Virus record (IMG/VR): IMGVR_UViG_2030936005_000025
Span: 192,001-256,000 of that record
Origin: a virus
Taxonomy: Duplodnaviria; Caudoviricetes
Length of the DNA stretch: 64,000 bases
Strand: one strand, 5' to 3'
Shown: positions 1 through 64,000 of the stretch, piece by piece
How positions within the stretch are numbered: position 1 is the first letter of the stretch
Layout: every line of letters starts with the position of its first letter
Program-made: the position numbers and the translations under genes
The notes under the pieces: model-generated
What the model was told of the DNA's origin: nothing
The model's input: the letters and a program-made list of their open reading frames with translations, nothing else
The model's database searches: none

Positions 1-463
1 TAGCAAAAACTACTTTGTCACCTGTTGTTTCAGATTCAGCCACTTTAGTGGAATCACCACCGATATCACGGTTATCAGAAATAGAAACACGATATGCGCC
101 ACTACCCGCTTCTTCTACCTGGAAGAAGATATCATGATGGACACTGTTGAGAGAACCCAGGTCATCCCAATACAGGGCGATATATACACGGTTATAACGA
201 ATACCGTCTAAACGATCGCGTTGTACTCGACCACCGATTGCTTTGACATCTTTGTCAACACCAGAGGCAAAGATAGTGGTCAACGGAGGTGGGATAATAA
301 CAACCTGAATATCGCTGTTGTGGAAGAATTCGTTCACAACTGTATTGATGGTATCAATAGAAACCATACTCGGTAACTGAATACCGATGATGCCCTGCTG
401 AAGTGGATTGGATTCCAGTTTGTGCTGGATCATCTTAACAAAGTTTACGCCGGTAACATTCAT
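1..463 (-). CDS. hypothetical protein, partial (3' end runs off the window)
   Basis: Open frame read by hand from ATG at 463 (MNVTGVNFVKMIQHKLESNPLQQGIIG...) to the window edge; co-oriented with neighbours; absent from the ORF track. Confidence 0.65.
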   Translation of the reverse strand, partial: MNVTGVNFVKMIQHKLESNPLQQGIIGIQLPSMVSIDTINTVVNEFFHNSDIQVVIIPPPLTTIFASGVDKDVKAIGGRVQRDRLDGIRYNRVYIALYWDDLGSLNSVHHDIFFQVEEAGSGAYRVSISDNRDIGGDSTKVAESETTGDKVVFA

Positions 464-620
464 TAGTGTGTTCCTAAAGTAGAAAGATAATCGATAAAGA
501 TCACGGCCGGGACTTCACGACCCACCGGTTTGGTCGAAGACGTTGCTCTTAATGCACAAGGAGTGATAACAGTAAAGTTTTTGTCTTTACTAAATTCCTT
601 GGTGCGAACAAACAGTTCCT

Positions 621-944
621 TCAGTTCTTCTTGAGACATTCTTCAACATCCTTGATATTAAGCGTGGCGATAACTTGTAGGGTATTCCACGGTCGACCTA
701 ACGGGGCGTATGGATGACCCATGCCATGTTCGGGTTGAGGTGTCTGAAGTTTAAGGAGATCCTCGACTGGGATTCCGGTGAACTCAGAGATATCATCGAG
801 GTGACATTTTAACAACTCAGGGAATTCGTCGTTTAACATCGCCTCGATAAACTTACCGCTGTAATTATATTTACACTTGAAAGAAATCAGGGTTTTAATA
901 TCGGTAAACCCGTGTTTCTCTTTTAACAGTTTACCGATTTCCAT
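621..944 (-). CDS. hypothetical protein, possible HTH-like
   Basis: 107 aa; abuts next gene; LDDISEFTGIPVEDLL looks HTH-like. Confidence 0.6.
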   Translation of the reverse strand: MEIGKLLKEKHGFTDIKTLISFKCKYNYSGKFIEAMLNDEFPELLKCHLDDISEFTGIPVEDLLKLQTPQPEHGMGHPYAPLGRPWNTLQVIATLNIKDVEECLKKN

Positions 945-1438
945 TATTCTTTCTCCGGGAGTCTCATTATTGAACTGAGATCAGGGATCTCGATATCTAC
1001 AGATATCATTCGCTTACCTTCATGAAACCAGGTCAACACGAGTTTAGGGACAATGGAGTTGATAGCATGTGCAAGATCGTTGGTTATCAACTCATCTGTT
1101 TTCTTCTTAAAAACAAATTCATTTTCAGGCCAACCTAATACACGCCAGTAAACAAGGGGTTCACTTTTAAATAAACCAGGACCAACATGAATTCTTCCCA
1201 GTCTTTTATCTTTCTTATGAATGTCAAGATAGATACTGTCACCCAACCATGACCCATCAATCTCATAGCCACCTAAAAGTAGATCGATATAGGGATCGGA
1301 ATCTTCGCGTCTGAAAAACATATCAGACAGTTTGAGAAAGAGCTGCTCAAACTCTAATTCAATCTGAGCTTGCTTTCTTAAACAAAGTTCGTTGCGGTAC
1401 TTCTTAGAGAACAGCTTTTTGAATAAATGAATTAACAT
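944..1438 (-). CDS. hypothetical protein
   Basis: 164 aa in a tightly packed minus-strand run; GAGG RBS. Confidence 0.7.
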   Translation of the reverse strand: MLIHLFKKLFSKKYRNELCLRKQAQIELEFEQLFLKLSDMFFRREDSDPYIDLLLGGYEIDGSWLGDSIYLDIHKKDKRLGRIHVGPGLFKSEPLVYWRVLGWPENEFVFKKKTDELITNDLAHAINSIVPKLVLTWFHEGKRMISVDIEIPDLSSIMRLPEKE

Positions 1439-1445
1439 ATCAACC

Positions 1446-1784
1446 TCAGTGAAGAGTTGTCAGGGATTTGTAAACACGACCGATGAGTTGAGTGTTGCCG
1501 TCAGCGAATTTATCGACAATCCACTTTGAACCCATGGCTGTTGTGTTAGCTAATTGTTGAGGCTCTATTTTAAATGCGATGGTTTCACCGTACCAATCGA
1601 TAACATAAACAACCAGGTGACCGTTTTCACTGGCGAAGTGTGCTTCGATGTTGTTATTACGATGCTGATATTTTAACACATCGGTGGCTTTGCCTTCAGT
1701 AACCAATTTACAGATGTGTTCCATTACTGGGGTGATGAATTCTTTTAATTCATTACGGAGTTTTTTACGTGTTACTTTATCCAT
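1446..1784 (-). CDS. hypothetical protein
   Basis: 112 aa; overlaps upstream gene by 8 nt. Confidence 0.7.
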   Translation of the reverse strand: MDKVTRKKLRNELKEFITPVMEHICKLVTEGKATDVLKYQHRNNNIEAHFASENGHLVVYVIDWYGETIAFKIEPQQLANTTAMGSKWIVDKFADGNTQLIGRVYKSLTTLH

Positions 1785-2064
1785 TGTTCTTTCTCTCTGA
1801 GATATTGCGATAGACTTGTTCGTTATGGCCTGGAGTTTGACGCAGCATCAGGTCCAATTCACGGTACGTAACAAAACCCAACCAGTCATGCTGACCGTGA
1901 AGAATCTTGTTAGCTAATTCAACAGACAGGTTATGGATACGGGCAAAGTCATATACATCCAAACCAAGGCGTTTCATGTGACGACGGATGACTTCGGAAA
2001 ATGCTTTATTAATTTCCGTTTGTGTCATAGCTTTCTTTTCGACGACTGAAAGTAAATTACGCAT
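1777..2064 (-). CDS. putative XRE-like helix-turn-helix protein
   Basis: 95 aa; IRRHMKRLGLDVYDFARIHNLSVELANKILHG fits an HTH_XRE pattern. Confidence 0.5.
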   Translation of the reverse strand: MRNLLSVVEKKAMTQTEINKAFSEVIRRHMKRLGLDVYDFARIHNLSVELANKILHGQHDWLGFVTYRELDLMLRQTPGHNEQVYRNISERKNNG

Positions 2065-2133
2065 GCGTTCTTCTCTCTAAGGTTAATTAAGATGACCCAG
2101 CCGAAGCCAGATCATCTTAGTGGTAGTTTGATA

Positions 2134-2493
2134 TTAATCGGCCCAACTCAGTAACAAGGAATCGTCACCTTCGAAAGCAAACGTGTCACGCTGCTCTTTC
2201 AGTGCATCAATCAGCTTGTTACCTTTAAACTGAATAGGGTCACTCCATTCCCCAATGCGTTCTTCCAACCCAGCGACAATACGATCGATGAGTTCAGGAG
2301 ACAATACGTGGAAATCCATATCCTCGTCATACGTTACGTCGAGAATCTCCATCAGCGCATCCGCAATATCCCCGATGCGAGGCTGGCGAAAAATCTCACG
2401 AGTATAGTCGGCATGATCATTATATCCCAAAATTGGCTTCATCTCTTCAATGTAATCATCGTCGATCAAAGACAGTTCTACGTAATGCGCCAT
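2134..2493 (-). CDS. acidic hypothetical protein
   Basis: 119 aa; AAGGA RBS; followed by a hairpin near 2089-2118. Confidence 0.7.
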   Translation of the reverse strand: MAHYVELSLIDDDYIEEMKPILGYNDHADYTREIFRQPRIGDIADALMEILDVTYDEDMDFHVLSPELIDRIVAGLEERIGEWSDPIQFKGNKLIDALKEQRDTFAFEGDDSLLLSWAD

Positions 2494-2502
2494 GATAAAT
2501 CC

Positions 2503-3024
2503 TTATTCGCTAATGTATGACCGGGTATTAAGCTTCGTGATAAAATGACCTAATACACCCATCGTAATTTCATCGTTAATAAAATGATCCTGGGGAACGT
2601 ATCGGACTTCTCCAATATTAGTCCGAACGACAATCATATCAGCAAGGATGATGATCTTACCCAATGGAGTTTTACTGTGATCCTTTTCCACGTTAATGGA
2701 CAAGGGGAATTCGTTAAGAGGGGTAAAGAGGTACTCGTTCACTGATAGAGGAGTAAAGTCTTTCAACGTTCTCGTCATCAGCTGATTAAGCAATTCAGAA
2801 AACTTCATCGTAAATTGGATCAAAGACTGAGTGTCACATTGATCGGCTTCAACATGGAGTCTTGAGATAACTTCTTCTAGCAGCAGCTTTTGTATTTCAG
2901 GTTTAGAATGATCGAACTCTGCATCTAAGGTGACTGCCATCTCAAGCATTTCCTCATCCACCTTTTTCTTCAGGTGATTTGCATACCGATCAACAACTCT
3001 CAATAACTCCTTCTGACATTTCAT
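2503..3024 (-). CDS. hypothetical protein
   Basis: 173 aa; AGGA RBS. Confidence 0.7.
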   Translation of the reverse strand: MKCQKELLRVVDRYANHLKKKVDEEMLEMAVTLDAEFDHSKPEIQKLLLEEVISRLHVEADQCDTQSLIQFTMKFSELLNQLMTRTLKDFTPLSVNEYLFTPLNEFPLSINVEKDHSKTPLGKIIILADMIVVRTNIGEVRYVPQDHFINDEITMGVLGHFITKLNTRSYISE

Positions 3025-3337
3025 TCTTATTCCTAAAAATTATAAGGCGCATTTACCCTGGCTACCGATTAAGGTAACCAAGGTTCTTTTTCTATCAATT
3101 TTCAGGATTTTTGTTTTTCCCTATATCCTTTTTATTCCCTTTATATATTCTCTTAATACTCTTATATGGTTTACTTAAATTATATAAGTAGTGGGATCCT
3201 CCCAAGGGCAACGTCAAGGGAGATCCCCCCATTATCCCCCCTTAACATCCACTTTTTACAAGAGATGTTGAGAAGAGATAATAGGGAAAAAAGAGAATTA
3301 TAATGCATAGTATAAAAAGGGTATTTGAAAAAGTACG

Positions 3338-3721
3338 TTAAGCCGTTTCGTTTAACCGAGGAATACCGTACTCAACAATGGTTGCCAAGAAGGTATACTT
3401 CATCTTGATGCCATCAGACTCAACGCAGATATGAAGCCGGTTACTATCGAATTCGCGTTTTATCTCGATATCGACACCCGGAACCATATCTCCTACTCGT
3501 TTGATGATACCTAAGAGATCAGAGTAATGCAGTGCGTTATGCACCAGCAGTTTCTTGTTGATCTCGATTTCAATATTACCAAAAGCTTTCTGGGTGTCTT
3601 TGACCGCCTGTTTGATTACTTGCGCTTCGCTAATAAGCACACAAGTTAACCAAATTGCGGTCCCCGCAATTGCGATCAATATGACAATCATAATAATCCC
3701 TAAAAGTGTGTATCCGGTCAT
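3338..3721 (-). CDS. hypothetical membrane-anchored protein
   Basis: 127 aa; N-terminal hydrophobic helix LLGIIMIVILIAIAGTAIWLTCVLI. Confidence 0.7.
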   Translation of the reverse strand: MTGYTLLGIIMIVILIAIAGTAIWLTCVLISEAQVIKQAVKDTQKAFGNIEIEINKKLLVHNALHYSDLLGIIKRVGDMVPGVDIEIKREFDSNRLHICVESDGIKMKYTFLATIVEYGIPRLNETA

Positions 3722-3792
3722 GATTTTTTATTCTCTTCTGTGTGCAGCATAAAAGTAAATAGACAGGGAGCGAACTCCCTATCTACGTAAGT

Positions 3793-4476
3793 TTACTTCA
3801 AGTTTACATCGACATGCTCAAGCAGTGCTTCACGCAGCCACTTGTTTACTGGGTCGTTAGAAGCATTGGCATAGTAGCTACGCATGATGCCGGCATGTAC
3901 CGGAATGTAATTGGTCAGCTCACCCTTGATACCGCCTGTGTGAATATCCACGAACACCTGAAGCTTGTTCGTAATACCACGTTGTACAGTTACGCGGGTT
4001 GAAAGTAGTTGATCAAGATGGAACGCACCATACTTGATCTCTTTGACGTTCTGACCAAAGGTTAAACGTTTCAGCCAACCGATCTCGGTAATGAATGGCT
4101 TGATGTTAACCTTCTTGATACTTTCCGTAATAACGGTGATTGAATCAGTATAGATCGCCCGGTACTCTTTGTGGAACCAGACTTCCAATTGATTTAACAC
4201 CGCCTTGCTAATCGTTGCCGTTTTACCCAGTTTAAACGATTTGGATGTTCCGTCCTTAGAAGCCATCAGCACTAGATGATAAGCCCCATCGAGTAGGACG
4301 ATCGTTGCAGATACACCATTGGCCGCAAACAGAACCATTGACGGTTCGATTACACTACCTGGACGATGCACAAGTGCCAGGTCGTTGAGGCGTTTGTTTA
4401 CTTCAGCCAGATTCCCTGCCAGAATAGTCAGGAACATGCGAAGATAAATTACTGCTACGTTTTGATAGTCAAACAT
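3793..4476 (-). CDS. hypothetical protein
   Basis: 227 aa; promoter motif at 4517-4524 upstream, hairpin near 3756-3787 downstream. Confidence 0.75.
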   Translation of the reverse strand: MFDYQNVAVIYLRMFLTILAGNLAEVNKRLNDLALVHRPGSVIEPSMVLFAANGVSATIVLLDGAYHLVLMASKDGTSKSFKLGKTATISKAVLNQLEVWFHKEYRAIYTDSITVITESIKKVNIKPFITEIGWLKRLTFGQNVKEIKYGAFHLDQLLSTRVTVQRGITNKLQVFVDIHTGGIKGELTNYIPVHAGIMRSYYANASNDPVNKWLREALLEHVDVNLK

Positions 4477-4516
4477 TTAACTACATCCTCAGATTTTGAG
4501 TATTGAGTGAAGGTGT

Positions 4517-4524
4517 GTAATATC
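4517..4524 (-). promoter_or_regulatory. putative phage early promoter (GATATTAC)
   Basis: One of ~11 copies of the recurrent motif; close to the phiKZ early consensus TATATTAC. Confidence 0.55.
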
Positions 4525-4579
4525 CATATTTGTTATTTTCTCCTTTACTGCGTAAACAGTAAGGGATCACAATATAGCG

Positions 4580-5032
4580 TTATTGTGGGAGCACTACCAC
4601 AGGAACGAATACCGGACTCCAATTAATCTGTTGATCTTTGGTTAGAGAACGAATGTCCCAGAGAGAACACAAGACGAATTCTTGCCCGTCAATATTCACG
4701 TTGATGGTGAACGTATCCTTATTACCAATCCAGTCGACAGTCACCTTTTCGAATGGACGGTTTTCACCGATGCCCTGAATGTATGAGTTAAATTCACCCA
4801 TGATCTCTTTTGAGATAGTGCCGTTGACCCTATACATCGAATAGAGTCTGGCCTCTATCTTGCTTAAGAACTCCCCGATGTCCTTACGGTACTTAATCGA
4901 CTTGTCGATCTTGTACTTCTCACGTTCTTTCTGAGCTGCGGAATAACGCCAGTAGGCTGGCATTATTACATCCCTGAAGAGATACCCCAGTGCGAAACCG
5001 ATGACAACACAAAGGAAGAGATTAGTTAACAT
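4580..5032 (-). CDS. hypothetical membrane-anchored protein
   Basis: 150 aa; N-terminal TM helix. Confidence 0.7.
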   Translation of the reverse strand: MLTNLFLCVVIGFALGYLFRDVIMPAYWRYSAAQKEREKYKIDKSIKYRKDIGEFLSKIEARLYSMYRVNGTISKEIMGEFNSYIQGIGENRPFEKVTVDWIGNKDTFTINVNIDGQEFVLCSLWDIRSLTKDQQINWSPVFVPVVVLPQ

Positions 5033-5046
5033 ATTTGCCTCTAAAG

Positions 5047-5379
5047 TTAAATGGGTTTAACAAAGTAGGAGAGAATATCAAGCGAGATCTCTGGACTAAC
5101 CTTGGCGTGACGAAGGTGATAGTGGATAACTTTACCCTCGATCCCAGTTGCATTGACTGTGATGTCATTTTGACCAACCAGGATAACGTTCTTATCCGGG
5201 ATGTTGTCCACATCGATCAATGCATGACCAACACCTGTATAAATCGTAAAAGTACGATTATCCACATGAGCGGTGTATTCACCGCGAGCCAGTTCCAGAT
5301 TAACGATCTTATTCAGCAGAGTGTGAAACTCCTGCTGTTGTTTGATAACACGCATGATACGATCTTCTTGCTCTTTCAT
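5047..5379 (-). CDS. hypothetical protein
   Basis: 110 aa in the co-oriented run. Confidence 0.7.
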   Translation of the reverse strand: MKEQEDRIMRVIKQQQEFHTLLNKIVNLELARGEYTAHVDNRTFTIYTGVGHALIDVDNIPDKNVILVGQNDITVNATGIEGKVIHYHLRHAKVSPEISLDILSYFVKPI

Positions 5380-5382
5380 TTG

Positions 5383-5841
5383 TCACTCCAACCACGGGAA
5401 GATGGTGATTAACATTTTCTGAAATGCGAGATCAGACAGATAACATCCAGACTTGGTTTGATCGCTAAAATCAACCAAAGGGTAGATGTGACTAACTAAT
5501 TCGCCTGATTGATCACTAAGCCAACGTAATGACTTATCAGTAGGAAGTTGAGATACATTAGGTTCATCAAAGAAAATCGGTTTCCCTTCAAGGTTCAGCA
5601 AAGGTGTGGTATTGTGATTAACCCAGAAGGTTTGAATAAATGGATTACTTGCATCACTTACCAGAATTCTGACCTGAGAATTAAATGGCTTCCATGATAT
5701 TTCAAAACGCTTGAGTCCAACAACGTGGACCTCGGGATACTGATTTTCTTCAGGTGCCCGGTCAATGCCATCCCGCAACATGTAGAGCTCAGCGCTCCAG
5801 CCCGTGAGGAAATGGTATAATCTAAACTGACTATCTTTCAT
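5383..5841 (-). CDS. hypothetical protein
   Basis: 152 aa; 2-3 nt spacing to neighbours. Confidence 0.7.
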   Translation of the reverse strand: MKDSQFRLYHFLTGWSAELYMLRDGIDRAPEENQYPEVHVVGLKRFEISWKPFNSQVRILVSDASNPFIQTFWVNHNTTPLLNLEGKPIFFDEPNVSQLPTDKSLRWLSDQSGELVSHIYPLVDFSDQTKSGCYLSDLAFQKMLITIFPWLE

Positions 5842-5843
5842 GG

Positions 5844-6218
5844 TTACCCCTGTTTTGCTGGACCCACCAATTTGTCCATCACCTCTTTGATGATGATTTC
5901 AATTTCGATCGGATCCGGCACTTCGGTTAATTTATCTTTAGCAAGCTTGCGCTGCAGATTCACCATCACGGCATTGAAGATGGTGTCGAGGTCAATGTCC
6001 ATGACCTCCTCGTACTTGAGTACCTCGTGATACACACGCAGGTAATCCAGGTGGATGATTTCTTTCGCACGAGTTTTACTGCCAGCAAACTTAGCTTTAC
6101 GGGACATAGATCTTTCCTTCTTAGGAGGTAAATTGGCACGATGCCAAGAATAACGAGCGAGACCGGCTATTAGACCGCCGACCAAGAATAAAAATAGGAT
6201 CCAGTATACAACGGACAT
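5844..6218 (-). CDS. hypothetical membrane-anchored protein
   Basis: 124 aa; N-terminal TM helix then a basic stretch. Confidence 0.7.
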   Translation of the reverse strand: MSVVYWILFLFLVGGLIAGLARYSWHRANLPPKKERSMSRKAKFAGSKTRAKEIIHLDYLRVYHEVLKYEEVMDIDLDTIFNAVMVNLQRKLAKDKLTEVPDPIEIEIIIKEVMDKLVGPAKQG

Positions 6219-6815
6219 TTAGACCTCAAAGAGTTTATCCATCTTTACTTCATTACCATTTTCGTCAGTGACTTTGTGAATCAAGCCATTCAAGATTGAG
6301 CCACGATAAGGGTGTTGAATGCCACCTTTGGAGATCAATACTTCAAAGTCAGCATCATAGGTCTTAGTGTCACGATAGTTGTACAGCACTTTGTAGCCGT
6401 AGCAGTAATCCAAATTGTTACCACTTTCACTACAATAAAATGACAAGGTAGATTTGATAAGCTCTGCAGCCTCAAATCCCAGTGCTGTATCAATGACGCG
6501 CGCAATCAGATTATGGTGACTACTGATACGGTCATTGAGCTTGAAGTAAAAGTCGTGAGGACGTAACTCAGCAATGATATAATCAGCAATCCCTTCTTTA
6601 GGACGGGTAAACACAAACTGACCATCCTGCTCAATACCAAAGATATGAAGACGGATGGTACGATTAATAATAAATTCAATAGCAATAATGTCCAGACCTC
6701 TGGCTCCTTGATTACGAAGCTTGGCTGGATTAACGATATAACTCTTTACCGATTGAACACTAAAGTGATCGTTCAGTAAATCTGTGAAATAAGTACGTAC
6801 GGTTTCAATATTCAT
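6219..6815 (-). CDS. hypothetical protein
   Basis: 198 aa; first gene after the promoter motif at 6861. Confidence 0.75.
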   Translation of the reverse strand: MNIETVRTYFTDLLNDHFSVQSVKSYIVNPAKLRNQGARGLDIIAIEFIINRTIRLHIFGIEQDGQFVFTRPKEGIADYIIAELRPHDFYFKLNDRISSHHNLIARVIDTALGFEAAELIKSTLSFYCSESGNNLDYCYGYKVLYNYRDTKTYDADFEVLISKGGIQHPYRGSILNGLIHKVTDENGNEVKMDKLFEV

Positions 6816-6860
6816 CTTTTCAATCCTAAGGTTAAAAACTAAGTGTGGTTCTTCACTCTA

Positions 6861-6868
6861 ATAATATC
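6861..6868 (-). promoter_or_regulatory. putative phage early promoter (GATATTAT)
   Basis: Recurrent motif, minus-strand context AAATAGATATTATTAGAGTG. Confidence 0.6.
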
Positions 6869-6899
6869 TATTTAATTAATTATGAGAGATCTTTATTTT

Positions 6900-7430
6900 A
6901 TGTAAGAAACGATGTCATTTTATTTTCATTTCGCTATGGGTATTTCTGAATGCCCATAATGAAGTGTGACCGCCATCGTGCTTCTTGGTAGTTTTGCCAT
7001 TCTTTATTGCTATCTACAAAGTGGGGAGGCGGCCTTCCTCCCCCTTTCCTTAAGTACATTTGATTGGGTGTATTTAAGGAAAGCATGGGGGCATGCTTTT
7101 ATTCTGTTGTAAGTCGTGGTTGTTAAAGGACCCAGAGGGTTGGTTTGACTTTTCCTCTTCCCTTTGGGTTCTTTATTTAACATTTCTCTATGTTTGTTTA
7201 TTGAGCTGACATAGAGAAGTGCGCGCCGGTACTTCTTATCCATGTTCTTGCTTCGCCAGATGGTTTGGCAGAGGGGCTTTAGGTAGCCCCTTCTTTCTAT
7301 GTGTATTTACGAGTATACATAGAAAGCGTACCTAGCTGGTATCGCCCATCCCGCTAGTTTTTCTATCGCCTTCTTTTCTAGCCGGGATTACTTAGCCCTG
7401 TGGGGAGATTTTCTACAGGGCGCTTTTCAA
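6900..7430 (+). ncRNA. candidate structured RNA or long structured leader (array of long hairpins)
   Basis: At least eight stems of 7-15 bp, e.g. 7044-7058/7069-7083, 7125-7139/7160-7174, 7293-7305/7314-7326; G-U wobbles favour the + strand. Confidence 0.45.
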
Positions 7431-7440
7431 TGGAGAACCC

Positions 7441-7740
7441 ATGTCACAAGTTGATTTGAACACCCCTGCTTTCGTTAGCTATTCAAAGGCTAACGAGTCT
7501 ATGCTTTCCTCATTGAAAAGCAAGAAATCTGTTAAGTTCGCCCGTAAAGGCTGGAACGGTAAACAACTCCACGTCCAGGTACACGGATCCATTCCAACCA
7601 GTCAGGTTGATTTGGAGAATGGCGAGAACGCCTACATCGAACCTTTCTTTGTTATCGTTAACAAAGCAAACAGCCGCGTGAACATCTGGGTACCATCGGT
7701 CTCAGATCTGCAAGCTGAAGACTGGTACGAAGTTCAGTAA
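7441..7740 (+). CDS. DUF2829-family protein (Tad2-like anti-Thoeris sponge candidate)
   Basis: Signature ARKGWNGK...WVPSVSDLQAEDW. Confidence 0.75.
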   Translation: MSQVDLNTPAFVSYSKANESMLSSLKSKKSVKFARKGWNGKQLHVQVHGSIPTSQVDLENGENAYIEPFFVIVNKANSRVNIWVPSVSDLQAEDWYEVQ

Positions 7741-7978
7741 TTTATTAACGCAGAGTTTATACTCTGTTAAAGAATTCCAGCCGGAGAGTGTAGCACATTA
7801 GCTAAGTGCATCCGGTATCTCTCCCGAGCATACATGTTCCAGTCGGCGGGAAGAGATCCAGAATTGACAGGACCACAATTTGGTTGATCAATCAATAGAT
7901 AAGTTTTATGTCAAGATAAGAACAGTCCTTTCACAGATTCTGAAAGTACACCAACTGTATCTAATCGAGATTAAATAG

Positions 7979-8203
7979 ATGAAACTTTATCTTATTGAGC
8001 GCACAGACAAAGTCTGCATATACGACAATTATTTTGCTACAGTGGTAGCAGCGCCCACAGAGGAAAGGTCACGTGAGTTAGCGTTGGCTTTATTCGCTCG
8101 AGGAGATGACTCGTCTTCGGATGAGTTCCTTGACGTAAGCACGATCGCTATAAACGCCCTTGTCCCTGAGGGTATAATCTTATCGGACTATAATGCCGGA
8201 TAA
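7979..8203 (+). CDS. small phage hypothetical protein
   Basis: 74 aa; MKLYLI...VVAA..EE..R...GIILSDYNAG resembles a widespread small phage protein family. Confidence 0.7.
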   Translation: MKLYLIERTDKVCIYDNYFATVVAAPTEERSRELALALFARGDDSSSDEFLDVSTIAINALVPEGIILSDYNAG

Positions 8204-8211
8204 GAGTAATG

Positions 8212-8337
8212 ACCGCCTGGAATTCCCGGAACCTCAAATTAAATTTGAGATCGAAAGAACATTGACGCTGGTTGCGAGTTGATAACGAAACCAAAGTCAT
8301 GGCTCCGGGAATTACTGATTTAAATATCGAAGGCGGT
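8212..8337 (+). ncRNA. candidate compact structured RNA of unknown class
   Basis: Nested helices ACCGCCT/AGGCGGT (8212-8218/8331-8337) and AATTCCCGGA/TCCGGGAATT (8221-8230/8304-8313) with two inner hairpins; intergenic; strand not certain. Confidence 0.5.
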
Positions 8338-8412
8338 AATATTATTTAGAGTCTATCTTATTTATCTTTTGACTGAACTTTCTCAGTCACTAAAAATATA
8401 AAGGTAAGTAAA

Positions 8413-8895
8413 ATGGATTCTATTGGGATGTTACTGTTGGCATTAATTGCAGGTGTCGGTATTGGTTCTGCGATCACTATTTTGATTCAAAAGCGTCGCG
8501 ACGCTGGAACGGTTGGTACCAATCCAGAACTGCACGCGTATATCACTTCTGCCGAGGCTAAACTTCAGGCTCAAGTTGATGAGCTTAAAACAAAACTCCT
8601 ACCTGCCGATACACAAGAGAAACTCAAAGGTATTGGCGATGGGTTACTGTCAACGATCAAAGATAAACTGCTTGACGATCTCTCTGGTTTGAGACTCAAT
8701 GGCGAATCACATCTTCAGCAAATCGAAGATATCGTGAAACGCATTGAAGGTCTGACTGAAGCTGAACTCGTCAAACTGCATCTGGAAAAAGAAACACCGC
8801 CCGCTGATCCAGTGTTGGCTGTCTCTCCTTCCGATCCACAGACAGTAGTCTCTTCTGAACCAGCGATTCCTGCTGATCAGAATAAAGTCGTTTAA
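8413..8895 (+). CDS. membrane-anchored coiled-coil protein
   Basis: 160 aa; N-terminal TM helix, helical middle, Pro-rich tail; AAGGT RBS. Confidence 0.75.
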   Translation: MDSIGMLLLALIAGVGIGSAITILIQKRRDAGTVGTNPELHAYITSAEAKLQAQVDELKTKLLPADTQEKLKGIGDGLLSTIKDKLLDDLSGLRLNGESHLQQIEDIVKRIEGLTEAELVKLHLEKETPPADPVLAVSPSDPQTVVSSEPAIPADQNKVV

Positions 8896-8901
8896 GTATT
8901 T

Positions 8902-8977
8902 GCTTCCATAGTTCAGTCGGCAGAACGGTCGCCTGTTAAGCGATATGTCGCAGGTTCGAGTCCTGCTGGAAGCGCCA
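8902..8977 (+). tRNA. trnN: tRNA-Asn (GTT)
   Basis: Canonical 76-nt cloverleaf: GCTTCCA/TGGAAGC acceptor, GTTC/GAAC D stem, loop CT-GTT-AA, GCAGG-TTCGAGT-CCTGC T arm, encoded CCA. Confidence 0.97.
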
Positions 8978-9002
8978 ATTTACATTCACATCTGCCAGTT
9001 AC

Positions 9003-9107
9003 TGCGGTCGTGTCTTCAGAGGCACCGTAAATGTATGATAGTGGATGATTAGTTTCTACCACTGGATATCTTTACAATAGTTAGGTTAAATCCCTAAGGC
9101 CGCGCCA
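9003..9107 (+). ncRNA. tRNA-like RNA 1 (acceptor and T arm, expanded anticodon domain, encoded CCA)
   Basis: GCGGTC/GGCCGC acceptor followed by GCCA; GTGTC/GGCAC arm; GTAAA/TTTAC long arm; TTAGG-TTAAATC-CCTAA T-like arm. Confidence 0.55.
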
Positions 9108-9116
9108 GATTTATAT

Positions 9117-9250
9117 GAGGGTCGTGTCGTGGGACACAAGTTCAGTTATGCTCTAGCGATCTAAGATCGTGAACCCGTTAGCGGTGAAGATAGACAACTC
9201 TACTTCAACTGTACTGAATGATAAGCCGAGTTCGACTCTCGGGATCCTCT
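9117..9250 (+). ncRNA. tRNA-like RNA 2 (acceptor and T arm, expanded multi-hairpin anticodon domain)
   Basis: GAGGGTC/GATCCTC 7-bp acceptor; GTGTC/GACAC arm; TTCAGT/ACTGAA stem; canonical CCGAG-TTCGACT-CTCGG T arm; no encoded CCA. Confidence 0.6.
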
Positions 9251-9323
9251 ATCAACTTCATAATGTCATGAAGATCCGTACCTACCGTTTTGGTTTTTGG
9301 TACCCAATCCATGAGGAAGTAAT

Positions 9324-9647
9324 ATGTCAAATTTAGAAAAAGAGTTAGAATCAAGATATTTCGCTCGCATTCCAGATGTTGGTGAGAGAACTAACAATGA
9401 TCCAGCTTATTTGATGTCAAGTAATGATGTCCTTAAACTGATCAAAGCTATGTACCAGGATGGTTGTGACGCATCTGGCGACAGTCTTGAACCTGAACGT
9501 TTTAAACACCCCATCATTCTGGATCGATCATCGGGTAAAGAAGTTATCACCAGTTATATGGTCCAGGGGATTATCAAAGAAGCCACCGTAAATCACGGAT
9601 GGTCTGATGTTAAGCTTTATGGTAAACAGCTTCTGTTTATTAAGTAA
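9324..9647 (+). CDS. hypothetical protein
   Basis: 107 aa; GAGGA RBS; terminator-like hairpin with T-tract near 9661-9690. Confidence 0.75.
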   Translation: MSNLEKELESRYFARIPDVGERTNNDPAYLMSSNDVLKLIKAMYQDGCDASGDSLEPERFKHPIILDRSSGKEVITSYMVQGIIKEATVNHGWSDVKLYGKQLLFIK

Positions 9648-9709
9648 AATTAAATGAAGAGAGAAGGGGTCGGTTGATCCTTTCTCTTTTTGTTTGTCTG
9701 GAGATATTT

Positions 9710-9820
9710 ATGAGTATCTTAAAGAAGCTCCATAATTGGTTTTATAAAGACATGGTTTATTCTGTTTCTGCCGATGCTTGGTTTTACCAAGAAGGCGCAA
9801 CAGGTGAATGGGTGGATTAA
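9710..9820 (+). CDS. small hypothetical protein (36 aa)
   Basis: GGAGA RBS; MSILKKLHNWFYKDMVYSVSADAWFYQEGATGEWVD; stop abuts next ATG; absent from the ORF track. Confidence 0.5.
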   Translation: MSILKKLHNWFYKDMVYSVSADAWFYQEGATGEWVD

Positions 9821-10060
9821 ATGAAAGATCAGATACCTGAAGGTTTTGTTCCAGATAACTTTAAGTTCATCAGTAACCAACCTCATTTAACAGTCAGTGG
9901 TTTTACTATGGTTAATCCCTTGGCCACCAAACTGTTAGTTGAAGTAGAGCGTCAATTAAAATCACCGCGCAATGCGATGCAAAAGAAAACAAGATCACCT
10001 TTAGATGTTCCTTCTTCTGGAATGTTCTATTGGTCACCTCTCAATTCAGTAGGAAAGTAA
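9821..10060 (+). CDS. hypothetical protein
   Basis: 79 aa; stop abuts the glutaredoxin start. Confidence 0.6.
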   Translation: MKDQIPEGFVPDNFKFISNQPHLTVSGFTMVNPLATKLLVEVERQLKSPRNAMQKKTRSPLDVPSSGMFYWSPLNSVGK

Positions 10061-10315
10061 ATGAAAGTTGTGATTTACGGAAAACCTGCGTGCGTGTTCT
10101 GTACTCGTGCGAAGGACTTAGTTAAGGCCAAAGGAATCGATCATGAGTATGTCGATATCATCGAAACCGGCATGGGTCGTGAAGGCCTGGAAGAAATTGT
10201 GGGAGGTCCTGTTACGACCGTTCCTCAAATCTTTGTCGATAATGTTCATATTGGTGGTTATACTGATCTGGTATCTCACCTTGTCAAGTCTGACGAATCC
10301 GAAGTAAAGGTGTAA
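10061..10315 (+). CDS. grx: glutaredoxin (NrdC/Grx-like)
   Basis: CVFC active site, TVPQIFV cis-Pro motif, HIGGYTDL. Confidence 0.92.
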   Translation: MKVVIYGKPACVFCTRAKDLVKAKGIDHEYVDIIETGMGREGLEEIVGGPVTTVPQIFVDNVHIGGYTDLVSHLVKSDESEVKV

Positions 10316-10317
10316 TT

Positions 10318-10455
10318 ATGGATTTTGATTTGGATGATCTGAACCTTGAAGGTTTGGATGAAGCTGAAGCTCGTAACAATGAGCGCCAGGAAGCGGCTGA
10401 TAAAGCTGCGGCAGCGGTTGGCGATGAAGCTGACTGCGAAGGTTGTAAAATCTAA
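10318..10455 (+). CDS. 45-aa acidic peptide ending in an RNR-alpha-like CxxC tail
   Basis: MDFDLDDLNLEGLDEAEARNNERQEAADKAAAAVGDEADCEGCKI; starts 2 nt after grx stop; absent from the ORF track. Confidence 0.7.
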   Translation: MDFDLDDLNLEGLDEAEARNNERQEAADKAAAAVGDEADCEGCKI

Positions 10456-10481
10456 TTTTGATAAGGCGATAAGTTTTGACC

Positions 10482-10619
10482 ATGAAAAAGAAAAAGACTT
10501 CTTTGAAAGAAAAGATCCGTCGCCAGAATCAGAATGCTGAGAAGACCTTATACCTCGATGGCGCTGGTGATACTTTCACGATGACCAAAACCAAAGACGG
10601 CTATAAGTTAAACGTGTAG
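10482..10619 (+). CDS. small basic hypothetical protein (45 aa)
   Basis: MKKKKTSLKEKIRRQNQNAEKTLYLDGAGDTFTMTKTKDGYKLNV; fills the gap before the next gene; absent from the ORF track. Confidence 0.5.
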   Translation: MKKKKTSLKEKIRRQNQNAEKTLYLDGAGDTFTMTKTKDGYKLNV

Positions 10620-10681
10620 GGTAGCAATACCCTACTCCTATATTTCATCTCCAACCACTACTATGACCGAGAGAGAAGAAT

Positions 10682-11290
10682 ATGAAACTTAAGTTGATTA
10701 CTGTTGATAAACGTACCTACGCAATTAAGACTCGATATATCGAGCTGAATAGTGATGCCAGTGTGCATTACCGCTCCCCTATCACTGGAAAATTCCCAAC
10801 AGGGGATGACGATACAATTACTGATGTGCTCAGGTCAGCTCCACCTACTGCCGTTGCTGTTGTGTATTCTTGTAACAGAGAACCAATCTATATTGAAAAG
10901 CATGACGGTGCGTATGTTATCTCTGAAGCTAAGACCATTGAGATTGTCAATCAGCCAGTGGACTTCGATGATGTTGATTTCTGGGTTAACACCAAAGGCG
11001 AGGAAGAGTGGAAAAAGGTTGGACTAGGATATTACATTGAGTATTCTAGAGTACACCTGAATGACAGTTACCAGGTCGCTCAAAAGGATTTCAATTTAAA
11101 TGAAAAAATGCAAGGGATAGTCCACCTGCCAAACGGTCAACTTGGTAAAGCAGTAAGATGGTATCTCAATGGATCGAGGACTTGGCTTAGAGTCACTGAG
11201 GGGATGAGTGAGGATATTCTTTCTAAACTGACCGTGATCACTATCCTTGATGGAAAAAATCCTAATGACCCAGGGTATAAACTTCCATAA
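10682..11290 (+). CDS. hypothetical protein
   Basis: 202 aa; GAGAGAAG RBS. Confidence 0.75.
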   Translation: MKLKLITVDKRTYAIKTRYIELNSDASVHYRSPITGKFPTGDDDTITDVLRSAPPTAVAVVYSCNREPIYIEKHDGAYVISEAKTIEIVNQPVDFDDVDFWVNTKGEEEWKKVGLGYYIEYSRVHLNDSYQVAQKDFNLNEKMQGIVHLPNGQLGKAVRWYLNGSRTWLRVTEGMSEDILSKLTVITILDGKNPNDPGYKLP

Positions 11291-11291
11291 G

Positions 11292-11299
11292 TATATTAT
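11292..11299 (+). promoter_or_regulatory. putative early promoter (TATATTAT) in front of the long non-coding region
   Basis: Same motif and downstream TAA.T context as the minus-strand early promoters; no credible CDS follows for ~900 nt. Confidence 0.55.
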
Positions 11300-12158
11300 G
11301 TAATTCAATCGAGTGTAACTGATCGCTGTTCTGCGGAATAGTATGGTTTCATCACCCCGTTATATTCGACTGTAAGACCCTCGTTATCCAGGTGTGGGTA
11401 CATAACGAGGGCAGTGTCCGGTGGGTTGCACTACCGGACTAAATCCAAGAGTGAACGGCGGCTTAAGCCCGCTACTGTAAGTAGCTCTTGGTTGGGTGAT
11501 ATTATGTACTTTCACTGCATAATGTCCTCTGGCGGTGGTTGGACTTTTGGCGTTCTTCGCCATTGTCTGACAGATCACCGCACCCCTTTGTACCAGTGGC
11601 TGATATCCAAGTAGAGCTTTAATTATACCTGACGGATAGCGCTCACAGTGTTTCAACCATTGGTACATCCTCTTGAGGATCTTGAACGAAAACCGTAGGG
11701 TAACCGCCGAGCACATTGCGTTGCATTCAAGGCGGCTTAAGCAGGGGACTAGGTAGTCTTCCTGGGTGATATCAAGATCCTCAAACCTACTACTCTCCGT
11801 GATATGGAGTAGACACCCCGTGGTGGGGGCATCGTAACCATCTGATGAGTCCGCGATGAGAAATAAAGAGACGAAACGGGTTCTGTCGTTCGGAGACTCC
11901 AACTCCTGACAGATCCGTCATGAATCGCTCTGCCTTAACTGTGAGGAGCAGCCTCAATCTACGATTCTAGAGGAACAGCAGCGTTACTGAAAGATCCACG
12001 GCAAATGGATCGAAGCAGATAACAAACAGTCCGCTCCCTTTGCCAGGGGAGAAGTTGTTAAAACCAAGAGGTGTAGACAGCCTTTAGATCACCGTGGTAG
12101 TAAAATGGGGTTGCTCCCAGAGTAGCTATCAGAAAGTGGTCTTTAGAGTGGCTATACA
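11300..12158 (+). ncRNA. candidate large (~860 nt) structured non-coding RNA
   Basis: No credible CDS; more than 15 helices including long-range ones; promoter upstream; last helix closes just before the A-run and terminator hairpin. Confidence 0.6.
11812..11887 (+). ncRNA. type III hammerhead-ribozyme-like fold with GUG at the cleavage triplet
   Basis: CTGATGA 11842-11848; stem II GTC/GAC; GAAA 11873-11876; stem III CCCGT/ACGGG plus GACA/TGTC; stem I GTGG/CCAT; position 17 is G11822. Confidence 0.5.
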
Positions 12159-12180
12159 AAAAAAAATAACAGATCGAGAT

Positions 12181-12208
12181 CCTCTACTCTCCTAACGGAG
12201 AGTAGAGG
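12181..12208. terminator. perfect 12-bp hairpin at a convergent junction
   Basis: CCTCTACTCTCC-TAAC-GGAGAGTAGAGG, with A-run at 12158-12167. Confidence 0.75.
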
Positions 12209-12214
12209 TAATCT

Positions 12215-12640
12215 TTATGCTGTCAAATAAAGTTCAGCCCAGATTTTAAATAAACGTTTCATGTCATTTGCGATCAATCCTAATGCCCGTGTATTTTTCA
12301 AGTTACCGGCATACAACCAAAGTTCACACTCAGGTTCACCTACGATCACAATGTCATTGAAATACATGACCAGAGATTTGGATGAGGTAGCAATGAGATC
12401 TTTGCGATTAACTGCAAAGCAGAATTCATTGGATTCAAGAATCACATTGTAGAAATAAGTGAACAGAGCTGCATCAAAACTGTCTGGTTCTAATTCATAA
12501 GTCTCAGCTAACTTAATGCTCTCCTCTTCATTAATAGCTAATTTAGTCAGAGAGTCGTTACCGGTGATAGCAGACAGGTTGCGTTTGAAGATGGTTTCCA
12601 TGATAGCTTTCCTTAATAAGTTAAGAACATTATTGTTCAT
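12215..12640 (-). CDS. hypothetical protein (single-gene early cassette)
   Basis: 141 aa; promoter motif at 12650-12657 upstream, hairpin downstream. Confidence 0.7.
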   Translation of the reverse strand: MNNNVLNLLRKAIMETIFKRNLSAITGNDSLTKLAINEEESIKLAETYELEPDSFDAALFTYFYNVILESNEFCFAVNRKDLIATSSKSLVMYFNDIVIVGEPECELWLYAGNLKNTRALGLIANDMKRLFKIWAELYLTA

Positions 12641-12649
12641 ATTACTTAA

Positions 12650-12657
12650 ATGATATA
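12650..12657 (-). promoter_or_regulatory. putative early promoter (TATATCAT)
   Basis: Recurrent motif, context TTTCAGCCCTATATCATTTAAGT. Confidence 0.5.
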
Positions 12658-12789
12658 GGGCTGAAATCGAATGCAGCTAACACCTGACCTGTTTGATCAT
12701 ATGAGCTCGTTCCATATATGTCCTAGGATGGATAGTATATGAAACATCTTATTAGTTATAATAAGACTATTTCGAAATAGAGGTAACAT

Positions 12790-13644
12790 ATGAGTTTAAG
12801 CAACCCGGTCGATTTTGCTATCGACTATGTGATAAACGGTCCGACCGATATCACGGAATATTTGTTAAAGCTTGCATTCTATAATCCGAACAACGGGTAC
12901 AATGCAATCTGGGGTCCGATGAATGACTCGTTTAGTATCGAGCAAGGTATCCGTGAGAAAGTTGTGAATAAGATGGTCGCTCCTCTACTTAAAGTAGCTG
13001 GCGGTCAAACTGAGATCATTGATCTTTCTGGTGCTCAAATTGAGAACCTGGCGGGTGGTGTTATCTGGGTCAGTGTTCCTGACTTCTTAACCGGTGGCCG
13101 TCGTATTCTGGAAGTCATAGAAGTGTATCCAGGAAACATTAACCGAGCGATTGCTAATGGTTATAACTTTGGTAACTACGCTAACTGTGGTGCCAGTATG
13201 ATGAACAACTCACTGAACCGTTTAATCAGTGGTCTGGATGACGGTAACGTCACCCGTTCATTCAACAGCTTCACCATGGTGGGTCCAAACTCCTTTATCA
13301 TTCGTGATGCAGGTTCAGCCATGTTTAATATGATCGCCAAAGTAATCTTGTCTTATGACGAGAACTTTAGCGGTGTTCCTGTTAAGATGTTTGATAAGTT
13401 TGCTGAACTCGTTGAGTTAGGCACTAAAGCCTACATCTATAAAACGTGTCGCCGTGGTATGCAGGAAGCTGTATCACGTTTCGGTGTAACAGTCGATGAC
13501 GTTCAGGATGATATTCAAGGTTATGCCGATGCTGCTCAGCAATTCAAAGACTTCTATAATGACCGAATGAAGAAGTATATGGCCTACGCTGATGCTAAAG
13601 GTAAGACTGACACTCTTAAAATGATTGTTCCAAGGAAACGATAA
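12790..13644 (+). CDS. conserved phiKZ-like protein, probably virion structural
   Basis: 284 aa; GAGGT RBS; core-gene codon usage. The structural role is inferred from context only. Confidence 0.5.
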   Translation: MSLSNPVDFAIDYVINGPTDITEYLLKLAFYNPNNGYNAIWGPMNDSFSIEQGIREKVVNKMVAPLLKVAGGQTEIIDLSGAQIENLAGGVIWVSVPDFLTGGRRILEVIEVYPGNINRAIANGYNFGNYANCGASMMNNSLNRLISGLDDGNVTRSFNSFTMVGPNSFIIRDAGSAMFNMIAKVILSYDENFSGVPVKMFDKFAELVELGTKAYIYKTCRRGMQEAVSRFGVTVDDVQDDIQGYADAAQQFKDFYNDRMKKYMAYADAKGKTDTLKMIVPRKR

Positions 13645-15116
13645 TGTCTGCATTTCCAAAAGAACCCTCGTTGCTGTCGAGCAACATATATACTGGTCTC
13701 CATCTCGCTGATCAAGAAGAACACGCCCTTTCTGATCAAGAGCTTCGTGAGCTTATTAATGGATTCGAATCCCGCTCTGAACCCCACACGTTATTTGGTC
13801 CGGTATTAAAAGCCAACCTTTATGGCGGCTTGGAATCCTACCTGAATAATAACGAATACGTTGCCGGGATGGAAGCCCTATCCCCTAACTTTAACTACAA
13901 TCGTGATGACGCAGTTAAAGATGTATTCGATGGGTTAGTGGACGATCTCGTTATTAACCAACGTTGGGTATCTACCTTACGTCGTTATGTCTATGGTTTT
14001 GCGACCAAGGACAATGATCACACTGAGTTCTTTGGTTCTCCTTATTTAGGGACACACCGTGTCCTGTTTAAGACCTCAGACCGTGTAACCTTCTTCCGTG
14101 ATATCATTGATGTGGATGAAGTGCGTTTGCGTGATGAGTTGATCAAAACCAAATGGATCAACAAAGACTTCAAAGTGTCATCAGAAGCTTTCAACTTGTC
14201 GATCATTTATTTGATGTACCGCACCTACAATTCCGATCTGCCAAAGAACGTGAAAGAAGATGCACTGATCAACCTGGTGATGTTGTTCCACTACCGTATC
14301 ATGACCTCGATCATGAACCACTATTTTGGTTATCTGGTTAAACCGAGCGTGGCTATTACGGCGTATAACAAGCTCTCCTTGAAGTTCGATATCAAGAAGT
14401 ACGGTTCATGGACTGATCTGTTTAAAGCCCGTGGTGAGTTTATCATTGATCCTCGTACCGGTATTCACTTTGATGCTTTCACAAAGATGGATAATGACAA
14501 GAAGATCGTTTACATGGTGAACGACATGGAGTCTCGTCTTAAAGGTGTGGTGAATGATTACACCAAAGTCCTGTATGAGATCAAAGACTCAGCAGACTTA
14601 GTTGAGACAGATTCTGGCTTGGCAGTCATGGAAGGTGAACTGAATATCAAAGATGTTCAGAAGCGAGAAACCAAATATAAGAATTATATCGCCAACGTCT
14701 TAATGGACTCGAATAGTTTTTATAAACAGGAACTCGCAACTTATGCTGCTAAAGCAATTCCCCGTACTGACGAAGATAAACTGGAAATGATTCTCCGGGA
14801 CTTCCCAAGTCAGTATGCCCACGCTAAAGGTGAGAAGTATCGGGAGTTTGTTGACGACTGCACAACCCACTTGTTCGAATATATCGCAACCAATGCGATT
14901 CGACATCAAGACCTGAAGAACGTGTTCTTTAAGTTACGTGGTGCTTACACCTCAAACAAATCTTCCAATGCGCTACTCCTGAAGCTCAGAACCAACGGTG
15001 ACGAGCTTGTTAAAGCCATGACCGGTATTAAGACGGAAATCAAAATAACGTCTCTACGTACCAGCCTGATGCTTTACATCGTTCTCCGTACTCTTGTTAT
15101 GGAGTCAATGACCTAA
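13644..15116 (+). CDS. conserved phiKZ-like hypothetical protein
   Basis: 490 aa; translationally coupled (TAATG overlap). Confidence 0.6.
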   Translation: MSAFPKEPSLLSSNIYTGLHLADQEEHALSDQELRELINGFESRSEPHTLFGPVLKANLYGGLESYLNNNEYVAGMEALSPNFNYNRDDAVKDVFDGLVDDLVINQRWVSTLRRYVYGFATKDNDHTEFFGSPYLGTHRVLFKTSDRVTFFRDIIDVDEVRLRDELIKTKWINKDFKVSSEAFNLSIIYLMYRTYNSDLPKNVKEDALINLVMLFHYRIMTSIMNHYFGYLVKPSVAITAYNKLSLKFDIKKYGSWTDLFKARGEFIIDPRTGIHFDAFTKMDNDKKIVYMVNDMESRLKGVVNDYTKVLYEIKDSADLVETDSGLAVMEGELNIKDVQKRETKYKNYIANVLMDSNSFYKQELATYAAKAIPRTDEDKLEMILRDFPSQYAHAKGEKYREFVDDCTTHLFEYIATNAIRHQDLKNVFFKLRGAYTSNKSSNALLLKLRTNGDELVKAMTGIKTEIKITSLRTSLMLYIVLRTLVMESMT

Positions 15117-15117
15117 C

Positions 15118-15741
15118 ATGCCATACATTGTGTTTGAAGGACCAGACTTTGCCGGTAAATCAACGTTAACCAAAAAGGTTGCTGACCGTCTGGGCTATCG
15201 CTTGGTTGCTGAACCCTTTACTGAATCGGATAACGCCAAAGAAGTAAAGAAAGCAATCATCAACAATACTTTCAATAAAGAAACAGAAATCTTCTTATTG
15301 GCAGCTAATCGCCTGGAAGCTTTCCGTGATGTCATCACACCTGCTCGTCACGCTACAGGTGTTATCGGTGATCGTTCAGTTGTCAGTACGATGGTGTATC
15401 AGTCTGAAAGAAACGGAACCTGGCGTCAGTTACCCATTCTTGATTTCATGCAGAAAACCCTGCAACAAGAGTGGCACGATATCTACCCTGAACATCTGTT
15501 CTTCCTGGATATCGATCATGACACGTATCTGGAGCGCTTAGCCAATTCGGGTCGTGTGGCTGATGAGAAAGAAAAGGCATTGATGGATCCAGAAAACTGG
15601 ATGCGTCTTAAGGAAGATTATCTTTCTGCTCTTGAGTGGATCTCTTTCCGTAAACCGGAAATCAAGATTCATTTCATCACACCAGAGACCACGGTTGAAG
15701 AGATTGTTTCATTGATCGATCCAACGGTTGCTGTGATCTAA
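15118..15741 (+). CDS. tmk: thymidylate kinase
   Basis: IVFEGPDFAGKST P-loop, AEP motif, GDRSVVSTMVYQ. Confidence 0.9.
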   Translation: MPYIVFEGPDFAGKSTLTKKVADRLGYRLVAEPFTESDNAKEVKKAIINNTFNKETEIFLLAANRLEAFRDVITPARHATGVIGDRSVVSTMVYQSERNGTWRQLPILDFMQKTLQQEWHDIYPEHLFFLDIDHDTYLERLANSGRVADEKEKALMDPENWMRLKEDYLSALEWISFRKPEIKIHFITPETTVEEIVSLIDPTVAVI

Positions 15742-15762
15742 AAAAAAATAAATGATTAAGAC

Positions 15763-15790
15763 CCTCTACTCTCCGTTAGGAGAGTAGAGG
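15763..15790. terminator. perfect 12-bp hairpin, reverse complement of 12181-12208
   Basis: CCTCTACTCTCC-GTTA-GGAGAGTAGAGG between convergent genes, with an A-run upstream. Confidence 0.75.
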
Positions 15791-15796
15791 CGATCT

Positions 15797-16141
15797 TTAT
15801 TTGCTCATGCGTGTTGCAATCATGCCGTTTTCAAACAGCGTCCCAACAAACAGCTCACCTTTTTCAAAAAAGTTATAAAGGTTATCTTTGGTGATGGGAA
15901 GTTTGGTATTAACCAAGTTAATAGTTGTGTAGAACCCACAACTGTTTTCAAAGTAGTTAAAGCGGACTTTGATCAACTGATCAAAAGCCATACCTGAGAT
16001 CCAAGCAGAACCGTTCAAATAACCCACGGTAAGGATCAGGTCTTTATCGGTAATTTTACGGCTTGCGATATAGTTATCAGTATCCAGCCGTGATTCAGGT
16101 TTGACAATAAATTCAAGAAACTTTTTCAGTTCAGCATTCAT
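15797..16141 (-). CDS. hypothetical protein
   Basis: 114 aa in an early cassette. Confidence 0.7.
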   Translation of the reverse strand: MNAELKKFLEFIVKPESRLDTDNYIASRKITDKDLILTVGYLNGSAWISGMAFDQLIKVRFNYFENSCGFYTTINLVNTKLPITKDNLYNFFEKGELFVGTLFENGMIATRMSK

Positions 16142-16177
16142 AAATATTTTCTCTAAGGTTAAAATGGTTTAAATGGA

Positions 16178-16603
16178 TTAGTGAATACGCATTGCTTCTG
16201 GTTTGGTGAGGTACTGAATGATATCTTCAAACTCTGGAGAGAAGATAACCGCATTAGCCAGTAAACCAGTATGGTTCAAACGACGACGGATTAAACCAGA
16301 CATTGACTCGTCACCATCGTGACGGTATGCATGAACAAATGCTTCAGCGATCAAAGGAAGATCGGTTTCGCGAGTATTACGTTTGACAATGAAGTCAGCT
16401 TTGTCATACACAGCAATTGCAACGAAGGCAACTGCCATTTCAAAAGTACCGGCTTCGAAAGTAATACCTTTAACAACCTTCTGGAAATTCTCAACGTCTT
16501 TGTCAGACAGTTCCAGAGCGTTATGACCGGTTAATGTACGCAGTGAACTTTGGAGATGTGCTTTCATTATTTCTTTTACCTTAATTAGCAGAGTTTTTCT
16601 CAA
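16178..16603 (-). CDS. hypothetical protein
   Basis: 141 aa; true start may be the second Met (MKAHLQ). Confidence 0.7.
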   Translation of the reverse strand: MRKTLLIKVKEIMKAHLQSSLRTLTGHNALELSDKDVENFQKVVKGITFEAGTFEMAVAFVAIAVYDKADFIVKRNTRETDLPLIAEAFVHAYRHDGDESMSGLIRRRLNHTGLLANAVIFSPEFEDIIQYLTKPEAMRIH

Positions 16604-17264
16604 CGCAGATATTATAAGCTACCGCTTCGGCTGCATCGATAATGGACTGATCAACCGGTATTTGTTGATAGAGTCTTTGAACATCCAATACGATAACTTT
16701 CAGATTACCGTCATGCCAGCCCCAGGATTTTACACCATGGGTCTTCTCGAGTACTGCTGAAACTTCAACAGAGCAACGATCGTTACTAACTTTAGTTTGA
16801 ACAACCCATTTGGGTTTATCCGCGACCACTTTGTTATGACACGGATTATATTTAGAATCAATAATACGGCCACTTGCATTTTTGATAATCAGTGAGAAAT
16901 GATCTGTTTTCTCAGTAAGGATATCGAACACTTCTTTTCTGTAGACCTTATCCTGTAAGTAAACCTTGATCATATCCGAATAGGTCAACTCAACATTGTT
17001 TAAATTGCCTGACTTAATAACCGCATCGCTAATACCCGTCAGCGCTTTAGCTGTGGTTATAATTTGATCTTTAGGGAAATAACCATACCTTATGCTAAAC
17101 AGTTCATCTAACTCTTGGAACCAACAGAGAAAGATAGCACCCATGATATCATCGCTTTGATATTCATTATCAGCAATGAATGCCTCTAATCGGGAAACTT
17201 GTTCAGCATCTGCATGATAACGACCATCAGTAATAATAGCCATGTGTTTTAAAAGATTTGACAT
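16581..17264 (-). CDS. hypothetical protein
   Basis: 227 aa; GAGGT RBS; promoter motif upstream. Confidence 0.75.
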   Translation of the reverse strand: MSNLLKHMAIITDGRYHADAEQVSRLEAFIADNEYQSDDIMGAIFLCWFQELDELFSIRYGYFPKDQIITTAKALTGISDAVIKSGNLNNVELTYSDMIKVYLQDKVYRKEVFDILTEKTDHFSLIIKNASGRIIDSKYNPCHNKVVADKPKWVVQTKVSNDRCSVEVSAVLEKTHGVKSWGWHDGNLKVIVLDVQRLYQQIPVDQSIIDAAEAVAYNICVEKNSAN

Positions 17265-17305
17265 GATGAACCTCTTGATTAAATTAGTTTAAGTTATACA
17301 TGTAG

Positions 17306-17313
17306 ATGATATA
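17306..17313 (-). promoter_or_regulatory. putative early promoter (TATATCAT)
   Basis: Recurrent motif, context AAATCAGACCTATATCATCTAC. Confidence 0.5.
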
Positions 17314-17403
17314 GGTCTGATTTACAATGCAACTAAACTATCCTTTGTAACGCGCTGTAATGCGCTCTAAGCATATGTTTGCACCAACGAAGGTGATTGC
17401 CCT

Positions 17404-19725
17404 ATGAGTCAGTTAGAAAGAGCCAAACAGGTTCTGGAGCATCTTGGGTTGAAGTACTCAAGCCTTCCTGAATACTTGATGGATGACAAGAATAAACGTA
17501 CCAAGTTAGAAGACGAAGACGATCGTGTTCTGGCTCACTTTCAAGAAGACACACTCTGGACATTAAAAACTGTCCGGTTCTTGAAAGACTTCCAACGTTA
17601 TAATGCCGGTGTTCATATTAACACCTCGAACAAATCGTTCAAACGTACGGCTGAGTTATTTAAGTCAATGGGGGTGAAGAACTACTTCTTCATGCTTCAA
17701 CTTAATAACCCCATGCTTCAAGACATTGATCCCTGGGATCCAAACCTGGATGACGTCACTAAAGCAATGATCCATGCTGAGTGTAATGAAAACATTTGGT
17801 ACATCATCCGTGAAGTGGTGATGATCGGTGGTCGCCGCTTCAGAGGGAACCGTGCGGTTGTCTCCTTTATCTGGGCATGCTTGTGTCATATCCCGACAAC
17901 GATACTGATGCCTCGTCAGTCAGGTAAAACAGTTGGGATGCAGGTACTGGCCTTTATCATGCAGTACTTCGTGGGACGTGGTTACCGTACCGGGTTAATT
18001 ACCCTGGCTGCTTCTAACCGAATGCAGTTCATTGAAGCCATTAAGAAGATACGAGCCGGTCTGCCCGATTACCTTATTAATGTCACTTATAAAGATAAGG
18101 ATGCTGGTAACGTACTTTCTTATGAAGCGTTCGGCGTAGAGTATAAGAACACCTTTGAGGTTCGTGTTCCTTCCGGTGGTCGTGACGGCGCAGAGAACGT
18201 CTCTCGTGGTGCTACACTTGAAGCACTCTTGTATGACGAACCGGCATGGACCAAGTTCATTGAAGAGATCATTAACGGTTCGGGTCCTGCGACCCTGACT
18301 GCTCAGAAAGAAGCACGTGAGAAAGGCATCCCTTACTTCACGGCCAAAGCAACTACACCAAACTCGATTCTGAAAGAAGAAGGTGCTTACATGCACAAAG
18401 ACTTCATGGAATCAACCGAGTGGCGTGAAGCGTTCTTTGACAGCTTCTCTGAATCTCATCTGGTACACCGTTTAATTAAAGCAGCACCGGTTAATACCAC
18501 TTCTCCAAAAATCGGCATGATGTTTACACACCTGCAGTTAGGTCTGGGACATGGTTGGGTTAAAGAGACAATGGATAAACTGGGTCTGTCTTGGTCTAAG
18601 GCTAAGATTGACTTGCTGATGATGTGGACGGAAGAAGGTGAGAGTAAACTCTTTGATGACTTCACTCGTGAAAAGCTTGCAGAAAGTAAGCAAGATCCAG
18701 AGTGGAATGAAGAAGTGCTTGATACCGGACTGTTTATTGACTGGTTCGTAAGCAAAGAAGGACTGGATGCGTACAGTGAAGATCCTGATGAATTCATTCT
18801 GTTCGGTATGGATACCTCAGATGCAAACAACCGAGATGCGATGACACTGGTTGCACGTCGAATGAAATCAGGTGAGAACCTGGGAGTTGGTCGCTACCCA
18901 TTGGCGTTTGCCGATGACGTAACAGAGGTCTTAAAAGAACTCTTAATTCGTATTCCCAATAGTCTCCTGATCATTGAACGTAACCGTGCAGCTCACATGA
19001 TCGAGCGTCTGCTTCTGACTTTACCTGCCTACGGGATTGATCCATTCAAACGTATCTTTAACGATATTATTCAGGATCCAATCAAGTACAAAAGTGAATA
19101 CCGTGATGTGATGGAGATTCACTTTAAACATCGCAGTAAAGAGTTCTATCTGAAATACAAACGTCACTTTGGTTTCTATACCGGACCACAAACTCGTCGT
19201 GAGATGTACGGCTTTATTCATGAGGCTGTTTCATTAACAGGAGCAGGTATTCGTTACAAACTCCTGGTTGATGAGTTGATTGGTTTGGAAGTAAACTCTG
19301 ACGGTCGTATTGACCACGGTAACAAGACTCACGATGACTTGGTGGTTGCGTGGCTGTTGACTTACTGGTTTATCAAACTTGGTTATAATAAGTCGTTCTA
19401 CGGCATTCCTCAGGGAATGACCATGACACAGATCATAACCTTGAAAGATAATGGTGACACACCACAGTACACCCGCCAACAGTTGGAGTTCTTCATTAAG
19501 GTCAAGGCACGTATCAACGACCTGACCAAAGAACTCATGACGGCTACTAATAACATGATCGCTGAACGTATTGAGATGGAAGTCCGTAAGCTCTCGGAAT
19601 TGATTCCTAAAGAGATGAAGAAAACTATTACAATCGACAGCATCATTGAGGAAGCGAAGACAGAGCGTTCTAAACGTATCGTGGCTAAGCGTTCTCGATT
19701 TAGTAGCACTATGCGTCGTTACTAA
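17404..19725 (+). CDS. terL: terminase large subunit (phiKZ gp25-like)
   Basis: Walker A PRQSGKT, Walker B LLYDE, RNase H-like GMDTS and HDDLVVAW motifs; synteny. Confidence 0.9.
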   Translation: MSQLERAKQVLEHLGLKYSSLPEYLMDDKNKRTKLEDEDDRVLAHFQEDTLWTLKTVRFLKDFQRYNAGVHINTSNKSFKRTAELFKSMGVKNYFFMLQLNNPMLQDIDPWDPNLDDVTKAMIHAECNENIWYIIREVVMIGGRRFRGNRAVVSFIWACLCHIPTTILMPRQSGKTVGMQVLAFIMQYFVGRGYRTGLITLAASNRMQFIEAIKKIRAGLPDYLINVTYKDKDAGNVLSYEAFGVEYKNTFEVRVPSGGRDGAENVSRGATLEALLYDEPAWTKFIEEIINGSGPATLTAQKEAREKGIPYFTAKATTPNSILKEEGAYMHKDFMESTEWREAFFDSFSESHLVHRLIKAAPVNTTSPKIGMMFTHLQLGLGHGWVKETMDKLGLSWSKAKIDLLMMWTEEGESKLFDDFTREKLAESKQDPEWNEEVLDTGLFIDWFVSKEGLDAYSEDPDEFILFGMDTSDANNRDAMTLVARRMKSGENLGVGRYPLAFADDVTEVLKELLIRIPNSLLIIERNRAAHMIERLLLTLPAYGIDPFKRIFNDIIQDPIKYKSEYRDVMEIHFKHRSKEFYLKYKRHFGFYTGPQTRREMYGFIHEAVSLTGAGIRYKLLVDELIGLEVNSDGRIDHGNKTHDDLVVAWLLTYWFIKLGYNKSFYGIPQGMTMTQIITLKDNGDTPQYTRQQLEFFIKVKARINDLTKELMTATNNMIAERIEMEVRKLSELIPKEMKKTITIDSIIEEAKTERSKRIVAKRSRFSSTMRRY

Positions 19726-19744
19726 AAAAAAATAATGAAGATAA

Positions 19745-19774
19745 TGAACCCCTACTCGTGAGAGTAGGGGTTCA
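19745..19774. terminator. 13-bp hairpin of the CTACTC family
   Basis: TGAACCCCTACTC-GTGA-GAGTAGGGGTTCA between convergent genes. Confidence 0.75.
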
Positions 19775-19777
19775 GTC

Positions 19778-20329
19778 TTATGGAATGGTGATCGACATGC
19801 CATTGGTTAGATAGGTGTCTTTTAACACTTTCAAGAGAACCTCAGTCAGCGCATCTTCGTATCCAGAAGAATGCGGCGCAGAGTAAGCCAGTTTATTGTT
19901 TTGATAAATATCAATAAACTTCATGCTGCCGTTCTTAGTTTCTACCGTGGTGACAGTACCATATAAACCACCGGTGAATAACGAAGTAGTGAATCGATGA
20001 TCACGAATAGTATCAAGAATAGAACCCACTTCACTTCTGATAGAGCTTTCGATATATTTACGAGCGCCCTTGATGAGTTTTTCAGTAATGACGTGGATCG
20101 GTTCATGTAAGACTTGATCATGTCCCAGTAACAGTTCTACCCTGCAAATTTCTTCACCCTCAATGGTGATGGAATAAGAGGTGTCCCCCGTAGCTGATAA
20201 ACGAATTGCTTCAACGTTATTCTCTTTCCAGAGATCGATGTAATAAGGAATGTTATCCTTACTAACTGACTTCATGGCTTCTGAAAACTTGGTAGCGATG
20301 GTGTTGAAATTTTGTTTGGTAGCGAGCAT
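19778..20329 (-). CDS. hypothetical protein (single-gene early cassette)
   Basis: 183 aa; promoter at 20370-20377; hairpins on both sides. Confidence 0.75.
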   Translation of the reverse strand: MLATKQNFNTIATKFSEAMKSVSKDNIPYYIDLWKENNVEAIRLSATGDTSYSITIEGEEICRVELLLGHDQVLHEPIHVITEKLIKGARKYIESSIRSEVGSILDTIRDHRFTTSLFTGGLYGTVTTVETKNGSMKFIDIYQNNKLAYSAPHSSGYEDALTEVLLKVLKDTYLTNGMSITIP

Positions 20330-20369
20330 AACTAAGGTCCTATTAAATTAAGCGTTGGTTAACACTTAG

Positions 20370-20377
20370 ATAATATA
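20370..20377 (-). promoter_or_regulatory. putative early promoter (TATATTAT)
   Basis: Recurrent motif, context TTCAAGTCTATATTATCTAAGTG. Confidence 0.55.
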
Positions 20378-20402
20378 GACTTGAATAAAAATAGAAACAT
20401 AA

Positions 20403-20430
20403 CTCTACTCTCCCTTTCGGAAGAGTAGAG
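20403..20430 (-). terminator. hairpin of the CTACTC family
   Basis: CTCTACTCT...AGAGTAGAG just after the stop of 20440-22194. Confidence 0.65.
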
Positions 20431-20439
20431 ACTATGAAG

Positions 20440-22194
20440 TTATGCAGAAGGTGGAGCACTGATTTGTGTACAGATCGCAGCAGAAACACCCAGCTGCAAT
20501 TCATTACCATCAGCTTCACGCAATACCCAACGAATGTACAGCGTGGTTCCTACACTCAATGCAATACTGGAGATTGGAAGTTGGTTAAATGCAGCAACCG
20601 GAATAGCGCTGCTGTATGTACCGTCTTCACGAACCAGATCGAAGTGAGTAGGTGTCGGTGCAGTGACTTCTGTACGAGGGTCGTACATCGGATCAAATGC
20701 CCAGTAACCTGCTTTAAGGAACTCATCAACGGTTGTAACGTTGGCGAAGCGTGCCGGATTACCGCCACCGGTTTGTGTCCAGAATTCAACCACCATATTC
20801 GGGAAGCCCGGTGAGTTGTAATCATGACGCACATTCCATTTACGTCCTACCGCGGTCGGTGGATTGAACAGTGTGATCGTACTGTACTGAATGAATGCCC
20901 ACGGTTCATAGATAGCAGAGACGTCACGCATGTTCAGGTTGAAGATCATCGGCTGTTCTTGACCGTACAACTGACCCTGGAACACCGGAGACGAATCATT
21001 CAGTGTAACTTTGTCAGTAACGTCACGGCAATACTTACGATCCAAGTCAGTTAACCAGTGTTTCAGTTTCCAACCTGTCTGTGCATCCCAATAAGGATAC
21101 GTGTAAATACGCGGACTGTACGCACCCTGAGCCGGCGTTGCCACAATCTCATAGAGATTAGACATGTGACGCGGCGCACCCGGTTGAGCGATACTGGCTT
21201 GTTCACCTTCACTGAAGAAGTACGTCAACACAACTGCATCAGAGATCTGACCTGGTGTAGTTGGTTTGTACTGGTTAATACCATCAAGACGGAATCCATT
21301 ATCTCCATTGAAGGAGTTAACCGGCATCTCAACAGAACTACCGTCGCTGTAGTGAACCAACGCACGGAACTCAACAGCACTCAGTGGCAAGTTCACCGGA
21401 ATAAACATGGTGTTTGGCTTGGTGCTGTTTGTGAACCACGGAGACAACAGTTCGATAGATTCGATATAACGAACGTCCAACTGATGATCACGCAGATACG
21501 CACAATGTTGAACCACCAACGGATATGTCGGAGGAATTGGACGACCAGCCTGATCGTAGTACACCAGAGTACAGCGAGTACCATTTGGCAGCGCAGCTTC
21601 GTTCTGAGTGACACTGAAGCTGTTACATCCCATCACCACGTTGTTCTGTAAGTTGTCATAGACAACCGGTGAAACACCGATCTGGTTATTCACCAAGTCC
21701 TGACCAGAATACGTCGCTGAGATGATTTCGCCTTTCTCAGAAATGATCGCACCTTTATAGATCATGGCATACGCAGCGTTAGGTGCCACCGCATTCGCAT
21801 CCACACGCGCTACAGCAGGACGAGTAGAGAAGTCGATAGCCAGAGCTAACTCTCCCTGCAAGAAGCCGTATTCGTGTTGTGGGAACAAATCGTAATCAGA
21901 GACATCTTTCTCTGGCAACCAGAAGTAGTTCTCAAACGTACTTTTCCATGTGTTATATTTATCCACATGGGTGACAATCAACATCCGGTTATCAGGAACA
22001 TCTACAACCAACTCACCCTCAAGAGGAATGATGTATTTGGCCATGTCTGATACTGGATGAATGTCGGGATCATAAATCTGGCTGAGATACCAGATTCGTT
22101 TTAAATCACCTTCGTTACGTTCTTGGGGATTGTTCCCAGGAACCACGCCGGTGGTATCGGCGGTTGTAAGCGCCTTCCCATCAAACATACTCAT
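20440..22194 (-). CDS. virion structural protein, tail/baseplate (phiKZ gp26-like)
   Basis: 584 aa, beta-rich; position between terminase and sheath matches phiKZ/SPN3US synteny. Confidence 0.65.
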   Translation of the reverse strand: MSMFDGKALTTADTTGVVPGNNPQERNEGDLKRIWYLSQIYDPDIHPVSDMAKYIIPLEGELVVDVPDNRMLIVTHVDKYNTWKSTFENYFWLPEKDVSDYDLFPQHEYGFLQGELALAIDFSTRPAVARVDANAVAPNAAYAMIYKGAIISEKGEIISATYSGQDLVNNQIGVSPVVYDNLQNNVVMGCNSFSVTQNEAALPNGTRCTLVYYDQAGRPIPPTYPLVVQHCAYLRDHQLDVRYIESIELLSPWFTNSTKPNTMFIPVNLPLSAVEFRALVHYSDGSSVEMPVNSFNGDNGFRLDGINQYKPTTPGQISDAVVLTYFFSEGEQASIAQPGAPRHMSNLYEIVATPAQGAYSPRIYTYPYWDAQTGWKLKHWLTDLDRKYCRDVTDKVTLNDSSPVFQGQLYGQEQPMIFNLNMRDVSAIYEPWAFIQYSTITLFNPPTAVGRKWNVRHDYNSPGFPNMVVEFWTQTGGGNPARFANVTTVDEFLKAGYWAFDPMYDPRTEVTAPTPTHFDLVREDGTYSSAIPVAAFNQLPISSIALSVGTTLYIRWVLREADGNELQLGVSAAICTQISAPPSA

Positions 22195-25007
22195 TGTTTC
22201 ACCTCAAAGTGTCCTTCAATTGCGACCTTACCTTTAAGGTAAAGTTCATTAACCATCTTGATAAACGTAAGCTGGTTAGGGGTAACAGTTTGAACAGAGA
22301 GATTGCTGTATGGATGAACTGTAAAGAACTGAAGATCAAACCCAAGGATAATTGGGTCGTACTTCAACATCCATTCATAATCTTTGATGACCTGGTCCAC
22401 TGTCTGTGGTGAATAAGGAACGGTTAATCCGGACGGTGTAGGTTCGGTCAAGAATCCTAAAATCAGGTCGTTCACGATTTTACTCAAGAACGGACTGAAC
22501 AAGGTATACTTGTCTTCTGCCAGATAAATCGGTGAAGTCGGCTTATACGGTTTGTACTTCACATTCTGAGTGAGGTAGTCACCAATTTGTCCATCCAGCT
22601 CAATCGCTTTATCGTAACCCCAATAGTCATCATAAAGATCGACGTACTTGTTAGCAGAGTAAATGTGCTTAACCTCGTAAGGCATGCCATTCAATGCTTT
22701 CATGTTATCGCCGTGATGAATATCCTCAGCCCAATCAACAGAGTCAGTTAAATACAGACGACCGTTGATAATGGTTTTTGTTGGACGATCAATACGCAGG
22801 TTGTAGCGACCGTTATATCCAATCACGCCATCTGCAACAAAGCCCAACTCACTGGTATTCACCAAACCACGTGGAGATAAACCGGTACCGCGATACTGAA
22901 TAAACTGAGAGCCTTCCTTCAACCACATCTTGTTAATAATGTAGACATTGGGGAAATCCATAATGTAATCCACATTCTCAATCAGAGGATGTTGGTTCAT
23001 CCAGATATCAATCTGACCTGGTTCGATAGGAAGCTGAATTCCCCCGATGCTCCACTTGAAGGTAATACCAAAACTCAGTGAGTTATCAAGGTGAGTCAGA
23101 TAGAACTCGTTATAAAGATGAATGTCATTAAAGACAACCATCCCCACCCAGTTAACTGTATCGAACAGCCAATGAATATATCCATTCACTACTTCGTACT
23201 GCGTTGGATCTTCAGTGATGTCAATCCAATCACCAACAGGATATCCGCCCGGTGGTAAATCATTACCACCTTCATCTGTGGTTTCATCAGCACGATAGAC
23301 TTTTAATTCACGCCCTTTTTCACCGTACGGATTTGTTCCATCGGTGGACACTTTGATTTCATTTGCAGTGATGTCACTTGGGTCATAATCAGGGTCGATT
23401 GCCCACTGTGCTTTATATACACGGAAGCCAAAGCCTTTACGCAAACGCACGTCGGTTTTGCTAATAACGTAACTCAACCAAGTTGAAGCCTGACCTAATG
23501 CCCACTCGACATAGAAGCCATCTTTCTCTGGCATGTACCATTGCTGGTTTACTACTGAGACTTTACGAATCAGGAGCCCATTCTTATCGTATTCATAAGC
23601 TGTAGAGCTTTCGACAAAAGTAGGAGGGATTTGGTAACCCAGTCCTGAGGTAAAAGGTGCAGTCTTATGGAAGTTATCAAAGCCTGGATCTTCAGGTGTG
23701 ATGTACGGCATGTACAGTGGAGAGTTAGACAGCGCAATACTGCAACCATGATAACCCAATGCATCGCGTACGGTCTCAGTGGTGAGTTTCTGAACGATGT
23801 CATTCAATACCAGGTTGGTTGGCGCATTCTCTAATGTCGCTGCTTGCCATTCTTTTACGTTGGCAGCCGAACCTGTCATTGCACCCAGAATCTGAGAAGG
23901 GTCTTCTAACAGATACAGGTCATTGATACGACTGGATGTCGGACCGAGCAGGAACTTCCAACGAGTACTGTGATACGCCACAGTAACCTGAATGTCAGAC
24001 ATCTTGGTTTTCTTGGTAGTGTCTTCATCAATGAGACGACCGCCCAGATACTCAATGTAGTCTGCAGCCATGCCGTAATCTTGATGTGTCAACTGACGAA
24101 CAGCATCTTCAGAGTTACGGTTAAAGTAATACGATTCGTTATTTAAGGTGTTGGTCACATAGAAGCGACAGTCCCCAAAGTAACGATATTCACGTGGTAA
24201 GTCATTGAACCCAGGGAAGAGAATAACCTTGCGTTTACTGTCTAATGTCGACAGGTAATCCGGCATCGTCTTATAGTTATAAGACAAGATCATTTCAATT
24301 GAAGGGTCATAAGTAACCTCAACCAAATCGCCAGCACGTAACACCGCTGTTTCAATTGGTTTGATCTTACCGTTGTGGTAGAAAGAGACCATCCCCATGT
24401 CATAAGCTTTCCACGCATTGTAGTTTGTCTTAATGCGTGTCCACTCATCCGCTGTTCCATAAACAGTCCCGATGTAACCGAAGCTGTACTTCAGTGCATT
24501 TTCAGGTGTCATGTTAAGAACATTGATATCCGTTGAATAACAGTGGATATAAAGATTCTTATCAAGCGGCATAGGGTAATTTTTGTTAACAGGAATAGCA
24601 ACCAGCGTCACCCCGTCGAAGGCCGGCATAATCAATGTCCCTTCACGAGGGAACATCGAACCGTCTCCTTTATATACGTCAATTGCGACGGCACGGTTTT
24701 TAGCAAACGCTGCAGCAGTAACCCAGGTATCTACCGGATACCAACTCTTGCCACGATTTCCGAAGTTCCAGAATCCTGTATCAAGTCCACCCATGGTGAA
24801 GACATGATAGAACTGGTAGGTCGTCGGCAGATACCGACGTTTACCCATATAAACGAAATCGTTAACGTAGCCCTGTAAGCCAGACACACGTGCCAGTTTT
24901 ATCTGGTACTGTGAGGGTAATTCAGGATTCCCCCACATATTGTGAACAGCATAGTCTACAAGCGGGTTATTTTCCTGGGTGTAAGTTTCTTGATAAGCAG
25001 TAGACAT
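22191..25007 (-). CDS. virion structural protein, baseplate (phiKZ gp27-like)
   Basis: 938 aa; synteny; ATGA overlap. Confidence 0.65.
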   Translation of the reverse strand: MSTAYQETYTQENNPLVDYAVHNMWGNPELPSQYQIKLARVSGLQGYVNDFVYMGKRRYLPTTYQFYHVFTMGGLDTGFWNFGNRGKSWYPVDTWVTAAAFAKNRAVAIDVYKGDGSMFPREGTLIMPAFDGVTLVAIPVNKNYPMPLDKNLYIHCYSTDINVLNMTPENALKYSFGYIGTVYGTADEWTRIKTNYNAWKAYDMGMVSFYHNGKIKPIETAVLRAGDLVEVTYDPSIEMILSYNYKTMPDYLSTLDSKRKVILFPGFNDLPREYRYFGDCRFYVTNTLNNESYYFNRNSEDAVRQLTHQDYGMAADYIEYLGGRLIDEDTTKKTKMSDIQVTVAYHSTRWKFLLGPTSSRINDLYLLEDPSQILGAMTGSAANVKEWQAATLENAPTNLVLNDIVQKLTTETVRDALGYHGCSIALSNSPLYMPYITPEDPGFDNFHKTAPFTSGLGYQIPPTFVESSTAYEYDKNGLLIRKVSVVNQQWYMPEKDGFYVEWALGQASTWLSYVISKTDVRLRKGFGFRVYKAQWAIDPDYDPSDITANEIKVSTDGTNPYGEKGRELKVYRADETTDEGGNDLPPGGYPVGDWIDITEDPTQYEVVNGYIHWLFDTVNWVGMVVFNDIHLYNEFYLTHLDNSLSFGITFKWSIGGIQLPIEPGQIDIWMNQHPLIENVDYIMDFPNVYIINKMWLKEGSQFIQYRGTGLSPRGLVNTSELGFVADGVIGYNGRYNLRIDRPTKTIINGRLYLTDSVDWAEDIHHGDNMKALNGMPYEVKHIYSANKYVDLYDDYWGYDKAIELDGQIGDYLTQNVKYKPYKPTSPIYLAEDKYTLFSPFLSKIVNDLILGFLTEPTPSGLTVPYSPQTVDQVIKDYEWMLKYDPIILGFDLQFFTVHPYSNLSVQTVTPNQLTFIKMVNELYLKGKVAIEGHFEVKQ

Positions 25008-25032
25008 TTGTTACCCCAAGATAAAATAAAGT

Positions 25033-25908
25033 TTATCGACCGGTGTAATAGAAGCCAACCGTTTGAATAAAGTTCGATACTGAACTGTCATTCTTCGGGT
25101 TCAGCTCTTGACCGACCGCGGTGTTCTGATAGATCTTCTCGGTCGCCGCACCATAGCAAATTGCTGTGAACAGAGTTGGCATTTCCAACGCAGCACCCAT
25201 TAACATGCGGAAGCCTGACGTTGCAAAGAAGATAGAAGAACCGGCCGCCACTAAACCACCCAGGTCTAAGCGAGAGAGGCTAAATAATGAAGGCTCGTTT
25301 TTGATTGCGTTCAGCAGATCTGTCAGATTACCCAGGTATCCTAAATCAGCGATGATATTTGAAACATCAGACTGAGGGACACGCAGTGATCGAGAGATGG
25401 CATTCTGACTCACAAAGGTGTAATCCACCGATGGATCTTCGAACAGGCAAACATAGTAGTGTGCCAGAATGATGCGCAGTGTCATCTTCTGGAGAACGTC
25501 CAACGTTACTGTGCGTGCGAGCGCATTACCAAAAGCGTTAGCAAAAGCTTTCAGTGTATAAGGGCGCACTGTCTTAACCAGTGTGAGATTGTTACGCTGT
25601 AAATCTTGCTGCAATATAGAAGCAAGCAACATCACGTTGTATTCCGGTACGTTGATATTGCGACCTGCTGAGTTAAAGTAGGTACGCTGATCAAGTACTG
25701 TCACTGGTTCACGTTTGTAGTTTAAAACTGAGATTGGATAGACAAACTTTGGAAGTCCGAAATCGTTTTTATGATCGACACCATAAACACCGCGATTGTC
25801 AATTTGATCCAGTCGCTGCGTGGTTTGGAGCAGCTTTATTGTTTCGGCTACTTTATCCTTGATTGCGAACTTGCTACCCACGGTAGTCTTGTAACCATCT
25901 AGAATCAT
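25033..25908 (-). CDS. virion structural protein (phiKZ gp28-like)
   Basis: 291 aa; divergent from the sheath gene; synteny. Confidence 0.6.
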   Translation of the reverse strand: MILDGYKTTVGSKFAIKDKVAETIKLLQTTQRLDQIDNRGVYGVDHKNDFGLPKFVYPISVLNYKREPVTVLDQRTYFNSAGRNINVPEYNVMLLASILQQDLQRNNLTLVKTVRPYTLKAFANAFGNALARTVTLDVLQKMTLRIILAHYYVCLFEDPSVDYTFVSQNAISRSLRVPQSDVSNIIADLGYLGNLTDLLNAIKNEPSLFSLSRLDLGGLVAAGSSIFFATSGFRMLMGAALEMPTLFTAICYGAATEKIYQNTAVGQELNPKNDSSVSNFIQTVGFYYTGR

Positions 25909-26015
25909 GTCTCTAGTCCTGAAATAATGTTATGCGTGTTAACGTTAACTGTAATGCCCGAATTTTGGGTCATACGATTGATTTTTTTGATCAAAAAAAT
26001 TAATGAGGTAGAACA

Positions 26016-28235
26016 ATGGATACATTTTCCAAAGTGATACCAGGTAAAGTAGTTAATAACGGTATTGTAAGCCGAGAGACTTTCTCTTCTGCTGTTCCCG
26101 TTATTTCTTCCCCTGCTCACTTTCCGGACTTTGCTGCCGTAACGCCTAAGGGCGCGACTAAGCACGGTACGGTGTCAATGGCGACCTTCAACGATAAGTT
26201 TGGGGACACCACTGACGCATTCGGGTTGTATTATAACCCGGTCACTCTCGCCATTCAAAAGTTAGGTGCTGCGGCACAAGCTTCTTTTGGTTTTAAGCGC
26301 CTGACTAACAACACAGTCAAAGCACGCGTGATCGCGGGTATTGCAATCTTCACCGGTGAAGTTCCAAACTATAAACGTGATACCATTACTGGTGATTACG
26401 AGTTTGATGACGCTGGTAACCCAATTGTCGATACTGACACCCCGACTGTTCAAGGTAAATGGGTTTGCCCAGGTGTCTTGAAAACGACCGGTGATGTTGG
26501 AACCGCCAAAGCATTTGAAGTTACTTCTGATGCATCTATCCCAGAAATTCCTGAAGGGACTGCCGGCAAGTTCTGGCCATTGAAAGAGTACGTCTCCGGT
26601 ATCGGTGACTACTACAACAACGGTTATGCTGCATTCGGTCATAACACACTGACTGATTGGAACGCCGTCACTGAGTTCATCGAAGCCAACGGTGCATTCC
26701 CGTTTGTTCTGAACATCGGTACTGTCACCGACGCTGGTCTGCGTGTACCTGCTGCTACCGTAAATGGTACGCCAGATACTACGTTCACCATGTTCGATGT
26801 GGTCTCTGCTGAGAACGTTCGTTACAGCCTGAAAGCGGCTGTGGATTCCTACACTGGTGCCAACGTTAACCGTCAGGTTGAAACCGTTGATGCACCGTTC
26901 GAAGACAGCTATGTTTACGCGAATAACGTAAACGCAGTTGCCAAAGAACTATATGATGCTGAATACGGTACTGGGTCTGCTGAAGTCCCGCCTGTTGTTC
27001 AGTCTAAGCGTTTCCCGAAATTCGCTATCATGAACATGTGGGATCTGGTTAACCATAATGGTGTTCCATACAAACATATCGTGTTTGGTGGCAACTTCAA
27101 TCTGGCGACTCAGGCGAACACTGTCACTGGTACCCGTATCAGTCTGAACCATTACCTGCAAGCTAACGGCGGTATCAACCCGTACGCTGACGCGGATGGT
27201 AAATACCTGGCAGCGCCAAGCAATTGGAACGCAGCTAAGTACGGTGACTGGGTTGTGGACAACAGTGATCCGGATGCTATCCTTTCTCATGCTCAGTGCT
27301 GGGAAATGAACCAGATGCTTCTGGAAGCTTGGCTGACCGAATATAAATCGTCTCTGGATATCAAAGACGTGATTCGTAACCGTATCTCTTTCCTTTGGGA
27401 TATGGGTTACAAACAGTCGATCAAAAACCTGATCATCAGCTTCATGTCTGTGCGTAAAGATTTCATCGCTGTTCCTTGTGCGACCGAATATCTGAAAGAC
27501 AAAACGCAGGATGAACTCTACTCTACCGCAACCATGTTGAATACTCGTATCAGCATGATTCCAGAGTCAGACGTTTATAAGTCTCACGCTTGCCGTGCGT
27601 CTATCAACCTGTGGAATGCACGCTACATCGACGAACCTACCTGGGGTCGTTTCACTCTGAACATCGATCTGATGTACTCCTTTGCTCTGGCAGGTGGTGG
27701 TTCTGATGGTCGTATCTTCGCAGCTCAGATGCCTGACCACGAAGGTAACCGTATCCTGCGTATTGCGCATGATCCGTTTGTTCAGTTCGAAGCTGACAAC
27801 CCAGCAGCAGCCAACCTGATTAACGGTAACATCACCGTTACTCCGATCACCGAGTCTCAGTTCTGCCGTCCGGCACTGCCTACTGTTTATGACAACATCA
27901 ACAGTGTGCTGAAAGATCTGACCAACGTGTGGAAGTGTGTGGTTGTTGAGAAGATTCTTCAAGATCAGTGGATCCAGGTTTCTGGCGATACTCAGATGAC
28001 CAAAGAAGGTTACCTGTCTACCGTTAAGGATAACTCTGAAGCTCTGATCCGCGATCGCTTCGGTTCAGTTATCGGTAACTGGGAAGTTGTGACTTCGTTC
28101 CTCGAAGATTCACCGACTTCTAAATCTGTGATGTATGCTGTTACTAAGCTGTGGCTGGGTAAAGGTGTGTACATGATGGATTCAGTGCTGGAAGCTTACA
28201 ACGAAGATAGCCTGGCAACCTCCACTGCAGCGTGA
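26016..28235 (+). CDS. tail sheath protein (phiKZ gp29-like)
   Basis: 739 aa; LWDMGY motif and sheath-like C-terminus; GAGGT RBS; precedes the tube gene. Confidence 0.85.
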   Translation: MDTFSKVIPGKVVNNGIVSRETFSSAVPVISSPAHFPDFAAVTPKGATKHGTVSMATFNDKFGDTTDAFGLYYNPVTLAIQKLGAAAQASFGFKRLTNNTVKARVIAGIAIFTGEVPNYKRDTITGDYEFDDAGNPIVDTDTPTVQGKWVCPGVLKTTGDVGTAKAFEVTSDASIPEIPEGTAGKFWPLKEYVSGIGDYYNNGYAAFGHNTLTDWNAVTEFIEANGAFPFVLNIGTVTDAGLRVPAATVNGTPDTTFTMFDVVSAENVRYSLKAAVDSYTGANVNRQVETVDAPFEDSYVYANNVNAVAKELYDAEYGTGSAEVPPVVQSKRFPKFAIMNMWDLVNHNGVPYKHIVFGGNFNLATQANTVTGTRISLNHYLQANGGINPYADADGKYLAAPSNWNAAKYGDWVVDNSDPDAILSHAQCWEMNQMLLEAWLTEYKSSLDIKDVIRNRISFLWDMGYKQSIKNLIISFMSVRKDFIAVPCATEYLKDKTQDELYSTATMLNTRISMIPESDVYKSHACRASINLWNARYIDEPTWGRFTLNIDLMYSFALAGGGSDGRIFAAQMPDHEGNRILRIAHDPFVQFEADNPAAANLINGNITVTPITESQFCRPALPTVYDNINSVLKDLTNVWKCVVVEKILQDQWIQVSGDTQMTKEGYLSTVKDNSEALIRDRFGSVIGNWEVVTSFLEDSPTSKSVMYAVTKLWLGKGVYMMDSVLEAYNEDSLATSTAA

Positions 28236-28248
28236 TAAGGAATAAGAA

Positions 28249-29151
28249 ATGAGCACTAACTTTCCGCATCGCGATAATCTGACCTTGATGCCGGGTAACT
28301 CTGAATTTAAACGCGCGTTTGATATTGGTGAAACACCAGTGATCAATGCCGCGGCCGGCGGTGAGTATGGTTTCGCACCAGACAACTTCCGCTATGTTTC
28401 AGAGCAGCCTTACGTATCGCAGCGTCCTTATTGCGTAAACCTGTCAACTCCGTCTGCATTCAGTTCGCTTCCAGCGGGTGCTGAGCTTCATGGTCTGCTT
28501 CGTGCATACATGGAAACTCGTAGCCGTAACTGGAGTGGTCTGACTGCTCGTACGACTGTTGATTATCATGACATCACTTGGGCAGGTGGTTCTACCCTGA
28601 GCTTCCCTGTTGGTTCAAGCCGTCAGTTCGGTTCCGTGACCCACATGGCACTGGACCCTGAAGGTGAGAGCTTCTCCAAGCTGTTTGATACCTGGATCGA
28701 CTATCTGTTGAACGACCCAGTGATTCGTCACCCGAAAATCATCACCCTGAACTACAGCGGTGATCTGCTTCTGGACGAAATCTCTATGAGTTCGGTTTAC
28801 TTTGAACCGACTCGTAACTGGAAAGACGTTCGTCACGCATTCATTTGCTTGGCACAGATGCCGAAAGAAGGTCCGAACTACGAGTTTGGCTTTGATGTCG
28901 ATAACGGCTCAGGCGCAGTTCGTGAAATCAGTACCGAGTTTACTGGTCTGATTGAGTTCGATACCTTGGCCGCTAAACAGATCGCACGTGCTGTAATGAA
29001 GCGTATGCCTCTTTACAACCCAGCCGGTCGCGCAGCGCCAGCAGGCTTCCTGGTACCAACTGCAACTCTGCAGGGTCTGCCGAATAACGGTCTGACTTCT
29101 CTGATGCAGCAAGATGCCCGCCGTATCTCTGATCCTAAGTATATGGCATAA
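28249..29151 (+). CDS. tail tube protein (phiKZ gp30-like)
   Basis: 300 aa directly after the sheath gene; size and synteny. Confidence 0.8.
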   Translation: MSTNFPHRDNLTLMPGNSEFKRAFDIGETPVINAAAGGEYGFAPDNFRYVSEQPYVSQRPYCVNLSTPSAFSSLPAGAELHGLLRAYMETRSRNWSGLTARTTVDYHDITWAGGSTLSFPVGSSRQFGSVTHMALDPEGESFSKLFDTWIDYLLNDPVIRHPKIITLNYSGDLLLDEISMSSVYFEPTRNWKDVRHAFICLAQMPKEGPNYEFGFDVDNGSGAVREISTEFTGLIEFDTLAAKQIARAVMKRMPLYNPAGRAAPAGFLVPTATLQGLPNNGLTSLMQQDARRISDPKYMA

Positions 29152-29170
29152 AAAAAATACATAAGTATTT

Positions 29171-29202
29171 ACTCCTACTCACCTGGAAGGGTGAGTAGGA
29201 GT
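29171..29202. terminator. 13-bp hairpin of the CTACTC family
   Basis: ACTCCTACTCACC...GGTGAGTAGGAGT followed by TTTTTG; A-run upstream, so probably bidirectional. Confidence 0.8.
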
Positions 29203-29213
29203 TTTTGTTGTGC

Positions 29214-29624
29214 CTAACAATTTCTTATGTAACTTTTCAACTTTAACTGTATCTCGGATAACATCTTTCCATTAACAGGATCGAACGCCAATAAGTTAGC
29301 GGGATCCTTCATGTTACTAAAATCAAAAAGATATTTGGAAAGACGACTGGTCTTATACCGGGATATAAAATGTTCGACTTGCTCAACAGGATTTACACCA
29401 TCTATGATTGGAAAGGTAATGGTCTCCGTCTTCCCTTTCCAACGATAAGTGCACAGCCGGGTATTGGGCTTGCCGGTTACAATGATCCTTCTGTTATTGT
29501 GAATAATAACAAAGCTATCACTGGTTTCCGTATAGGTGACTTTGTCCTTCTTCACCCCATCCATGACATGCCCTATACCCATAGCCATCAAGAACAAGAG
29601 AAAGAAAAGGATAAATGTCATCAT
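29214..29624 (-). CDS. hypothetical membrane-anchored protein
   Basis: 136 aa; N-terminal hydrophobic helix. Confidence 0.7.
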   Translation of the reverse strand: MMTFILFFLLFLMAMGIGHVMDGVKKDKVTYTETSDSFVIIHNNRRIIVTGKPNTRLCTYRWKGKTETITFPIIDGVNPVEQVEHFISRYKTSRLSKYLFDFSNMKDPANLLAFDPVNGKMLSEIQLKLKSYIRNC

Positions 29625-30082
29625 CGCTTCAATAACACCTTCAGTAGTAAATTCCTTTTGAACTCTCGATATAACGAGAGATCCTCTTTGGTCAGATATA
29701 GACCTTTGAGTTTGGTTTCTTCGATTACACCTTCAGCCAGAGAGATAAAGTTTTCATGCACGCCTTCTAAGTGTTTAATTAAATTCACGTAGTCACGGAA
29801 TGAAGAATTACTCGGTAGCTGAATGCTCATGTGCCTTACACCTTTTACTGTGTAAGTAGGTGAAACTATATTCTCATTGTAGAGTATGTCAAGCGTCCAA
29901 TATCGGGAACGTTCATCGATCAAAGATAAATGGAATCGATTAACGAGCACCTGGTGCCAACTTAGTTTATGTTTCGATGGAGGGATGTCTCGAATCCACC
30001 ACCAACCTCCACCACCAACAAGAGCTAATATTCCACATACTGTAAGCGCTAACATCAACCAGTCATTAGGGTTGCGTAACAC
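29621..30082 (-). CDS. hypothetical membrane-anchored protein
   Basis: 153 aa; N-terminal TM helix ending GGGGWWW. Confidence 0.7.
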   Translation of the reverse strand: MLRNPNDWLMLALTVCGILALVGGGGWWWIRDIPPSKHKLSWHQVLVNRFHLSLIDERSRYWTLDILYNENIVSPTYTVKGVRHMSIQLPSNSSFRDYVNLIKHLEGVHENFISLAEGVIEETKLKGLYLTKEDLSLYREFKRNLLLKVLLKR

Positions 30083-30788
30083 TACCTCCTCCTAGAGCGA
30101 TATAGGTTGCTCTGATTAATTCCAGAGCGCTCTTTTCATCGTACAGTTTCTCAGCAAAATCATCCCATTCAGGTTTAAAAAATTCCATACCGATATCTGG
30201 GTAACTCTTCCAGTGATAACCTTCGGCACCAAATTTCTCTATGAGATGATTGTAGACATCCTCCACGATGACTACCTCGTCCATGTTTCGCTTGAGACGG
30301 AATTGAACTGCCCGACGCACATATTTGGCAAAGTCTGGCGCACCACTATCTGCGACGCTAACGATGGAGCTAATCAGTGAGCTGGGTTTGTAATGGTTAG
30401 AACTACGGTGCTCAAGCACCGCCGTGGCGATAGTCATTACTTCATCATCATCAAACTCATCAAACCACAAAGTGTCGATAAGCTGATATGTTAATCCGTA
30501 TCCTATCAAATGATGCTGCGAACGTTCATACCGACAACCAATGTCATGGAGCAGACATGCGACGTAAACCAGCAGGGTATCAGTTTCGTTAAGTTCTACT
30601 TTCTTACAGATCTCTTTTGCCAGTTTACAGACATCGTAAACATGAGACAAATTGTGCGCCGGATCATTTAAGGAAATAGAATGAACACAATGGCGGAGGA
30701 ACTCTCTTCTGATACGATGATCAAAGAGCTCAGCCCATTCAATCTCCGTAGCAATGAGTTTCTCGTCCAATGTAATAACGTTTTCCAT
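30066..30788 (-). CDS. HD-domain metal-dependent phosphohydrolase
   Basis: DPAHNLSH, LLHDIG, EH and ADS motifs. Confidence 0.85.
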   Translation of the reverse strand: MENVITLDEKLIATEIEWAELFDHRIRREFLRHCVHSISLNDPAHNLSHVYDVCKLAKEICKKVELNETDTLLVYVACLLHDIGCRYERSQHHLIGYGLTYQLIDTLWFDEFDDDEVMTIATAVLEHRSSNHYKPSSLISSIVSVADSGAPDFAKYVRRAVQFRLKRNMDEVVIVEDVYNHLIEKFGAEGYHWKSYPDIGMEFFKPEWDDFAEKLYDEKSALELIRATYIALGGGSVTQP

Positions 30789-30831
30789 TTAAGCTTCCTT
30801 CGTAAACTAACTATGTAAGGGTATCGACATA

Positions 30832-30839
30832 ATAATATC
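30832..30839 (-). promoter_or_regulatory. putative early promoter (GATATTAT)
   Basis: Recurrent motif upstream of the HD gene. Confidence 0.55.
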
Positions 30840-30878
30840 TGTCTATTTATTATTTTAATAAAAAAAGTAAAGGAACGA

Positions 30879-30906
30879 AGCTAGAGTGCGAATTCGCACT
30901 CTAGCT
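30879..30906 (-). terminator. perfect 28-bp palindrome/terminator
   Basis: AGCTAGAGTGCGAATTCGCACTCTAGCT after the stop of 30919-31584, with a T-tract on the minus strand. Confidence 0.7.
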
Positions 30907-30918
30907 ACAAAGGATTAA

Positions 30919-31584
30919 TTAAGGTTCTTCTGCAGCAGCAATATATGTGTTGTCAAGATCCAGTTTCAGACCTTCACATGTATCACGTACTTTGGACATC
31001 GCCTTATCCAATTGCTTGGCGGTAAACAGCGGACTCCAGGCAATCCCTTCGACCATGTTATCTTCAGTACCCTTATCAATCACGAATGCTAAGATAGTAT
31101 CGCCAGGTAGTGAAGCGGCTTTATGTAAACCTGCCAGATAGTCATTATCACCGTTGGCTGTTGAGAATACTGGGTCTCGGTTCTCATCTGCCTCACGAAT
31201 ATCGGTTACATCTTTACCGTATTCCATGATGGAGATATCCACCTTACCTTTGGGAACGTAACCCTCATCATTGACAATCGAGTAACTGATGGCAGCTCCC
31301 TTCATACGTAAGTCACAAACAAATACAACAGCCGCAGGCTTAGTGTCTTTGCCCTTCAGTCCCACGGTATAACCAAACAGGTTTTCCTGGAACTTAAAGT
31401 TCTTAACCGTTAACTGATCAGCCATTACACCTTTGTGGAGAACTTTACCGTAGAACTTATCGGCATCTAACTGAGATTGAACTTTGGCGTTCTTGCTCAG
31501 ATCAACCTGACCATCGTCAGATTTATCACAACCGACCAACAGAAATACCACAACCAACATAATGCAGCTAAAGAGCTTTTTCAT
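30919..31584 (-). CDS. lipoprotein, member of a 5-gene exported paralog array
   Basis: Lipobox LLVG/C; two further Cys (FVCD, DTCE). Confidence 0.75.
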   Translation of the reverse strand: MKKLFSCIMLVVVFLLVGCDKSDDGQVDLSKNAKVQSQLDADKFYGKVLHKGVMADQLTVKNFKFQENLFGYTVGLKGKDTKPAAVVFVCDLRMKGAAISYSIVNDEGYVPKGKVDISIMEYGKDVTDIREADENRDPVFSTANGDNDYLAGLHKAASLPGDTILAFVIDKGTEDNMVEGIAWSPLFTAKQLDKAMSKVRDTCEGLKLDLDNTYIAAAEEP

Positions 31585-31612
31585 CTACTTATTTCCTATG
31601 AATGGACATAAC

Positions 31613-31640
31613 AACTCTACCCCCAAACGGAGGTAGAGTT
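31613..31640 (-). terminator. hairpin of the CTACTC-like family
   Basis: AACTCTACC...GGTAGAGTT. Confidence 0.55.
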
Positions 31641-31646
31641 GAGAGG

Positions 31647-32261
31647 TTATTTGTTTTGGGTAGAACAAGGATGTTGGTTCAGGGTCAGGGCCGAAGTCAT
31701 GACAACTAAATCAACAGGAATGAATACTGCTTTTGAAGATGCTTGCACTTCTTCTAAGGAGTTGGCTACCCCGAAGACAAAGTACTTGAAACCTTCTTTA
31801 GCGAGATTGTCTTTCAATTGGAATGCAGTGATCATGAAGGCATCGCCCACAGGAACCTTATCACCCTTTGAAATAATCCCGCGCCATGCAGAAGCAACAA
31901 TGACATTTGATTTGGACTTAGCCATGTTGAAATAAATCTTATTGGCTGTTGGCGGGTTCTTGCCATCCAAACTGGTTACTTCCCAGGTGAAACCATCGTG
32001 AGAGCCTGGTGTGACACACTGCATCGTTACCTTGGCATTCTGGTCAGGGAAGGTAAAGCTCAGAGGTTCAACCTCATTACTAATTGCATCCTTGACACCA
32101 ACTGCCTTAGCAACTTCAGTGTTCTTCTGGGTATCTACAGTCCCCGAAGGTCCTGATAAAATACCGATAACCAGAATTGCACCGATGACTATCATCAGCC
32201 ACTGCCACTTAGTGAGTTTCTTTTCTTTCATTTGCTCTTTCTCAGGCCACTCGCCCATCAA
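31647..32261 (-). CDS. membrane-anchored exported protein, paralog array
   Basis: N-terminal TM helix; MQCV...HPCS Cys pair. Confidence 0.7.
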   Translation of the reverse strand: MMGEWPEKEQMKEKKLTKWQWLMIVIGAILVIGILSGPSGTVDTQKNTEVAKAVGVKDAISNEVEPLSFTFPDQNAKVTMQCVTPGSHDGFTWEVTSLDGKNPPTANKIYFNMAKSKSNVIVASAWRGIISKGDKVPVGDAFMITAFQLKDNLAKEGFKYFVFGVANSLEEVQASSKAVFIPVDLVVMTSALTLNQHPCSTQNK

Positions 32262-32273
32262 CTTAATGATTGA

Positions 32274-32906
32274 TTAAATCGTATCGGTGAGGTTCTTCAG
32301 CGGGTATACCGAAGTCGCACCGCCGTTAATCTGACAACCTTTGGCATCCGGATATTCATCCATTGCATTCAGGATCTTCGATAGATAACCGCTGGGTAGT
32401 AACATCGAATGCGCGATTGGATTCTGATTGATTCCGCCAGTGGTTTCAAAGAACTCAAAGGAAATGAAGCCAGCCCCATTAAGTTTCTTCAGACGTTCAA
32501 AAGACTTGCGCAGATTATCTTTATCTTTGGTACTGTCAAAGACTTTGACATCACCGCCGTGTTTATAACCACCATCAGGACCGTCATACACGTTGACCAA
32601 GAAACCTGTCGCACCTTGCGCTTTACCACCCAGGACATCGTTCATGTAATAGAACGCTGTGATGGTTGCCTGCGTGGTATCACACTGAAGGACCACACGT
32701 TGAACGGTGTTGGTTTCAGTATTCTTCAACGTCAGAGTAACATCGGCAATGCCGTCCATTACTTTATCCGCAGAGACAGAAGCACGGTCAGCAACCAGTG
32801 CGGTTTGTTTAACGTCTTCTTTGACATCGTAACTGGCTGCTTGGACAACCGTTGCGTAACCGCATAAAGAGACGCAAAGTGCAATTAAGAACTTATTGAT
32901 TTTCAT
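32274..32906 (-). CDS. secreted protein, paralog array
   Basis: Sec signal ending VQA; LQCD...KGCQ Cys pair. Confidence 0.75.
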   Translation of the reverse strand: MKINKFLIALCVSLCGYATVVQAASYDVKEDVKQTALVADRASVSADKVMDGIADVTLTLKNTETNTVQRVVLQCDTTQATITAFYYMNDVLGGKAQGATGFLVNVYDGPDGGYKHGGDVKVFDSTKDKDNLRKSFERLKKLNGAGFISFEFFETTGGINQNPIAHSMLLPSGYLSKILNAMDEYPDAKGCQINGGATSVYPLKNLTDTI

Positions 32907-33489
32907 CAGAGTGACCTATCAATGGTAAAATGGAATTAAACTTTGTGGCTTCACAAACACTTAAATCGGAATGTTCAAGATCCCGTTTAAATATCCGTGA
33001 AGGAATGATGTCGGACCAGGCTTGTGTAATAATGTCGTGTTCGTTTACATATGTTTCAAACGTGATTACCACTCCCCACTCACCTTCCCCCAATAAACCC
33101 TTCAGAGCGGAAACAAGATATTTACCTTGCCCAGACATGCCTGCATCATAAATGACCGCAGAAGGTGCATGATAAGGAGGAGACATCTTCAACCATCCTC
33201 GAGGATATCGTTGAATTGTAAAGTAGTTTGCGTTGGTAACTTGGAATCCTTCATGAGTGATGTAATAGGCCACATTCATCTCTTGTTTATTCTCATCACA
33301 CGTGATAATAACAAACTCTGGATTTTTATCGTCACCATTGCTGTACGTAATCTGCGTTCTACCTAAGACATTGAAAACATCAAATTTTGGATAGGGAGCG
33401 ATCACATTGATGTAGTCTGTACCGGGATCGGCAAATGCCTTTAAAGTAAAACAAATAACAAGTAATACCATCAAACGTTTCATGCACAC
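32893..33489 (-). CDS. secreted protein, paralog array
   Basis: Sec signal ending AFA; ITCD...SVCE Cys pair. Confidence 0.75.
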   Translation of the reverse strand: MCMKRLMVLLVICFTLKAFADPGTDYINVIAPYPKFDVFNVLGRTQITYSNGDDKNPEFVIITCDENKQEMNVAYYITHEGFQVTNANYFTIQRYPRGWLKMSPPYHAPSAVIYDAGMSGQGKYLVSALKGLLGEGEWGVVITFETYVNEHDIITQAWSDIIPSRIFKRDLEHSDLSVCEATKFNSILPLIGHSDENQ

Positions 33490-33567
33490 CCTTTATTAAG
33501 CCCTACAACCCAAAAGGCCGCAAGGCTTAAAATCAATTTGATTATGTATACCTGTTATTTCATCCAA

Positions 33568-34113
33568 CTAAAAAATGGCTTGATCTTTGTCGAAGTTAAC
33601 TGGGCAAGCAGTACTGAGTCTCCCCAACAGCTTTTTCCAGTCATCACCAACGATAAAGAATTCTTCACCCTCTTGTTGAACCACAGGTAAGTTATCGGGA
33701 TTTTTGCTGAGTGCCTTTTCGTAAGTTGCTTTAGTCCCAACTGGGAATCGAGCGATCACGAAAGCTTTATCTGCATTCAGAACATTATAATAGGCCTCAC
33801 CTTGAGTGGTGCCCAGCATCCCAACAATGAACTTACCTGCTGTATCCAGCGATTGCATATTCACCACACCGAACTTACGGAACACGAATACATCGTACTG
33901 GTGACCACCACCGTTGTACGTCATATTCAGCTTGTGAGTCTTGGTGTTGCAGATCAATGCAACTTCACCACCTTGTTCACCACGGTTCGTCATACCGATC
34001 AGATGTTCCATACCGGGAGTCGTTGGAAGTGCTTTCCAACCAAACTCAGAAGCAACAACTGAACCAGAGAACAGACCAACTACACACAGCAGAGCAGCAA
34101 TAACCTTTTTCAT
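33568..34113 (-). CDS. secreted protein, paralog array (start revised to 34113)
   Basis: MKKVIAALL...VVA signal peptide with AAGG RBS; LICN...TACP Cys pair. Confidence 0.75.
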   Translation of the reverse strand: MKKVIAALLCVVGLFSGSVVASEFGWKALPTTPGMEHLIGMTNRGEQGGEVALICNTKTHKLNMTYNGGGHQYDVFVFRKFGVVNMQSLDTAGKFIVGMLGTTQGEAYYNVLNADKAFVIARFPVGTKATYEKALSKNPDNLPVVQQEGEEFFIVGDDWKKLLGRLSTACPVNFDKDQAIF

Positions 34114-34153
34114 TACAGTACCTTTAATTAAATTAAGTGAGTTATACACTTTA

Positions 34154-34161
34154 ATAATATC
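34154..34161 (-). promoter_or_regulatory. putative early promoter (GATATTAT)
   Basis: Recurrent motif directly upstream of the exported-protein array. Confidence 0.55.
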
Positions 34162-34185
34162 GAACTGAACCGTGATGGAACTGAA

Positions 34186-34785
34186 TCAAAGGCGGCCTTT
34201 ATATGTCTCCATTGCCGCTTTTGCATCCGTTATAGCAGAGGTAATGAATTTGTTAAGTTTAATGATCAGCTCAACAAAGTCCTTTTCCTTATGCTCATAA
34301 AGTCTTGCTTTGTCCTCACAAGAAGCAATTTCAAAGAAGAAGTCATGAGTAGTGGATGTCCCTATCGCAATCGTGGAAGTATAGACTGCGGAAGGTCCTG
34401 TGGAGGAATTCAGAAAGTCCTTTATTACAAACACTTTATCACGATCGAAATAGTCTTTGTACTCTGAGATAAACCGCCCCAAAACATCCCTGATCAATTC
34501 GAGCTTTCGAACATAGTCCTTCAGTGCATCCATCGGACCAATGTTGTTATTGGCATGAAGTTTGACAATCTGAGAACCAATCCCGAACGTTAACTCGAAT
34601 ATCGCAAACATCTGTTCACGAGGATAGAAATCATCCTTCGTTAACTGAGAAGGATCCAATTCCCCCTTTTCAGGCTTTACCGTCCATACCGTTGCATTAG
34701 ATAACTCATGACGATAAGAGACCGTATTAAGAAAAGGAGACCGTTGTAGCCAATCACGTTTAAAGGTACGTTTAACCCACGCCAT
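34186..34785 (-). CDS. hypothetical protein (paralog of 36058-36636)
   Basis: 199 aa; KDFLN...FEIASCEDKARLY. Confidence 0.75.
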   Translation of the reverse strand: MAWVKRTFKRDWLQRSPFLNTVSYRHELSNATVWTVKPEKGELDPSQLTKDDFYPREQMFAIFELTFGIGSQIVKLHANNNIGPMDALKDYVRKLELIRDVLGRFISEYKDYFDRDKVFVIKDFLNSSTGPSAVYTSTIAIGTSTTHDFFFEIASCEDKARLYEHKEKDFVELIIKLNKFITSAITDAKAAMETYKGRL

Positions 34786-35290
34786 TATAACTCTCCAAAG
34801 CTTTACGGGCTTTCTCTATCATGATGTGGTATTTGTCTACCTTACCTTGATAAAGCGGTGAAGAACACCCTTTATGGCGGAATCTCATTTCATCAGAGAT
34901 CGACCAGTTTCCATCACCATCTGAAGTCTGGTAGATGCTCCCACCTATATTCATCCATTTCCTGAACTCCACTGCCTTACGTACTGCCTCTTTCTCAACC
35001 CAATTATTAAAGTATTCCATGTGTTCTTTCTTGAGAATCATGGTAAACCCTGTTTGGCTAGAGATAGTAATGGAGTGATACCGCAGTTTGCGTAAATCAA
35101 CTTTGAGCACAAGAAACTCATAGTCAGGTTTGATCTTAGACTTCAAAGCACAATTAGCTATTTTGAACTCATGGTCTAATAAATCAAAGATCTGATCGAA
35201 TGTGATATGTTTGTGAACAAAAGCTAGACAAGAACGCTCTCTGAGATAATCAAGATTATTCATCAGCTGATTAATCTGATCTTCTTTCAT
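34772..35290 (-). CDS. hypothetical protein
   Basis: 172 aa; overlaps neighbour. Confidence 0.7.
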   Translation of the reverse strand: MKEDQINQLMNNLDYLRERSCLAFVHKHITFDQIFDLLDHEFKIANCALKSKIKPDYEFLVLKVDLRKLRYHSITISSQTGFTMILKKEHMEYFNNWVEKEAVRKAVEFRKWMNIGGSIYQTSDGDGNWSISDEMRFRHKGCSSPLYQGKVDKYHIMIEKARKALESYNGVG

Positions 35291-35791
35291 TTACCACCAC
35301 CGTTGATAGAAACTTTCATCCTCGCATTCTTCAAAGGTATCCGGTTTACGAATACGCCATGACTTACACCAGGCAATCAGTTTATTGATGTTCTCATCTG
35401 TGACGGTAATCGAATAACTACCGCGGGTGATGACAACGTGAATAGCAGGCGGATGTGTCGGTTTATAAATATTCACCCATTGACGGTCCCAACCTGTGAC
35501 GCTTAACTCAGGATGATTGATGGACGTCATGGTAACATTGAGATATTTATAAGGACGATACAATTCACCCATAGCCGACATACGCTGTGGGCCCAACGTG
35601 TAGCCATTCTGAATCGAATTGGCAATACGAGTCAACTCTTCATCGAAAGACTGGCAGATGAGCTTGTAGGTACGTTTAGAACGCCTTCTGACCGCATTAA
35701 TCGTACTGATACGAAAACGCGCCAGTTCTTTATAGAAATCACTTTCCATATTTCTTTCTCCAGTCAGCAAGATTGGTTGCCTTAGGGGCAT
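35291..35791 (-). CDS. hypothetical protein (paralog of 35739-36098)
   Basis: True start is probably MESDFYKEL. Confidence 0.7.
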   Translation of the reverse strand: MPLRQPILLTGERNMESDFYKELARFRISTINAVRRRSKRTYKLICQSFDEELTRIANSIQNGYTLGPQRMSAMGELYRPYKYLNVTMTSINHPELSVTGWDRQWVNIYKPTHPPAIHVVITRGSYSITVTDENINKLIAWCKSWRIRKPDTFEECEDESFYQRWW

Positions 35792-36098
35792 GCATAACCC
35801 AATCCATGATCAAGTGATGATTGGATTCATCAATGGTTAATGTTCTTCCACCCAATGGCGAGCCAATAGTAAATGACTTGTTACCGGGTGTGAAAGTGAA
35901 GTATCTGCTATTAATGAAATGACTTCCACCGAACAGAGAGATTTTAGCGATTAGCTTTAATTCCTCTTTTACCTCGTGCAGATTTCTTTTGTCGGTAAAG
36001 CCAGTTACGGATCCTCCAATCGACCTGGCTACAATATAACCAAGCTCTCTATTGAAGTCACTTTTCATCTTCTTTCTTCCCCACAGGGAGTTGATCAA
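35739..36098 (-). CDS. hypothetical protein (paralog of 35291-35791)
   Basis: True start is probably MKSDFNREL. Confidence 0.7.
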   Translation of the reverse strand: MINSLWGRKKMKSDFNRELGYIVARSIGGSVTGFTDKRNLHEVKEELKLIAKISLFGGSHFINSRYFTFTPGNKSFTIGSPLGGRTLTIDESNHHLIMDWVMHAPKATNLADWRKKYGK

Positions 36099-36636
36099 GT
36101 TTCTCTTTCAAGATAACCAGATCTTTCTCTGTTTCAGTAACGATCGAAATCACACTCTTGAGATACTTCTTCATAGAGTGGGGTGTATGTCCATATCGAT
36201 ACTTCTTATAACAACTCGATATTTCAAAGATGCAGTAGTTGGTTCTATCATCAGGGTCTGCCGTCATATACAGTGTTGCACCAAACCCGTCATTAACATT
36301 TGCATCATTAAGGAACTCTCTTCTGACATAAGGTCCCTTACCTTCTTCTAAATGCTTGACCATATCCTGACACATTAACTTAATCAGAGTGATCTTGTTA
36401 ATATAGGCATTGAAGGAAGCAACCAGATCTTCATCCGGATTGTTATGGACTTCAACAAAAGCATTTGGCCAAAAGAAACACAGTCTTAAATTCAACATGT
36501 GTTTGTCAGTATTTTGTAGTTTCCCGTCAACCAACTCTCGAATAGGAATAAGTGAGTTACCGAACATCAGACCAATAAGGCCAGGTGGTGGAACTAACAT
36601 TTTCCTTTTGTGATTATTATGTCTGATCAAAGCCAT
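36058..36636 (-). CDS. hypothetical protein (paralog of 34186-34785)
   Basis: 192 aa; REFLN...FEISSCYKKYRY. Confidence 0.75.
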   Translation of the reverse strand: MALIRHNNHKRKMLVPPPGLIGLMFGNSLIPIRELVDGKLQNTDKHMLNLRLCFFWPNAFVEVHNNPDEDLVASFNAYINKITLIKLMCQDMVKHLEEGKGPYVRREFLNDANVNDGFGATLYMTADPDDRTNYCIFEISSCYKKYRYGHTPHSMKKYLKSVISIVTETEKDLVILKEKLDQLPVGKKEDEK

Positions 36637-36658
36637 AAAAAATAAACCTTTTAGTAAA

Positions 36659-36684
36659 CCTCCTCTGGGACAACCCAGAGGAGG
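36659..36684 (-). terminator. 11-bp hairpin terminator
   Basis: CCTCCTCTGGG-ACAA-CCCAGAGGAGG after the stop of 36706-37140. Confidence 0.7.
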
Positions 36685-36705
36685 AATCGCCTATGGGCAG
36701 TTCAC

Positions 36706-37140
36706 TTAGTCAAACAGTTTCTTTGCACGTTCAACGTTGCTTTCAGAATAGGTCGAATACCAATCAACCATATCCTGAGAATGTGGGTGATCGATGAACA
36801 GCTGAGAACCACCATAGATGGTATCTTCGCCAACCGTTTCACGCAGACGCACATCAGCATTCATGGTCAGACCATCGAACACGCTCAGACGTGAATCCCA
36901 GGTTTCCTGTTTGGTATCGGCAAATTGGTTGTGAGCGATTTCAGTAGTCGCTGCTTCAACTGCCAGACCCAGACCGTTGATCAGTTCGACACTTTCTTTC
37001 AGCTGATCGATCTTTTCGGTAGTCAGGAAGCTTGGCATTTTGAAACTGATGTGATGAGTGTCTTTATGGATCTCAGCATTATCTACCAGTTCTTTAACGC
37101 GAGCATCTTGTACTTTACCGAAAGGTTTGTTCTGTGACAT
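36706..37140 (-). CDS. conserved hypothetical protein
   Basis: 144 aa; strongly biased, highly-expressed-type codon usage; AGGA RBS; own terminator. Confidence 0.8.
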   Translation of the reverse strand: MSQNKPFGKVQDARVKELVDNAEIHKDTHHISFKMPSFLTTEKIDQLKESVELINGLGLAVEAATTEIAHNQFADTKQETWDSRLSVFDGLTMNADVRLRETVGEDTIYGGSQLFIDHPHSQDMVDWYSTYSESNVERAKKLFD

Positions 37141-37198
37141 GGAATATCCTATTACTTAAATGAGTGGTGGGTGTTACTAAATTGGTAGGAGGGTAATT

Positions 37199-37408
37199 TT
37201 ACAATTGACCCTGTTCGTAACCGCGGTTACGTTCTTCTTGAAGACGGTTCTCTTCCGCCCAACCTGCATTGGTATTGTGGCGTTCCAGAACTTCAAGACG
37301 CTCCAGTTTCTTCAGAAGAGTTTGTGTCTCTTCTTTGTTCAACTGCAGCAATGCTCCGCCATTACCTTTAGCAATGGCCTCTTTCAATTCATTAATAATC
37401 CGATTCAT
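37199..37408 (-). CDS. small hypothetical protein
   Basis: 69 aa; AAGGAG RBS. Confidence 0.65.
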   Translation of the reverse strand: MNRIINELKEAIAKGNGGALLQLNKEETQTLLKKLERLEVLERHNTNAGWAEENRLQEERNRGYEQGQL

Positions 37409-37418
37409 CTTAATCTCC

Positions 37419-38387
37419 TTAATAACGATTCATCAAGGTGTTTGGGTCAACCGGCGACCATACCTTATCAGGGGAAGGCTCAGTGGTCCGGCATTGAGAA
37501 GTCAAACTGTTTGACCCGTAAACCAAACGTCCATGAAGAGGGTTGTTCGGACTGATCAACTCGCCAATCGAAATGCCCTTCGCAACATGTGGGGTCTGCG
37601 GAGCATGTCTGACGAAGAACTCAAAACGACCTGCCATCAGAACAACCTCTTTGCCTTGTAGCCAATCAGCTGATGGATGGCCTGACATGAGATGGAGTTT
37701 GATACCTGGTTTAACTTGAGCCAAATGTTCGGCGAAAGCATGATATAGGTTTTCGCACTCACTGGTATGCCCAAGGCGATGATCGATATAAACCCAAACT
37801 TCTTTTGGGTCATTGACGAGCAATTCATCCAGCTTAACAGTTGGAACTTTCAGAACCCACAGATAACGATTATCCAACTCCTGATTAGGCATCTTCATGA
37901 TAACCCACTGATCGTACGCGTTCAGACTCAGAACGATATCCACCTTTTTAATTTCCAGCTGAGTTAGGCCGGCTGGGTCACGAAGTTCTTCGAAGGTCGG
38001 ATCCATCAGTGAATAACGAGGGTCTTTGATATCCGCAGAATCGGGATCTTCTTGATATGTCGCATTCAGGATAATCTCTTCGAGATCCCAGAACTTGATT
38101 GAGTTCGCATTCAGTTCCTCTGGCGTACCATGAGGGACCAACACGAGAACTTTCTCATCACCCTGGATCAGTTTACCTGCTTCAATGAACTTGCGCTCAC
38201 GACCGATCACACCGTACTTCTGATTGATGTTATTACGAATTGGGCAGTTAGCTTCCTGTTGGAGTTCGTCCAACGTTTTATTCTTTTCCATATATTCCTC
38301 GCTAGTGATCTTGCCTTCAGCAAGATCTAATTTATCTTTCATTCGCTCGCTACGTAAATCAGCAAGCCAACGTTCATGAAGTTCCAT
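37419..38387 (-). CDS. hypothetical protein
   Basis: 322 aa; AGGAG RBS. Confidence 0.75.
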   Translation of the reverse strand: MELHERWLADLRSERMKDKLDLAEGKITSEEYMEKNKTLDELQQEANCPIRNNINQKYGVIGRERKFIEAGKLIQGDEKVLVLVPHGTPEELNANSIKFWDLEEIILNATYQEDPDSADIKDPRYSLMDPTFEELRDPAGLTQLEIKKVDIVLSLNAYDQWVIMKMPNQELDNRYLWVLKVPTVKLDELLVNDPKEVWVYIDHRLGHTSECENLYHAFAEHLAQVKPGIKLHLMSGHPSADWLQGKEVVLMAGRFEFFVRHAPQTPHVAKGISIGELISPNNPLHGRLVYGSNSLTSQCRTTEPSPDKVWSPVDPNTLMNRY

Positions 38388-38395
38388 AGCAACTC

Positions 38396-38740
38396 CTAAA
38401 GAGTCACAGTGTTACCTAAGCGACTCATGTGCTTATGCCATTTACCAATCTTGATCGAACGTGTAGTTACGTACAACGCGACGGTAGAAATAGCACAAAG
38501 GTGCTGAGTACGATTCTCGATTACACACATGGGTAATTTAGGATCGATAGGAGAAATGGTAATTACGGTAGCAGGATTCACCTCCTGAATTACCTTTACC
38601 AGATCGCGTACACGTTTTGCAGTTGCACGTCGTTCAGCACCATGATACGAATTACCGCATCCATGTAAGATTGTCACGCTTGGTAAAGAGTAATCTTTCA
38701 GAAGTTCTACTACCGTACAGTTATTCATTTTTATTCTCAC
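38396..38740 (-). CDS. hypothetical protein (paralog of 40398-40811)
   Basis: 114 aa; IDPKLPM motif. Confidence 0.65.
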   Translation of the reverse strand: MRIKMNNCTVVELLKDYSLPSVTILHGCGNSYHGAERRATAKRVRDLVKVIQEVNPATVITISPIDPKLPMCVIENRTQHLCAISTVALYVTTRSIKIGKWHKHMSRLGNTVTL

Positions 38741-38801
38741 TAAGGTTTAGAAGATAAAAGGAAGTACGTATTCGTCTTCCCAGCTTTTCAGCTTCACGTT
38801 A

Positions 38802-38809
38802 ATAATATA
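38802..38809 (-). promoter_or_regulatory. putative early promoter (TATATTAT)
   Basis: Recurrent motif, context CATATATTATTAACGTG. Confidence 0.55.
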
Positions 38810-38829
38810 TGTTTGAAGATATATAGCGC

Positions 38830-39081
38830 TTACTTTTTGAATTCTTCAGAAATAAACTCGGGGAAACAACCCAGGTCTATTTTTGCATCCGTGCCCACAG
38901 AGATAATAAACCATTGACAGCCAGTTTTCTGGTCGGTGTAAATATCCCCTCCTCCCGTTTGTTGAACGATGAGCCGACCAGCTTTGTACGGACCTTCAGA
39001 ATTATTGATGGGTTTAATGGTATTGACCGTCGCATTTGCAAACCCGGTTACTAACAGTAAAGCTAAAAGAATCTTTTTCAT
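38830..39081 (-). CDS. small secreted protein
   Basis: Sec signal MKKILLALLLVTGFANA; YTDQKTGCQW motif typical of small phage exported proteins. Confidence 0.7.
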   Translation of the reverse strand: MKKILLALLLVTGFANATVNTIKPINNSEGPYKAGRLIVQQTGGGDIYTDQKTGCQWFIISVGTDAKIDLGCFPEFISEEFKK

Positions 39082-39091
39082 TTCTTAATCC

Positions 39092-39487
39092 TTAAATAGA
39101 GAACCGCACCCCTACTGGAAGTCCGGAACAACGAAGACTAGAGATAATCCCAGTCTCGTTAATCAACAAAGCAAGGTTAGCCAGGAATATGGCGTCCTTG
39201 TTTAATCCAGCCGCTTCGAGATTACACTTCAGCGTGTTCCTTCCTAAAACATGCTGGCCAACAGTACGCTCTGCTTTGAACTTGTCGACTTTGACAATGT
39301 TGGGATTCTGGCGAACCACAGCTTCGACAGCATCAGCAGTCGCGTCATTGTCACCCAATACCCCAATGATGACTGTTTTACAATGTAGAGGATCCAATAC
39401 CTCCGCCAGAGGAAGAACTAAAGAACCACCGCCTTCTTTCCGATGCTTCTTGATCAGGTCATCAATTTCGTGCATGTTGTACAACAT
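39092..39487 (-). CDS. hypothetical protein
   Basis: 131 aa; GAGGT RBS. Confidence 0.7.
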   Translation of the reverse strand: MLYNMHEIDDLIKKHRKEGGGSLVLPLAEVLDPLHCKTVIIGVLGDNDATADAVEAVVRQNPNIVKVDKFKAERTVGQHVLGRNTLKCNLEAAGLNKDAIFLANLALLINETGIISSLRCSGLPVGVRFSI

Positions 39488-39497
39488 AGTCTTTACC

Positions 39498-40316
39498 TCA
39501 GTTTAAGAGTAACCAGCCGTTAGGCTCTTTAGCAACAGCGCCGTTTTCATACGGCAGATGAATATCAACACGATCACCACGAATGACTAATACAAAGTCA
39601 TGTTGTACATCAAAGACTTTGACCGATTCTTTTTCAGATTCCCACCCGTTGAAATCTTCATTGAAGTAGTTGGTAGACAAACATACCTTGATCGAAGAGT
39701 TCAGTAATGCACTGGTGAGCTGATTAATCTTCTTGATGATGTCACGTTTGCTATCAGTACCGAAGTAACAGATCGCGATCTCAGCTTCACGGTTACGGGT
39801 CAGTTCATTTACCAGCCACATGTTTTCAGTAGGCAGAAGAACATTCAGATCTGCATCGCGCAGTTCCTCGAAGCCTTCCTGATCAAGATTAGGAACATAG
39901 AAGACCGCTGTTTCGGGAACACCGAAACCTTTATAAACGAAAAGGTTACCACCACGGTCAATGAACAAACCCACATCGACCGTCATGAGTTTCTCTTTAT
40001 TGAGTACTTCACCGCCATGTTCAGCGATGTTACCCTGACCGTCGTTATAGCCATGAATAACCGTTACTGGAATCTCAGGGAATAACACCGCCGTCATTTC
40101 CTGAATACGTTTAACGATGTTGTCTTCCCCGGCAACGAACGTTTCCTGAGTTTCCAGGATAGTGATATCCGTAGGAGAAAGGATGCGAAGTAGCAGACCT
40201 AACGAGTATGCTTTTGAACGATGTTCGGCAGAGTCTTTAAAGAAGTAAGCCAGTTTCTTACGATCGACTTTGCTTTCTTTATTGATAACGCTTGATACGA
40301 TGCTTGACAGTGACAT
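39498..40316 (-). CDS. hypothetical protein
   Basis: 272 aa; GAGGA RBS. Confidence 0.75.
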   Translation of the reverse strand: MSLSSIVSSVINKESKVDRKKLAYFFKDSAEHRSKAYSLGLLLRILSPTDITILETQETFVAGEDNIVKRIQEMTAVLFPEIPVTVIHGYNDGQGNIAEHGGEVLNKEKLMTVDVGLFIDRGGNLFVYKGFGVPETAVFYVPNLDQEGFEELRDADLNVLLPTENMWLVNELTRNREAEIAICYFGTDSKRDIIKKINQLTSALLNSSIKVCLSTNYFNEDFNGWESEKESVKVFDVQHDFVLVIRGDRVDIHLPYENGAVAKEPNGWLLLN

Positions 40317-40332
40317 AATAAATTCCTCTAAC

Positions 40333-40360
40333 AGCTTACCCAGGATGTCCTGGGTAAGCT
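40333..40360 (-). terminator. perfect 12-bp hairpin
   Basis: AGCTTACCCAGG-ATGT-CCTGGGTAAGCT, intergenic. Confidence 0.6.
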
Positions 40361-40397
40361 TAGGTTAAATTAGATTGATTACCACTATGGTAAATCT

Positions 40398-40811
40398 TTA
40401 ATCGAGTTTGGCATACGGAAGTAAATCGATGCCGTCCGGGACTTTGACAACCAAATGTTTGTTATCCAGACATTTTACGATCACAATGTCATACGCCATC
40501 ACACTGCGCATCTTGATCTTTTTGTCGATGAATCCATAGACAGGAAGAACCTGAGCATGACCTTCTGGAACTTTCCGTTTAAAGACTAAGTGAGTAGTCA
40601 TAGGAATGCGTGGATCAATTGCACCCTCTTCAACCTCACCCAGGATCTTGTCAAGACGATCGACATTGCGACAGTCTGTATCGGCGTCACCAAAAGTATG
40701 ATCCGCTGGAACTTCCAGCAACACACAAACGTTCTTGGGCTTAGCCAACTTAATCAGCTCAACTACCTTACTAATTTTCTCAGTCATTTTGTTTTTCCAA
40801 ATAAATGACAA
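40398..40811 (-). CDS. hypothetical protein (paralog of 38396-38740)
   Basis: 137 aa; IDPRIPM motif; true start may be MTEKIS. Confidence 0.7.
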   Translation of the reverse strand: MSFIWKNKMTEKISKVVELIKLAKPKNVCVLLEVPADHTFGDADTDCRNVDRLDKILGEVEEGAIDPRIPMTTHLVFKRKVPEGHAQVLPVYGFIDKKIKMRSVMAYDIVIVKCLDNKHLVVKVPDGIDLLPYAKLD

Positions 40812-41730
40812 CCGCTTTAATGAAGTTTTTCAGTTGAGTCAAGTTATCACCCTCAACCACAAAACTGACCTTGGAGTTCGTGCAGGACAAATCAGAACTG
40901 ATCACGACAAATGTGCCACGATACTCTTTTATCATGGAGACATAGAAGTTGTATTTGCCCAACACCACGTGATCCTCATACAGACGCTCTGTATGACCCT
41001 TAGAACCACTTTCAACTGCTTTAGCTACATTGTCTAACCCTTTAGACAACGTCTCTAAGAAGTGCTTCCAGCTAATACCACGGGCATGACCTTCGTTCAT
41101 GTGTAAACGAAGTTGACCATACTGCAAAGTCAACTCCCCACCACGACCATTAGTCGAGTGAATGTAACGAAGATATGAAGGAAGGGCGTCATAACTCAGA
41201 TCACCGTGATGAGTAACTAACATCATTGTGTTAGTATCAACACCGTTCTCATACTTGTTCAGAGTAAAGAAAGGATATTGCTCACCATGCTCTTTAACAA
41301 AACAGGTTAAACTGGCGATCAGACTTTCAATGAATAACTTAGGCGGAACGTTATAAACACGATATGTTCCACCGCTCATCGCAAAGGTCATTTTGTTTCC
41401 AGTGATTTGAACTTCACCGCACTTCAGGCGATCACCCATCTGAACCTGAGGGCCGTCATTAAGACGACGCACGATTCCATACAGAGAGTTGATCAAACGG
41501 TTGGCATCATCTTTGTTAATGAAAGGTGAGCAACGACCATTGCCGTAATTGAACTGACACAGTGCCTCATTAAGGCGCGGTGCTTCAAATTCACGGGTTG
41601 GATAATAACACTGCAACAAAAGACCTTGGTTGACCAATACAACATGCGTCTTCTTGATAGAAGTACCGTGATAGATTGACAGTTCTTCATCATCCCGTTT
41701 AGTGACATGACGCAGCATTAAAGATTCCAT
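40780..41730 (-). CDS. hypothetical protein
   Basis: 316 aa; GGAG RBS; promoter upstream. Confidence 0.75.
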   Translation of the reverse strand: MESLMLRHVTKRDDEELSIYHGTSIKKTHVVLVNQGLLLQCYYPTREFEAPRLNEALCQFNYGNGRCSPFINKDDANRLINSLYGIVRRLNDGPQVQMGDRLKCGEVQITGNKMTFAMSGGTYRVYNVPPKLFIESLIASLTCFVKEHGEQYPFFTLNKYENGVDTNTMMLVTHHGDLSYDALPSYLRYIHSTNGRGGELTLQYGQLRLHMNEGHARGISWKHFLETLSKGLDNVAKAVESGSKGHTERLYEDHVVLGKYNFYVSMIKEYRGTFVVISSDLSCTNSKVSFVVEGDNLTQLKNFIKAVVIYLEKQND

Positions 41731-41767
41731 AACAGCTCCAGAAAAATATTGTATAGTTTACACTCTA

Positions 41768-41775
41768 ATAATATC
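41768..41775 (-). promoter_or_regulatory. putative early promoter (GATATTAT)
   Basis: Context TTTTCAGGCTGATATTATTAGAGTG, nearly identical to the 6861 copy. Confidence 0.6.
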
Positions 41776-41826
41776 AGCCTGAAAATAAAATGACTAAGAA
41801 GGCGTTACCCTTCTCAGTCATTTTAA

Positions 41827-42390
41827 TTAAAATAAAGCCGCTTCTAAATCAAAAGCATGAATGGATTTGATATTCATCATATTCTTTCCATCCTTCATGG
41901 TCATTAATCCAAGAGACCTGATACTGAGATAATGAGGAATACTCTCGACAAGCTTAACAGCCCGGTCATTAAGCTTGACAACCCCATACAAATTAATGAC
42001 CTCGGAGTCACCTTCTTTAACGATCTCGTATGACTCAAGAGTTCCATTGACCGCAGCCAGGTTGATCGTCGTTATTACATTGATGAACTCTTCTACGTTT
42101 TTAGTTGCTTCTTTTCTTTTAAAAACGTCTGATTGTTCAAGCTCACCCAGATGACGATCCAACATTTTATCCATTTCACTGGCCAACAATTCTTCCGTTA
42201 TAAGGAAAGTACATTGCCCCTGAAAGGATAGCTCGTTGAAAGTGCAGAGTAGAACTTTATAACGACCATCACCAAGGTGATCTTTAACAATGCGTTCTTT
42301 AGGAACTATTCTGGTATGTCCTTGCAACTCGAAATCATTTTTACGGACTTCTTGTTTAACAATGTATTCAGAAAGATCAACAGTTTGCAT
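41827..42390 (-). CDS. prohead-protease-like paralog, probably catalytically inactive
   Basis: LGELEQ, INLAAV, LSIRSLG and IHAFDL align with prohead-protease motifs; catalytic His appears replaced by Gln. Confidence 0.5.
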   Translation of the reverse strand: MQTVDLSEYIVKQEVRKNDFELQGHTRIVPKERIVKDHLGDGRYKVLLCTFNELSFQGQCTFLITEELLASEMDKMLDRHLGELEQSDVFKRKEATKNVEEFINVITTINLAAVNGTLESYEIVKEGDSEVINLYGVVKLNDRAVKLVESIPHYLSIRSLGLMTMKDGKNMMNIKSIHAFDLEAALF

Positions 42391-42404
42391 GGGGGCTACC
42401 TTAA

Positions 42405-42959
42405 TCAGTAAAGTTGATACGCTTTGGTCGGGTCTGCCAGATAGTTATGCAGAGCACCTTCTGCTTCCTCAATAGAAAGCTCAGAGGTCAGACCTTCGGT
42501 GTCACCCAGATCGATGTCGTACGTTTTCTTCACGTAGTCACGAATGTTTTCTGCGGTTGGTTCAAAAGCAATCTTGATGATGTCTTCTGAAATACCAAAC
42601 AGGTTGACCAGCATAGTGCGGAACATATGCTCGTGATCTTTAACCTTGTTACCGGCGATGTTCAGAATAACAACATCGTTTTTCCAGGTACGGGTTTCTG
42701 GATCCTGTTGAGCCAGAGGAACCATATCCAGACCAACGATGCTGTTCATGTATTTGATCAGTTTAATCGCATACAGGTTCACCAATTGGTATTTCACCTT
42801 GGTACCCGCTTGCAGAACAATCAGAGGCTGCTGATCTTTGTCATAAAGACTCAACCAGACTTCTTCCATTTCCTTGAAGGTATTTTTCAGAGTAACACCC
42901 TGAAGAAGTAATTCACGGACCTGAGTAGCAATGCGCAGTGTGTTAAGATTAATGGACAT
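42405..42959 (-). CDS. hypothetical protein
   Basis: 184 aa; AAGGT RBS. Confidence 0.75.
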   Translation of the reverse strand: MSINLNTLRIATQVRELLLQGVTLKNTFKEMEEVWLSLYDKDQQPLIVLQAGTKVKYQLVNLYAIKLIKYMNSIVGLDMVPLAQQDPETRTWKNDVVILNIAGNKVKDHEHMFRTMLVNLFGISEDIIKIAFEPTAENIRDYVKKTYDIDLGDTEGLTSELSIEEAEGALHNYLADPTKAYQLY

Positions 42960-43020
42960 CTTTTTACCTTATAAGAAAATGATTTACTGTAACGTAAAAT
43001 AGAAACAGACATAAAAAATA

Positions 43021-43046
43021 AGTAGAGACCCCGAAGGATCTCTACT
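43021..43046 (-). terminator. hairpin of the CTACTC family
   Basis: AGTAGAGA...TCTCTACT after the protease stop; TATTTTTTAT follows on the minus strand. Confidence 0.7.
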
Positions 43047-43051
43047 CGATT

Positions 43052-43903
43052 TTAGAAGATGTCCATGAAGTTAACTTTGGCACCTAACTCGTCGCCTGAC
43101 TTGTAATTCTTTTTCATTACATTCAGAACGTCACGATAGTGATCCAATGCTTCCATGCCACCGACACGGATCAATGCGTCTTGATCTGAAACTTCGGTGT
43201 GTAATGCTTCATCCAGACGCGTCAGCATATCGCTTACACTGAACTTCTGGAGGTTGTCGCGTAAACCCATGCCTGACAGGAAGCTTTCACAGCCCGCAGT
43301 CATGTGCTTGTTAGCGTGAATCATGCCTGGCTCAGAGACCCAATCATAACCGGTCCAGTATTCCACATTCTTACGTGTCTCACCTGCTTTGAACGGAGAG
43401 ATCTGAGTACGAATAGAAACAGCGGTGTTATGACGAGGGTTCGCCAGTGACTCTTTAAATTCGGGACCACGTGGACCAAACGGTTCACAACGGATGTAGT
43501 TCCAAATCGGTGCCATTGGATTACGTTCGTTCTCAAACTCGAACAGCACTTCGCTGATCAACCCACAGATGTTAGCGGGGTCATAAGAACGCAAACGGTT
43601 GATCCATTGCAGAATGTCTGTCATTGGTTTGGCATATTTAATACCATTCTCAATCACATAGAAAAACGGCTCAGGATGTTCCACTTCCATTTTGCAGTAA
43701 CCCATTTTGATGCGGCGCTGCAAATCAGAGTTGGCATTGATTTGTTCAAGAACATAGTCGTTCGACGGATAAGTGATGCCCGCGTGGTTTGGCACATTAA
43801 ATGCACCTGCGTTCAACAGATAACGACCATCCTGGTCAGGGCGCAGAATCCCTTTCTTACCTGTATCAGCAAGAATAATATTACCTAAGCTGATATCAGC
43901 CAT
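43052..43903 (-). CDS. prohead (head maturation) serine protease (phiKZ gp175/SPN3US gp245-like)
   Basis: MEVEHP (His), AVSIRT (Ser), GYDWVSEPG; size and synteny. Confidence 0.85.
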   Translation of the reverse strand: MADISLGNIILADTGKKGILRPDQDGRYLLNAGAFNVPNHAGITYPSNDYVLEQINANSDLQRRIKMGYCKMEVEHPEPFFYVIENGIKYAKPMTDILQWINRLRSYDPANICGLISEVLFEFENERNPMAPIWNYIRCEPFGPRGPEFKESLANPRHNTAVSIRTQISPFKAGETRKNVEYWTGYDWVSEPGMIHANKHMTAGCESFLSGMGLRDNLQKFSVSDMLTRLDEALHTEVSDQDALIRVGGMEALDHYRDVLNVMKKNYKSGDELGAKVNFMDIF

Positions 43904-44642
43904 TGTTATCTCCTGCAGCGGCAGGTAGGCCGCGGATGACTTCTTCCAGGTTTGTTACTTTCGTATCTGGATTCAAGATACCCGAGATGATGTTGTCACT
44001 CATGTAGCCCGAAGCTAAACGGCTAAAGGTTGAGTTCAACAATTGTCCTGGGTTGTTGATACCGATGATACGAGGTTTAATATTCGGATCCTTGAGAGAA
44101 GGCGAGTAACGGAACGGGATATCCATGTTATCCGGGTCACGCTGAGTCAGGGCATAAAGCACACGGACTGCTTGGTTACAAGTTCCCATTGATTTACCTG
44201 TGTAGAACTTCGCTTCGTCATAAACACTCAGCAAGTCCTCTGCATCGAAGTACCAAGGGATACGCGCATACTTGGTGAACTCCAAGTAATAATAGTAACC
44301 GATGTTGCTGTCCATAGGAACAGTCAACGATTCAATCACCACATCACCTGGTTCGAAGTCCAACATGTAATAACGATCGTTCTTGATCGTCTCTTCGTAA
44401 ATATCCCCAGGCTTCAATACTACCTTAACCATCCCGCCAAAGAACGCATACGACGTCTCAAAGATAATACCAATCATCAAGATCGATGTTACCGTATCAG
44501 AAATCTCAGCCAAGTTACTTTGTTCGAAACGCTTAGGGAAGCATGCAGTGACTTTCTTCAAAGCCACCACACTACCATCAGGCAAGACTTTGAGAGCGGA
44601 ACTAACCCGCTCCCTGTCTTTTTTCAGATTGTCATAATCCAT
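43896..44642 (-). CDS. virion protein, candidate small vRNAP subunit (phiKZ gp176/SPN3US gp244-like)
   Basis: 248 aa; assigned by synteny only. Confidence 0.5.
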   Translation of the reverse strand: MDYDNLKKDRERVSSALKVLPDGSVVALKKVTACFPKRFEQSNLAEISDTVTSILMIGIIFETSYAFFGGMVKVVLKPGDIYEETIKNDRYYMLDFEPGDVVIESLTVPMDSNIGYYYYLEFTKYARIPWYFDAEDLLSVYDEAKFYTGKSMGTCNQAVRVLYALTQRDPDNMDIPFRYSPSLKDPNIKPRIIGINNPGQLLNSTFSRLASGYMSDNIISGILNPDTKVTNLEEVIRGLPAAAGDNNG

Positions 44643-46159
44643 TAGACTTTAAGCAGTCGCTTGATAATGACTTGATCGATTGCCAGAGACAACGCTTTAC
44701 GCTGCTGTTCAATTGTACTTGCCGGGTTCTTGGCATTGATCACCAGAATCTCCTGAGCCAGAGGACAATCAAACGCGTCAGCCAGTACTGCTGCCAGAAC
44801 GGTATTCATCAGTGAGTTGTTCTCACGGACGATTGCATCTAGCATCGCTGTGTTGTTGAAGAACACATTCAGGTCAACCTGCTGAGTCACACGAGCCAGA
44901 ACACGCTGACTCATTGGAATGTTTTCTTCCATGGTTTCCAGCAGTGGTTTGAACTCTTCTTTACCCGCCAGTGTTTCCAGAACCTGTGCAAAGATCTTGC
45001 GAGCCATTGCACCTTTGTTCGCCATCAGCGCAACAGTCACATCGTTCTGATATTCACGCCAGGCTTCCACCACGGTGTCTTTATCAGTGATGATGTCTTT
45101 AACGCGATATTCACGGAACTTGGCATACACAAAGCCCATCACGTATTCAGACAGGGACAGCTGATCTGAATCCGCAAACATGGTCAGCACTGCGTTGTTG
45201 TAACCAATGGTCAATGGACCTTGGAGAACAGGCAGAGAACCGGTGGTAGAATCACCCAGTGGTTTGTACTGAACCTGGTTATCGATTACGATAATACCGG
45301 CGGTTGCTTTCTGTTCCCAGATCAGTTTGAAATGCCAGAGCATAGTGCCAAACAGATCACGAGTCAGACGCAGAGAGTTACGGTAGTCATCAAGACCAAT
45401 GCCAGTAACGCCGTCAAGTGGATCATCCATTGAAGTCAGTTTGTTCAGAATCAAGGTTGCAATAACCAGAGTACGGAACGCACTGAAACGATAGTTCAAT
45501 GGAGAAGCGATGTTCGCTACACCGTCAGTGACAGTGTTCGGGCTGAACACAGAGAAGAAGAATTTGTCTACAAACAGAGAGCTGTAGATACGTTCAACTT
45601 CAGCCGGGTCAGTGAAGAACTGTTGCAGATCAGGAACATCAACCGCAATCATGTCAACCAGATCAGTACCGGACATCTGCGGGTAAGTACCCTGAAGCAG
45701 CTCACTCAGACGGATGGTCTGAATGTCACGGAAAGCCGGAGCCGGTTCCTGAGGGTAGAAGTAGGAGTTCATAAACGCAGGTTCTACGTTTACCATTTCC
45801 AGCTGCACATTGCTCAGGATGGTCTCAACCGCAGAGTCAGCTGAGATAGAACCACGCAGGCGATCTTCGGTTTCAGCCAGGATAGGCTTGATGTTGCGAG
45901 AGATCACATACAGCGCACCACGGATTGAATCAGCAACAATGGTAGTTGCCGCATCCATCACTTCAGTGTGATCAGGAACCAGTGCAGTGTAATCAGGCAG
46001 TTCAACCGCAATGTTGTCAGGGGTAAAGCTCACAATGCTTGCGGTAGTTTCATCCAGACCTTTGATGATGTCGCCAGAAATGTCATGCAGGTTCAGACCT
46101 TTCTCAGTCGCTAACTGCGCCAGCGGCGTCGCCATCAATACAGTTTGTTGCTTAATCAT
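44642..46159 (-). CDS. virion head-associated protein (SPN3US gp243-like)
   Basis: 505 aa; synteny only. Confidence 0.45.
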   Translation of the reverse strand: MIKQQTVLMATPLAQLATEKGLNLHDISGDIIKGLDETTASIVSFTPDNIAVELPDYTALVPDHTEVMDAATTIVADSIRGALYVISRNIKPILAETEDRLRGSISADSAVETILSNVQLEMVNVEPAFMNSYFYPQEPAPAFRDIQTIRLSELLQGTYPQMSGTDLVDMIAVDVPDLQQFFTDPAEVERIYSSLFVDKFFFSVFSPNTVTDGVANIASPLNYRFSAFRTLVIATLILNKLTSMDDPLDGVTGIGLDDYRNSLRLTRDLFGTMLWHFKLIWEQKATAGIIVIDNQVQYKPLGDSTTGSLPVLQGPLTIGYNNAVLTMFADSDQLSLSEYVMGFVYAKFREYRVKDIITDKDTVVEAWREYQNDVTVALMANKGAMARKIFAQVLETLAGKEEFKPLLETMEENIPMSQRVLARVTQQVDLNVFFNNTAMLDAIVRENNSLMNTVLAAVLADAFDCPLAQEILVINAKNPASTIEQQRKALSLAIDQVIIKRLLKV

Positions 46160-46343
46160 TATTAACAGCTCCTGTAATGATTTCTTTCACGGCGCGAGAG
46201 GTAACCTCATTCTGGGTATCCGCATCAAGCGGTGCCTGGAATTCATAACCTACTTTTTCTTTTACCTTACCGACGAACTCAAAGATATTCGATACGGTAA
46301 TGATATTGTCTACGGCAAGCTTAGACATAATCTTTCCTTTAAG

Positions 46344-47330
46344 TTAAATGAGACCAAATGCTGTTTTAGCAATACCCAGCATTTTCACCCGGTCTGCCAT
46401 CCCATTAGGTTCGAGATCGCGTTTAGGGTAATATGGTTTAGCCTGTTTAGCCCAGCCATTGACGTAGACGGAAACCCAGAAGATATCATCTTTATCAGCA
46501 GTTGCATTGAGCTTCGGCTTAATGTATCCCCAGAAATAACCGGAGGCCAATGCTGAGTAAAGTGGATTGTTCGCAACCTGAGCTGCCGCGGCAGGAGAGG
46601 ATGTGATATCAATGGTATCGTCATTCAAGTGCTGACGCAGAAACTCTTGGCATTTCAAATAATTCAGACGGCCCGTTAATTGTAACCAGCCACGCCCTTT
46701 GAAAAGCTTACCATCACCGGGTTGGGTATTGCCTAAATCAGCACGACCTTCATAAGCTGACCCACTTGCAATCTCTTCACTGTAATTAAAGAAAGCCGTT
46801 TCATGCAGAATCTGTGCCATGAAATGTGCCTTACGTAAACCAGTGGTAATGTCAAACAACGTCATGCATTTGTTCAGGGGATCAATGATGGATGCGATTT
46901 TACCCCAGACTGATTGCGGAAGCATTGCCTTGAGCTGATCTTCATTGACGTGTGGCGGAACTACGGTAGCCGGTTGTAGCGGAAGCATGGTCTCTCCATT
47001 GGGGCTTTTAAGTGTTTTCGAGTAAGCGGAGCAGAGGGCGTTAAAAGCACCTTGAGAAGAAGTACCCCACTTACCGTCAATAGTAACGGTATACAAACCA
47101 GCACGAGCAAGAGCAGTTTGAATGAAGGTAAATACGGATTCAGCTTCATAAGTATTTCCGGGAAGGGTTTTCGTTCCAATAACCGGGAACGCTTTGTTCA
47201 TCATCGTAATTACAGCTGTCCGACAAAGATCTCCAAAGAGGCCGTCGATACGGCCTCTATAGAGTGATAAATTTGCCAGCGAAGTCTGAATTGATTTGAT
47301 GATCGTTTCATTCTTAGCGCTGTTAGCCAT
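46344..47330 (-). CDS. modular endolysin: two peptidoglycan-binding repeats plus GH19 glycosidase
   Basis: IQTSLANLSLYRGRIDGLFG and IQTALARAGLYTVTIDGKWG repeats; HFMAQILHET, YEGRADLGN, FKGRGWLQLTGRLNY. Confidence 0.88.
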   Translation of the reverse strand: MANSAKNETIIKSIQTSLANLSLYRGRIDGLFGDLCRTAVITMMNKAFPVIGTKTLPGNTYEAESVFTFIQTALARAGLYTVTIDGKWGTSSQGAFNALCSAYSKTLKSPNGETMLPLQPATVVPPHVNEDQLKAMLPQSVWGKIASIIDPLNKCMTLFDITTGLRKAHFMAQILHETAFFNYSEEIASGSAYEGRADLGNTQPGDGKLFKGRGWLQLTGRLNYLKCQEFLRQHLNDDTIDITSSPAAAAQVANNPLYSALASGYFWGYIKPKLNATADKDDIFWVSVYVNGWAKQAKPYYPKRDLEPNGMADRVKMLGIAKTAFGLI

Positions 47331-50300
47331 TTAGTACCTGCCGTATTTGGAGATCATGCGATTGGTGTAAACGTTGTTGATTTCGTTAGCGACTAACTTA
47401 TCACGCAAGCTTAATACCATTCGGTTCAGCAATGACTTCAATGAGAAGATGATATCAACAGGGCGACCATCCACCGTGTAGATTGGATTTTCGTAGATAA
47501 AGCCAACCGTACCTTTCATCTGGTTCCCTACTACAAACTTATCCGCAGTAGTGGTTTTGATCTTGTTGTCGATATAGATAAGGACAACAGCAGTGTCAGG
47601 ATACAGCTTGCTCTTACCAACCGAGGTGTTACCACCCACGTTACCTGTTGGAGCCGTCATCTGTTTATAGGAAGCAATCTTCCCACGCACAGCATCTTGC
47701 TTCTTGATAAAGGCACGGAGACTTTCATCCCAACCTTCTGGATCACCGTTATAGACCACATCGATCTTGGTAATCTTACCAGACTGTTTTGCCTTAATCT
47801 GTTTGATACCTAAACGATCTAGGCCAGCAAACTCTTGTGCATCTTCAAAATCGAATGCCGCTGATTCAGGGTTCTGAATATCACACAGAACTTGGTCGTA
47901 CTCAACTTCATCACCCACTTTGACATGCAGTTTGATTGACTGATTCGCATCAACAGTAAACTCATTCGGTTTAACGAACGGAGATGTAGATGCATCAGCA
48001 AACCCTTTCACGATTCCAATGGAGTCCTCAAAGGTAAACTGGTCTTCAAAGAGTGCGATACGAGCATTACCACCTGACATCCAAACAACACGGGTATTGT
48101 CAACAGGGTCACGTGCAAAGAACATCTTATCGAACGCCAGGATCTCACCTGCCTGGAATTCATAACCCACCGCACGATCTGTGATCTTTAAGTGTTTATG
48201 ATATTCACCCGCACCTTTACCGATTTCGTATCCCAGTGGGAACTTGTCAGTAGAACCGTCGTCATACTCCACGACCATGCCGTAATCAGTAACTTCAGTC
48301 ACCTTACCGGCTTTCTTGGCAATAGAGGAATAGAGCTCAGAGGTACGATAAGCAAGCATTGAGTCATAAGACGTACGCAGTGGGTTCATTGCGTAGTTAT
48401 CTGCTGCCATTACCTGAGACTGCTGCACACCGGAGAACAGAGTACGTTTGGTATCGTCCTTTGTTGTTCCGTACAGCAAATTCATCACGACAGAACCACG
48501 ACCCGCATTGGTGCCTTTCTCTTTGACATTCACGTTACCGTAAAGGTCAGTGATCTTGGCATCCGCTGTGAGGTAACCGATGAAGCCAACTTTACCGGAG
48601 TCCTTACCTGCTTCTGAAACCACACCCGCATAGTTAGGCAGCTGACCACGAGTACGGCGAACCATCGCCTGGTCAGAACGACCCAACGTACCACCAAAGG
48701 TATATTCCTCTTGGGACTTCACCTGGTGAACCGGGTTAACTTCTTCAGCAGCCTGACATGAGGAGTCTGTAATAATGTTCATCATCACAGCTTCTGGGTT
48801 CAGGTCAAAGGTCTTCTTACCGTTGTTCGGTTTGTTACGATACTGACGTGTTGCTTTAACAAGCTCACGATAAACGTGACCGGCAAAACGTTCGTAACCC
48901 ACAAAGCGCTGTTCCGTGATTTCGATCTCGTGTTGAGCTTCGTTATTGAGCATCAGCTTAACAGCTTCAATCAACAACTTGTCCATCACAACAGGATACT
49001 TAAACTTCTTCAGCAAACGCATGGTGATGGGGTCAATGAACATGTCGAAGATCATACTCATCTCTTTAAAGTGAGATGGCTTGACACGTGGATCTTGAAC
49101 CAAGCTGAACCAGACGTTAGGGTTATCCAAATCAGAACGTGCAAAGTTCGTTAAGCCTGTGAGCTTACGCAAACCTGACATCACTAATGTGGCCAACTCA
49201 TCACGACGGTTAAACACCAGACGTTCATCAGCGAAGGCGACCATGTACTCATCGGCACTCAGTTGTGCACGAGTATCAGGATCCAGCGTACGGTATTGTA
49301 CCTTCAACATCTTCATGACTTCAGACAAGCCAATCCAATATGACAGCACAACGACCACAGGGAAACGATAACCGTTGATGTTTACTGTCGCAGTTGGTAC
49401 CGGAGCTTTGGCAACGTTCAGTCCCAAGATTTCCTCGATATAACCCCGCTCAGACCCATCTACTGTCACCAGTCCTGTTGAATCGATCAGGATTGGAGAG
49501 TCACCCTGGAAACCAATCAACCAACTGTCCGCATTACAGAGTTTCGCTAACTCACGCTTCCCGTCAACCAACTTCACGGTATCAAAGTCAAAGGTATATT
49601 CAGGCGTGCTGATTTCTTTAAAGCGAGAAGCCAGGATGCTGTAATAATAACAGACCTCGCTCTTAGGTGGTTTGTTACCACCCAGACTTACACGGATAGA
49701 TTTATCCACGTAAGACTTCTCGATGATCGACTTACGCAACCAAGACGCATAATCATCCACTTTCATTGTAGAACGTTCCACCATGACTTTCTTGTCATAA
49801 TAAGACGTCAATGAAACTTTGGTTGGACTGATCTTACGGATTGGCAATTCCATACGCATCAACTGAGCATATGAACGCACACCGTTAATGGTGAAGGTTC
49901 CGTCTGACTCAACTTTTGGAATACGCATACGACGGGTAGATGGACTACCTTTAATCGGCTGGAACTTCATGGTATAAACATCATACTTGGAGTCAGCTGT
50001 GATAATCGATTCGCGATCCAAACCAGTTAATGCAGTTTTACCGTTCTGGACGTGTAACACCATTTCCATGATGTTGCGTTCCAGTAAACCTGAGGTGATG
50101 TATTCAGTACGAAGTTCTTCAGTACGTGAACGCAGCACAGACTTGTCACGAATAACGATACTGTCAGGTGACAGGTCTTCGTTCTTCAGCGCCATGTTCT
50201 CAGGTTTGATATCTGCAATCTCTTCAAGAGAGTAACCACCAATATCGATATCACGATATGAGTTAGCCGCATTCATGAAGTACTCAGCTTCACGTGTGGT

Positions 50301-51695
50301 AATCTGACCAGTCTTAGCCAGCTCACGCAATTCACGTTCAATTGCTGAAGTCGGTGACGCAGCAGCGGTTGGTGTAATCGTTGCCGATTCTACCGTTACG
50401 CGCTCAAATACATCATCGGCGATATCTTGTCCCCACTGGTCCGCGCCAGATATATCTCCTTCTTCCTCCTCGAGTCCATCTGGAGTAGTGATATATGTCT
50501 CAGGATTAGACGCTTCTCCCTGACTTCCGACGGGGTGAACTGGTACATCAGGAGTTCTCTTAGGGCTGGCGTAAAGATCAGCGAGAGAACTAGGCCCACG
50601 ATTATCATCCATAGTGGGATCGACGCTAGGAATCCTTTCGGACGCTTGCTCATGTGTTTTGGTTCCGGATAATGGCGCTCCGCTATTACCTTCATCCTCT
50701 TCTGAAGGGCTTTCCGTTTCCGCTTCATTAGTGATAGTCGTCTCATTAACAGGAGAAACAAGACTAATAAGATTAAGATAAAAACGTTTAAAGTAATTAA
50801 TCTTAAGTGAACTTGGTTTATCATCAGTAGGTTTATCTGAATAAGCCATAAGGTTGATCAAGTTCTGGAGATTCACAATCCAACATGTGCCGTTGTAAGT
50901 GAAGATCAACTCTAACTGACGTTTTGAGTCGTCGTTCAAACGGTTAAACAGGGAGTACTGTTTATCATCAAAACCCATTAAGATCGCGTAGAGGTCAAGC
51001 AGCCAGAATGATTGCTCAGCCTGGAAGTGACGCAGTGGCCTTTTATCGTACTTAACAATCTGCCCATCAGCGTTGAAGAAATTCTTATATTGGTTGAAAG
51101 CCAATTCGAGTTCTTTATATGTGGGGAAAGTACGAGGCAAAGGCATTTCGACAAACTGATGTTTGTCAAACTTACTGAACTCATTGATAGAGTCCATTAA
51201 GGTATAGCGGGTGTTGTAGCTTTGCTGGAAAGGTGTGAACACCGTTCGGCGGTTATAGACAATAGGAATCTGTCCAATCGCCAAGTCGTTCACCAAGAGT
51301 TCACCTTCTTTGCCAATCACACTCGGATAGTTTCGAGTGCGCTGATACATGAAGTGTGAACTTTCATACGCTTTGATAATCGAACTTAACTGAACTTGAA
51401 CGTTACGGATAGTTCCGAGGACCACTTCATAGTTCGGGTTAAAGAAGATATTGATGCGCTTATCATAATTGCTAATAAAAGGTGCAGTGTTACTTGGACC
51501 CACTTCACCTGGATGATGTTGCTGGTAATGAATGAGCGAGTTACGTGGAAGCATGATATCCCCGATCGGTGTATACCGGGGATTGGTGATATCGTTAATC
51601 TTTTCACGCGTACCGAAAAGACGAACAAACATGCTGTACTGTAACGCCTCATTCCCTGCAACTGCAAACAAGTTTAAGGGAATGTGTTTCGACAT
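47331..51695 (-). CDS. rpoB: virion RNA polymerase beta subunit, large part (phiKZ gp178-like)
   Basis: 1454 aa; EAGKDSGKVG, QQSQ, GNQMKG, KSLLNRM beta-type motifs; adjacent to the beta' gene. Confidence 0.88.
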   Translation of the reverse strand: MSKHIPLNLFAVAGNEALQYSMFVRLFGTREKINDITNPRYTPIGDIMLPRNSLIHYQQHHPGEVGPSNTAPFISNYDKRINIFFNPNYEVVLGTIRNVQVQLSSIIKAYESSHFMYQRTRNYPSVIGKEGELLVNDLAIGQIPIVYNRRTVFTPFQQSYNTRYTLMDSINEFSKFDKHQFVEMPLPRTFPTYKELELAFNQYKNFFNADGQIVKYDKRPLRHFQAEQSFWLLDLYAILMGFDDKQYSLFNRLNDDSKRQLELIFTYNGTCWIVNLQNLINLMAYSDKPTDDKPSSLKINYFKRFYLNLISLVSPVNETTITNEAETESPSEEDEGNSGAPLSGTKTHEQASERIPSVDPTMDDNRGPSSLADLYASPKRTPDVPVHPVGSQGEASNPETYITTPDGLEEEEGDISGADQWGQDIADDVFERVTVESATITPTAAASPTSAIERELRELAKTGQITTREAEYFMNAANSYRDIDIGGYSLEEIADIKPENMALKNEDLSPDSIVIRDKSVLRSRTEELRTEYITSGLLERNIMEMVLHVQNGKTALTGLDRESIITADSKYDVYTMKFQPIKGSPSTRRMRIPKVESDGTFTINGVRSYAQLMRMELPIRKISPTKVSLTSYYDKKVMVERSTMKVDDYASWLRKSIIEKSYVDKSIRVSLGGNKPPKSEVCYYYSILASRFKEISTPEYTFDFDTVKLVDGKRELAKLCNADSWLIGFQGDSPILIDSTGLVTVDGSERGYIEEILGLNVAKAPVPTATVNINGYRFPVVVVLSYWIGLSEVMKMLKVQYRTLDPDTRAQLSADEYMVAFADERLVFNRRDELATLVMSGLRKLTGLTNFARSDLDNPNVWFSLVQDPRVKPSHFKEMSMIFDMFIDPITMRLLKKFKYPVVMDKLLIEAVKLMLNNEAQHEIEITEQRFVGYERFAGHVYRELVKATRQYRNKPNNGKKTFDLNPEAVMMNIITDSSCQAAEEVNPVHQVKSQEEYTFGGTLGRSDQAMVRRTRGQLPNYAGVVSEAGKDSGKVGFIGYLTADAKITDLYGNVNVKEKGTNAGRGSVVMNLLYGTTKDDTKRTLFSGVQQSQVMAADNYAMNPLRTSYDSMLAYRTSELYSSIAKKAGKVTEVTDYGMVVEYDDGSTDKFPLGYEIGKGAGEYHKHLKITDRAVGYEFQAGEILAFDKMFFARDPVDNTRVVWMSGGNARIALFEDQFTFEDSIGIVKGFADASTSPFVKPNEFTVDANQSIKLHVKVGDEVEYDQVLCDIQNPESAAFDFEDAQEFAGLDRLGIKQIKAKQSGKITKIDVVYNGDPEGWDESLRAFIKKQDAVRGKIASYKQMTAPTGNVGGNTSVGKSKLYPDTAVVLIYIDNKIKTTTADKFVVGNQMKGTVGFIYENPIYTVDGRPVDIIFSLKSLLNRMVLSLRDKLVANEINNVYTNRMISKYGRY

Positions 51696-53326
51696 TATGC
51701 TAATCCGTTTGTTAATGAACGTAAAAGGAATTCATGCGGTTCTTGCACCGGGTCGTATAAGAAGTCACCGGAACCTGAAATATAGAAGTCACGTTTGCCA
51801 AACAACGCTTCAACTTCACGAATGGAGTCTTCTGCCATAATAGAGTTAGCCGACAGGGCATCACCATCGAAGTCAGCACCTGCCAATCCAATACGAATGT
51901 TCGCAATCGACATACCGTCAAAGTAACTTGGGTTCTTCGTATAAGCAGGGAAGTAATTGTACTTGGTAATTACCGTCTGTCCATCCAGATCTAACAAGCT
52001 ACGCTCGCTTGATGTCGAGTTGGTTGGCATGACGAAGACACGACTTGGATATATCGAACCTATCCCAGTAATTGGGTATCGAGTAACCTGCAACATTTTC
52101 TTCTCAATTTCTGGTACGCATTGCATATAGAAGAATTGAGTATAGGTTACCGGACGAACCAGTTTGCGATCCATTCCCTCTGGCAGGTCATCGATATCGT
52201 GCAAGAGCATCACGTTCTTGCCATCATCGTAAACCAGGCCCAGATAGTGACCCGCTACTTTAATGTCGCGGTTACGCAGGTTAGGCGAACCATAACCATT
52301 GAACAGGGAAGTTAAGCCATCACTCGAGGTGAACTTATCCACCACAGTAGGACCGACTTCCACATAGACTGCATTCAGTGTCTTTGGATCAACCAGACGT
52401 GCCGTTCCCAAACCTGAGGTGAAGACTTCATTCAAGAAGCCATTGGTCAGTTGGTGAATAGCGACAAGGTTAAAGCCCAGGAGAGCCTGGAACAAACCAA
52501 TGATGGTTGAGTTAGGATCACCAGTGACATTATTGTCACAGTCCTCTACAGACACTTTACGCGAGGTAATAACGTTACGCGTTGCACCGAAGATAGCACG
52601 ACGTGACATGCGGCGTTGCATAAAGCCACGCTTACCTTCTTGCATATTAAAGAAGAAGTCCGCAATGTTGTTGAAGCTTTCCTGCAAGCCCCAGCGAATG
52701 CTATCGTAAACCGGATCACCTAAATCAATGTTCTTGATGTTCAGAGACTTGCTACGGAAAATCAATTTACGATAGAGGTCGTTGACTTCATTTTCAGTCA
52801 CCACACTACCGGTTCCATTCGGGGTAAATTCGATATCACGAATACCCGCTGGAATAACGATCACATTGCTCGATAATGCTTGTTGTTTAAATTTATTGAC
52901 AAGGTCGATCTTCTGTTTACGTTTGAAAGATTCGTTTTGCTTGGGATCTAATTCATAGAAGTGTTGCATGAAAAAGGCAAAACCTGTTTCACCTTCGATG
53001 AGGTTGGATTTTATGAAATCCTTCTCAACCGGATCCCAAGTCGCATAAGCGCGACCTTTAATGATTTCACCGTACAGACTCTTTAATTGAATCAGTGCTT
53101 TGAAATAGGTCGGGTTAAAAATAGGTAGCGTGACATCAATATAAGAAATCGTTGTATCACGTTCAGCGGTTCCCACACGACCAAAGATTTCGGTCGAATA
53201 AAGTCCCTGGTCATTTAAGTTGTTGGTTTGGCCTTCAAAGGCATCCGCAACCGTAACTGGCTTCATCAAAGCCCAAGGTACTTTATTGGGATCCAACAAA
53301 GAAAAGTTAGTAGGGTTTCTGCTCAT
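51695..53326 (-). CDS. rpoC: virion RNA polymerase beta' subunit, catalytic fragment (phiKZ gp180-like)
   Basis: GLYSTEIFG, EGKRGFMQ, TRYP and catalytic GADFDGD. Confidence 0.9.
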   Translation of the reverse strand: MSRNPTNFSLLDPNKVPWALMKPVTVADAFEGQTNNLNDQGLYSTEIFGRVGTAERDTTISYIDVTLPIFNPTYFKALIQLKSLYGEIIKGRAYATWDPVEKDFIKSNLIEGETGFAFFMQHFYELDPKQNESFKRKQKIDLVNKFKQQALSSNVIVIPAGIRDIEFTPNGTGSVVTENEVNDLYRKLIFRSKSLNIKNIDLGDPVYDSIRWGLQESFNNIADFFFNMQEGKRGFMQRRMSRRAIFGATRNVITSRKVSVEDCDNNVTGDPNSTIIGLFQALLGFNLVAIHQLTNGFLNEVFTSGLGTARLVDPKTLNAVYVEVGPTVVDKFTSSDGLTSLFNGYGSPNLRNRDIKVAGHYLGLVYDDGKNVMLLHDIDDLPEGMDRKLVRPVTYTQFFYMQCVPEIEKKMLQVTRYPITGIGSIYPSRVFVMPTNSTSSERSLLDLDGQTVITKYNYFPAYTKNPSYFDGMSIANIRIGLAGADFDGDALSANSIMAEDSIREVEALFGKRDFYISGSGDFLYDPVQEPHEFLLRSLTNGLA

Positions 53327-53352
53327 TACTGAGTTATCCTAAAGAGGTAAGT

Positions 53353-56300
53353 ATGGCCGATGATTACGATATCGATTGGGGTGATGACCCCTTCGGTGGC
53401 GATATGGACTTTGACATGGATTTCGATATGGATCCATTCAAAGGAAAAGGTTTCGTAAGGTCGTTCGCAACGGGATTCTTATCAGGTCTGGTTGACGAGA
53501 CCGTCGGTAGTGACGCTGCTCGCTTTAGAACCATGCGTACAATTCTGCCTTCTACTTTCAGTAACGCACTCGACAAAGCGGCCTTCATGAAGGACCGTTT
53601 AAACGAATTAGCTACTGAGTTTAAAGAAGAGAACTACGAATCTGCGAAATCCTTGCAAAACATTGCTTCCCATCTAAATCAGAAGATGGGCGAAAAACTT
53701 CCCGGTTTTGTGGGCAGTGGATTAGCGAATTTCAGTTCTAAAGATTTCTCGCTATGGGAAAAAGCGGAAACGCGCTCCGACAATTTTAACGAACGTGTTG
53801 ACAGTACAACTGAGGATGACATTGAAGGTGCCATTAACACCGCAACGAACTCACAGGCTGGTATGTTCGCATCCCTGGGTGAAACACTCAATGGAATGAC
53901 CGTGGCCGCTACAAGCGCGCTACAGTCCTCTATTGGGGCGGGTAATCGACAGCTTGTTAATATTGAAAGCGCATTGCGTGATCAACTTCATTGGCAGCGT
54001 AACGTCGATGCTCGCATTCAACAAGCCCAACTGAACTTAGCCGCACGTTCTTATGTGAACAATGCCAAGTTCTATAAGTTCATGGAAGCCGGCATTCATG
54101 CCGAGATTAGAGAACTGAAGAAGATCACAAAGTACACCGGTATGAGTGATTATGAAAAGACCAGTACTCTGACTGCTTCTAAAGCTTATATGCGTAACCG
54201 TGTGTTCAGTACGGTTGGTAAACGCATGGGTGGCTTAACTGGGTTGTTCCGTGACAAGTTCAGTAAAGACAATCGTACCGAAGCGTATGGTGTGGTTGGA
54301 AACTTACTGGGTAGCATCAGTGACGGATTAGAGATGGCCGGTGACGGGGGTATCTCCCGTGGTATGCTGGGTGACATCATCGGTAAGATGGTTGCAGGTG
54401 TGGCTGTTGAACAAATGCCTGCGTTCTTTACTCGAGGTCCGGGTAAGAAAGCCGTTGACAAGATGATGAAGAATTATCCTGAGCAAGCTGGCTATATAAA
54501 GGAACAGATCGACAAACTCACTGACCTGGGTAACGTTATTTCTTATGCGTCAACGTCCGGTACTGGAATGTTGAACTACATGGTTCAGAACTATCAAGCC
54601 ATGGATGAAATGAAGTATGTCGATTATGATCATTACCTGAGTGAATTACCACCGGGTAAGAAGCCATTGCCGAAAGCCGCTTGGACCGCATTGAACGCAG
54701 CGAGTAACCGTGGTAAAGAAGCCATCAACAAACTGATGGGTGACACAACCAAGACTCGCGGTACTCAGTATCAGATCAAACGCAAGAATGTGAAAGATCT
54801 TAACCAGCCTGGAATCTGGAAAGAGATTAACAACATTACCTTGAACGAAGTTCTTCCTGGATTGATTTCCAAGACGAACCAACTTCTTGAACAAATGCGT
54901 ACCGGTAAAGATGATGTTGAGGCAGTCAACTATAACTATATGCGCGGTGAGTTCCAAACGGATTCTCAACGTCGTATCTCAGTTCAAGCTGACTTAATGC
55001 CACATGGCGAATTCCAACGTTATGCACAAGCTTCATTGGCACTGGTTGATTCTGTTGACCCAGACAAACTGTTGTCTCCGTCTACCCGCAAAGCTTTCGC
55101 TCAGCAGGTTGCTAAAGATATCGATTCAGAGATGGGGTTCAACCCGTACTACTATCTCGGTGACATTCAAGGTATGAGTCCTTCTGCACAGAAGGAAGTT
55201 CACGCTGTACTGATGCGTCACTTCGGTATCCAGACTCAGGATGTCCAACAGTTCAACAGCTCTGACAGTTTCCAACGCATGAAGCAGATGTCCAAGATGC
55301 CAACGAAAGAAGGCCGTGAACGTCTGAACAGTGTATCTGCTGCAGCTGAGAACCTGAAGTCCAATTTCCCGAACGTAGCGGAACGTATTGACTTACTTCG
55401 CTCAACGGGCAATGAACAGATGTTGCGTGACCTCGGTGTGATCTATACCGACAACGGGATTGATAAGATCAATATCCAAGCTTTCCATGATCGTATTGGT
55501 CAGTATATGGATGATCCGAACAATCCGGTCTTACGTGGTGTCTCCCCAGGTTCTGAGAAGAGGTCTCCGACCAAAGGTGGTTTCCGTAACATCGGTAACG
55601 CCGGTCCAACATTTAACCCAATGGAAGGTTTGAATGAAACTCTTCAGCAGCTCAATGAACATCTGAGTAAGAGAGATCCGGTCTCCGAACAACCGATTCC
55701 GGCGGCAAGTACAGGTACAGTTAACTTTGATTCAATCACCGGAGTACTGACTGACATCAAAGACAGTAACTCTGGGATATTCACCAGTAACAGGAATATC
55801 GAAGCACTGTTGACCAGCATGTTGGATTTAGCCAAAGCCGGTAAGTTAATGACCGGTGCGCCTGCTACTGCTACTGAAGCTCGCCAAGAAGAAACAGCCA
55901 AGAAGTCATTCTTGGACAAGATCAAAGGTTCACTTCCAACTGGAATGATGGGCAAGGGGATGGACTTCATTATGAGTCGCAACCCAATGGTCTTAGGCGG
56001 GATATTAGGTGCAGTGGGTGCAGCAGCAACCAGTAAGAACTTCTTGCTCTCTGGTGCGATTGCAGCAGCAGGATTGGGGTTAGGTGCTGCGGTTGATTAT
56101 TACCGTAAAAGGAATGCGGCAGGTGGTGCTGAAACTGGTAGCGCGCCAAGTGACGATGAAGATATCCTGGATGAGAAAGGCGAACCAATTCTCAAGGCCG
56201 CCAAACTCAAAGCCGGTGAATATCTCGATGCTGCTACCAAGCGCGTCATCAAAACTTGGAATGACATTCGTGGTCCAATCTTCGATGTGACTTCTCGTGC

Positions 56301-59300
56301 GGTAATTGGTGCACGTGATCTTGCAGGTAAGATCTTTGGTCCAGACGGTCGTGCTGTTGCACTCAGCGGTTTACGTCGTGTGCGTGACGGTGTGGTCGGT
56401 GCTTATAACCTGGCTGATCCATTAGGTCGTATTCGCTCTGTTATCGATTCCGGTAAAGAACTGGTTTATCAGCAAGACATTTATATCAAAGGACAAAAGG
56501 ACCCTGTACTCCGTGCAGCGAAGTTCAAGTCTGGTGAATACTTCACGCGTGATGAATCAGGTAACTTCAAACCTATTAATGGATGGAATGAAATTGATGG
56601 TCCGGTCTATGATGATCAAGGCAATCAACTGGTTAGCGAAGAGGAATATAAATCCGGTCTGGTCACGGCGACAGGTATGGCTGTACGCAATATGGGCGCT
56701 GGTGCTGCTGGTTTGGTTGGCGGTGCAGCGGGGCTGGTTAAAGGTGGACTTAACTCGGTACTCGGACGCTTTGGATATTCTACAAAGCCTGGTAGTGCTG
56801 CTGGTCCTGTCGGTGGTACAAGCAGTTCAGGTTCTTCTGGGGTTGAACGCCGGTTAGATCTCATTTATAAGATGATGTCCCAGCACTTCGGTATTCCAAT
56901 GGAAGCCACCGGAATGACTGAGGCAATCCGTTCTAAGATGACCGGGGGATCTGAAGGTCCTGGACTCCGTCTTAACTCTTTGGCTTGGAAAAAGAAAGAA
57001 GCCGAGAAGGAAGAAAAGCACAAGGTTAATGAAGCAATTATTGAGATTGCTAAAAATACCAAAGGCATGGGCGGAGAAGATGACGATAAAGGTGAAGGCG
57101 GTGGTTTCTTCAGCAAGATCAAATCCATGTTCCTGGGGCTCGGTGCGTTCGGTGCTAAACTGATCAAGAACCCAATTGGAACGATCGGTAGTCTTGTATT
57201 CGGAAGCCTGGTCAACTCAACCGCTCGCTTAGCCAAAATTGGTTCCGCATTGTTCTCCGGTGTTATGGGGATTTCTTCTCCTATCTTCAAACTGATGAAG
57301 TGGGGCTTTACTAAACTGGCCGGTGGGTTATTGGGTGGAGGTCGTGGGCGTAATGCCGGTGGTCTCGATGTTGAACCTGATCAACGTGGACAGTCAAGTA
57401 AACGCAAGAAGAAAGCAGGTGCCAAACCAAGGCGTCGTGGTGGGGGTAGACTGAAAAGCTTTGCCAAAGGTTCAATGTACTCAGCTCTGGGCGCAATGGC
57501 AATCAATGCTGTTACGGATAATGATCCTGAAGACTTCGAGAATGGAACTGAAGATCTTTCATCCGGTGAACGTGATCCAGTTACGGGTCGTTATGCGACT
57601 ACGTCTGATAAGATCATGGACGCGGTGACGGATTGGTTACCACAAGGCGCACTTGCTAAGAGTGTCGTACAAGGGGTAGCAGGTCCTGAAGGTTATAAGG
57701 ACCTGGACGATAAAGGATTATTCTGGACGTCAGATGGTAGCTTCTTCTGGAGCCGTCAGAAACGTGATGCCGCACAGGCATCACTCGATGGCAAGCCGGT
57801 GATCAACAATGCACCAGGCGTTGATAAAGCGGCTACTAAGATTACCACTCAAAGAAAGATCCGTATGGCGATGTATGGCGTTAAAGATGCGAACAGCAAC
57901 TTAGGCCGTCGAATCATGGCACTGGAAAACCAGTTCTATCCATACGTAGTGATCAAAGATGGTAATGCGTCTCTGAAACCCGAAACGCCAACCTCACAGT
58001 TGATCGAAGCCTTTGCTAACAGTTCGATGGGTACGGGTGTCGATAAGAGTTCAGTGGGTACGTGGTTCATGGCACGCTTTAAACCGGTGTTCATGATCTT
58101 CAATGCATCTATCGCGGTTAACCGTATGGGTGATATCACTGAGTTCGATAACTCGAAGTCTTACGACGTAATCAAAACTGTTGAACAAGCTCAGCGTTCC
58201 ATTGCGGCTTATAACCCGCCTCCGTTCTCTATTGACGTTCGTATCGATGAGAATGAAGCAACCATGGGACCTGAACAAACGCGTGACTTGGTGAGTAACC
58301 TGTTCGCTCAGTTGAAGAAGGAAATGCCTGCTCCTCCGCAGACCACTCCTGAAACACTGACAGCTCAGGCCGAAGCCGATATTAAAGACAAGATTAGTTC
58401 ACCTGATGAGAAAACCAGTAATCAGGTAACTGCTGCCGAACCGGGTATGCAACAGTCTGCTGCAACTGCGTCTGCACAAGCAGTGGATGATATTACCAAG
58501 CCTGCTGATGTCACGAAAATTGATATCTCAGACATGTATACCAAAGACGGTAACATCGATGCCTTTACATTAGCGCGTTTAGCAGTTTACGGTAATGACA
58601 AGAGTGTACCTTGGCGTGTTGAAGCAGTGTTGCGTTTAGAACGTTACGTTGAAAGCTTCATCTTAGTCACAGGTAATGATGCCCGTTTCACAGGCAAGTC
58701 AAACCAGCTCTTGGAATTGTTTAAAGCAAGCTTCCATGTTATCGATCGTAACGTACAGTCGAAGAACAACTGGATGGTGTGGTTCCGTGATCGTTTCTTA
58801 CCAACGCTTATGGAATACTGCAAACAAACCGTTCGGTTACGTGGTGGTATGCCAGCGAAAACCTGGAAGTCTCTTTCTGATACTAACAAGGCCAACATTG
58901 CTCGTAAACTCCTGGGTATGATCGTGACGGTTAACGATCAGCAATCCCCAGTATGGTCGGTGTCTGCTTCTCCATTCCCAGATTCTGAATCAGGTACTTT
59001 CCCAGATCGTGCGGATAAGTATATGAAGATCCTTGACTCCAAAGCTAAAGAAGCGGCGATCAAAGATCCAGATCTGGAGAGATCGAAGAGTGAGGCAACA
59101 ACCAGTACTCCGGGTAGCGCTGCAACGTCGGGTGGTGACCCTGCTCAGACGAAAGCTATCATGGATGCGGTTTATGGGAAAGGTGCAACAGGCTTTGCTT
59201 CTGGCGGTGGTCCAATGAGGGCAGCAACCGGTAGTGGAGCAGCTAACGCGGCAGGCGGATACTATCCAAATGCAACGATGAGCGCACCGGGTGGTCCAGC

Positions 59301-60567
59301 AGGTTCTGCGGGTCAATTCATGGGTAAAGCGGATTCTAACTTTAACCCGGAGTTTATCAAGAAAGCCGGATCTGATAAAGGTATCAAGATGTCGCTGGAA
59401 CAAGGTGATCAGTTAATGCTGAACCATCTCGTGAAAGCAGGTATTCGTGACAACAAAACCTTGGCACTGGCGTTGGCTATGGCGAGAAAGGAAACCGGCG
59501 GTTATCAGTCTACTGTCGAGAATACTAACTGGTCAGCCCCAACCTTGCTGAAGTACTTCAAGAACGTTCCTGATGCAGCAACAGCTCAGAAGGTGGCAGC
59601 CATGTCACCAGTCGAACGTGCGATGTGGGTTTATGGTCGTGCACCAAAAGGTCCACAGCTGGGTAACACCAGACCAGAAGACGGATGGGACTATCGTGGC
59701 CGTGGCTTGTTCCAGTTAACAGGTAAAGCGAACTACGAGGCGTTCAAGAAAGCGTCTGGTATTGATGTTGTCTCTCATCCAGAACTGGTATCTGAAGATC
59801 CAAACGTTATGGCAGAATCTGCCGTGTGGTTCTTGAAGAACAACGCAGCAATGAAGTCGATTGCTAAGACGGGTGACTTCGATACAGCGGTTCGTGGCAT
59901 TAACGGTGGTAACGCTGTTCCTGCTACGGATGAACGCCGTGCGTACTACAATGATTATCTTAACAAACTGCGTAGTGGTGCTTTAACCATTCCAGGTGGT
60001 GCGGATAATGCAGATGGGGCGGGTGCAGGTGATGCCTCAGCGGCTGCAATGAACAATCAGAATCCGGAAGTTCCAGCGGGTGCTGATCAAAACGTTCCAG
60101 CAGACAAGGCAAGTGGAGCTTCAGCCACGAAAGTGGTTAAGCCAGGAGCAACCCAGCAGTTGTTGGATGACGCAGAGAAATCTTCTGCACCATCTAATGC
60201 GGGAACTCCTCCACCAACGACGAATGCATCACCAATCAGTAATCCAACAGTGAATGCTTCCGGACCTGCATCTTCGAATACTTCAGCACCTGTGACAAGC
60301 TCTACTTCTACAGACAGTCCGAATGGTACACCTACCACTCCGGCAACACAAGCTCCTGAGCGTCAACCTGTTAAGTCTGCTGTACAAGCAGCTAATGAGA
60401 AGAAAGCCGCAGAAGCAGCTGCACAACCAGCAACGGTTAACATGCCTGAACATATGTCAGTGCTTGATAAAGCCTCTGCTGAAGTGGGTGCGGCGCAATT
60501 AACTGTGTTGAAAGAGATTCGTGACGTTCTGAAGAACAGTAAAGCTAAGCCAACGGTGAATGTATAA
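53353..60567 (+). CDS. large tail protein / tape-measure-like (phiKZ gp181-like) with C-terminal GH19 muralytic domain
   Basis: 2404 aa; Gly/Ala-rich helical segments; RKETGG, LGNTRPEDGWDYRGRGLFQLTGKANY, INGG; synteny. Confidence 0.85.
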   Translation: MADDYDIDWGDDPFGGDMDFDMDFDMDPFKGKGFVRSFATGFLSGLVDETVGSDAARFRTMRTILPSTFSNALDKAAFMKDRLNELATEFKEENYESAKSLQNIASHLNQKMGEKLPGFVGSGLANFSSKDFSLWEKAETRSDNFNERVDSTTEDDIEGAINTATNSQAGMFASLGETLNGMTVAATSALQSSIGAGNRQLVNIESALRDQLHWQRNVDARIQQAQLNLAARSYVNNAKFYKFMEAGIHAEIRELKKITKYTGMSDYEKTSTLTASKAYMRNRVFSTVGKRMGGLTGLFRDKFSKDNRTEAYGVVGNLLGSISDGLEMAGDGGISRGMLGDIIGKMVAGVAVEQMPAFFTRGPGKKAVDKMMKNYPEQAGYIKEQIDKLTDLGNVISYASTSGTGMLNYMVQNYQAMDEMKYVDYDHYLSELPPGKKPLPKAAWTALNAASNRGKEAINKLMGDTTKTRGTQYQIKRKNVKDLNQPGIWKEINNITLNEVLPGLISKTNQLLEQMRTGKDDVEAVNYNYMRGEFQTDSQRRISVQADLMPHGEFQRYAQASLALVDSVDPDKLLSPSTRKAFAQQVAKDIDSEMGFNPYYYLGDIQGMSPSAQKEVHAVLMRHFGIQTQDVQQFNSSDSFQRMKQMSKMPTKEGRERLNSVSAAAENLKSNFPNVAERIDLLRSTGNEQMLRDLGVIYTDNGIDKINIQAFHDRIGQYMDDPNNPVLRGVSPGSEKRSPTKGGFRNIGNAGPTFNPMEGLNETLQQLNEHLSKRDPVSEQPIPAASTGTVNFDSITGVLTDIKDSNSGIFTSNRNIEALLTSMLDLAKAGKLMTGAPATATEARQEETAKKSFLDKIKGSLPTGMMGKGMDFIMSRNPMVLGGILGAVGAAATSKNFLLSGAIAAAGLGLGAAVDYYRKRNAAGGAETGSAPSDDEDILDEKGEPILKAAKLKAGEYLDAATKRVIKTWNDIRGPIFDVTSRAVIGARDLAGKIFGPDGRAVALSGLRRVRDGVVGAYNLADPLGRIRSVIDSGKELVYQQDIYIKGQKDPVLRAAKFKSGEYFTRDESGNFKPINGWNEIDGPVYDDQGNQLVSEEEYKSGLVTATGMAVRNMGAGAAGLVGGAAGLVKGGLNSVLGRFGYSTKPGSAAGPVGGTSSSGSSGVERRLDLIYKMMSQHFGIPMEATGMTEAIRSKMTGGSEGPGLRLNSLAWKKKEAEKEEKHKVNEAIIEIAKNTKGMGGEDDDKGEGGGFFSKIKSMFLGLGAFGAKLIKNPIGTIGSLVFGSLVNSTARLAKIGSALFSGVMGISSPIFKLMKWGFTKLAGGLLGGGRGRNAGGLDVEPDQRGQSSKRKKKAGAKPRRRGGGRLKSFAKGSMYSALGAMAINAVTDNDPEDFENGTEDLSSGERDPVTGRYATTSDKIMDAVTDWLPQGALAKSVVQGVAGPEGYKDLDDKGLFWTSDGSFFWSRQKRDAAQASLDGKPVINNAPGVDKAATKITTQRKIRMAMYGVKDANSNLGRRIMALENQFYPYVVIKDGNASLKPETPTSQLIEAFANSSMGTGVDKSSVGTWFMARFKPVFMIFNASIAVNRMGDITEFDNSKSYDVIKTVEQAQRSIAAYNPPPFSIDVRIDENEATMGPEQTRDLVSNLFAQLKKEMPAPPQTTPETLTAQAEADIKDKISSPDEKTSNQVTAAEPGMQQSAATASAQAVDDITKPADVTKIDISDMYTKDGNIDAFTLARLAVYGNDKSVPWRVEAVLRLERYVESFILVTGNDARFTGKSNQLLELFKASFHVIDRNVQSKNNWMVWFRDRFLPTLMEYCKQTVRLRGGMPAKTWKSLSDTNKANIARKLLGMIVTVNDQQSPVWSVSASPFPDSESGTFPDRADKYMKILDSKAKEAAIKDPDLERSKSEATTSTPGSAATSGGDPAQTKAIMDAVYGKGATGFASGGGPMRAATGSGAANAAGGYYPNATMSAPGGPAGSAGQFMGKADSNFNPEFIKKAGSDKGIKMSLEQGDQLMLNHLVKAGIRDNKTLALALAMARKETGGYQSTVENTNWSAPTLLKYFKNVPDAATAQKVAAMSPVERAMWVYGRAPKGPQLGNTRPEDGWDYRGRGLFQLTGKANYEAFKKASGIDVVSHPELVSEDPNVMAESAVWFLKNNAAMKSIAKTGDFDTAVRGINGGNAVPATDERRAYYNDYLNKLRSGALTIPGGADNADGAGAGDASAAAMNNQNPEVPAGADQNVPADKASGASATKVVKPGATQQLLDDAEKSSAPSNAGTPPPTTNASPISNPTVNASGPASSNTSAPVTSSTSTDSPNGTPTTPATQAPERQPVKSAVQAANEKKAAEAAAQPATVNMPEHMSVLDKASAEVGAAQLTVLKEIRDVLKNSKAKPTVNV

Positions 60568-60575
60568 TTGATAAC

Positions 60576-60597
60576 TGGGTACCCTTCGGGGTACCCA
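60576..60597 (+). terminator. hairpin between tail genes
   Basis: TGGGTACCC-TTCG-GGGTACCCA; no T-tract, so it may instead be a processing or stability element. Confidence 0.5.
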
Positions 60598-60614
60598 TAT
60601 CGAGGTTTTAATTT

Positions 60615-62828
60615 ATGTCCGTTACCGTCGACTATAAAGACAGGAACATTGTTTCACGTTCATTCCGTTTAATGAGTGAAGGGGTTAAGGATCCAGAGAA
60701 GGCACTGATCCGTTCTGACTATGACCTCTATACCAGTTTCTTCTCCACTGCGATAGGGGACAACAAGTTTGTTAACCCCTTACCGGGTTATAGCCGTAAT
60801 ACCGATCCATATCCAAAGCCCGCAATGGAAAACAAAATGGGTAACATGGGTCGCTATTACAAACGTATCCATCAGGATAACGCCATGATGGCAACCTTTA
60901 CTGCCGGCGTTCCTGAGTTCACCGGGATGATCACTTTCATCCTGAACATGTTTGACTACTCTGCTTCTATTATGGCGAATAAAGGACGTGCTCCGACTTG
61001 GGCGTTCTATATTGGTCAGGCAGCAGGGGCGATTGCATTCTGGCCAGCCCAGATCATCGCGACCTCGTTTAACTTCTTTGAGTTCTTGTCAGGTACCCCG
61101 AAGAACAAGTGGTATTATTGCAAACCTACTATGGGGATGTACTTTACCGCTGCTCAGGGTATCTTCAACGACTTGATGATTGCAGCCGGTTATGCGTTAT
61201 CCGTTTTGCCTTCTGATCGTCAAGAACAGGGTAACACAAAAGCAGGAGATCGTGACTACGGTACCGGCGGTACCAAAGGTTATACTTCTGACACTGCCAT
61301 GGCTAAGAGTAACATCTCTTACATGCACTCTTTGTTCCCCGATGCAATTAACCCAGATGGTACCATCGACATTCTGAAGATCTCTACACGAGGTGTGCGT
61401 AAGTTCCGTCACTTCATGAAGAAGGTCAAAGACTTAGATGACCAATTTGGAATCAGTACGGTTGAGCAGAAAGATACGGCGATTGAGAACATCCTCAATA
61501 ACCTGGTTACAGACAGTGGGTTCGTCAATGCCAACGGCGGTACCACAGCGGGAAGTAATACGCGTGACTATCTCCTAAAGGAATTGAAGACAGTCGGTAA
61601 AGCCCGTGGGATGGATGAGATTAACTATCCTGAAGTGGCTTCTGCTTATACCAGTGCTGATGCTGGTCAGAACGTTAAACCTGTGGGTGCTGAATCACAA
61701 GCAACCGGTGCGGTTGATGGTTCTGCTTATATTGCAGGCTATCAGGATAAGATCAAAGCAACCAACACGGAAGCTTTCGGTTTAGACGGTGGGACCAACA
61801 CCAGTAGTACAACGCAGTCTTCTCCTCAGCTCTCTGGTACTGAACCAACAACCATCAGCAGTGTCTCGGATGTTGATGAGGACTCCTGGTTAGGTCAGAT
61901 TGGTACGCTGTTGATGGACGGGTTCTACGGTGGCTTGGATGGGGTTACGTTCCGTACAGAGGGTGTGGGTTCGGTTAGTGACTCCTTCAGTAACAGTACC
62001 ACCAGTTCTGCGATCGCGTCTACCTTTAACTCTACGGTGACTGCGGTTCAGGACTTTAAGTTCAATATTGGTGGTGGTCAAACGGGTATCGGGATTGTTG
62101 ATGAATTCGTCAACGGGATTAAAGATGCCGTAGCAGGCGTTGCAGCAGGTTCTGTTATTGGTAACGTACCTTTAGCATTGCTCGGTAACTCTAAAGTTGA
62201 GATTCCAGATCACTGGGAAGATTCCAGTACGAACCTTCATAGTGAGTCATTCAGTTTCTACTTTGAAGCGCCTTATGCGCATCCGTATTCCATTGCGACC
62301 AATATCTTCTTACCGCTGTCATTATTGATGCCGTTCATTGTTCCATTCTCCACAGGTGGTTCAACGTACACTGCTCCGTTCCTGGTCAAAGTGTTCAGTC
62401 GTGGTAAATCCATTATCCGTACCGGTATTGTTCAGAACGCCAGTTTTGAATTCGGTAGCGGGCCATTAGGTTGGACCACGGATATGAAACCACGTAACTT
62501 GCGTGTGAACCTGACAGTAACCGATCTGGATAAAGTGATGTCGGTTCCAATCAGCCGTGTAACAAACCCACTGGATCTGTTGAACATCGCAGGTCAGTCT
62601 TCTCGTTACTTAGGAGACGTGGGCAAGTACAACGACTGGGTGAACCGTACGGCTGGTATTGACTACCTTGACACCGTGTTACGTTATAACGACCTTAACC
62701 GTCGTCTGACACGTTTCACGACCGATGCCAAGAACATGTTCAAACCAGCAACCATTGCCGGTGTAGTCAACGACTCCATCGTGGGTGACGTGGCACGTAT
62801 CTTTACAGGTCGTCCATTGAACCGATAA
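60615..62828 (+). CDS. tail/baseplate structural protein (phiKZ gp182-like)
   Basis: 737 aa; follows the gp181-like gene; GAGGT RBS. Confidence 0.65.
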   Translation: MSVTVDYKDRNIVSRSFRLMSEGVKDPEKALIRSDYDLYTSFFSTAIGDNKFVNPLPGYSRNTDPYPKPAMENKMGNMGRYYKRIHQDNAMMATFTAGVPEFTGMITFILNMFDYSASIMANKGRAPTWAFYIGQAAGAIAFWPAQIIATSFNFFEFLSGTPKNKWYYCKPTMGMYFTAAQGIFNDLMIAAGYALSVLPSDRQEQGNTKAGDRDYGTGGTKGYTSDTAMAKSNISYMHSLFPDAINPDGTIDILKISTRGVRKFRHFMKKVKDLDDQFGISTVEQKDTAIENILNNLVTDSGFVNANGGTTAGSNTRDYLLKELKTVGKARGMDEINYPEVASAYTSADAGQNVKPVGAESQATGAVDGSAYIAGYQDKIKATNTEAFGLDGGTNTSSTTQSSPQLSGTEPTTISSVSDVDEDSWLGQIGTLLMDGFYGGLDGVTFRTEGVGSVSDSFSNSTTSSAIASTFNSTVTAVQDFKFNIGGGQTGIGIVDEFVNGIKDAVAGVAAGSVIGNVPLALLGNSKVEIPDHWEDSSTNLHSESFSFYFEAPYAHPYSIATNIFLPLSLLMPFIVPFSTGGSTYTAPFLVKVFSRGKSIIRTGIVQNASFEFGSGPLGWTTDMKPRNLRVNLTVTDLDKVMSVPISRVTNPLDLLNIAGQSSRYLGDVGKYNDWVNRTAGIDYLDTVLRYNDLNRRLTRFTTDAKNMFKPATIAGVVNDSIVGDVARIFTGRPLNR

Positions 62829-62846
62829 AAAAAAATAGATCATATC

Positions 62847-62876
62847 TCCTACTCTACCCAGTTGGGTAGAGTAGGA
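62847..62876. terminator. 13-bp hairpin of the CTACTC family
   Basis: TCCTACTCTACCC-AGTT-GGGTAGAGTAGGA between convergent genes, with an A-run upstream. Confidence 0.75.
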
Positions 62877-62885
62877 TTATGTTTG

Positions 62886-64000
62886 TTATGAGCTTAGTTT
62901 TACAGCAGTGGGGAAGTCAGATAAGAACAGGTCAGTTGCCGATTGTTCTACAAAGATACCGGCAGAGCAGAGTAAAGGAATCAGATCATCTACACCTTCT
63001 AACAACACACGAGCATCAGGAGAAATGCTGTTAACCAGATTCACATTGATTGCTTCACCAAACTGAGTAGGATACTTATACCAACTTTCCCCTTTAAGTG
63101 ACACACAGACTTTCAGCAGGTTTTGTGTCAGGGTTGGATAGTCAGATGGATCTACATCACTGGTAAAGTAGAACGCTGTCAGCAGTTCTTCTACCGTGTT
63201 AGGATAAAGTGCTTCAATCTTCGCTGCACCTTCTGTTCCCACGATATCAATCATGGACACCAGGGAATCCAAATCACCACGATCAGAAGCAACACTGGCA
63301 TTGGTAATCAACGCATCGTGATAGTCGCTCTCATAGACGTACATGTTTTTGAAGTTAGCGTAGCTTCGTGTCAAACTGTTCTGCACGGCCTGATTAAGCA
63401 GGGTGTTCAGTGTCGCATTGATTGCTGCAACGTTGACCACTGAACCGAACCCATCTGGATCATCAGCACCCAGGAAGTTGATCAGTGACGTTCCCATGCT
63501 GTATTTCCAGTCATCAGCAATGTGAAGCTTAACGAACCCACCTGACGTGTCAGCAATGACCAACCCACTGGCAATACCGCCGGTCATGGAATTGAGTTCA
63601 TTAATGAATCCATTACCAATCTGGTTCTTCAAGTCCTGCATGGAACTGATGTTAAACCCAATCCCTTTACCTGCTAAACTTAACAGTTGGTCGGTATTGA
63701 GTTTGAAGCCATCCTGATAGGTTACCAAGCTACCGAGATCGCCCAGGTTATATTTCCCCCCGGTAATGTTCTTCAGTGCGTTGTTAATTCCATCAATAGC
63801 AGATGACTTATATGTGCTTAGGGTTTTACTGATAACCTGCTGGGTTTCACTAACAGTAGCAACACCCGCTTGAATACCAGCGCTGAGTGATTTAAAGGGG
63901 TTAACAACCTGATCAGTTAAGTTAGCCACTGTCGAGTTCATGGACTGACTGGCTTTCTGTAAGTTGTTCTTTATATCAACCGTATCAAAGATACTGGAGT
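62886..64000 (-). CDS. virion structural protein, partial (5' end probably beyond the window)
   Basis: Frame stays open upstream of the Met at 63941 (SSIFDTVDIKNNLQKASQS) to the window edge; synteny suggests a tail protein. Confidence 0.55.
   Translation of the reverse strand, partial: SSIFDTVDIKNNLQKASQSMNSTVANLTDQVVNPFKSLSAGIQAGVATVSETQQVISKTLSTYKSSAIDGINNALKNITGGKYNLGDLGSLVTYQDGFKLNTDQLLSLAGKGIGFNISSMQDLKNQIGNGFINELNSMTGGIASGLVIADTSGGFVKLHIADDWKYSMGTSLINFLGADDPDGFGSVVNVAAINATLNTLLNQAVQNSLTRSYANFKNMYVYESDYHDALITNASVASDRGDLDSLVSMIDIVGTEGAAKIEALYPNTVEELLTAFYFTSDVDPSDYPTLTQNLLKVCVSLKGESWYKYPTQFGEAINVNLVNSISPDARVLLEGVDDLIPLLCSAGIFVEQSATDLFLSDFPTAVKLSS

Follow-up and report, generated by a model that had tools for sequence, protein, structure and literature searches.

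Organization of the locus

The island described here lies on the plus strand of a window of 64,000 nucleotides, taken from a 264-kb phage genome, and combines small protein genes with a tRNA gene and structured non-coding elements (Table 1). Approximately 2.5 kb of the 5.4-kb stretch at 6816-12214, or about half, is non-coding (including the 76-nt tRNA), versus approximately 2.8 kb for the sum of the ten accepted protein genes listed in Table 1; elsewhere in the window the non-coding share is approximately 5 %. When ORFs of at least 70 aa are mapped greedily, the coding share is 59 % for the island, a figure inflated by two non-conserved minus-strand ORFs, compared with 95 % for the remaining window. 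Eight of the window's 13 gaps of at least 150 bp fall in the island, in which 16 terminator-like hairpins were found (4.6 ± 2.2 in shuffled sequences), and folding z-scores of -3.2 to -6.2 were obtained for pieces of the hairpin array, the tRNA-like RNAs and the hairpin at 9651-9696. The structured non-coding island within densely coding DNA that had been described in the first-pass annotation is thus borne out, and six non-coding elements besides tRNA-Asn can be named: the hairpin array, two leaders (the second being weaker), two tRNA-shaped RNAs and a 917-nt RNA.

The elements are also kept together in relatives. The same order was observed in 12 genomes, comprising that of the window, AH04, pEt-SU, Kc263, Survivor, OBP, Yubaba, N1M2, SXP01 and three IMG/VR genomes, and runs from a divergent promoter region through a long leader, the Tad2-like gene, small ORFs, tRNAs and tRNA-like RNAs, the glutaredoxin gene and an approximately 1-kb RNA to virion genes.

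Table 1. Features of the island, with coordinates in the window
Feature	Position	Strand	Basis
Promoter-like AT-rich block ending in 12-mer TATTTTATGTAA (6894-6905)	6860-6905	+	Conservation; putative promoter
Tandem hairpin array, ~500-nt leader or small RNAs before Tad2-like gene	6930-7425	+	Hairpins, covariation
Tad2-like gene, 99 aa	7441-7740	+	PF11195, E 6.6e-15
Conserved structured leader element (~100 nt) upstream of 74-aa gene	7818-7917	+	Moderate evidence
74-aa protein gene	7979-8203	+	phrog_5444, E 2e-11
Conserved leader of 160-aa gene, weak RNA candidate	8306-8412	+	Conservation
160-aa protein gene, hydrophobic N-terminus	8413-8895	+	ORF; annotated homologues in AH04, pEt-SU, N1M2
tRNA-Asn (GUU), 76 nt	8902-8977	+	ARAGORN; Rfam tRNA, 71 bits
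tRNA-shaped RNA A	9004-9107	+	Fold z -3.2, covariation
tRNA-shaped RNA B	9117-9250	+	Fold z -3.2, conservation
107-aa protein gene	9324-9647	+	ORF; partial PHROG matches
Strong intrinsic-terminator-like hairpin, 21 bp and U run	9651-9696	+	-25.2 kcal/mol, z -6.2
Mini-gene, 36 aa from ATG at 9710	9710-9820	+	ORF
Mini-gene, 79 aa	9821-10060	+	ORF
Glutaredoxin gene, 84 aa, CVFC site	10061-10315	+	PF00462, E 1.5e-16
Acidic CxxC peptide gene, 45 aa	10318-10455	+	phrog_10239, E 8.5e-9
47-aa gene	10476-10619	+	ORF; AH04 homologue (47-/202-aa pair: AH04_14, AH04_13)
202-aa gene	10682-11290	+	ORF; AH04 homologue (same pair)
Structured non-coding RNA gene, 917 nt, 12-mer (11292-11303) to terminator	11292-12208	+	Conservation, covariation
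Conserved 5' core of large RNA, invariant UGUAAGACC and AAAUCCA between covarying helices	11362-11493	+	Covariation
Type I hammerhead	11820-11927	+	Invariant core, covariation
Hammerhead pseudoknot strand	11830-11834	+	
Hammerhead stem I	11839-41/11920-22	+	
Hammerhead CUGAUGA	11842-48	+	
Hammerhead stem II	11849-51/11870-72	+	
Hammerhead loop II	11852-69	+	
Hammerhead GAAA	11873-76	+	
Hammerhead stem III	11876-11918	+	
3' domain released by predicted cut, optional module	11920-12180	+	Structured, compensatory pairs
Terminator hairpin, 12 bp, closing the island	12181-12208	+	Hairpin scan; positionally conserved in all relatives

Protein genes

The three proteins named in the first-pass annotation were confirmed by profile matches to PF11195 (Tad2), PF00462 (glutaredoxin) and phrog_10239 (CxxC peptide), and the Tad2-like protein additionally matches the solved Tad2 structures 9eib, 8v3e and 8sme (E 4e-9 to 3e-7). 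Glutaredoxin and CxxC tail are fused in phage Survivor, and the 45-aa peptide aligns with residues 120-164 of the 164-aa Survivor protein (47 % identity, E 1e-10); judged by this alignment, it is a split-off glutaredoxin tail. The 36-aa gene is taken to start at the ATG at 9710, which is preceded by a GGAG, because the alternative TTG start at 9674 falls within the terminator hairpin. The 107-aa gene is missing from some relatives and is skipped in the contig of run X1. The proteins encoded between the RNAs are heterogeneous: besides a Tad2 protein presumed to act as a sponge for Thoeris signals, they include the glutaredoxin, the CxxC peptide split off from it and small unknown proteins.

Leaders, tRNA and tRNA-shaped RNAs

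The hairpin array contains four terminator-like hairpins and five inverted repeats, with a 14-nt direct repeat common to two hairpins, and two of its pieces fold with z-scores of -3.6 and -5.5. It is kept in six phages, with changes on both sides of 22 of the 84 predicted pairs. The leader of the 74-aa gene recurs in AH04, L009 and the distantly related Kc263, and the alignment of 7741-7978, which comprises four sequences only, shows compensatory changes in 7 of 40 predicted pairs. The leader of the 160-aa gene is 87-94 % identical among close relatives only and has one compensatory pair.

The sole Rfam match at gathering score in the island is tRNA-Asn. The adjacent RNA A, which neither ARAGORN nor Rfam called as a tRNA, folds into a 6-bp acceptor stem, a hairpin at the D position, a long arm with an invariant apical loop, a T arm and an encoded GCCA end; among its six homologues (window, L007, AH04, Survivor, N1M2 and SXP01), both partners have changed in 18 of 35 predicted pairs, with a covariation term of -6.5. 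RNA B has a 7-bp acceptor stem and a canonical T arm, the anticodon arm being replaced by a branched domain of approximately 80 nt, and its apical loops are likewise conserved. It is 94-98 % identical to its counterparts in pEt-SU, L007 and L009, compared with approximately 70 % to pEt-SU in the coding flanks, and its few changes preserve pairing. In another relative, three differences and one gap were found in 213 nt, while the genes differ by 15-17 %. RNA B and the large RNA are more conserved than the flanking genes. RNAs A and B, which have an acceptor stem, a T arm and a long arm in place of the anticodon arm, would probably be excised by host enzymes (RNase P, 3'-end trimming and CCA enzymes), like the T4 stable RNAs C and D.

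The 917-nt RNA and its hammerhead

The large RNA occupies the same site in 12 jumbo phages of the OBP/AH04-like type, and four jumbo phages at greater distance lack it; none of the Rfam families matches it at threshold. It combines a multi-helix domain of 530 nt with a complete type I hammerhead and with a 3' domain ending in the terminator, and has approximately 30 helices, many of which show compensatory changes. Among the relatives compared, no ORF is conserved, substitutions lack 3-base periodicity, and the length of most indels is not divisible by three; the large RNA is non-coding. Both-side changes were observed in 15 of 27 predicted pairs of the 5' core. N1M2 and SXP01 were left out of training for the models of the hammerhead (R1) and the 5' core (R2); R1 recovers the hammerhead in these phages with 91 and 61 bits, respectively, and R2 the core with 77 and 27.5 bits, approximately 510-525 nt upstream of their hammerheads.

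The hammerhead core is invariant in 12 sequences except for N7, its single variable position. Changes on both sides affect 16 of 23 pairs, all three helices covary, and 91 % of the alignment cells are paired, versus 29-40 % with slid partners. The pseudoknot between loop II and stem I also covaries, in five to six versions. Stems I and II of the window's copy have only 3 bp each, energy alone does not fold the isolated 92-nt piece into them (z -0.2), and Rfam hammerhead models score only 16 bits, in a different register. Hammerheads often carry a pseudoknot between stems I and II, which fast cleavage requires (PMC3088659). Shaped by the pseudoknot, the ribozyme is predicted from its fold to cut itself between C11919 and A11920 without protein, which would yield an approximately 630-nt folded RNA with a 2',3'-cyclic phosphate and an approximately 290-nt piece with a 5'-OH. 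pEt-SU and Survivor lack the 3' domain, leaving 48 nt from the cut site to the end of the terminator, and SXP01 lacks it as judged by spacing. The removal of the terminator hairpin alone in pEt-SU and Survivor suggests that the cut shapes the 3' end of the upstream RNA.

These elements could be read mostly as cis-acting punctuation, with no trans-acting RNAs made: the array, lying between divergent early operons, would supply stability elements along with attenuators or terminators, and the approximately 0.9-kb RNA would insulate the early region from the late virion operon, its hammerhead cutting read-through transcripts. The U-rich tracts after hairpins, the position of the array between the divergent promoter region and the first gene, and that of the large RNA, terminator at its end, directly before virion genes are consistent with such a role, and prophage hammerheads have been proposed to split long transcripts into gene-length pieces (PMC3088659). 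We nevertheless regard it as quite unlikely, as the 530-nt domain, the invariant single-stranded motifs and the above-neighbour conservation far exceed what an insulator needs, the cut in pEt-SU and Survivor removes only the terminator hairpin, and the apical loops of RNAs A and B are conserved. It is highly improbable that decay left these stretches behind as tRNA pseudogenes, the remains of a gene or an intron, and hairpins formed by chance. Decay might account for a 172-aa minus-strand ORF at 11384-11902, the small ORFs annotated over these stretches in some relatives and the turnover of tRNA sets, but the ORFs are not conserved in relatives, substitutions lack codon periodicity, compensatory pairs occur by the dozen, and the non-coding parts are conserved above the coding ones. 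The covariation counts contradict decay, and the non-coding elements are, by comparative evidence, real features at the RNA level.

Transcription units and function of the island

The promoter-like block is nearly invariant across six aligned phages. Its 12-mer belongs to a family, TATATTATGTAA, with three sites in the genome: at 6894, at 11292 and approximately 215 nt upstream of the nuclear-shell gene (phrog_4795, E 9e-114). Early promoters of jumbo phages are AT-rich motifs of approximately 10 nt near -10 (PMC7598289), and the 12-mers at 6894 and 11292 probably act as such. Only the window's own clade retains the 12-mer where the large RNA begins, and in Yubaba a tRNA lies directly upstream of the large RNA, which suggests that its 5' end may come from processing instead. 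The hairpin at 9651-9696 is 90-92 % conserved in AH04, L008 and L009, a weaker hairpin (10616-10635) separates the 47-aa and 202-aa genes, and the final terminator is common to the island and the convergent minus-strand ORF at 12215-12640. The two internal hairpins and the second 12-mer point to what are most likely at least three same-strand transcription units, which would end at these three hairpins; the single co-expressed module proposed in the first-pass annotation was not supported. No RNA run containing this stretch was found.

It is therefore unlikely that the whole island is one host-takeover and counter-defence module in which RNA effectors work with Tad2 as decoys for anticodon nucleases, retrons, Thoeris or type III/VI CRISPR. 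The parts do lie on one strand and are jointly conserved, the intact acceptor and T arms make the tRNA-shaped RNAs plausible decoys, and the early-promoter-like motif also precedes the nuclear-shell gene. The counter-defence theme stands for Tad2, a proven anti-Thoeris family, but for Tad2 alone: domain and PHROG profile searches found no other defence-related family among the island proteins, and the role of the glutaredoxin and its tail is redox. Moreover, internal terminators and the second promoter-like motif divide the island, and the genes between the RNAs vary: not every relative has the 107-aa and 202-aa genes, and tRNA sets differ among relatives.

The plus strand from approximately 6894 to 12208 is probably a conserved locus for stable RNAs in a nucleus-forming jumbo phage of the OBP/AH04-like type, laid out like the T4 tRNA region, rather than one dedicated system. 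Its RNA products would be the approximately 500-nt hairpin array, the approximately 100-nt folded leader, tRNA-Asn, the two tRNA-shaped RNAs and the 917-nt RNA, and RNAs are plausibly the main products of the island. As a best guess, these RNAs would be made early and in abundance and would bind or distract host RNA-handling or defence factors.

Comparison with known systems

The nearest analogues are the T4 tRNA region with its stable RNAs C and D, pseudoknot-stabilized phage hammerheads and the GOLLD and ROOL RNAs. The T4 region is likewise a phage tRNA-gene cluster with small ORFs, in which two stable non-tRNA RNAs of approximately 120-140 nt and of unknown function (rnaC and rnaD, the species 1 and 2 RNAs) directly follow the last tRNA; rnaC resembles RNAs A and B in having a canonical T arm and a large insert enclosed by a stem. 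However, sequence similarity between the T4 stable RNAs and those of the island was not found, the island has one tRNA, and the T4 locus contains no 500-nt hairpin leader, Tad2 gene or approximately 0.9-kb ribozyme-bearing RNA.

With the pseudoknot-stabilized hammerheads (Perreault et al. 2011, PMC3088659; Rfam clan CL00010) the island ribozyme shares the full catalytic core, the GUC cleavage triplet, three helices and a Watson-Crick pseudoknot joining stems I and II. It differs in an approximately 40-nt stem III insert with a conserved YUCCAR loop, a loop II of 18-24 nt and an open stem I of 2-4 bp (3-4 bp except in pEt-SU), and it is embedded in a conserved RNA of 0.7-1.05 kb and scores below threshold with Rfam models. 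GOLLD and ROOL (RF01998, RF03087; Weinberg et al. 2017, PMC5737381) are also large ornate non-coding RNAs of unknown function, and GOLLD is often found near tRNAs and in prophages. The 917-nt RNA matches neither model, occurs in jumbo phages of Gammaproteobacteria, contains a predicted self-cleaving ribozyme and has a narrow distribution (12 genomes found). Finally, the 99-aa protein aligns across the whole domain with solved Tad2 proteins (Thoeris anti-defence 2, PF11195; SPO1 Gp34.65), although the predicted Tad2 gene of the island follows a 500-nt structured leader that is co-conserved with it.

Genomic setting and gene content of the island

The plus-strand island at 6816-12214 belongs to a 264 kb source record, of which the window covers bases 192001-256000. 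A nuclear-shell protein is encoded in the same genome (phrog_4795, E 9e-114), and the presence of this gene indicates that the phage is a nucleus-forming jumbo phage; the ORF is named by PHROGs only, Pfam and PDB sequence searches having returned no match. The nearest published relative of the island is found in Erwinia phage AH04, and remoter relatives occur in Edwardsiella phage pEt-SU, Kosakonia phage Kc263, Pantoea phage Survivor, Pseudomonas phage OBP and Serratia phage Yubaba.

The first-pass annotation described a non-coding, RNA-rich island within an otherwise densely coding window, a description that is correct and slightly understated. About 2.5 kb of 6816-12214 is non-coding, 8 of the window's 13 gaps of at least 150 bp lie inside the island, and terminator-like hairpins are 3-4 times commoner there than in shuffled sequences, while the coding share outside the island reaches 95 % on a mechanical ORF map of the window. 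An Rfam search over the island, at the gathering score and at E <= 10, returned the tRNA only and otherwise sub-threshold noise.

Features of the island (6816-12214), with the gene set compiled from the ORF listing, ARAGORN and Rfam, and of related loci
Feature	Position	Strand	Called by
Leader	6816-7440		
Hairpin array of the leader	6930-7425		
Tad2-like gene, 99 aa	7441-7740	+	
74-aa gene	7979-8203	+	
160-aa gene	8413-8895	+	
tRNA-Asn	8902-8977	+	ARAGORN, Rfam
tRNA-shaped RNA A	9004-9107		
tRNA-shaped RNA B	9117-9250		
107-aa gene	9324-9647	+	
Mini-ORF, 36 aa	9710-9820	+	
79-aa gene	9821-10060	+	
Glutaredoxin gene	10061-10315	+	
CxxC peptide gene, 45 aa	10318-10455	+	
47-aa gene	10476-10619	+	
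202-aa gene	10682-11290	+	
Large RNA, 917 nt	11292-12208		
5' core of large RNA (model R2)	11362-11493		
Hammerhead (model R1)	11820-11927		
141-aa leftward ORF	12215-12640	-	
Extra RNA-like element, AH04	L001:3720-3800		
Extra RNA-like element, pEt-SU	L002:3890-3990		
Extra RNA-like element, Survivor	L004:6420-6500		

The three proteins singled out in the first-pass annotation, namely the Tad2-like protein, the glutaredoxin and the CxxC peptide, were all recovered by domain, structure and PHROG matches. The Tad2-like protein scores 55.8 bits against PF11195 (cut-off 25) and E 4e-9 against the solved Tad2 structures 8v3e and 9eib; on sequence similarity, the 99-aa product can be assigned to Tad2 and is a putative gcADPR binder. 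The glutaredoxin scores 60.8 bits against PF00462 (cut-off 22.9) and carries CVFC at residues 11-14, and the acidic CxxC peptide corresponds to the C-terminal tail of a fused 164-aa glutaredoxin in Survivor (47 % identity, E 1e-10; window 10061-10455 and L004:6798-7292), a tail that is absent from the 122-aa glutaredoxin of Kc263. The large subunit of ribonucleotide reductase (PF02867) was not found in the phage genome, and any partner would therefore be a host protein. In the 36-aa mini-ORF, the 3' portion (9741-9822) shows 78-80 % DNA identity over 82 nt to Escherichia/Shigella phages of ~77 kb (NJ01, 172-1, SGF2 and others), where the matching stretches are unannotated or hypothetical.

Conservation of the locus

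One locus order is shared by eight annotated relatives, in which leftward genes are followed by a gene-free leader of 600-800 bp, the Tad2-like gene and small ORFs, and then by tRNAs, glutaredoxin, a gene-free stretch of 0.7-1.2 kb, two virion genes, thymidylate kinase and terminase. The locus is also present in three IMG/VR genomes. The first-pass annotation had named a lack of joint conservation as the finding that would speak against its proposal; across the relatives, the elements are conserved together. The protein content between the island RNAs differs among relatives.

The large RNA and its predicted hammerhead

The large RNA is 86 % identical to its AH04 counterpart, compared with 79-81 % for the adjoining genes, and an alignment of 7 and then 10 homologues consists of blocks of invariant bases alternating with variable stretches. 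The possibility that this stretch is coding was ruled out, since the 172-aa minus-strand ORF that overlies it in the window has no counterpart in the relatives, substitutions are even across codon phases and indel lengths are mostly not divisible by three. RNAalifold, run separately on two clades, predicts about 30 helices, many of which carry compensatory changes, and identical helices turn up in both clades; in the best-aligned 130 nt, the 5' core, 15 of the 27 predicted pairs show changes on both sides. The model of this core (R2) matches two phages outside its training set, N1M2 of Klebsiella (77 bits) and SXP01 of Shewanella (27.5 bits), and in both the core precedes the hammerhead by 510-525 nt. 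No match to R2 was obtained on the fetched loci of Moabite, Aeromonas D3, phiEaH2 and PA1C.

The core of a type I hammerhead (C3 U4 G5 A6 N7 G8 A9 ... G12 A13 A14, with G10.1-C11.1) is present in the large RNA, with CUGANGA, GUC...GAC and GAAA invariant in 12/12 sequences and N7 (U, C or A) as the sole variable core position. In the window, CUGAUGA, GUC, an 18-nt loop, GAC, GAAA and CGGGU follow one another at 11842-11881. The three helices around the core covary, stems II and III being closed and stem I open, and both partners have changed in 16 of the 23 pairs of the model-fitted alignment, where 91 % of cells are paired, as against 29-40 % with slid partners, and the score was reached by none of 500 shuffles. 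Stem I reads CAU/AUG in the window, CUAU/AUAG in Yubaba and N1M2, CACC/GGUG in Survivor and CAG/CUG in SXP01. Stem III spans A11876-U11918, with C11919 next in line, and holds an insert of ~40 nt with a conserved YUCCAR loop. An invariant CCGUC provides, after A15.1-U16.1, the NUH cleavage triplet GUC, followed by A or G, which places the predicted cut in the window at C11919/A11920.

Loop II pairs with the 5' strand before stem I over 4-6 bp in every sequence; in the window, CAUCG before stem I (11830-11834) is complementary to CGAUG in the loop (11854-11858). This pseudoknot occurs in 5-6 sequence versions (CAUCG/CGAUG, UGUCGU/ACGACA, CGUCG/CGACG, CCCG/CGGG, GUUCG/CGAAC), to which SXP01 and N1M2 add variants, and its mean length of 5.4 bp, against 3.2 in loop shuffles, was reached in 0/2000 shuffles. 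Pseudoknots of this kind are frequent in natural hammerheads and are needed for fast cleavage (PMC3088659).

Rfam did not recognize the element at its gathering score (best RF00008 at 16.3 bits, threshold 48.5), a low score explained by the length of the inserts in loop II and stem III. The RF00008 alignment corresponds to a type III register (stem III CCCG/CGGG, GUG triplet) that is not conserved in the relatives; this register was rejected, its 5' strand not being kept outside the window's clade and the downstream CCGUC being invariant. Stems I and II are just 3 bp each in the window's copy, and MFE folding of the isolated hammerhead did not recover them. The hammerhead model (R1) matches N1M2 (91 bits) and SXP01 (61 bits), both outside its training set, gives a single match in the phage's own genome and finds none in the complete genomes of Moabite, Aeromonas D3, phiEaH2 and PA1C. 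Cleavage is predicted from the fold and is expected to yield a 2',3'-cyclic phosphate and a 5'-OH.

The 3' domain of 240 nt is missing from pEt-SU and Survivor and, by spacing, from SXP01; in pEt-SU and Survivor, 48 nt separate the predicted cut site from the terminator's 3' end. Because this domain is missing in some relatives, the constant unit is the 5' domain with the hammerhead, an arrangement that points to a predicted role in shaping the 3' end of the upstream RNA. The upstream product would retain the catalytic core and end in a cyclic phosphate. On its modelled structure, the large RNA is a predicted self-cleaving RNA that belongs to no catalogued family.

A metagenome scan with the core pattern placed none of 80 fetched loci in the large-RNA hammerhead family by R1. 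A looser core pattern with a GUC/GAC stem II found more than 118 stretches in viral contigs (IMG/VR loci L136-L215 among them), with match lengths of 26-46 nt, mostly 26-34 nt, which by match length alone look like compact hammerheads. One viral contig (L165) carries three such loose matches in tandem, ~400 nt apart. The same layout of long leader, tRNAs, thioredoxin-like gene and gene-free stretch of ~0.8 kb was observed in Aeromonas phage D3 (L255, 1278-2493 and 3808-4605). This locus matches neither R1 nor R2, and in this more distant jumbo phage an unrelated RNA may occupy the same site.

tRNA-shaped RNAs A and B

Two further RNAs follow tRNA-Asn. RNA A is predicted to form four helices, namely a 6-bp acceptor stem, an abutting hairpin, a long arm and a T arm, and ends in GCCA; among six homologues, 18 of its 35 pairs have changes on both sides, and its apical 20 nt are almost invariant, with one change, in AH04. 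No antisense target of this invariant loop was found in the phage genome. RNA B combines a 7-bp acceptor stem and a canonical T arm with a branched insert of ~80 nt. Its copies in pEt-SU and in two IMG/VR phages share 94-98 % identity with it, compared with ~70 % for coding DNA against pEt-SU, and its few changes preserve pairing. In contigs of a further relative, RNA B shows 3 differences and one gap in 213 nt, against 15-17 % of positions in genes and ~7 % in the large RNA. The tRNA mimics are better conserved than the adjoining genes. Both RNAs have a 45-80-nt arm in the anticodon position in place of a 5-bp anticodon stem and 7-nt loop, and neither is called as a tRNA by ARAGORN or Rfam, the tRNA-Asn being the sole call.

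The tRNA clusters of AH04, pEt-SU and Survivor hold an extra conserved small RNA-like element with the core ACAACAGGCCAGGG ... CCUGGGAUCCACUUCCCA, which the window lacks.

Leader, promoter-like motifs and probable transcription units

The leader is common to six phages and consists of a nearly invariant AT-rich block ending in TTATATTATGTRA, followed by the hairpin series. Compensatory changes affect 22 of its 84 predicted pairs, and pieces of it fold with z -3.6 and -5.5. Among the other gaps, 7818-7917 is kept out to Kc263 and shows a few compensatory pairs, 8306-8412 is kept in close relatives only, and at 9651-9696 a hairpin of 21 bp is followed by a U run (z -6.2).

An AT-rich 12-mer of the leader (6894-6905) is repeated exactly at 11292, the first base past the stop of the 202-aa gene. 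Elsewhere in the genome this 12-mer, TATATTATGTAA, occurs just once more, on the minus strand at G000:C1:174302-174313 (locus L258); it precedes the 642-aa gene of the nuclear shell (chimallin-type) by ~215 nt, and the intervening leader is non-coding. Early promoters of jumbo phages have been described as AT-rich motifs of ~10 nt near -10 (PMC7598289); by analogy with this motif, the 12-mer copies are read as probable early promoters. Several leftward genes, 12215-12640 among them, are preceded by a related motif, TATATYAYTTAAGT. The 141-aa leftward ORF, inserted relative to AH04, has its own promoter-like motif (12646-12657) and shares with the large RNA a terminator (12181-12208) whose sequence matches the terminator after thymidylate kinase in AH04 (L001:9492-9552).

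Hypothetical ORFs annotated in AH04 (L001:1595-1765), Kc263 (L003:7423-7614) and N1M2 (L135:4479-4991) overlie either the large RNA or the hairpin array. These annotations are probably spurious, and such calls over RNAs in several relatives recommend caution to annotators.

Interpretation and significance

The first-pass annotation proposed a co-expressed module for host takeover and counter-defence, with RNAs as its main products. The internal terminators and the second promoter-like site argue against one co-expressed unit, and the theme of counter-defence fares no better, Tad2 being the only anti-defence family and the protein content varying among relatives. In view of the probable split into several units, the variable proteins, the lone Tad2 and the redox character of the CxxC peptide and glutaredoxin, the island is filed, by analogy, as a stable-RNA locus of the phage, a variant of the T4-type tRNA region that is rich in unusual RNAs.

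A bolder scenario, which we consider rather unlikely, is that early promoters of the nuclear-shell type drive dedicated trans-acting RNAs in OBP-like nucleus-forming phages, with a hammerhead-matured RNA of 0.7-1.05 kb and the two tRNA mimics disarming or hijacking host RNA-handling or defence proteins. If this were true, the 0.7-1.05-kb RNA at the heart of the set would represent a new RNA class, and its built-in hammerhead would free 3'-end formation from host RNases, which the phage nucleus may exclude. Phages rarely encode large non-coding RNAs of high conservation, and to our knowledge no large non-coding RNA of nucleus-forming jumbo phages has a known function. The locus, filed here as a stable-RNA locus, opens three RNA classes to testing, namely a hairpin-array leader, non-decoding tRNA mimics and a ~0.9-kb RNA with a predicted ribozyme, and provides a natural case for asking what role a hammerhead plays inside a large RNA. 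Cultured, genetically tractable carriers include OBP, AH04, pEt-SU, Yubaba and N1M2.

Comparison with known systems

T4 has its stable RNAs D and C immediately behind the final tRNA, and a T arm is part of rnaC. RNAs A and B resemble T4 rnaC and rnaD in where they lie and in having a T arm, as rnaC does; comparison with both T4 RNAs gave chance matches of 7-10 nt only, and given the lack of sequence similarity the relationship is one of analogy, not membership. Up to E = 10, neither the 941-nt stretch nor the island matched the GOLLD or ROOL covariance model, which places the large RNA in neither family. By size and phage setting, GOLLD and ROOL are nonetheless its nearest functional analogues (PMC5737381), and for GOLLD the likeness to the island extends to the tRNA neighbourhood (PMC5737381).

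Follow-up and report, generated by a model that had tools for sequence, protein, structure and literature searches.

tRNA-shaped modules recruit RNase P and RNase Z to form RNA ends in the tRNA-miRNA units of murid herpesvirus 68 and in the mascRNA of MALAT1. The t-elements of plant mitochondria are also tRNA-shaped modules that set the ends of another RNA by recruiting RNase P/Z (PMC1920247). In the engineered tRNA scaffold of Ponchon and Dardel, used in E. coli, any structured RNA can take the place of the anticodon stem-loop, and the cell treats the chimera as a tRNA in both its processing and its protection (PMC3753655). In phage T4, RNA D (species 2 RNA, rnaD) and RNA C (species 1 RNA, rnaC) are encoded directly behind tRNA-Arg. 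Non-decoding look-alikes of tRNAs have been known in phages since species 1 RNA of T4, and we know of none to which a function has been assigned. RNA C and RNA D both accumulate during infection, and no role is known for either (PMC3014915, PMC9697503, PMC12685909); RNA C accumulates as a discrete RNA (PMC9697503, PMC3014915).

Two anticodon-less cloverleaves downstream of tRNA-Asn

We analyzed a window of 64,000 nt, positions 192001–256000 of the complete 264,203-bp record of a jumbo phage. A tRNA-Asn gene, the sole tRNA gene of this genome according to ARAGORN and Rfam, is the first member of an RNA array. Two further elements, E1 and E2, follow it directly in tandem and in the same orientation, with spacers of 25 and 9 nt, as a sequence-only reading of the region had proposed; all the structural features that it had described in both elements were present, and the cloverleaves obtained with RNAfold matched them. 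The + strand was assigned to E1 and E2 because of the many G-U pairs formed on this strand and the co-orientation with tRNA-Asn. The array comprises the following features:

8902..8977, + strand: canonical tRNA-Asn (GUU) with a GCCA end (ARAGORN; Rfam RF00005, 71 bits)
8978..9002, + strand: A/U-rich spacer of 25 nt from tRNA-Asn to E1 (sequence)
9003..9107, + strand: E1, anticodon-less tRNA-shaped RNA of 105 nt (MFE fold, covariation in alignment A1, model R1 at 119 bits)
9003-9009 / 9098-9104, + strand: E1 acceptor stem, TGCGGTC / GGCCGCG (sequence, fold)
9010-9025, + strand: E1 D-like hairpin, GTGTC-TTCAGA-GGCAC, joined to the acceptor without an 8/9 linker
9026, + strand: single base C between the D-like hairpin and the cargo arm of E1 (sequence, fold)
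9027..9075, + strand: E1 cargo arm, 49 nt (invariant columns of A1, covariation of helix 3, clean deletion in pEt-SU)
within 9027..9075, + strand: lower stem of the E1 cargo, 10 bp, covarying (A1)
9037-9038 / 9065, + strand: internal loop of the E1 cargo, GA/G, invariant (A1)
9039-9044 / 9059-9064, + strand: upper stem of the E1 cargo, 6 bp, with one covarying pair (G-C to A-U in AH04)
9045-9058, + strand: E1 apical loop ATGATTAGTTTCTA, 14 nt (A1)
9076-9080, + strand: E1 linker AATAG (sequence)
9081-9097, + strand: E1 T arm, TTAGG-TTAAATC-CCTAA (sequence, fold)
9105-9107, + strand: 3' CCA of E1 (sequence)
9108..9116, + strand: A/U-rich spacer GATTTATAT, 9 nt, from the CCA of E1 to G+1 of E2 (sequence)
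9117..9249, + strand: E2, anticodon-less tRNA-shaped RNA of 133 nt (MFE fold, covariation in alignment A3, model R2 at 165 bits)
9117-9123 / 9243-9249, + strand: E2 acceptor stem, GAGGGTC / GATCCTC (sequence, fold)
9124-9137, + strand: E2 D-like hairpin, GTGTC-GTGG-GACAC, with loop GUGG, followed by AA
9140..9219, + strand: E2 cargo, a branched domain forming a three-way junction (fold, covariation)
9140-9146 / 9213-9219, + strand: closing stem of the E2 cargo (fold, covariation)
9156-9170, + strand: variable hairpin H1 of E2 (fold, covariation)
9181-9212, + strand: long hairpin H2 of E2, with the invariant base GCGGU/ACUGU (fold, covariation)
9195-9198, + strand: tetraloop CAAC of H2, invariant (A3)
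9220-9225, + strand: E2 linker GATAAG (sequence)
9226-9242, + strand: E2 T arm, CCGAG-TTCGACT-CTCGG, with the canonical-looking loop UUCGACU
9250..9251, + strand: TA dinucleotide after the E2 acceptor stem, invariant in 5/5 E2 copies, the next bases being variable

Both RNAs share one architecture: the 7-bp acceptor passes without an 8/9 linker into a 5-bp hairpin at the D position, followed by one or two bases, a large domain at the anticodon position, a linker of 5–6 nt, and a 5-bp T arm with a 7-nt loop. The tRNA hallmark of a 7-bp acceptor coaxial with a 5-bp T arm carrying a 7-nt T loop was found in each of them. The anticodon position is occupied by a 14-nt loop on a kinked arm of 16 bp in E1 and by a three-way junction with loops of 3 and 4 nt in E2. 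When the elements were folded alone with RNAfold, this cloverleaf was both the minimum-energy and the centroid structure, with z = -2.9 for E1 and -2.7 for E2 versus dinucleotide shuffles.

Covariation was analyzed in alignments of six E1 sequences (210 cells, 35 pairs) and five E2 sequences (46 pairs). The numbers obtained, which are supportive rather than final because few sequences were aligned and the counted structures come from these very alignments, were as follows: 96% of the 210 cells of E1 and 95% of the cells of E2 were paired, with compensatory changes in 18/35 pairs of E1, spread over all four helices, and in 13/46 pairs of E2. Seven of the compensated pairs of E1 belong to helix 3, the cargo. 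In the shuffle control, 0/500 alignments were as good for either RNA, and sliding the partner columns by 1–3 positions lowered the pairing to 33–49% overall (39–49% for E1). Nearly all of the compensatory signal of E2 came from one divergent copy (phage Survivor, 57% identical, with indels); folded independently, this copy showed the same branching. The pairing of the acceptor and the T arm was retained through compensatory changes (helices 1 and 4 of E1, helices 1 and 8 of E2), and its loss in homologues, which the sequence-only reading had named as evidence against its own interpretation, was not observed.

The ends and loops of the two elements differ in their resemblance to tRNA. A GCCA end was encoded in 4/7 E1 copies, and CCA was absent from 3/7; the 3' register of E1 is ambiguous and allows two readings: six base pairs followed by G73-CCA, or seven base pairs, one of them U-G, without a discriminator. 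None of the five E2 copies encoded CCA, all five had UA after the acceptor stem, and 4/5 kept U at -1 and G at +1. E1 is unlikely to form a tRNA elbow, since C56 is missing from its T loop, UUAAAUC, and GG from its D-like loop; the absence of these features could weaken its recognition by some tRNA enzymes. The D-like loop of E2 ends in an invariant GG. An identical GTGTC arm had been noted in both elements; it is present here, but the 9-mer GGTCGTGTC that E1 and E2 share is peculiar to this phage and was not kept in the other E1 copies, which read GGTTATGTC, GGTTATATC, GAGGATGTC and so on at this position.

Neither element belonged to a known class in the ARAGORN and Rfam comparison that had been proposed as a check. 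Rfam, at gathering thresholds and at E<=10, found nothing on 9003–9249, only tRNA-Asn nearby, and ARAGORN, with or without introns, reported no gene other than tRNA-Asn, whether in the window or across the genome; on the related loci, Rfam found only tRNAs and a 28-bit near-miss for E4, another RNA of these loci described below. A decoding tRNA (RF00005) was rejected since a 5-bp anticodon stem with a 7-nt loop (U33, purine 37) was seen in no homologue. Together with the retained covariation of the acceptor and T arm, this bears out the proposal that the elements are non-decoding tRNA-shaped RNAs. Its variant with intron-containing tRNAs was contradicted by the negative ARAGORN search with introns and by an arm-less E1 of Edwardsiella phage pEt-SU, which has no anticodon stem; the inserts of 49 and 80 nt are also too small for group I introns, and no Rfam intron family was found. 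Membership in the tmRNA or Y-RNA-like classes was rejected as well. There was no ARAGORN tmRNA call and no Rfam match at E<=10, and the pair 3:70 is C-G in E1 and G-C in E2, not the G3-U70 of tmRNA. The ends of E1 and E2 lie in the acceptor stem and not in a Ro-binding stem as in YrlA, and the TROVE domain (PF05731) was absent from the complete 264-kb genome while being detected in control genomes. The search of this complete genome revealed no genes for Ro60/TROVE, a CCA-adding enzyme or RtcB.

Several look-alikes were considered by eye and rejected: a C/D-box K-turn, the register of which is contradicted by the 44:65 covariation; a CsrA site, represented by a single, partly paired GGA; mimics of Cas12a, type I-E or type I-F repeats, for which no matching hairpin was found; and anticodon-loop mimics of tRNA-Asn, Lys or Arg.

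Distribution and conservation of E1 and E2

In 50,697 phage records searched with BLAST, the region recurred, without annotation, in five jumbo phages (253–277 kb): Edwardsiella phage pEt-SU, Erwinia phage AH04, Shewanella phage SXP01, Klebsiella phage N1M2, and Pantoea phage Survivor. Pattern scans added two IMG/VR genomes, G001 and G002. The elements are so far found in about nine jumbo phages of Enterobacterales and Shewanella; they were annotated in none of the GenBank records examined and have no Rfam family. Patterns of the E1 apex and the E2 core had no match in metagenome contigs or in 185,579 bacterial and archaeal genomes; with a shorter E2 pattern, the only matches were chance ones in coding DNA of unrelated phages, and BLAST with the divergent Survivor E2 recovered only itself. 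BLAST of E1 and E2 against E. coli genomes gave no match and thus no evidence that a cargo copies an E. coli RNA. The complement of the E1 loop occurs elsewhere in the genome as one 12-mer (19935–19946) inside an unrelated ORF; it was dropped as a target because about 0.2 such matches are expected by chance.

The six E1 sequences include copies 66–86% identical to that of the window. Their 14-nt apical loop, AUGAUUAGUUUCUA, was the same in 5/6 copies of alignment A1, the copy of AH04 having one loop change; the copies come from phages of Erwinia, Klebsiella, Pantoea and Shewanella hosts. In E1 of pEt-SU, the whole long arm was deleted between two CGCAG repeats. This arm-less copy, scoring 47 bits with model R1, consists of the D-like arm, CGCAGTAG and the T arm with no anticodon stem beneath; the residual segment between the D-like and T arms reads CGCAGUAG.

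E2 was 91–96% identical in nucleotides between phages with 62–83% protein identity, the Survivor copy excepted. In relatives from four public sequencing runs, E2 and its 3' flank were 98–99% identical, the upstream gene had 86 differences in 546 nt, and tRNA-Asn together with E1 was replaced by 305 other bases. This difference in identity between E2 and the upstream gene indicates that E2 is very strongly selected, or exchanged among phages, or both.

We compared the islands of this genome and nine related genomes, fetched whole. Each of the ten genomes had one island with 0–3 canonical tRNAs (Asn, Ser, Cys, Tyr, Arg, Met or Leu) and any mix of E1, E2, E3 and E4, where E3 is a conserved non-tRNA-like RNA and E4 is a third tRNA-shaped RNA; the order of the elements varied from genome to genome. 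AH04 (83% protein identity) and the related genome G003 (80%) lacked E2, whereas pEt-SU (62%) encoded an E2 that was 91% identical in nucleotides. The presence of the elements does not track phage relatedness, and E1 and E2 are distributed independently of each other. This independence and the failure of the E1 and E2 covariance models to find each other leave the earlier view of the pair as one family unsupported. The 3' flank after E2 in G002 is the same as that after tRNA-Ser in SXP01.

Phyletic profiling of 1304 ORFs of this genome against the nine whole relatives revealed no ORF with perfect co-occurrence with E1 (best 7/8) or E2 (best 8/9); this pattern favors a partner from the host or the phage core over a dedicated accessory protein.

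Proposed maturation and function

Our preferred reading, to which we assign a probability of roughly 55%, is that E1 and E2 are small, stable, non-decoding RNAs built on a tRNA chassis, released in a tRNA-like manner and carrying a cargo that acts in trans. No promoter-like or terminator-like site was found on the + strand between 8900 and 9350, and a promoter-like site was located at 8369–8397, before the ORF upstream of the array. The lack of sites of their own indicates that the elements are cut from a longer transcript; they would be transcribed within a polycistronic RNA and released like tRNAs. Features suited to tRNA-type maturation are the 12-bp stack of acceptor and T arm, U-1/G+1 in E2, RCCA in E1, and the A/U-rich spacers. 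RNase P would cut the 5' ends, with U-1/G+1 of E2 and the RCCA 3' end of E1 as its probable determinants, and RNase E together with 3' exonucleases would trim the spacers. By analogy with the engineered tRNA scaffold, the chassis may confer tRNA-like stability. In a metatranscriptome library, which may hold DNA, a contig of depth 57 spans E2, stops 8 nt inside its 5' end and continues into the downstream genes, giving a weak hint of expression. The RNA-run depth over 8912–9013 was rejected as a sign of expression; it came from short contigs of other organisms' tRNA genes and not from this phage.

We take the cargo as the functional part because it is the best conserved one and was lost as a unit in pEt-SU. 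Acting in trans, the cargo arm would bind, and probably titrate, a conserved factor; this factor might be one conserved across the Enterobacterales and Shewanella hosts or one of the phage core. E1 and E2 appear to be dispensable, exchangeable accessory modules of a tRNA/RNA island that is accompanied by a Tad2-like (anti-Thoeris) gene (7441–7737). A role in counter-defence or host takeover is favored because this gene lies 1.2 kb upstream of the RNAs and because the elements behave like cassettes. In a rough division of functions, a decoy for a tRNA-recognising defence system or toxin and a sponge or regulator of another host factor carry equal, tentative weight; an RNA subunit of a core protein is less likely, and a processing signal is less likely still. 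A doubtful extension of the preferred reading is that the islands are swappable RNA cassettes, in which E1 and E2 each neutralise a different conserved host enzyme as an RNA-only counter-defence. On this view, the chassis would exploit the tRNA maturation of the host to supply cargo arms resembling aptamers, and candidate targets would include an immune nuclease directed at tRNA and factors of translation or RNA decay.

It is possible, if rather unlikely, that both RNAs are anti-defence decoys proper, an idea already raised by the sequence-only reading. The acceptor/T-arm half, which in E1 bears GCCA, or the cargo would soak up a tRNA-recognising immune or toxin enzyme (examples being anticodon nucleases, nucleotidyltransferases or acetyltransferases acting on the acceptor end, and nucleases that cleave the tail) and thereby spare the tRNAs of host and phage. 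The patchy, exchange-like distribution is typical of counter-defence genes, and the proximity of the Tad2-like gene points the same way; moreover, the 0–3 tRNAs of an island are too few for codon supplementation, and a non-decoding tRNA look-alike has few options, titration among them. However, an anticodon-loop look-alike is missing from both cargoes, with no 7-nt loop and no U33 context (the E1 loop has 14 nt), and E2 has no CCA. We consider it improbable that the elements are cis-acting processing punctuation, i.e., folds that mark RNase P- and RNase Z-type cuts and separate and stabilise the flanking mRNAs, the excised pieces being functionless. Parallels are known in mitochondrial tRNA punctuation and plant t-elements. 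The lack of a promoter and a terminator, the start of the next ORF at 9324 (75 nt past E2), the RNA-library contig linking E2 with downstream genes, and the flank shared by tRNA-Ser of SXP01 and E2 of G002 all agree with such a role. Yet the acceptor and the T arm would suffice for cutting, and conservation is strongest in the cargo, with a nearly invariant loop in E1 and, in E2, 91–96% identity and invariant GCGGU/ACUGU and CAAC motifs. In addition, three consecutive processing signals would be redundant, and the neighbors of each element vary between phages.

That the elements are decaying relics, i.e., insertion-disrupted tRNA genes on their way out and without function, is very improbable. 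Their absence from close relatives, the deleted arm of pEt-SU and the three E1 copies without CCA would fit decay, but compensatory changes maintain all helices, those of the cargo included, E2 is far better conserved than the adjacent genes, and both elements were retained in a genome that shed all its tRNAs but one. Hardly any weight is left for a protein-coding region, represented by a 55-codon frame (9169–9336), a 49-codon minus-strand frame (8913–9062), or an 11-codon AUG...UAG frame at the E1 apex, which would turn E1 into a template for a tmRNA-like tag. These frames do exist, and the last of them (MISFYHW...Q, then stop) is open in 6/6 E1 copies. Nevertheless, the stem changes are compensatory and not synonymous, the variable codons of the mini-frame alter the amino acid, and the absence of indels in the arm alone accounts for the preserved frame; Shine–Dalgarno spacing, G3-U70 and an ARAGORN tmRNA call are all lacking, and E2 of Survivor is 57% identical with indels.

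Comparison with T4 RNA C and other known systems

YrlA resembles E1 and E2 in being non-decoding, in having a tRNA-like domain accepted by tRNA enzymes and in occurring also in phages; it differs in its position beside Ro60/Rsr, its loop-closed acceptor stem and its ends in the Ro-binding stem (Chen et al. 2014, PMC4201824). As in the two elements, an acceptor and a T arm without an anticodon arm enclose a large insert in tmRNA; tmRNA is, however, about 360 nt long versus 105–133 nt, and E1 and E2 lack G3-U70, a pseudoknot ring and a supported tag frame. In t-elements, the herpesvirus units and mascRNA, the functional RNA lies beside the tRNA-shaped module, whereas in E1 and E2 the presumed functional part is inserted inside the module and is its most conserved part. 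The design of E1 and E2 is that of the engineered tRNA scaffold, which retains the acceptor, T arm and D arm and carries its insert at the anticodon. The scaffold is artificial, and its D arm is complete and its tRNA elbow kept, whereas E1 and E2 possess a minimal D-like hairpin and no 8/9 linker. Should the cargo arms bind factors of the host, these RNAs would represent a new class of RNA effectors and be natural examples of the tRNA scaffold of biotechnology.

Of the known RNAs, RNA C of T4 comes closest to the two elements. The T4 pair is similar to E1 and E2 in its head-to-tail position behind a tRNA gene, the first RNA ending in CCA and the second having UA after the acceptor; T4 RNA D differs in showing no clear cloverleaf in its fold. 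An alignment of RNA C from five Tevenvirinae genera revealed an anticodon-less cloverleaf with compensatory changes in 19/46 pairs. Its acceptor stem is followed without a linker by a long covarying arm I, then by arm II, of 10 bp, whose loop CGUCAA is invariant; a canonical T arm and a conserved 3' UACAA complete the molecule. The anticodon-less cloverleaf as a kind is thus already known from RNA C, which is likewise found directly downstream of phage tRNA genes. Unlike E1 and E2, which are expanded at the anticodon position, RNA C has its expanded arm at the D position, and its acceptor stem contains a conserved tandem U-U. Short resemblances to RNA C were also noted: CAACU...CUACUU, AAUAA-CCGGG and the 3' UA.

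Homology to RNA C was rejected: model R3, which scores T4 at 158 bits, had no match at E<=10 in the window or in seven related loci, and the E2 model found only tRNA-Gly in T4 (19 bits). Since the models of RNA C and E2 show no homology, E1 and E2 are considered two further, new families of the same design, unrelated in sequence to RNA C and expanded in another arm. Their presence in the cultured phages AH04, N1M2, pEt-SU, Survivor and SXP01 makes them testable in several systems. If the islands were indeed swappable cassettes for counter-defence, this would suggest a role for T4 RNA C, a puzzle of 50 years. Because E1 and E2 are unrelated in sequence to RNA C and appear to be strongly selected and to move between phages, the design looks recurrent and not an oddity of T4.

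RNA content of the islands

G000, the whole phage genome, and nine relatives (all ten phages 230–277 kb) encode just 0–3 tRNA genes each, all within one island, and in several of these ten genomes the non-canonical RNAs are as many as or more than the tRNAs. The third tRNA-shaped RNA, E4 (~85 nt), was located as follows:

L003:1377-1462, phage locus, E4
L004:1590-1677, phage locus, E4
L007:192-279, phage locus, E4

E4 combines an acceptor stem of 6 bp and a canonical T arm (GUAGG-UUCGAAU-CUUAC) with a single long arm (UAGUCU/AGACUA) that carries a UACG-capped hairpin; it scored 28.3 bits against the Rfam tRNA model, slightly below the 29-bit threshold. Another structured RNA of the islands, E3 (~100 nt), was conserved among relatives:

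L001:1385-1480, Edwardsiella phage pEt-SU, E3
L002:1620-1720, locus of a relative, E3
L004:1375-1470, locus of a relative, E3
L005:1220-1320, locus of a relative, E3
L007:1-100, locus of a relative, E3
G003, near 248026, related genome, E3

The core of E3, GGGUACAACAGGCCAGGG...ACCUGGGAUCCACUUCCCA, is enclosed by a long covarying closing stem; the fold is not tRNA-like, and an Rfam search of E3 gave no match. In six relatives, E3 adjoins E1 or E2; of the island RNAs, G003 retains E3 alone. E3 was not present in the window. In relatives, the closing stem of E3 has a 5′ strand (AUAUUACAUAUCGAG) similar to the spacer AUUUACAUUCACAUC (window 8978-9002); judging by this resemblance, the spacer may be a leftover of a deleted E3.

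Cargo arm of E1 and genes around the island

The E1 of pEt-SU (L001:1474-1536) retained the chassis (acceptor stem, D-like hairpin and T arm), while the entire cargo arm was lost by deletion between two CGCAG repeats; both repeats are still present in the E1 of Klebsiella phage N1M2, either side of the cargo arm. An 11-codon frame, AUG AUU AGU UUC UAC CAC UGG ... CAR UAG (window 9045-9080), was open in all E1 copies (6/6). We judged it a by-product of an indel-free arm, because its variable codons alter the amino acid and the frame has no ribosome-binding site.

The region 3′ of E2 (9250-9322) contains the hairpin CUUCAU-AAUGUC-AUGAAG (9255-9272), followed by the leader of ORF 9324-9647. Both occur unchanged 3′ of tRNA-Ser in Shewanella phage SXP01 and 3′ of E2 in the related genome G002; they are therefore part of the downstream gene rather than of E2. 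Neighboring genes in the window were:

7441-7737, ORF located 1.2 kb upstream of E1/E2, with a Pfam Tad2-like domain match at E = 7e-15 (Thoeris anti-defence 2)
10061-10315, glutaredoxin

Comparison with the T4 RNA C family

RNA C, the species 1 RNA of T4, was compared across Tevenvirinae:

L006:1906-2048, minus strand, T4 RNA C family
L050-L053, T4 RNA C family

The locus was annotated as tRNA-Lys in one record and as hypothetical proteins in several. A tandem U-U mismatch is conserved in the acceptor stem of this family, and both the CGUCAA loop of arm II and the 3′ UACAA are invariant.

Follow-up and report, generated by a model that had tools for sequence, protein, structure and literature searches.

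A conserved 45-residue protein of a giant Erwinia-type phage ends in a free-standing look-alike of the ribonucleotide reductase redox tail

Here we describe a small operon in a 64,000-nucleotide window (positions 192001-256000) of the 264,203-bp virus record IMGVR_UViG_2030936005_000025, which CheckV rates 100% complete. The nearest named relative is Erwinia phage AH04 (Meadowvirus; host Erwinia billingiae), in which the same three genes are annotated as AH04_16, AH04_15 and AH04_14; a second comparison was made with a 260-kb relative, hereafter referred to as G001. The operon encodes a glutaredoxin, a 45-residue acidic protein (15 acidic and 4 basic residues) and a 45-residue basic protein, and these three small genes look like one unit (Table 1). 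The acidic protein ends in DEADCEGCKI, and its ATG lies 2 nt after the TAA stop of the glutaredoxin gene. A sequence-only reading had reported this ORF, its ending and its position behind grx, and every element of that observation is confirmed here. It had also stated that no nrdA lies in the window, and we find that none is present anywhere in the phage genome.

Table 1 Features of the grx-peptide operon, in coordinates of the 64,000-nucleotide window
Position	Strand	Feature	Basis
10061..10315	+	GrxA-family glutaredoxin, 84 aa, active site CVFC	Pfam PF00462, 1.5e-16; NCBIfam NF008401, 89.7 bits (cut-off 84); AH04 orthologue annotated as a GrxA family glutaredoxin
10307..10312	+	Shine-Dalgarno AAGGTG, 5 nt before the ATG of the peptide and inside the end of grx; layout suggests coupled translation	Read directly from the sequence
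10318..10455	+	Gene for the 45-aa acidic microprotein (stop codon included)	ORF list; conservation and selection in the text
10318..10356	+	N-terminal acidic and hydrophobic motif, residues 1-13 (MDFDLDDL..GL), a possible docking element	Conserved across the family as hydrophobic-x-hydrophobic ... L-[DE]-x-A-E
10354..10431	+	Predicted single alpha-helix, residues 13-38	AlphaFold2 on a 33-sequence alignment; pLDDT about 90 for residues 11-30
10432..10452	+	C-terminal tail DCEGCKI, predicted flexible, with Cys40 (10435-10437) and Cys43 (10444-10446)	No secondary structure by DSSP for residues 39-45; mean pLDDT about 54 for the last block
10482..10619	+	Conserved 45-aa basic ORF of unknown function, last gene of the operon	85-89% identical in AH04 and G001, always downstream of the grx/peptide pair; no Pfam match
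10616..10645	+	Terminator-like hairpin with a T-rich tail, closing the unit	8-bp stem, then TCCTATATTT

The acidic ORF is a real gene. A word-indexed search returned 16 homologues, all exactly 45 aa in length and 71-100% identical, with 20 invariant columns. These include D39, C40, G42, C43, K44 and I45, so that the terminal cysteines, the conservation of which had been set beforehand as a test, are retained in every one of these homologues. Between this phage, AH04 and G001, dS is 1.2-1.5 but dN is only 0.13-0.15, giving a dN/dS of 0.09-0.13, and 18-20 of the 30-31 nucleotide differences per pair are at third codon positions. Many phage members of the wider family also have a GGGE linker before the tail.

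The C terminus is a look-alike of the tail of the class Ia ribonucleotide reductase (RNR) alpha subunit, NrdA: two cysteines lie two to four residues apart within the last eight or so residues, preceded by an acidic run and ending in a hydrophobic residue. We fetched the nrdAB loci of 80 bacterial genomes using the phage NrdB as query, and in 76 of them, from Enterobacterales and Pasteurellales, the NrdA C terminus could be read. All 76 end in C-x4-CKI; 65 end SIQDDGCESGACKI (terminating in DDGCESGACKI), whereas the rest carry close variants such as CEGGACKI (Tatumella) and CAGGACKI (Pasteurellaceae). The two-residue spacing of the phage peptide, which the sequence-only reading had ascribed to T4-type tails (CxxCK[LI]), is found in uncultured phage NrdAs of IMG/VR, which end in EEDCESCKI, CESCTI, CEACAI and CDACAI; Erwinia class Ib NrdE ends in EGCVSCSL. 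Within the peptide family the tail takes the forms CEGCKI or CDGCKI (Meadowvirus, Wellingtonvirus, Y3, Agricanvirus and bacterial type A, see below), CGDACKI or CGDGCKI (bacterial type B and some phages), CEGGGCKI or CEGGACKI (Alexandravirus-like Erwinia phages, with CEGGACKI in pEa_SNUABM_25, and Klebsiella phage Miami), CDGGGCKI (Yersinia phage phiR1-37) and CESGACEI (Serratia phage PCH45). The spacing thus ranges over 2, 3 and 4 residues, as in natural NrdA tails, and some members carry the host's own loop.

This resemblance is more than chance. A DNA pattern for Cx(2-4)CKI-stop, run on three Erwiniaceae genomes (about 15 Mb) and on the phage genome, hit only NrdA and the homologue of this peptide as real ORFs, the three other hits being open frames of 15-25 aa. 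Profile-profile comparison of the family with NrdA tails (hhalign) aligned the last 9 columns, EaDCe--GCKI with dd-CesgACkI, at P = 0.001. However, the similarity covers only about 9-10 residues, and, as expected for so short a match, BLASTP of the peptide against the last 60 residues of NrdA gave no alignment and phmmer against PDB sequences found nothing.

The phage has partners of NrdA, the radical-generating subunit and a reductant, but not NrdA itself. PF02867 (RNR large chain) and PF13597 (class III) are absent from the genome. By contrast, PF00268 is present: a 376-aa protein at genome positions 31068-32198, outside the window, matches the class Ia NrdB equivalog NF006576 over positions 1-376 of 376 (720.9 bits, cut-off 346), is 79% identical to Pantoea and Erwinia NrdB, and ends in DDFDNFQL, like the alpha-docking tail of host NrdB. 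The 716-aa ORF downstream of nrdB, which we first considered as a possible NrdA, has no RNR domain. AH04 and G001 also carry nrdB without nrdA, and in G001 the nrdB gene is in two pieces. Two phages with nrdB only had already been noted in a survey of incomplete phage RNR gene sets (Dwivedi et al. 2013, PMC3653736), which does not mention a tail-like peptide; here the orphan NrdB comes together with a GrxA-type glutaredoxin and the tail mimic.

A tblastn search of named phages with the 45-aa peptide itself returned nothing, not even AH04, probably because of the low-complexity filter. Longer or more complex family members used as queries found the gene in 41, 17 and 64 named records; the three lists overlap, and the gene occurs in more than 100 jumbo-phage records of many genera. 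They include Erwinia phages of the genera Meadowvirus, Wellingtonvirus, Sasquatchvirus, Alexandravirus and Agricanvirus, together with AH06; Klebsiella phages Miami, KPN8 and FBKp24; Dickeya phages JA11 and AD1; and Serratia phage PCH45, Yersinia phage phiR1-37 and Salmonella phage SA002. PF02867 is absent from all 14 peptide-bearing phage genomes tested, this one included. Conversely, none of 7 NrdA-bearing large phage records carries the peptide, although these are unrelated phages and the comparison therefore says little.

The supportive company of NrdB and glutaredoxin is specific to the Meadowvirus-like phages. NrdB is confined to the three Meadowvirus-like phages, and a phage glutaredoxin was not found in Wellington, Y3, pEa_SNUABM_23, pEa_SNUABM_25 or the genome designated G002. 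The glutaredoxin link is therefore specific to one genus, but it is kept through a rearrangement, the order being grx then peptide in this phage and AH04, and peptide then grx in G001. Elsewhere the gene sits in dNTP-metabolism neighbourhoods: between thymidylate synthase and a MazG-like pyrophosphohydrolase in Wellington, between CMP deaminase and thymidylate synthase in Y3, and 3 kb from a thymidine kinase in Ea35-70. A search for a conserved neighbouring partner gene across phage genera found none other than the peptide itself.

The bacteria own the gene too. A profile search returned chromosomal proteins of two types. Type A is 43 aa in length and starts M.DDIFEFDIDAEL; most copies end in DEADCEGCKI, the same last ten residues as the phage peptide, and it occurs in Erwinia amylovora (seen on 323 contigs), Pantoea, Mixta, Izhakiella, Rouxiella, Serratia, Tatumella and Sodalis. 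Type B is 46 aa, is closer to the version in this phage, ends in DDDCGDACKI, and occurs in Cedecea, Enterobacter, Citrobacter, a Klebsiella species, Kluyvera and Pluralibacter. Each copy has its own -10 box, a GGAG-type Shine-Dalgarno and a terminator directly after the stop. The copies sit in ordinary chromosomal contexts that differ between genera, next to a DUF808-like membrane protein or after a MATE transporter, with at least three unrelated contexts and no nrd or grx genes nearby. The gene was not found in Escherichia albertii, an Escherichia species, K. pneumoniae ATCC 13883, Kosakonia, Dryocola or two Pasteurellaceae. No NrdR, Fur or LexA box was found within 5 mismatches upstream of 12 chromosomal homologues.

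The family has not been described. Pfam, NCBIfam and PDB sequence searches gave no family and no structure, exhaustive phmmer against 1.8 billion representatives gave one cluster only, the ESM Atlas returned only unnamed clusters of 43-46 aa, and a search of 80-2000-aa proteins found no longer or fused form. The sources name the protein only as hypothetical, and full-text searches for the tail motifs and for a small phage protein acting on NrdA found nothing relevant. There is a precedent, however. In class I and many class II RNRs, a C-terminal cysteine pair on a flexible tail re-reduces the active-site disulfide and is itself reduced by thioredoxin or glutaredoxin (PMC4078304, PMC5704485). 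In the split class II RNR of Pseudomonas aeruginosa, a separate polypeptide, NrdJb, carries the C-terminal cysteines and mediates dithiol exchange for a catalytic subunit made from another gene (PMC4520616). NrdJb is a folded cysteine-rich domain encoded directly after nrdJa and homologous to the C terminus of unsplit NrdJ, whereas the peptide described here has only two cysteines, shows no detectable homology to NrdA beyond the last 9 or so residues, is unlinked to any catalytic subunit gene, and would have to act on the host's already complete enzyme. Compared with the E. coli-type NrdA tail (last ~25 residues, Cys754/Cys759), it is not the extension of any RNR catalytic barrel, its N-terminal 35 residues have no counterpart in NrdA, and in this phage it has CxxC instead of Cx4C spacing. 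It is thus not a member of the NrdA family, as it has no catalytic domain, nor is it NrdJb-like; it would work like, or against, the NrdA tail.

We examined whether the N-terminal motif imitates the NrdB docking tail (DD[FL]x[DN]FxL). In a composition-preserving shuffle test the likeness is significant for bacterial type A (p = 0.001-0.017) and for pEa_SNUABM_25 (p = 0.004), borderline for Miami and PCH45 (about 0.05-0.06), and not significant for the peptide of this window (p = 0.14) or for type B, Wellington, Y3, Ea35-70 and phiR1-37; hhalign gave no alignment. For the peptide of this window the idea is therefore unsupported.

Our preferred reading, to which we give a probability of roughly 0.45, is that the peptide is a trans-acting counterpart of the C-terminal swinging arm of NrdA, which in the enzyme re-reduces the active-site disulfide after each turnover, and is placed here beside the natural reductant of that arm. 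In this view it would be reduced by the phage or host glutaredoxin or thioredoxin, would deliver, or compete for, reducing equivalents at the active site of host NrdA, and in this phage would help to keep a hybrid enzyme (host alpha, phage beta) turning over during infection. The analysis establishes that the gene is real and conserved, that its tail is like that of NrdA, that NrdA is absent while NrdB and Grx are present, and that bacteria have homologues; any redox exchange, any contact with NrdA and the direction of the effect, stimulation or inhibition, are inferred from sequence alone. Several points weigh against this reading. There is no biochemical evidence of any kind, and most peptide-bearing genera have neither a phage glutaredoxin nor a phage NrdB. 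A free peptide competes poorly with a tail tethered in cis unless it docks, and no docking site is shown. In the one transcriptome that could be checked, the phiR1-37 homologue g117 is almost silent (3.9, 1.5 and 1.2, against hundreds to thousands for its neighbours; PMC4848604, Table S2), and a class II RNR could not be reconstituted in vitro from a separately expressed cysteine-rich C-terminal domain (PMC5704485). Because cells with a complete NrdA keep the gene, a purely compensatory spare tail is not the whole story, and a regulatory role is a serious alternative that fits this retention at least as well as an extra shuttle does.

The sequence-only reading had proposed a detached tail acting in trans for a host or tail-less phage RNR, a competitor for host redoxins, or a relic of a deleted nrdA, and this interpretation is partly supported. 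The core idea of a free-standing NrdA-type tail beside its natural reductant is strongly supported by sequence, conservation and context, but service to a tail-less phage RNR is excluded, as none of the 14 peptide-bearing phage genomes encodes an NrdA, and so is a relic. The shuttle for host NrdA and the competitor cannot be told apart by sequence. The orphan host-like NrdB, the confinement of the glutaredoxin link to one genus and the bacterial ownership of the gene did not figure in that reading.

The competitor is the less likely of the two. The peptide might act as a decoy that occupies glutaredoxin or thioredoxin as a pseudo-substrate, or plug the entrance to the NrdA active site, in either case slowing re-reduction of host RNR. 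It rests on the same tail evidence and suits a gene retained by bacteria with a complete NrdA tail; moreover, where the N terminus resembles the NrdB docking tail, a peptide that docks there would hinder beta binding. It would be analogous in logic to the small, largely disordered RNR inhibitors of yeast, which act on RNR by occupying a subunit-tail interaction, as the peptide presumably would: Sml1 is reported to block regeneration of R1 by the C-terminal CX2C tail of R1 (Zhang 2007, as cited in PMC6382339), and Hug1 is a small disordered RNR inhibitor (PMC4245953). There is no sequence similarity to these proteins, however, they do not themselves carry the redox cysteine pair, and our literature searches found no bacterial or phage counterpart. 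Phages without their own RNR also need host dNDP synthesis, this phage invests in a host-compatible NrdB and an adjacent glutaredoxin, and in other genera the gene sits among dNTP-synthesis genes.

Less likely still is a thiol-based function unrelated to RNR, in which the cysteine pair would bind a metal (Zn, Fe or Cu) as a dimer, bridge an Fe-S cluster with the glutaredoxin or carry reducing equivalents to another enzyme, the likeness to NrdA being convergence on a generic acidic redoxin-substrate motif. In its favour, only two cysteines and about 10 residues are shared with NrdA, no conserved RNR gene accompanies the peptide in most genera, no neighbour is conserved between genera, and the chromosomal copies sit in unrelated contexts with no nrd or grx genes nearby. 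Against it, the K-I terminus is nearly invariant as in host NrdA, nothing except NrdA shares this ending in the host genomes searched, and some members reproduce the host loop exactly (CESGAC in PCH45; CEGGACKI in Miami and pEa_SNUABM_25). With only two cysteines, no histidine and a variable spacing, the peptide lacks the four ligands and fixed CxxC spacing of a zinc ribbon or knuckle and better suits a flexible dithiol loop, although a metal-bridged dimer is not excluded. Finally, although the ORF is short, acidic, of low complexity and without a family model, a relic of a deleted nrdA or a chance ORF is effectively refuted by purifying selection, constant length and the occurrence of homologues in phages and as independent chromosomal genes, and a RiPP-type precursor is very unlikely, as no modifying enzyme is conserved beside it in any of four context types and the core has no conserved Ser or Thr for lanthionine chemistry.

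A more far-reaching and doubtful possibility is that the family is a native enterobacterial regulator of RNR that jumbo phages have captured repeatedly. Its N-terminal motif and helix would dock on NrdA, in some subfamilies by imitating the NrdB tail, and its cysteine pair would then enter the active site or intercept glutaredoxin or thioredoxin, setting the rate of re-reduction. It would be the first bacterial or phage counterpart of the small disordered RNR regulators known only from yeasts, and a new way for viruses without RNR to control host dNTP synthesis.

RNR is the sole de novo source of DNA precursors, and its re-reduction by the C-terminal tail is thought to limit turnover. Given its distribution, the protein probably acts on the cell's supply of DNA building blocks. 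A conserved, easily synthesised protein of 43-63 residues that copies the NrdA tail, present in the chromosomes of Erwinia, Pantoea, Serratia and some Enterobacteriaceae and in more than 100 cultured jumbo phages, including Serratia PCH45, Yersinia phiR1-37, Erwinia Ea35-70 and Klebsiella Miami, would be a new layer of control of dNTP supply. It would also explain how large phages that lack RNR still manage host dNTP synthesis and, if the peptide inhibits, it would be a natural lead for peptide inhibitors of bacterial RNR.

The glutaredoxin and the very acidic peptide are encoded in inverted gene order in two related phages, the phage studied here and its 260-kb relative G001 (table below). 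The two glutaredoxins also differ, as that of G001 has a CPYC site and an acidic C-terminal extension (...DPLDTDDLGGI), whereas that of this phage has CVFC. In this phage, AH04 and G001, the glutaredoxin–peptide pair is always followed by a strongly basic ORF of 45 residues, which starts with a run of lysines, is 85-89% identical and has no family match. This basic protein could be a partner of the acidic peptide. Gene-free stretches were apparent in the ORF list on either side of this small-gene cluster.

Coordinates of the peptide gene neighbourhood, its counterparts and the phage nrdB
Feature	Sequence	Position	Strand
Glutaredoxin and peptide genes, this phage	Window	10061-10455	
Region compared with it in G001	L004 (G001)	6001-6863	
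Basic 45-aa ORF	Window	10482-10619	+
Gene-free stretch	Window	11300-12160	
Gene-free stretch	Window	6935-7421	
Peptide family member g117	L162 (Yersinia phage phiR1-37)	3459-3614	
Orphan class Ia NrdB (outside the window)	Own genome; locus L003	31068-32198; L003:9069-10199	

In Enterobacterales, two subtypes of a chromosomal homologue of 43-46 residues are present (bacterial chromosomal loci L121-L132 and L153-L158). Each is a monocistronic unit with its own -10 box, Shine-Dalgarno sequence and terminator, and they are located in at least three different chromosomal contexts. In one copy from a MAG (P0045, Kluyvera), the second Cys is replaced by Tyr. By contrast with its neighbours, which reach values of hundreds to tens of thousands, the phiR1-37 family member g117 has expression values of only about 1-4 in published RNA-seq data (PMC4848604, Table S2), indicating either that it is barely transcribed under those conditions or that small transcripts were lost.

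Uncultured phage class Ia NrdAs (IMG/VR contigs L099-L102 and L112) have a long acidic linker and a CxxC tail (CESCKI, CESCTI, CEACAI, CDACAI and CESCAV) instead of the enterobacterial Cx4C. Both spacings therefore exist in genuine NrdA tails.

The class Ia NrdB encoded by this phage is 79% identical to Pantoea and Erwinia NrdB and has the alpha-docking tail DDFDNFQL. In G001, the nrdB match is split into two pieces about 290 nt apart (L011 and L012), which could be an intron or an insertion. No NrdA is present anywhere in the phage studied here, which implies a hybrid enzyme with host NrdA, and AH04 has the same arrangement.

Follow-up and report, generated by a model that had tools for sequence, protein, structure and literature searches.

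Large folded RNAs of no known function (GOLLD, ROOL, OLE, raiA) make up few classes and are a clear open problem in bacterial and phage RNA biology. Stable non-tRNA RNAs also occur in or beside phage tRNA clusters, e.g. the species 1 and 2 RNAs of T4 and the small RNAs of T5, which are ~120-140 nt, co-transcribed, processed out through release by host RNases, and of function not known. GOLLD and ROOL are phage-encoded beside tRNA genes, are of the 600-900 nt size class with many helices and conserved junctions, and combine a universally conserved part with a variable part, all features shared with the RNA described here. One GOLLD, env-38, is downstream of tRNA-Met, and neither a protein partner nor a function is known for GOLLD or ROOL (bioRxiv 10.1101/2024.12.08.627333). 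A different type of precedent is the pseudoknotted hammerhead ribozyme of bacteria and phages (Perreault et al. 2011, PMC3088659; CL00010), known from intergenic regions of phages and from gaps between genes within polycistronic RNAs, whose self-cleavage generates 2',3'-cyclic phosphate and 5'-OH ends, and for which, as with natural hammerheads generally, the pseudoknots are required for rapid cleavage.

The window considered here is a 64,000-nt stretch (positions 192,001 to 256,000 of IMG/VR record IMGVR_UViG_2030936005_000025) of an OBP/phiKZ-related jumbo phage, and the structured non-coding RNA locus at 11291-12214 on its plus strand is real. The original prediction of a large structured plus-strand RNA is upheld, and the RNA is conserved and highly structured, though not as a single 860-nt unit: the locus is two separable modules, A and B, joined by a hammerhead ribozyme. 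No open reading frame is conserved across it in the relatives compared, and its G+C content is 0.49 versus ~0.40 in the flanks. On folding against shuffles the z-score is -7.0 for the plus strand and -3.1 for the minus strand, an asymmetry that together with invariant G-U pairs fixes the RNA strand as plus. (It is not strictly the longest non-coding stretch of the window, as had been claimed, with 6816-8412 likewise lacking an open reading frame of at least 100 aa.)

Jumbo phages of the OBP type and uncultured relatives have thirteen distinct homologs, one copy per genome, and all are unannotated as RNA in the deposited genomes. Every copy is flanked by a tRNA/glutaredoxin cluster on one side and by a conserved virion gene of 284 aa on the other, the matching unannotated gap being 750-1150 nt in AH04, Kc263, Survivor, Yubaba, Sureiya, N1M2, SXP01, OBP and pEt-SU, with additional copies on contigs, three from IMG/VR and one from a metagenome. 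The hosts are Pseudomonas fluorescens for OBP, Serratia for Yubaba, Klebsiella aerogenes for N1M2 and Erwinia billingiae for AH04. A search of 185,579 prokaryote species genomes yielded no member of the family, and nowhere in the searchable jumbo-phage reviews and papers is such an RNA, or any hammerhead, mentioned. In all annotated relatives tRNA genes are 0-2.4 kb upstream, and in Yubaba, Sureiya and N1M2 the RNA is immediately 3' of tRNA-Met, a placement that for Yubaba and N1M2 parallels that of GOLLD env-38. Depending on the phage, the upstream neighbor is a 202-aa gene, tRNA-Met or glutaredoxin, with the RNA unchanged. Gene content near the locus is variable, the window having a gene at 12215-12640 and pAEv1810 an HNH endonuclease. 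Covariation among homologs, which the original prediction had set as a test, is present in every module, the compensatory base changes exceeding both shuffled and slid controls (pair-count controls of this kind are generous, favoring structures drawn from the same alignments).

Between the stop codon of the upstream gene (10682-11290) and the first helix is a plus-strand 5' leader, 11291-11310, with TATATTAT at 11292-11299. That this sequence marks an early promoter dedicated to the RNA finds no support: considered as promoter motifs, TATATTAT and GTATATTATG are at chance frequency only, whether counted over the window or over the full 264-kb genome, TATATTAT not being a recurrent motif, and a contig from a close relative, dealt with below, begins at ~11259, upstream of TATATTAT. 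Since the RNA begins right behind tRNA-Met in Yubaba and N1M2, co-transcription with the upstream genes is more likely. The terminator anticipated at the other end is present as a 12-bp hairpin with a UAAC loop (12181-12208, plus strand; pairing checked in the window) that ends the unit; opposite it is the 3' end of 12215-12640, a convergent gene on the minus strand. Relatives have an equivalent terminator, CCCCUAC...GGGGUAGGGGUUU, at the same place in the alignment.

Module A, an ornate RNA spanning about 11311-11919, measures ~610 nt here and up to ~750 nt in relatives, and its 3' end is the hammerhead. Its 5' arm (11311-11367) is a long hairpin, 11311-19/11359-67, with an inner hairpin, 11326-31/11336-41, the pairing having been checked in the window. 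The sequence of the arm is limited to the window's subclade, other phages having a different long arm, and in the alignment the inner hairpin covaries in AH04. The conserved core that follows (11371-11495) comprises the invariant junction UGUAAGACC (11371-79), helices B (11378-87/11402-11) and C (11416-24/11431-39), a junction UAAAUCC, helix D (11445-51/11485-91) and hairpin D2 (11457-62/11467-73), with UGGUKGG next. Helix D surrounds a conserved asymmetric internal loop, with UGAAC at 11452-56 and ACUGUAAGUAG at 11474-84, which we take to resemble the loop-E/sarcin-ricin motif. In this core 91.5% of cells are paired versus 78.8% on shuffling, and both sides have changed in 16 of 25 pairs (0/500 shuffles). 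Helices B and C, both correctly anticipated, hold in the window, show compensatory changes in relatives and fold in 13/13 sequences with differing letters. Two long-range pairings proposed earlier fare worse: 11485-93/12062-70 reuses the 3' strand of the covarying helix D and its partner is missing in AH04, Yubaba and others, and 11325-31/11973-79 competes with the inner hairpin of the 5' arm.

Downstream of the core is a variable middle (11494-11666) with hairpin E (11494-508/11516-29), a helix at 11532-40/11573-81 and a long hairpin, G (11590-99/11657-66). The 11532-40/11573-81 helix does pair in the window as foreseen, but it is window-specific, the stretch being replaced in relatives. Most other members have in place of this middle a highly conserved ~150-nt domain with the loop GUAGAACCCGAAC, almost invariant among them. 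It is absent from the window and from the L006 contig (IMGVR_UViG_3300045943), so that the Module A seen in the window could be a form that has shrunk or partly decayed. Next is the 'H' domain (11673-11784), with a closing helix, 11673-85/11772-84, conserved junction strands ACGAAA (11686-91) and GAUAU (11768-72), and two or three enclosed hairpins. One of these, 11704-08/11731-35, had been recognized earlier and is CCACC/GGTGG at the same place in one relative. The domain is 92.9% paired versus 71.5% on shuffling, with changes on both sides in 9 of 12 pairs and a covariation score of 0.73 versus 0.30. Two small hairpins (11789-11829) lead to the ribozyme: one, at ~11790-97/11805-12, is confined to the subclade, and the other, hairpin I (11816-19/11826-29), is in all members, with a conserved loop containing GGUG on a stem of varying letters (CCCC/GGGG, CCCU/AGGG, CUCUC/GAGAG, CUACU/AGUAG).

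The original prediction recognized no tmRNA, RNase P or intron consensus and overlooked a hammerhead of type I topology at 11830-11922 on the plus strand. Stem I (11839-41/11920-22) is followed by the core CUGAUGA (11842-48), stem II (11849-51/11870-72, only 3 pairs in the window), GAAA (11873-76) and stem III, whose paired segments (11876-79/11915-18, 11882-87/11908-13, 11892-95/11903-06) form a long hairpin closed by the conserved loop ACUCCAA; cleavage is predicted after C11919 of GUC (11917-19). The residues expected of a hammerhead core are all there, i.e. C3-U4-G5-A6-N7-G8-A9, G12-A13-A14, A15.1-U16.1 and an NUH triplet in which position 17 is not G. In all aligned sequences CUGANGA, G10.1-C11.1, GAAA, A15.1-U16.1 and GUC are invariant, only N7 varying (U/C/A). 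Pairing is at 87.8% of cells, versus 74.5% on shuffling and 32-46% with partners slid, and both sides have changed in 16 of 28 pairs (0/500). All four stem I pairs covary (CAU/AUG, ACAU/AUGU, CACC/GGUG, CUAU/AUAG, CAG/CUG), in stem II a single pair covaries (C-G to U-A), and in stem III changes on both sides are seen in 5/11 and 3/4 pairs. A 5-bp pseudoknot links stems I and II by pairing 11830-34 with loop II at 11854-58; it is 98.3% paired with both-side changes at 3 pairs, its variants being CAUCG/CGAUG, CGUCG/CGACG, UGUCG/CGACA, GUUCG/CGAAC and CCCG/CGGG.

Complete core, three stems, 5-bp stem I/stem II pseudoknot and phage intergenic setting are all shared with the hammerheads of Perreault et al. 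(PMC3088659). Differences are that those stand alone or between mRNAs, whereas the present one is embedded where two large structured RNAs join, that its stem III is a ~40-nt hairpin with a conserved YUCCAR loop, and that its stem I is open, with the pseudoknot strand in the 5' strand that leads to it. Family matches are at 75-105 bits versus at most 40.6 bits for other hammerheads. No Rfam hammerhead model reaches threshold, the best being Hammerhead_3 at 16.3 bits versus a gathering score of 48.5 (E 3.7) and in the wrong, type III, topology, and the Yubaba gap has no match to these models. Neither the long stem III nor the open stem I fits these models. A type III alternative with cleavage at GUG was rejected, as its stem I/III partners are lost in Kc263, Survivor, Yubaba, SXP01, OBP and pEt-SU; it is the type I reading that covaries. 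No consistently placed complement to the YUCCAR loop was found inside the RNA; pairing of the GUAGAACCCGAAC loop with CGGGUUC of the hammerhead was also rejected, with covariation absent and the window without the loop. As to phage-encoded enzymes that might act on ribozyme ends, a search gave no RtcB and, for RNA ligase, a sub-threshold domain match only.

Module B (11920-12158, plus strand) is a ~240-nt structured RNA followed by the terminator. It has a covarying hairpin, 11927-31/11945-49, with a conserved 13-nt loop, GCCUUAACUGUGA; a second hairpin, 11993-98/12006-11; the motif CAAACAGUCCG-[12034-38/12047-51]-GAAGUUGU with helix 12026-29/12055-58; and a nested domain, 12072-79/12149-56, 12087-93/12135-41, 12098-101/12125-28 and 12106-10/12115-19. 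It is 91.0% paired versus 80.9% on shuffling, with both-side changes in 15 of 36 pairs (0/500). The nested 3' domain had been correctly drawn to within 1-3 nt, and the 11993-98/12006-11 hairpin, also predicted, has compensatory changes in relatives; the suggested 11942-46/11952-56 pairing clashes with the covarying hairpin at 11927-31/11945-49 and has been dropped.

The modules are evolutionarily separable. Both are in one unit in 9 of the 13 members, and the corresponding model, R2, scores 75-130 bits in the nine family sequences that have Module B. Survivor, pEt-SU, SXP01 and one metagenomic variant retain Module A with its hammerhead and lack Module B, their RNA stopping ~10-20 nt past the cut site with a terminator next. 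Conversely, six Aeromonas phages have a syntenic Module B on the same strand without Module A, a Module A profile (nhmmer --max) and model R1 finding no match there; R2 scores for the six are 32.1, 31.9, 26.6, 18.0, 15.3 and 11.6 bits versus a maximum of 21.6 bits in a 670-kb control set, the weaker ones (11.6-18 bits) being below that maximum and counted through synteny only. A loose scan for Module B motifs in viral and prokaryote collections gave chance matches only; the viral ones, reused as a negative control, were rescored with R2, which confirmed none.

A lead on expression comes from four public runs of one study (X17, X18, X23, X24) with a relative ~90% identical to the window. None is on record as RNA in the run search, which was at contig level only. 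In X18 contig depth is 75.9 for Module A, 387 for Module B and 14.7-28.7 for neighboring genes, and in X23 it is 48.7, 210 and 10.7-27.1, respectively, figures that come from runs RNA-like by guess, from contig-level data without strand or exact ends, and from the relative, not the window's phage. Module B is thus at ~5 times the depth of Module A. No contig spans 11903-11935 in any of the four runs, contigs ending 15-17 nt from the cut site on either side and not exactly at it, and the Module A contigs of X18 and X23 also include upstream genes. For a close relative, this supports, albeit indirectly, that the unit is transcribed and that the RNA is broken at the cut site.

With Rfam 15, the window and relatives match tRNAs and otherwise only at chance level, both at gathering thresholds and at E<=10, so that membership of GOLLD, ROOL, the RNase P RNAs and the introns fails in each case. 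The models for GOLLD (RF01998; window and relatives) and ROOL (RF03087) are unmatched even at E<=10, their covariance models detecting no similarity. Bacterial RNase P RNA, group I intron and tmRNA gave zero matches to Rfam models and ARAGORN. A P4-like reading of the motif pair AAGACC and AGAACCCG was rejected, the strands being non-complementary and AGAACCCG absent from the window. Likewise rejected was an RNase P-like reading of AAGACC, AGAGUGAACGG and GUAGAACCCGAAC, with strands non-complementary, Rfam negative and GUAGAACCCGAAC absent from the window. Of the suggestion that the RNA is GOLLD/ROOL-like or a new large class, it is the second part that stands, as a tRNA-adjacent class unmatched in Rfam, while of the first part the genomic setting is GOLLD/ROOL-like. 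Beyond lack of detectable similarity, the present RNA differs from GOLLD and ROOL in holding a predicted self-cleaving ribozyme, none being described in either, in being two separable RNAs, and in being hosted by jumbo phages of Gram-negatives. No conserved palindromic kissing loop was found by eye.

The locus is very probably a plus-strand unit without protein product: two tandem structured RNAs ended by a terminator and matured by the built-in hammerhead. Probably transcribed with the tRNA/glutaredoxin region, the unit would be cut after C11919, leaving Module A with a 2',3'-cyclic phosphate and releasing Module B, from 11920 to the terminator (~240-290 nt), with a 5'-hydroxyl. Both ends would resist the usual 5'-monophosphate-dependent and 3'-OH-dependent decay or tailing, so that the cut most likely yields two separate, long-lived RNAs acting in trans; that such cleavage chemistry operates in vivo, that the ends stabilize the products and that these act in trans is what we infer. 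If GOLLD/ROOL and the stable RNAs encoded in phage tRNA clusters are a guide, the favored role would be to bind or sequester a macromolecule of the host or the phage, or to self-assemble. In contrast to the T4 and T5 RNAs, those here are ~600-750 nt and ~250 nt, with at least one junction cut by what is predicted to be their own ribozyme. A fuller proposal is offered tentatively. Module A would be an RNA machine of a new class, expressed by OBP-like jumbo phages from the tRNA region and either a self-assembling particle in the style of GOLLD/ROOL or a binder of tRNAs or a host factor; hammerhead maturation of a 'non-coding RNA operon' would be obligatory, freeing two independent trans-acting RNAs, with Module B the older and common to Aeromonas phages.

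That there is instead a single giant ~860-nt GOLLD/ROOL-like RNA, with the hammerhead inactive, slow or regulatory and the halves held by tertiary or long-range contacts, is unlikely. Presence of both halves within one promoter-to-terminator unit in the nine members would fit, as would the variable and conserved halves of GOLLD and its position after tRNA-Met, the 9-bp complement 11485-93/12062-70 in the window and close relatives, and the potential of ribozyme cleavage products to remain associated. However, Module B is dispensed with in four variants that keep Module A and hammerhead and stands alone in Aeromonas phages, the long-range pairs are unconserved and compete with covarying local helices, the halves differ ~5-fold in depth with no bridging contig, and selection on the hammerhead core and pseudoknot is strong. 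Distinctly unlikely is a cis-acting processing or insulation element, i.e. a structured 3' UTR or spacer whose hammerhead parts early transcripts (tRNAs, glutaredoxin) from downstream structural genes and stabilizes their ends. Hammerheads of phage intergenic regions and polycistronic RNAs (PMC3088659) lend it precedent, the element is directly behind a tRNA or protein gene in some members, and Module A shares a contig with upstream genes in X18 and X23. Yet a spacer needs no ~600 nt of invariant junctions and more than 10 covarying helices, the terminator already parts the unit from downstream genes, and the RNA is constant while its upstream neighbor changes.

Very improbable is action of the hairpins in DNA, as a packaging site, replication origin or recombination hotspot. 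Proximity to terminase and virion genes, closeness to the record start in several genomes, and the variable gene content of the locus are pertinent to it, but on the opposite strand each invariant G-U pair would turn into a C-A mismatch, the folding z-score is strongly strand-asymmetric, and a complete hammerhead, covarying pseudoknot and terminator are sensible as RNA only. Protein coding by the stretch (minus-strand 11384-11902, a mechanical 172-aa frame with a TTG start, or plus-strand 11414-11614), or its being a decaying pseudogene, is scarcely credible, despite that open frame and short CDSs annotated in the homologous gap of N1M2 and Kc263, since the 172-aa frame, antisense to the RNA and not a gene, is broken in AH04, the L006 contig and Yubaba, and the conserved islands fit helix junctions rather than codons. 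Close relatives have 1- and 2-nt indels and stops in all three frames relative to it, the longest antisense frames in relatives are 50-87 aa, third-position bias is absent (18/17/23, 24/25/35, 27/31/35), and purifying selection on a frame broken in all close relatives is not apparent. At least two deposited genomes bear spurious protein annotations over the RNA; none annotates the RNA.

The locus is a well-supported new class of large folded RNA in cultivable jumbo phages (OBP, Yubaba, N1M2, AH04), which makes its function directly testable. The arrangement, a pseudoknotted hammerhead set where two separable structured RNAs meet, has no described counterpart among the known ornate RNAs, and, as judged from sequence, it would amount to a ribozyme-processed operon of non-coding RNAs.

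At the exact junction of two structured modules in the window, Module A (~11311-11919, +) and Module B (11920-12158, +), lies a hammerhead ribozyme. The window covers bases 192001-256000 of a viral record of 264,203 bp. The modules occupy a stretch of 924 bases in which a credible gene is absent, bordered upstream by the stop codon of a 202-aa gene (10682-11290, +) and downstream by a 141-aa gene (12215-12640, -) that converges on the RNA's terminator, a 12-bp hairpin at 12181-12208 (+). G+C content is ~0.49 vs ~0.40 in the flanks, and the + strand of 11300-12158, taken as RNA, folds at -312 kcal/mol with a z of -7.0 vs shuffles, the complement reaching only -3.1. With Rfam 15 the sole match at gathering score is the tRNA-Asn at 8902, and at E<=10 there is noise together with one 16-bit hammerhead match and nothing else; ARAGORN calls no tmRNA.

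Islands of 81-90% identity are patchily shared, by blastn, with Erwinia phage AH04, Kosakonia phage Kc263, Pantoea phage Survivor and Serratia phages Yubaba and Sureiya. Further loci, located with the adjacent 284-aa virion protein as anchor, show an unannotated gap of 750-1150 nt at the same position in every OBP-like phage of Enterobacterales, Pseudomonas and Shewanella: tRNA genes and a glutaredoxin precede it, and the virion gene, thymidylate kinase and terminase follow it. With three IMG/VR contigs and one metagenome contig contributed by pattern scans, the family comprises 13 distinct sequences, one copy per genome, and was not found in 185,579 prokaryotic species genomes. The 141-aa gene has no counterpart at its position in AH04, Yubaba and other relatives, two metagenomic variants skip it (joints 11926->12692 and 11998->12763), and it looks like a recent insertion. 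In pAEv1810 an inserted HNH endonuclease gene (L334:1884-2936), opposite in strand, separates the Module B homologue from the virion gene, another sign of an insertion hotspot at the locus.

The stretch is non-coding. Purifying selection on a translated 172-aa minus-strand ORF, which the original prediction had set against its structured RNA, is contradicted by breakage of the ORF in AH04, Yubaba and contig IMGVR_UViG_3300045943, by 1- and 2-nt indels and stops in every frame among close relatives, and by the lack of any third-position excess among them. Two annotated 'hypothetical protein' CDSs within the conserved RNA, N1M2_252 (L007:2371-2883, -) and Kc263 QYN80068.1 (L002:3013-3204), the latter crossing the hammerhead, are most likely annotation artefacts.

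In the hammerhead, CUGANGA ... GAAA ... GUC is invariant in the alignment save for N7, and the covarying topology is type I (all on the + strand): an open stem I (11839-41 with 11920-22), a closed stem II (11849-51/11870-72), stem III as a long closed hairpin (11876-79/11915-18 plus inner parts) and a pseudoknot between loop II (11854-58) and the strand directly 5' of stem I (11830-34). Relatives do not preserve the alternative type III form with a GUG triplet, the topology in which Rfam's weak match is aligned. In alignment A3, 87.8% of cells are paired vs 74.5% when shuffled and 32-46% with partners slid, and 16 of the 28 pairs are changed on both sides (0/500 shuffles). Such pseudoknots occur commonly, and fast cleavage depends on them (PMC3088659); the one here is 98.3% paired and three of its pairs covary. 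The predicted cut falls after C11919. With a covariance model built on this ribozyme, family members score 75-105 bits and ~55 other metagenome hammerheads <=40.6. Clusters of hammerhead-model matches, four in 3.4 kb of a G+C-rich viral contig (L015:8865-12209, IMGVR_UViG_3300045136_000538; 23-30 bits each) and two each in loci L031 and L040, are unrelated to the family.

Module A has a 5' core (11371-11495) in which 91.5% of cells are paired vs 78.8% shuffled and 16 of 25 pairs are doubly changed. Its helices B and C form in every family sequence with differing letters, helix D encloses an asymmetric internal loop (UGAAC / ACUGUAAGUAG) that is conserved and that we take to be loop-E-like, and hairpin D2 is also conserved. 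A long closing helix, H (11673-85/11772-84; 92.9% paired vs 71.5% shuffled, covariation score 0.73 vs 0.30), has conserved junction strands ACGAAA and GAUAU, and an invariant junction, UGUAAGACC, lies upstream of the ribozyme. Invariant G-U pairs fix the + strand as the RNA strand. The window holds a reduced form of Module A, since it and IMGVR_UViG_3300045943 lack a ~150-nt domain that most other members share across genera in near-invariant form (L004:2580-2760 in Yubaba; also Kc263, Survivor, N1M2, SXP01, pEt-SU and locus L074) and that has diverged in AH04, OBP and loci L014 and L018. The domain includes a hairpin with the loop GUAGAACCCGAAC; in Yubaba and N1M2 this loop and the tip of helix B are complementary over 7-8 bp, a match not conserved elsewhere.

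In Module B a hairpin whose 13-nt loop is conserved is followed by a second hairpin, by the motif CAAACAGUCCG-hairpin-GAAGUUGU and by a nested domain, which the original prediction had placed to within 1-3 nt. Another helix of that prediction, 11942-46/11952-56, conflicts with a covarying hairpin, and its two long-range pairs are unconserved. Survivor, pEt-SU, SXP01 and one metagenomic variant are missing Module B, the cut site leading almost directly into the terminator. Conversely, in six Aeromonas phages without Module A or hammerhead, a model of the 3' part, R2, has its best match at the syntenic spot on the same strand (32.1, 31.9, 26.6, 18.0, 15.3 and 11.6 bits; maximum in a 670-kb control set, 21.6), and the first hairpin carries compensatory changes. 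Absent by itself from some phages and present by itself in others, the module differs from its partner in evolutionary distribution and is very probably a separate RNA. In several Aeromonas jumbo-phage records Rfam detects unannotated tRNA genes (L011:2748-2830, L337:2041-2122, L012:1096-1169, L334:471-1016) that precede the Module B homologue within this tRNA/RNA region.

No copy was found in runs recorded as RNA. Four small runs of one study (X17, X18, X23, X24), guessed to be RNA, carry a relative at ~90% identity. Contig depth is very uneven: in X18 it reaches 387 over Module B, against 75.9 over Module A with the upstream genes and 14.7-28.7 across the structural genes, and X23 has a like pattern. 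In none of the four runs does a contig span 11903-11935, the interval that includes the cut site. Depths and gap are as expected from transcription plus cleavage and hard to obtain from DNA, a lead from contigs that carry no strand or end information. The dedicated promoter originally proposed is unsupported, its motif TATATTAT(G) occurring at chance frequency and the RNA starting directly after tRNA-Met in Yubaba and N1M2. If a terminator-like hairpin at 10616-10635 (+), between the glutaredoxin-side genes and the 202-aa gene, is efficient, transcription of the unit would have to begin between 10636 and ~11310. A second stretch without an ORF of >=100 aa (6816-8412, ~1.6 kb) may hold further non-coding RNAs; a contig over 7408-7883 is deep in the RNA-like runs (66.7 in X18).

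The GOLLD/ROOL-like class first suggested holds for setting (phage, adjoining tRNA genes), size (600-900 nt) and ornateness, but not for membership by covariance model, and neither GOLLD nor ROOL has been described with a ribozyme, which the window RNA has. In the searchable literature, neither a hammerhead nor a large structured RNA was found described for OBP-like or nucleus-forming jumbo phages. Predicted cleavage would leave Module A with a 2',3'-cyclic phosphate end and Module B with a 5'-OH end, and the phage has no RtcB, so that any re-ligation would rely on the host. Very probably, the stretch is a ribozyme-processed non-coding unit of two RNAs, both of which, once cut, would persist as stable trans-acting RNAs.
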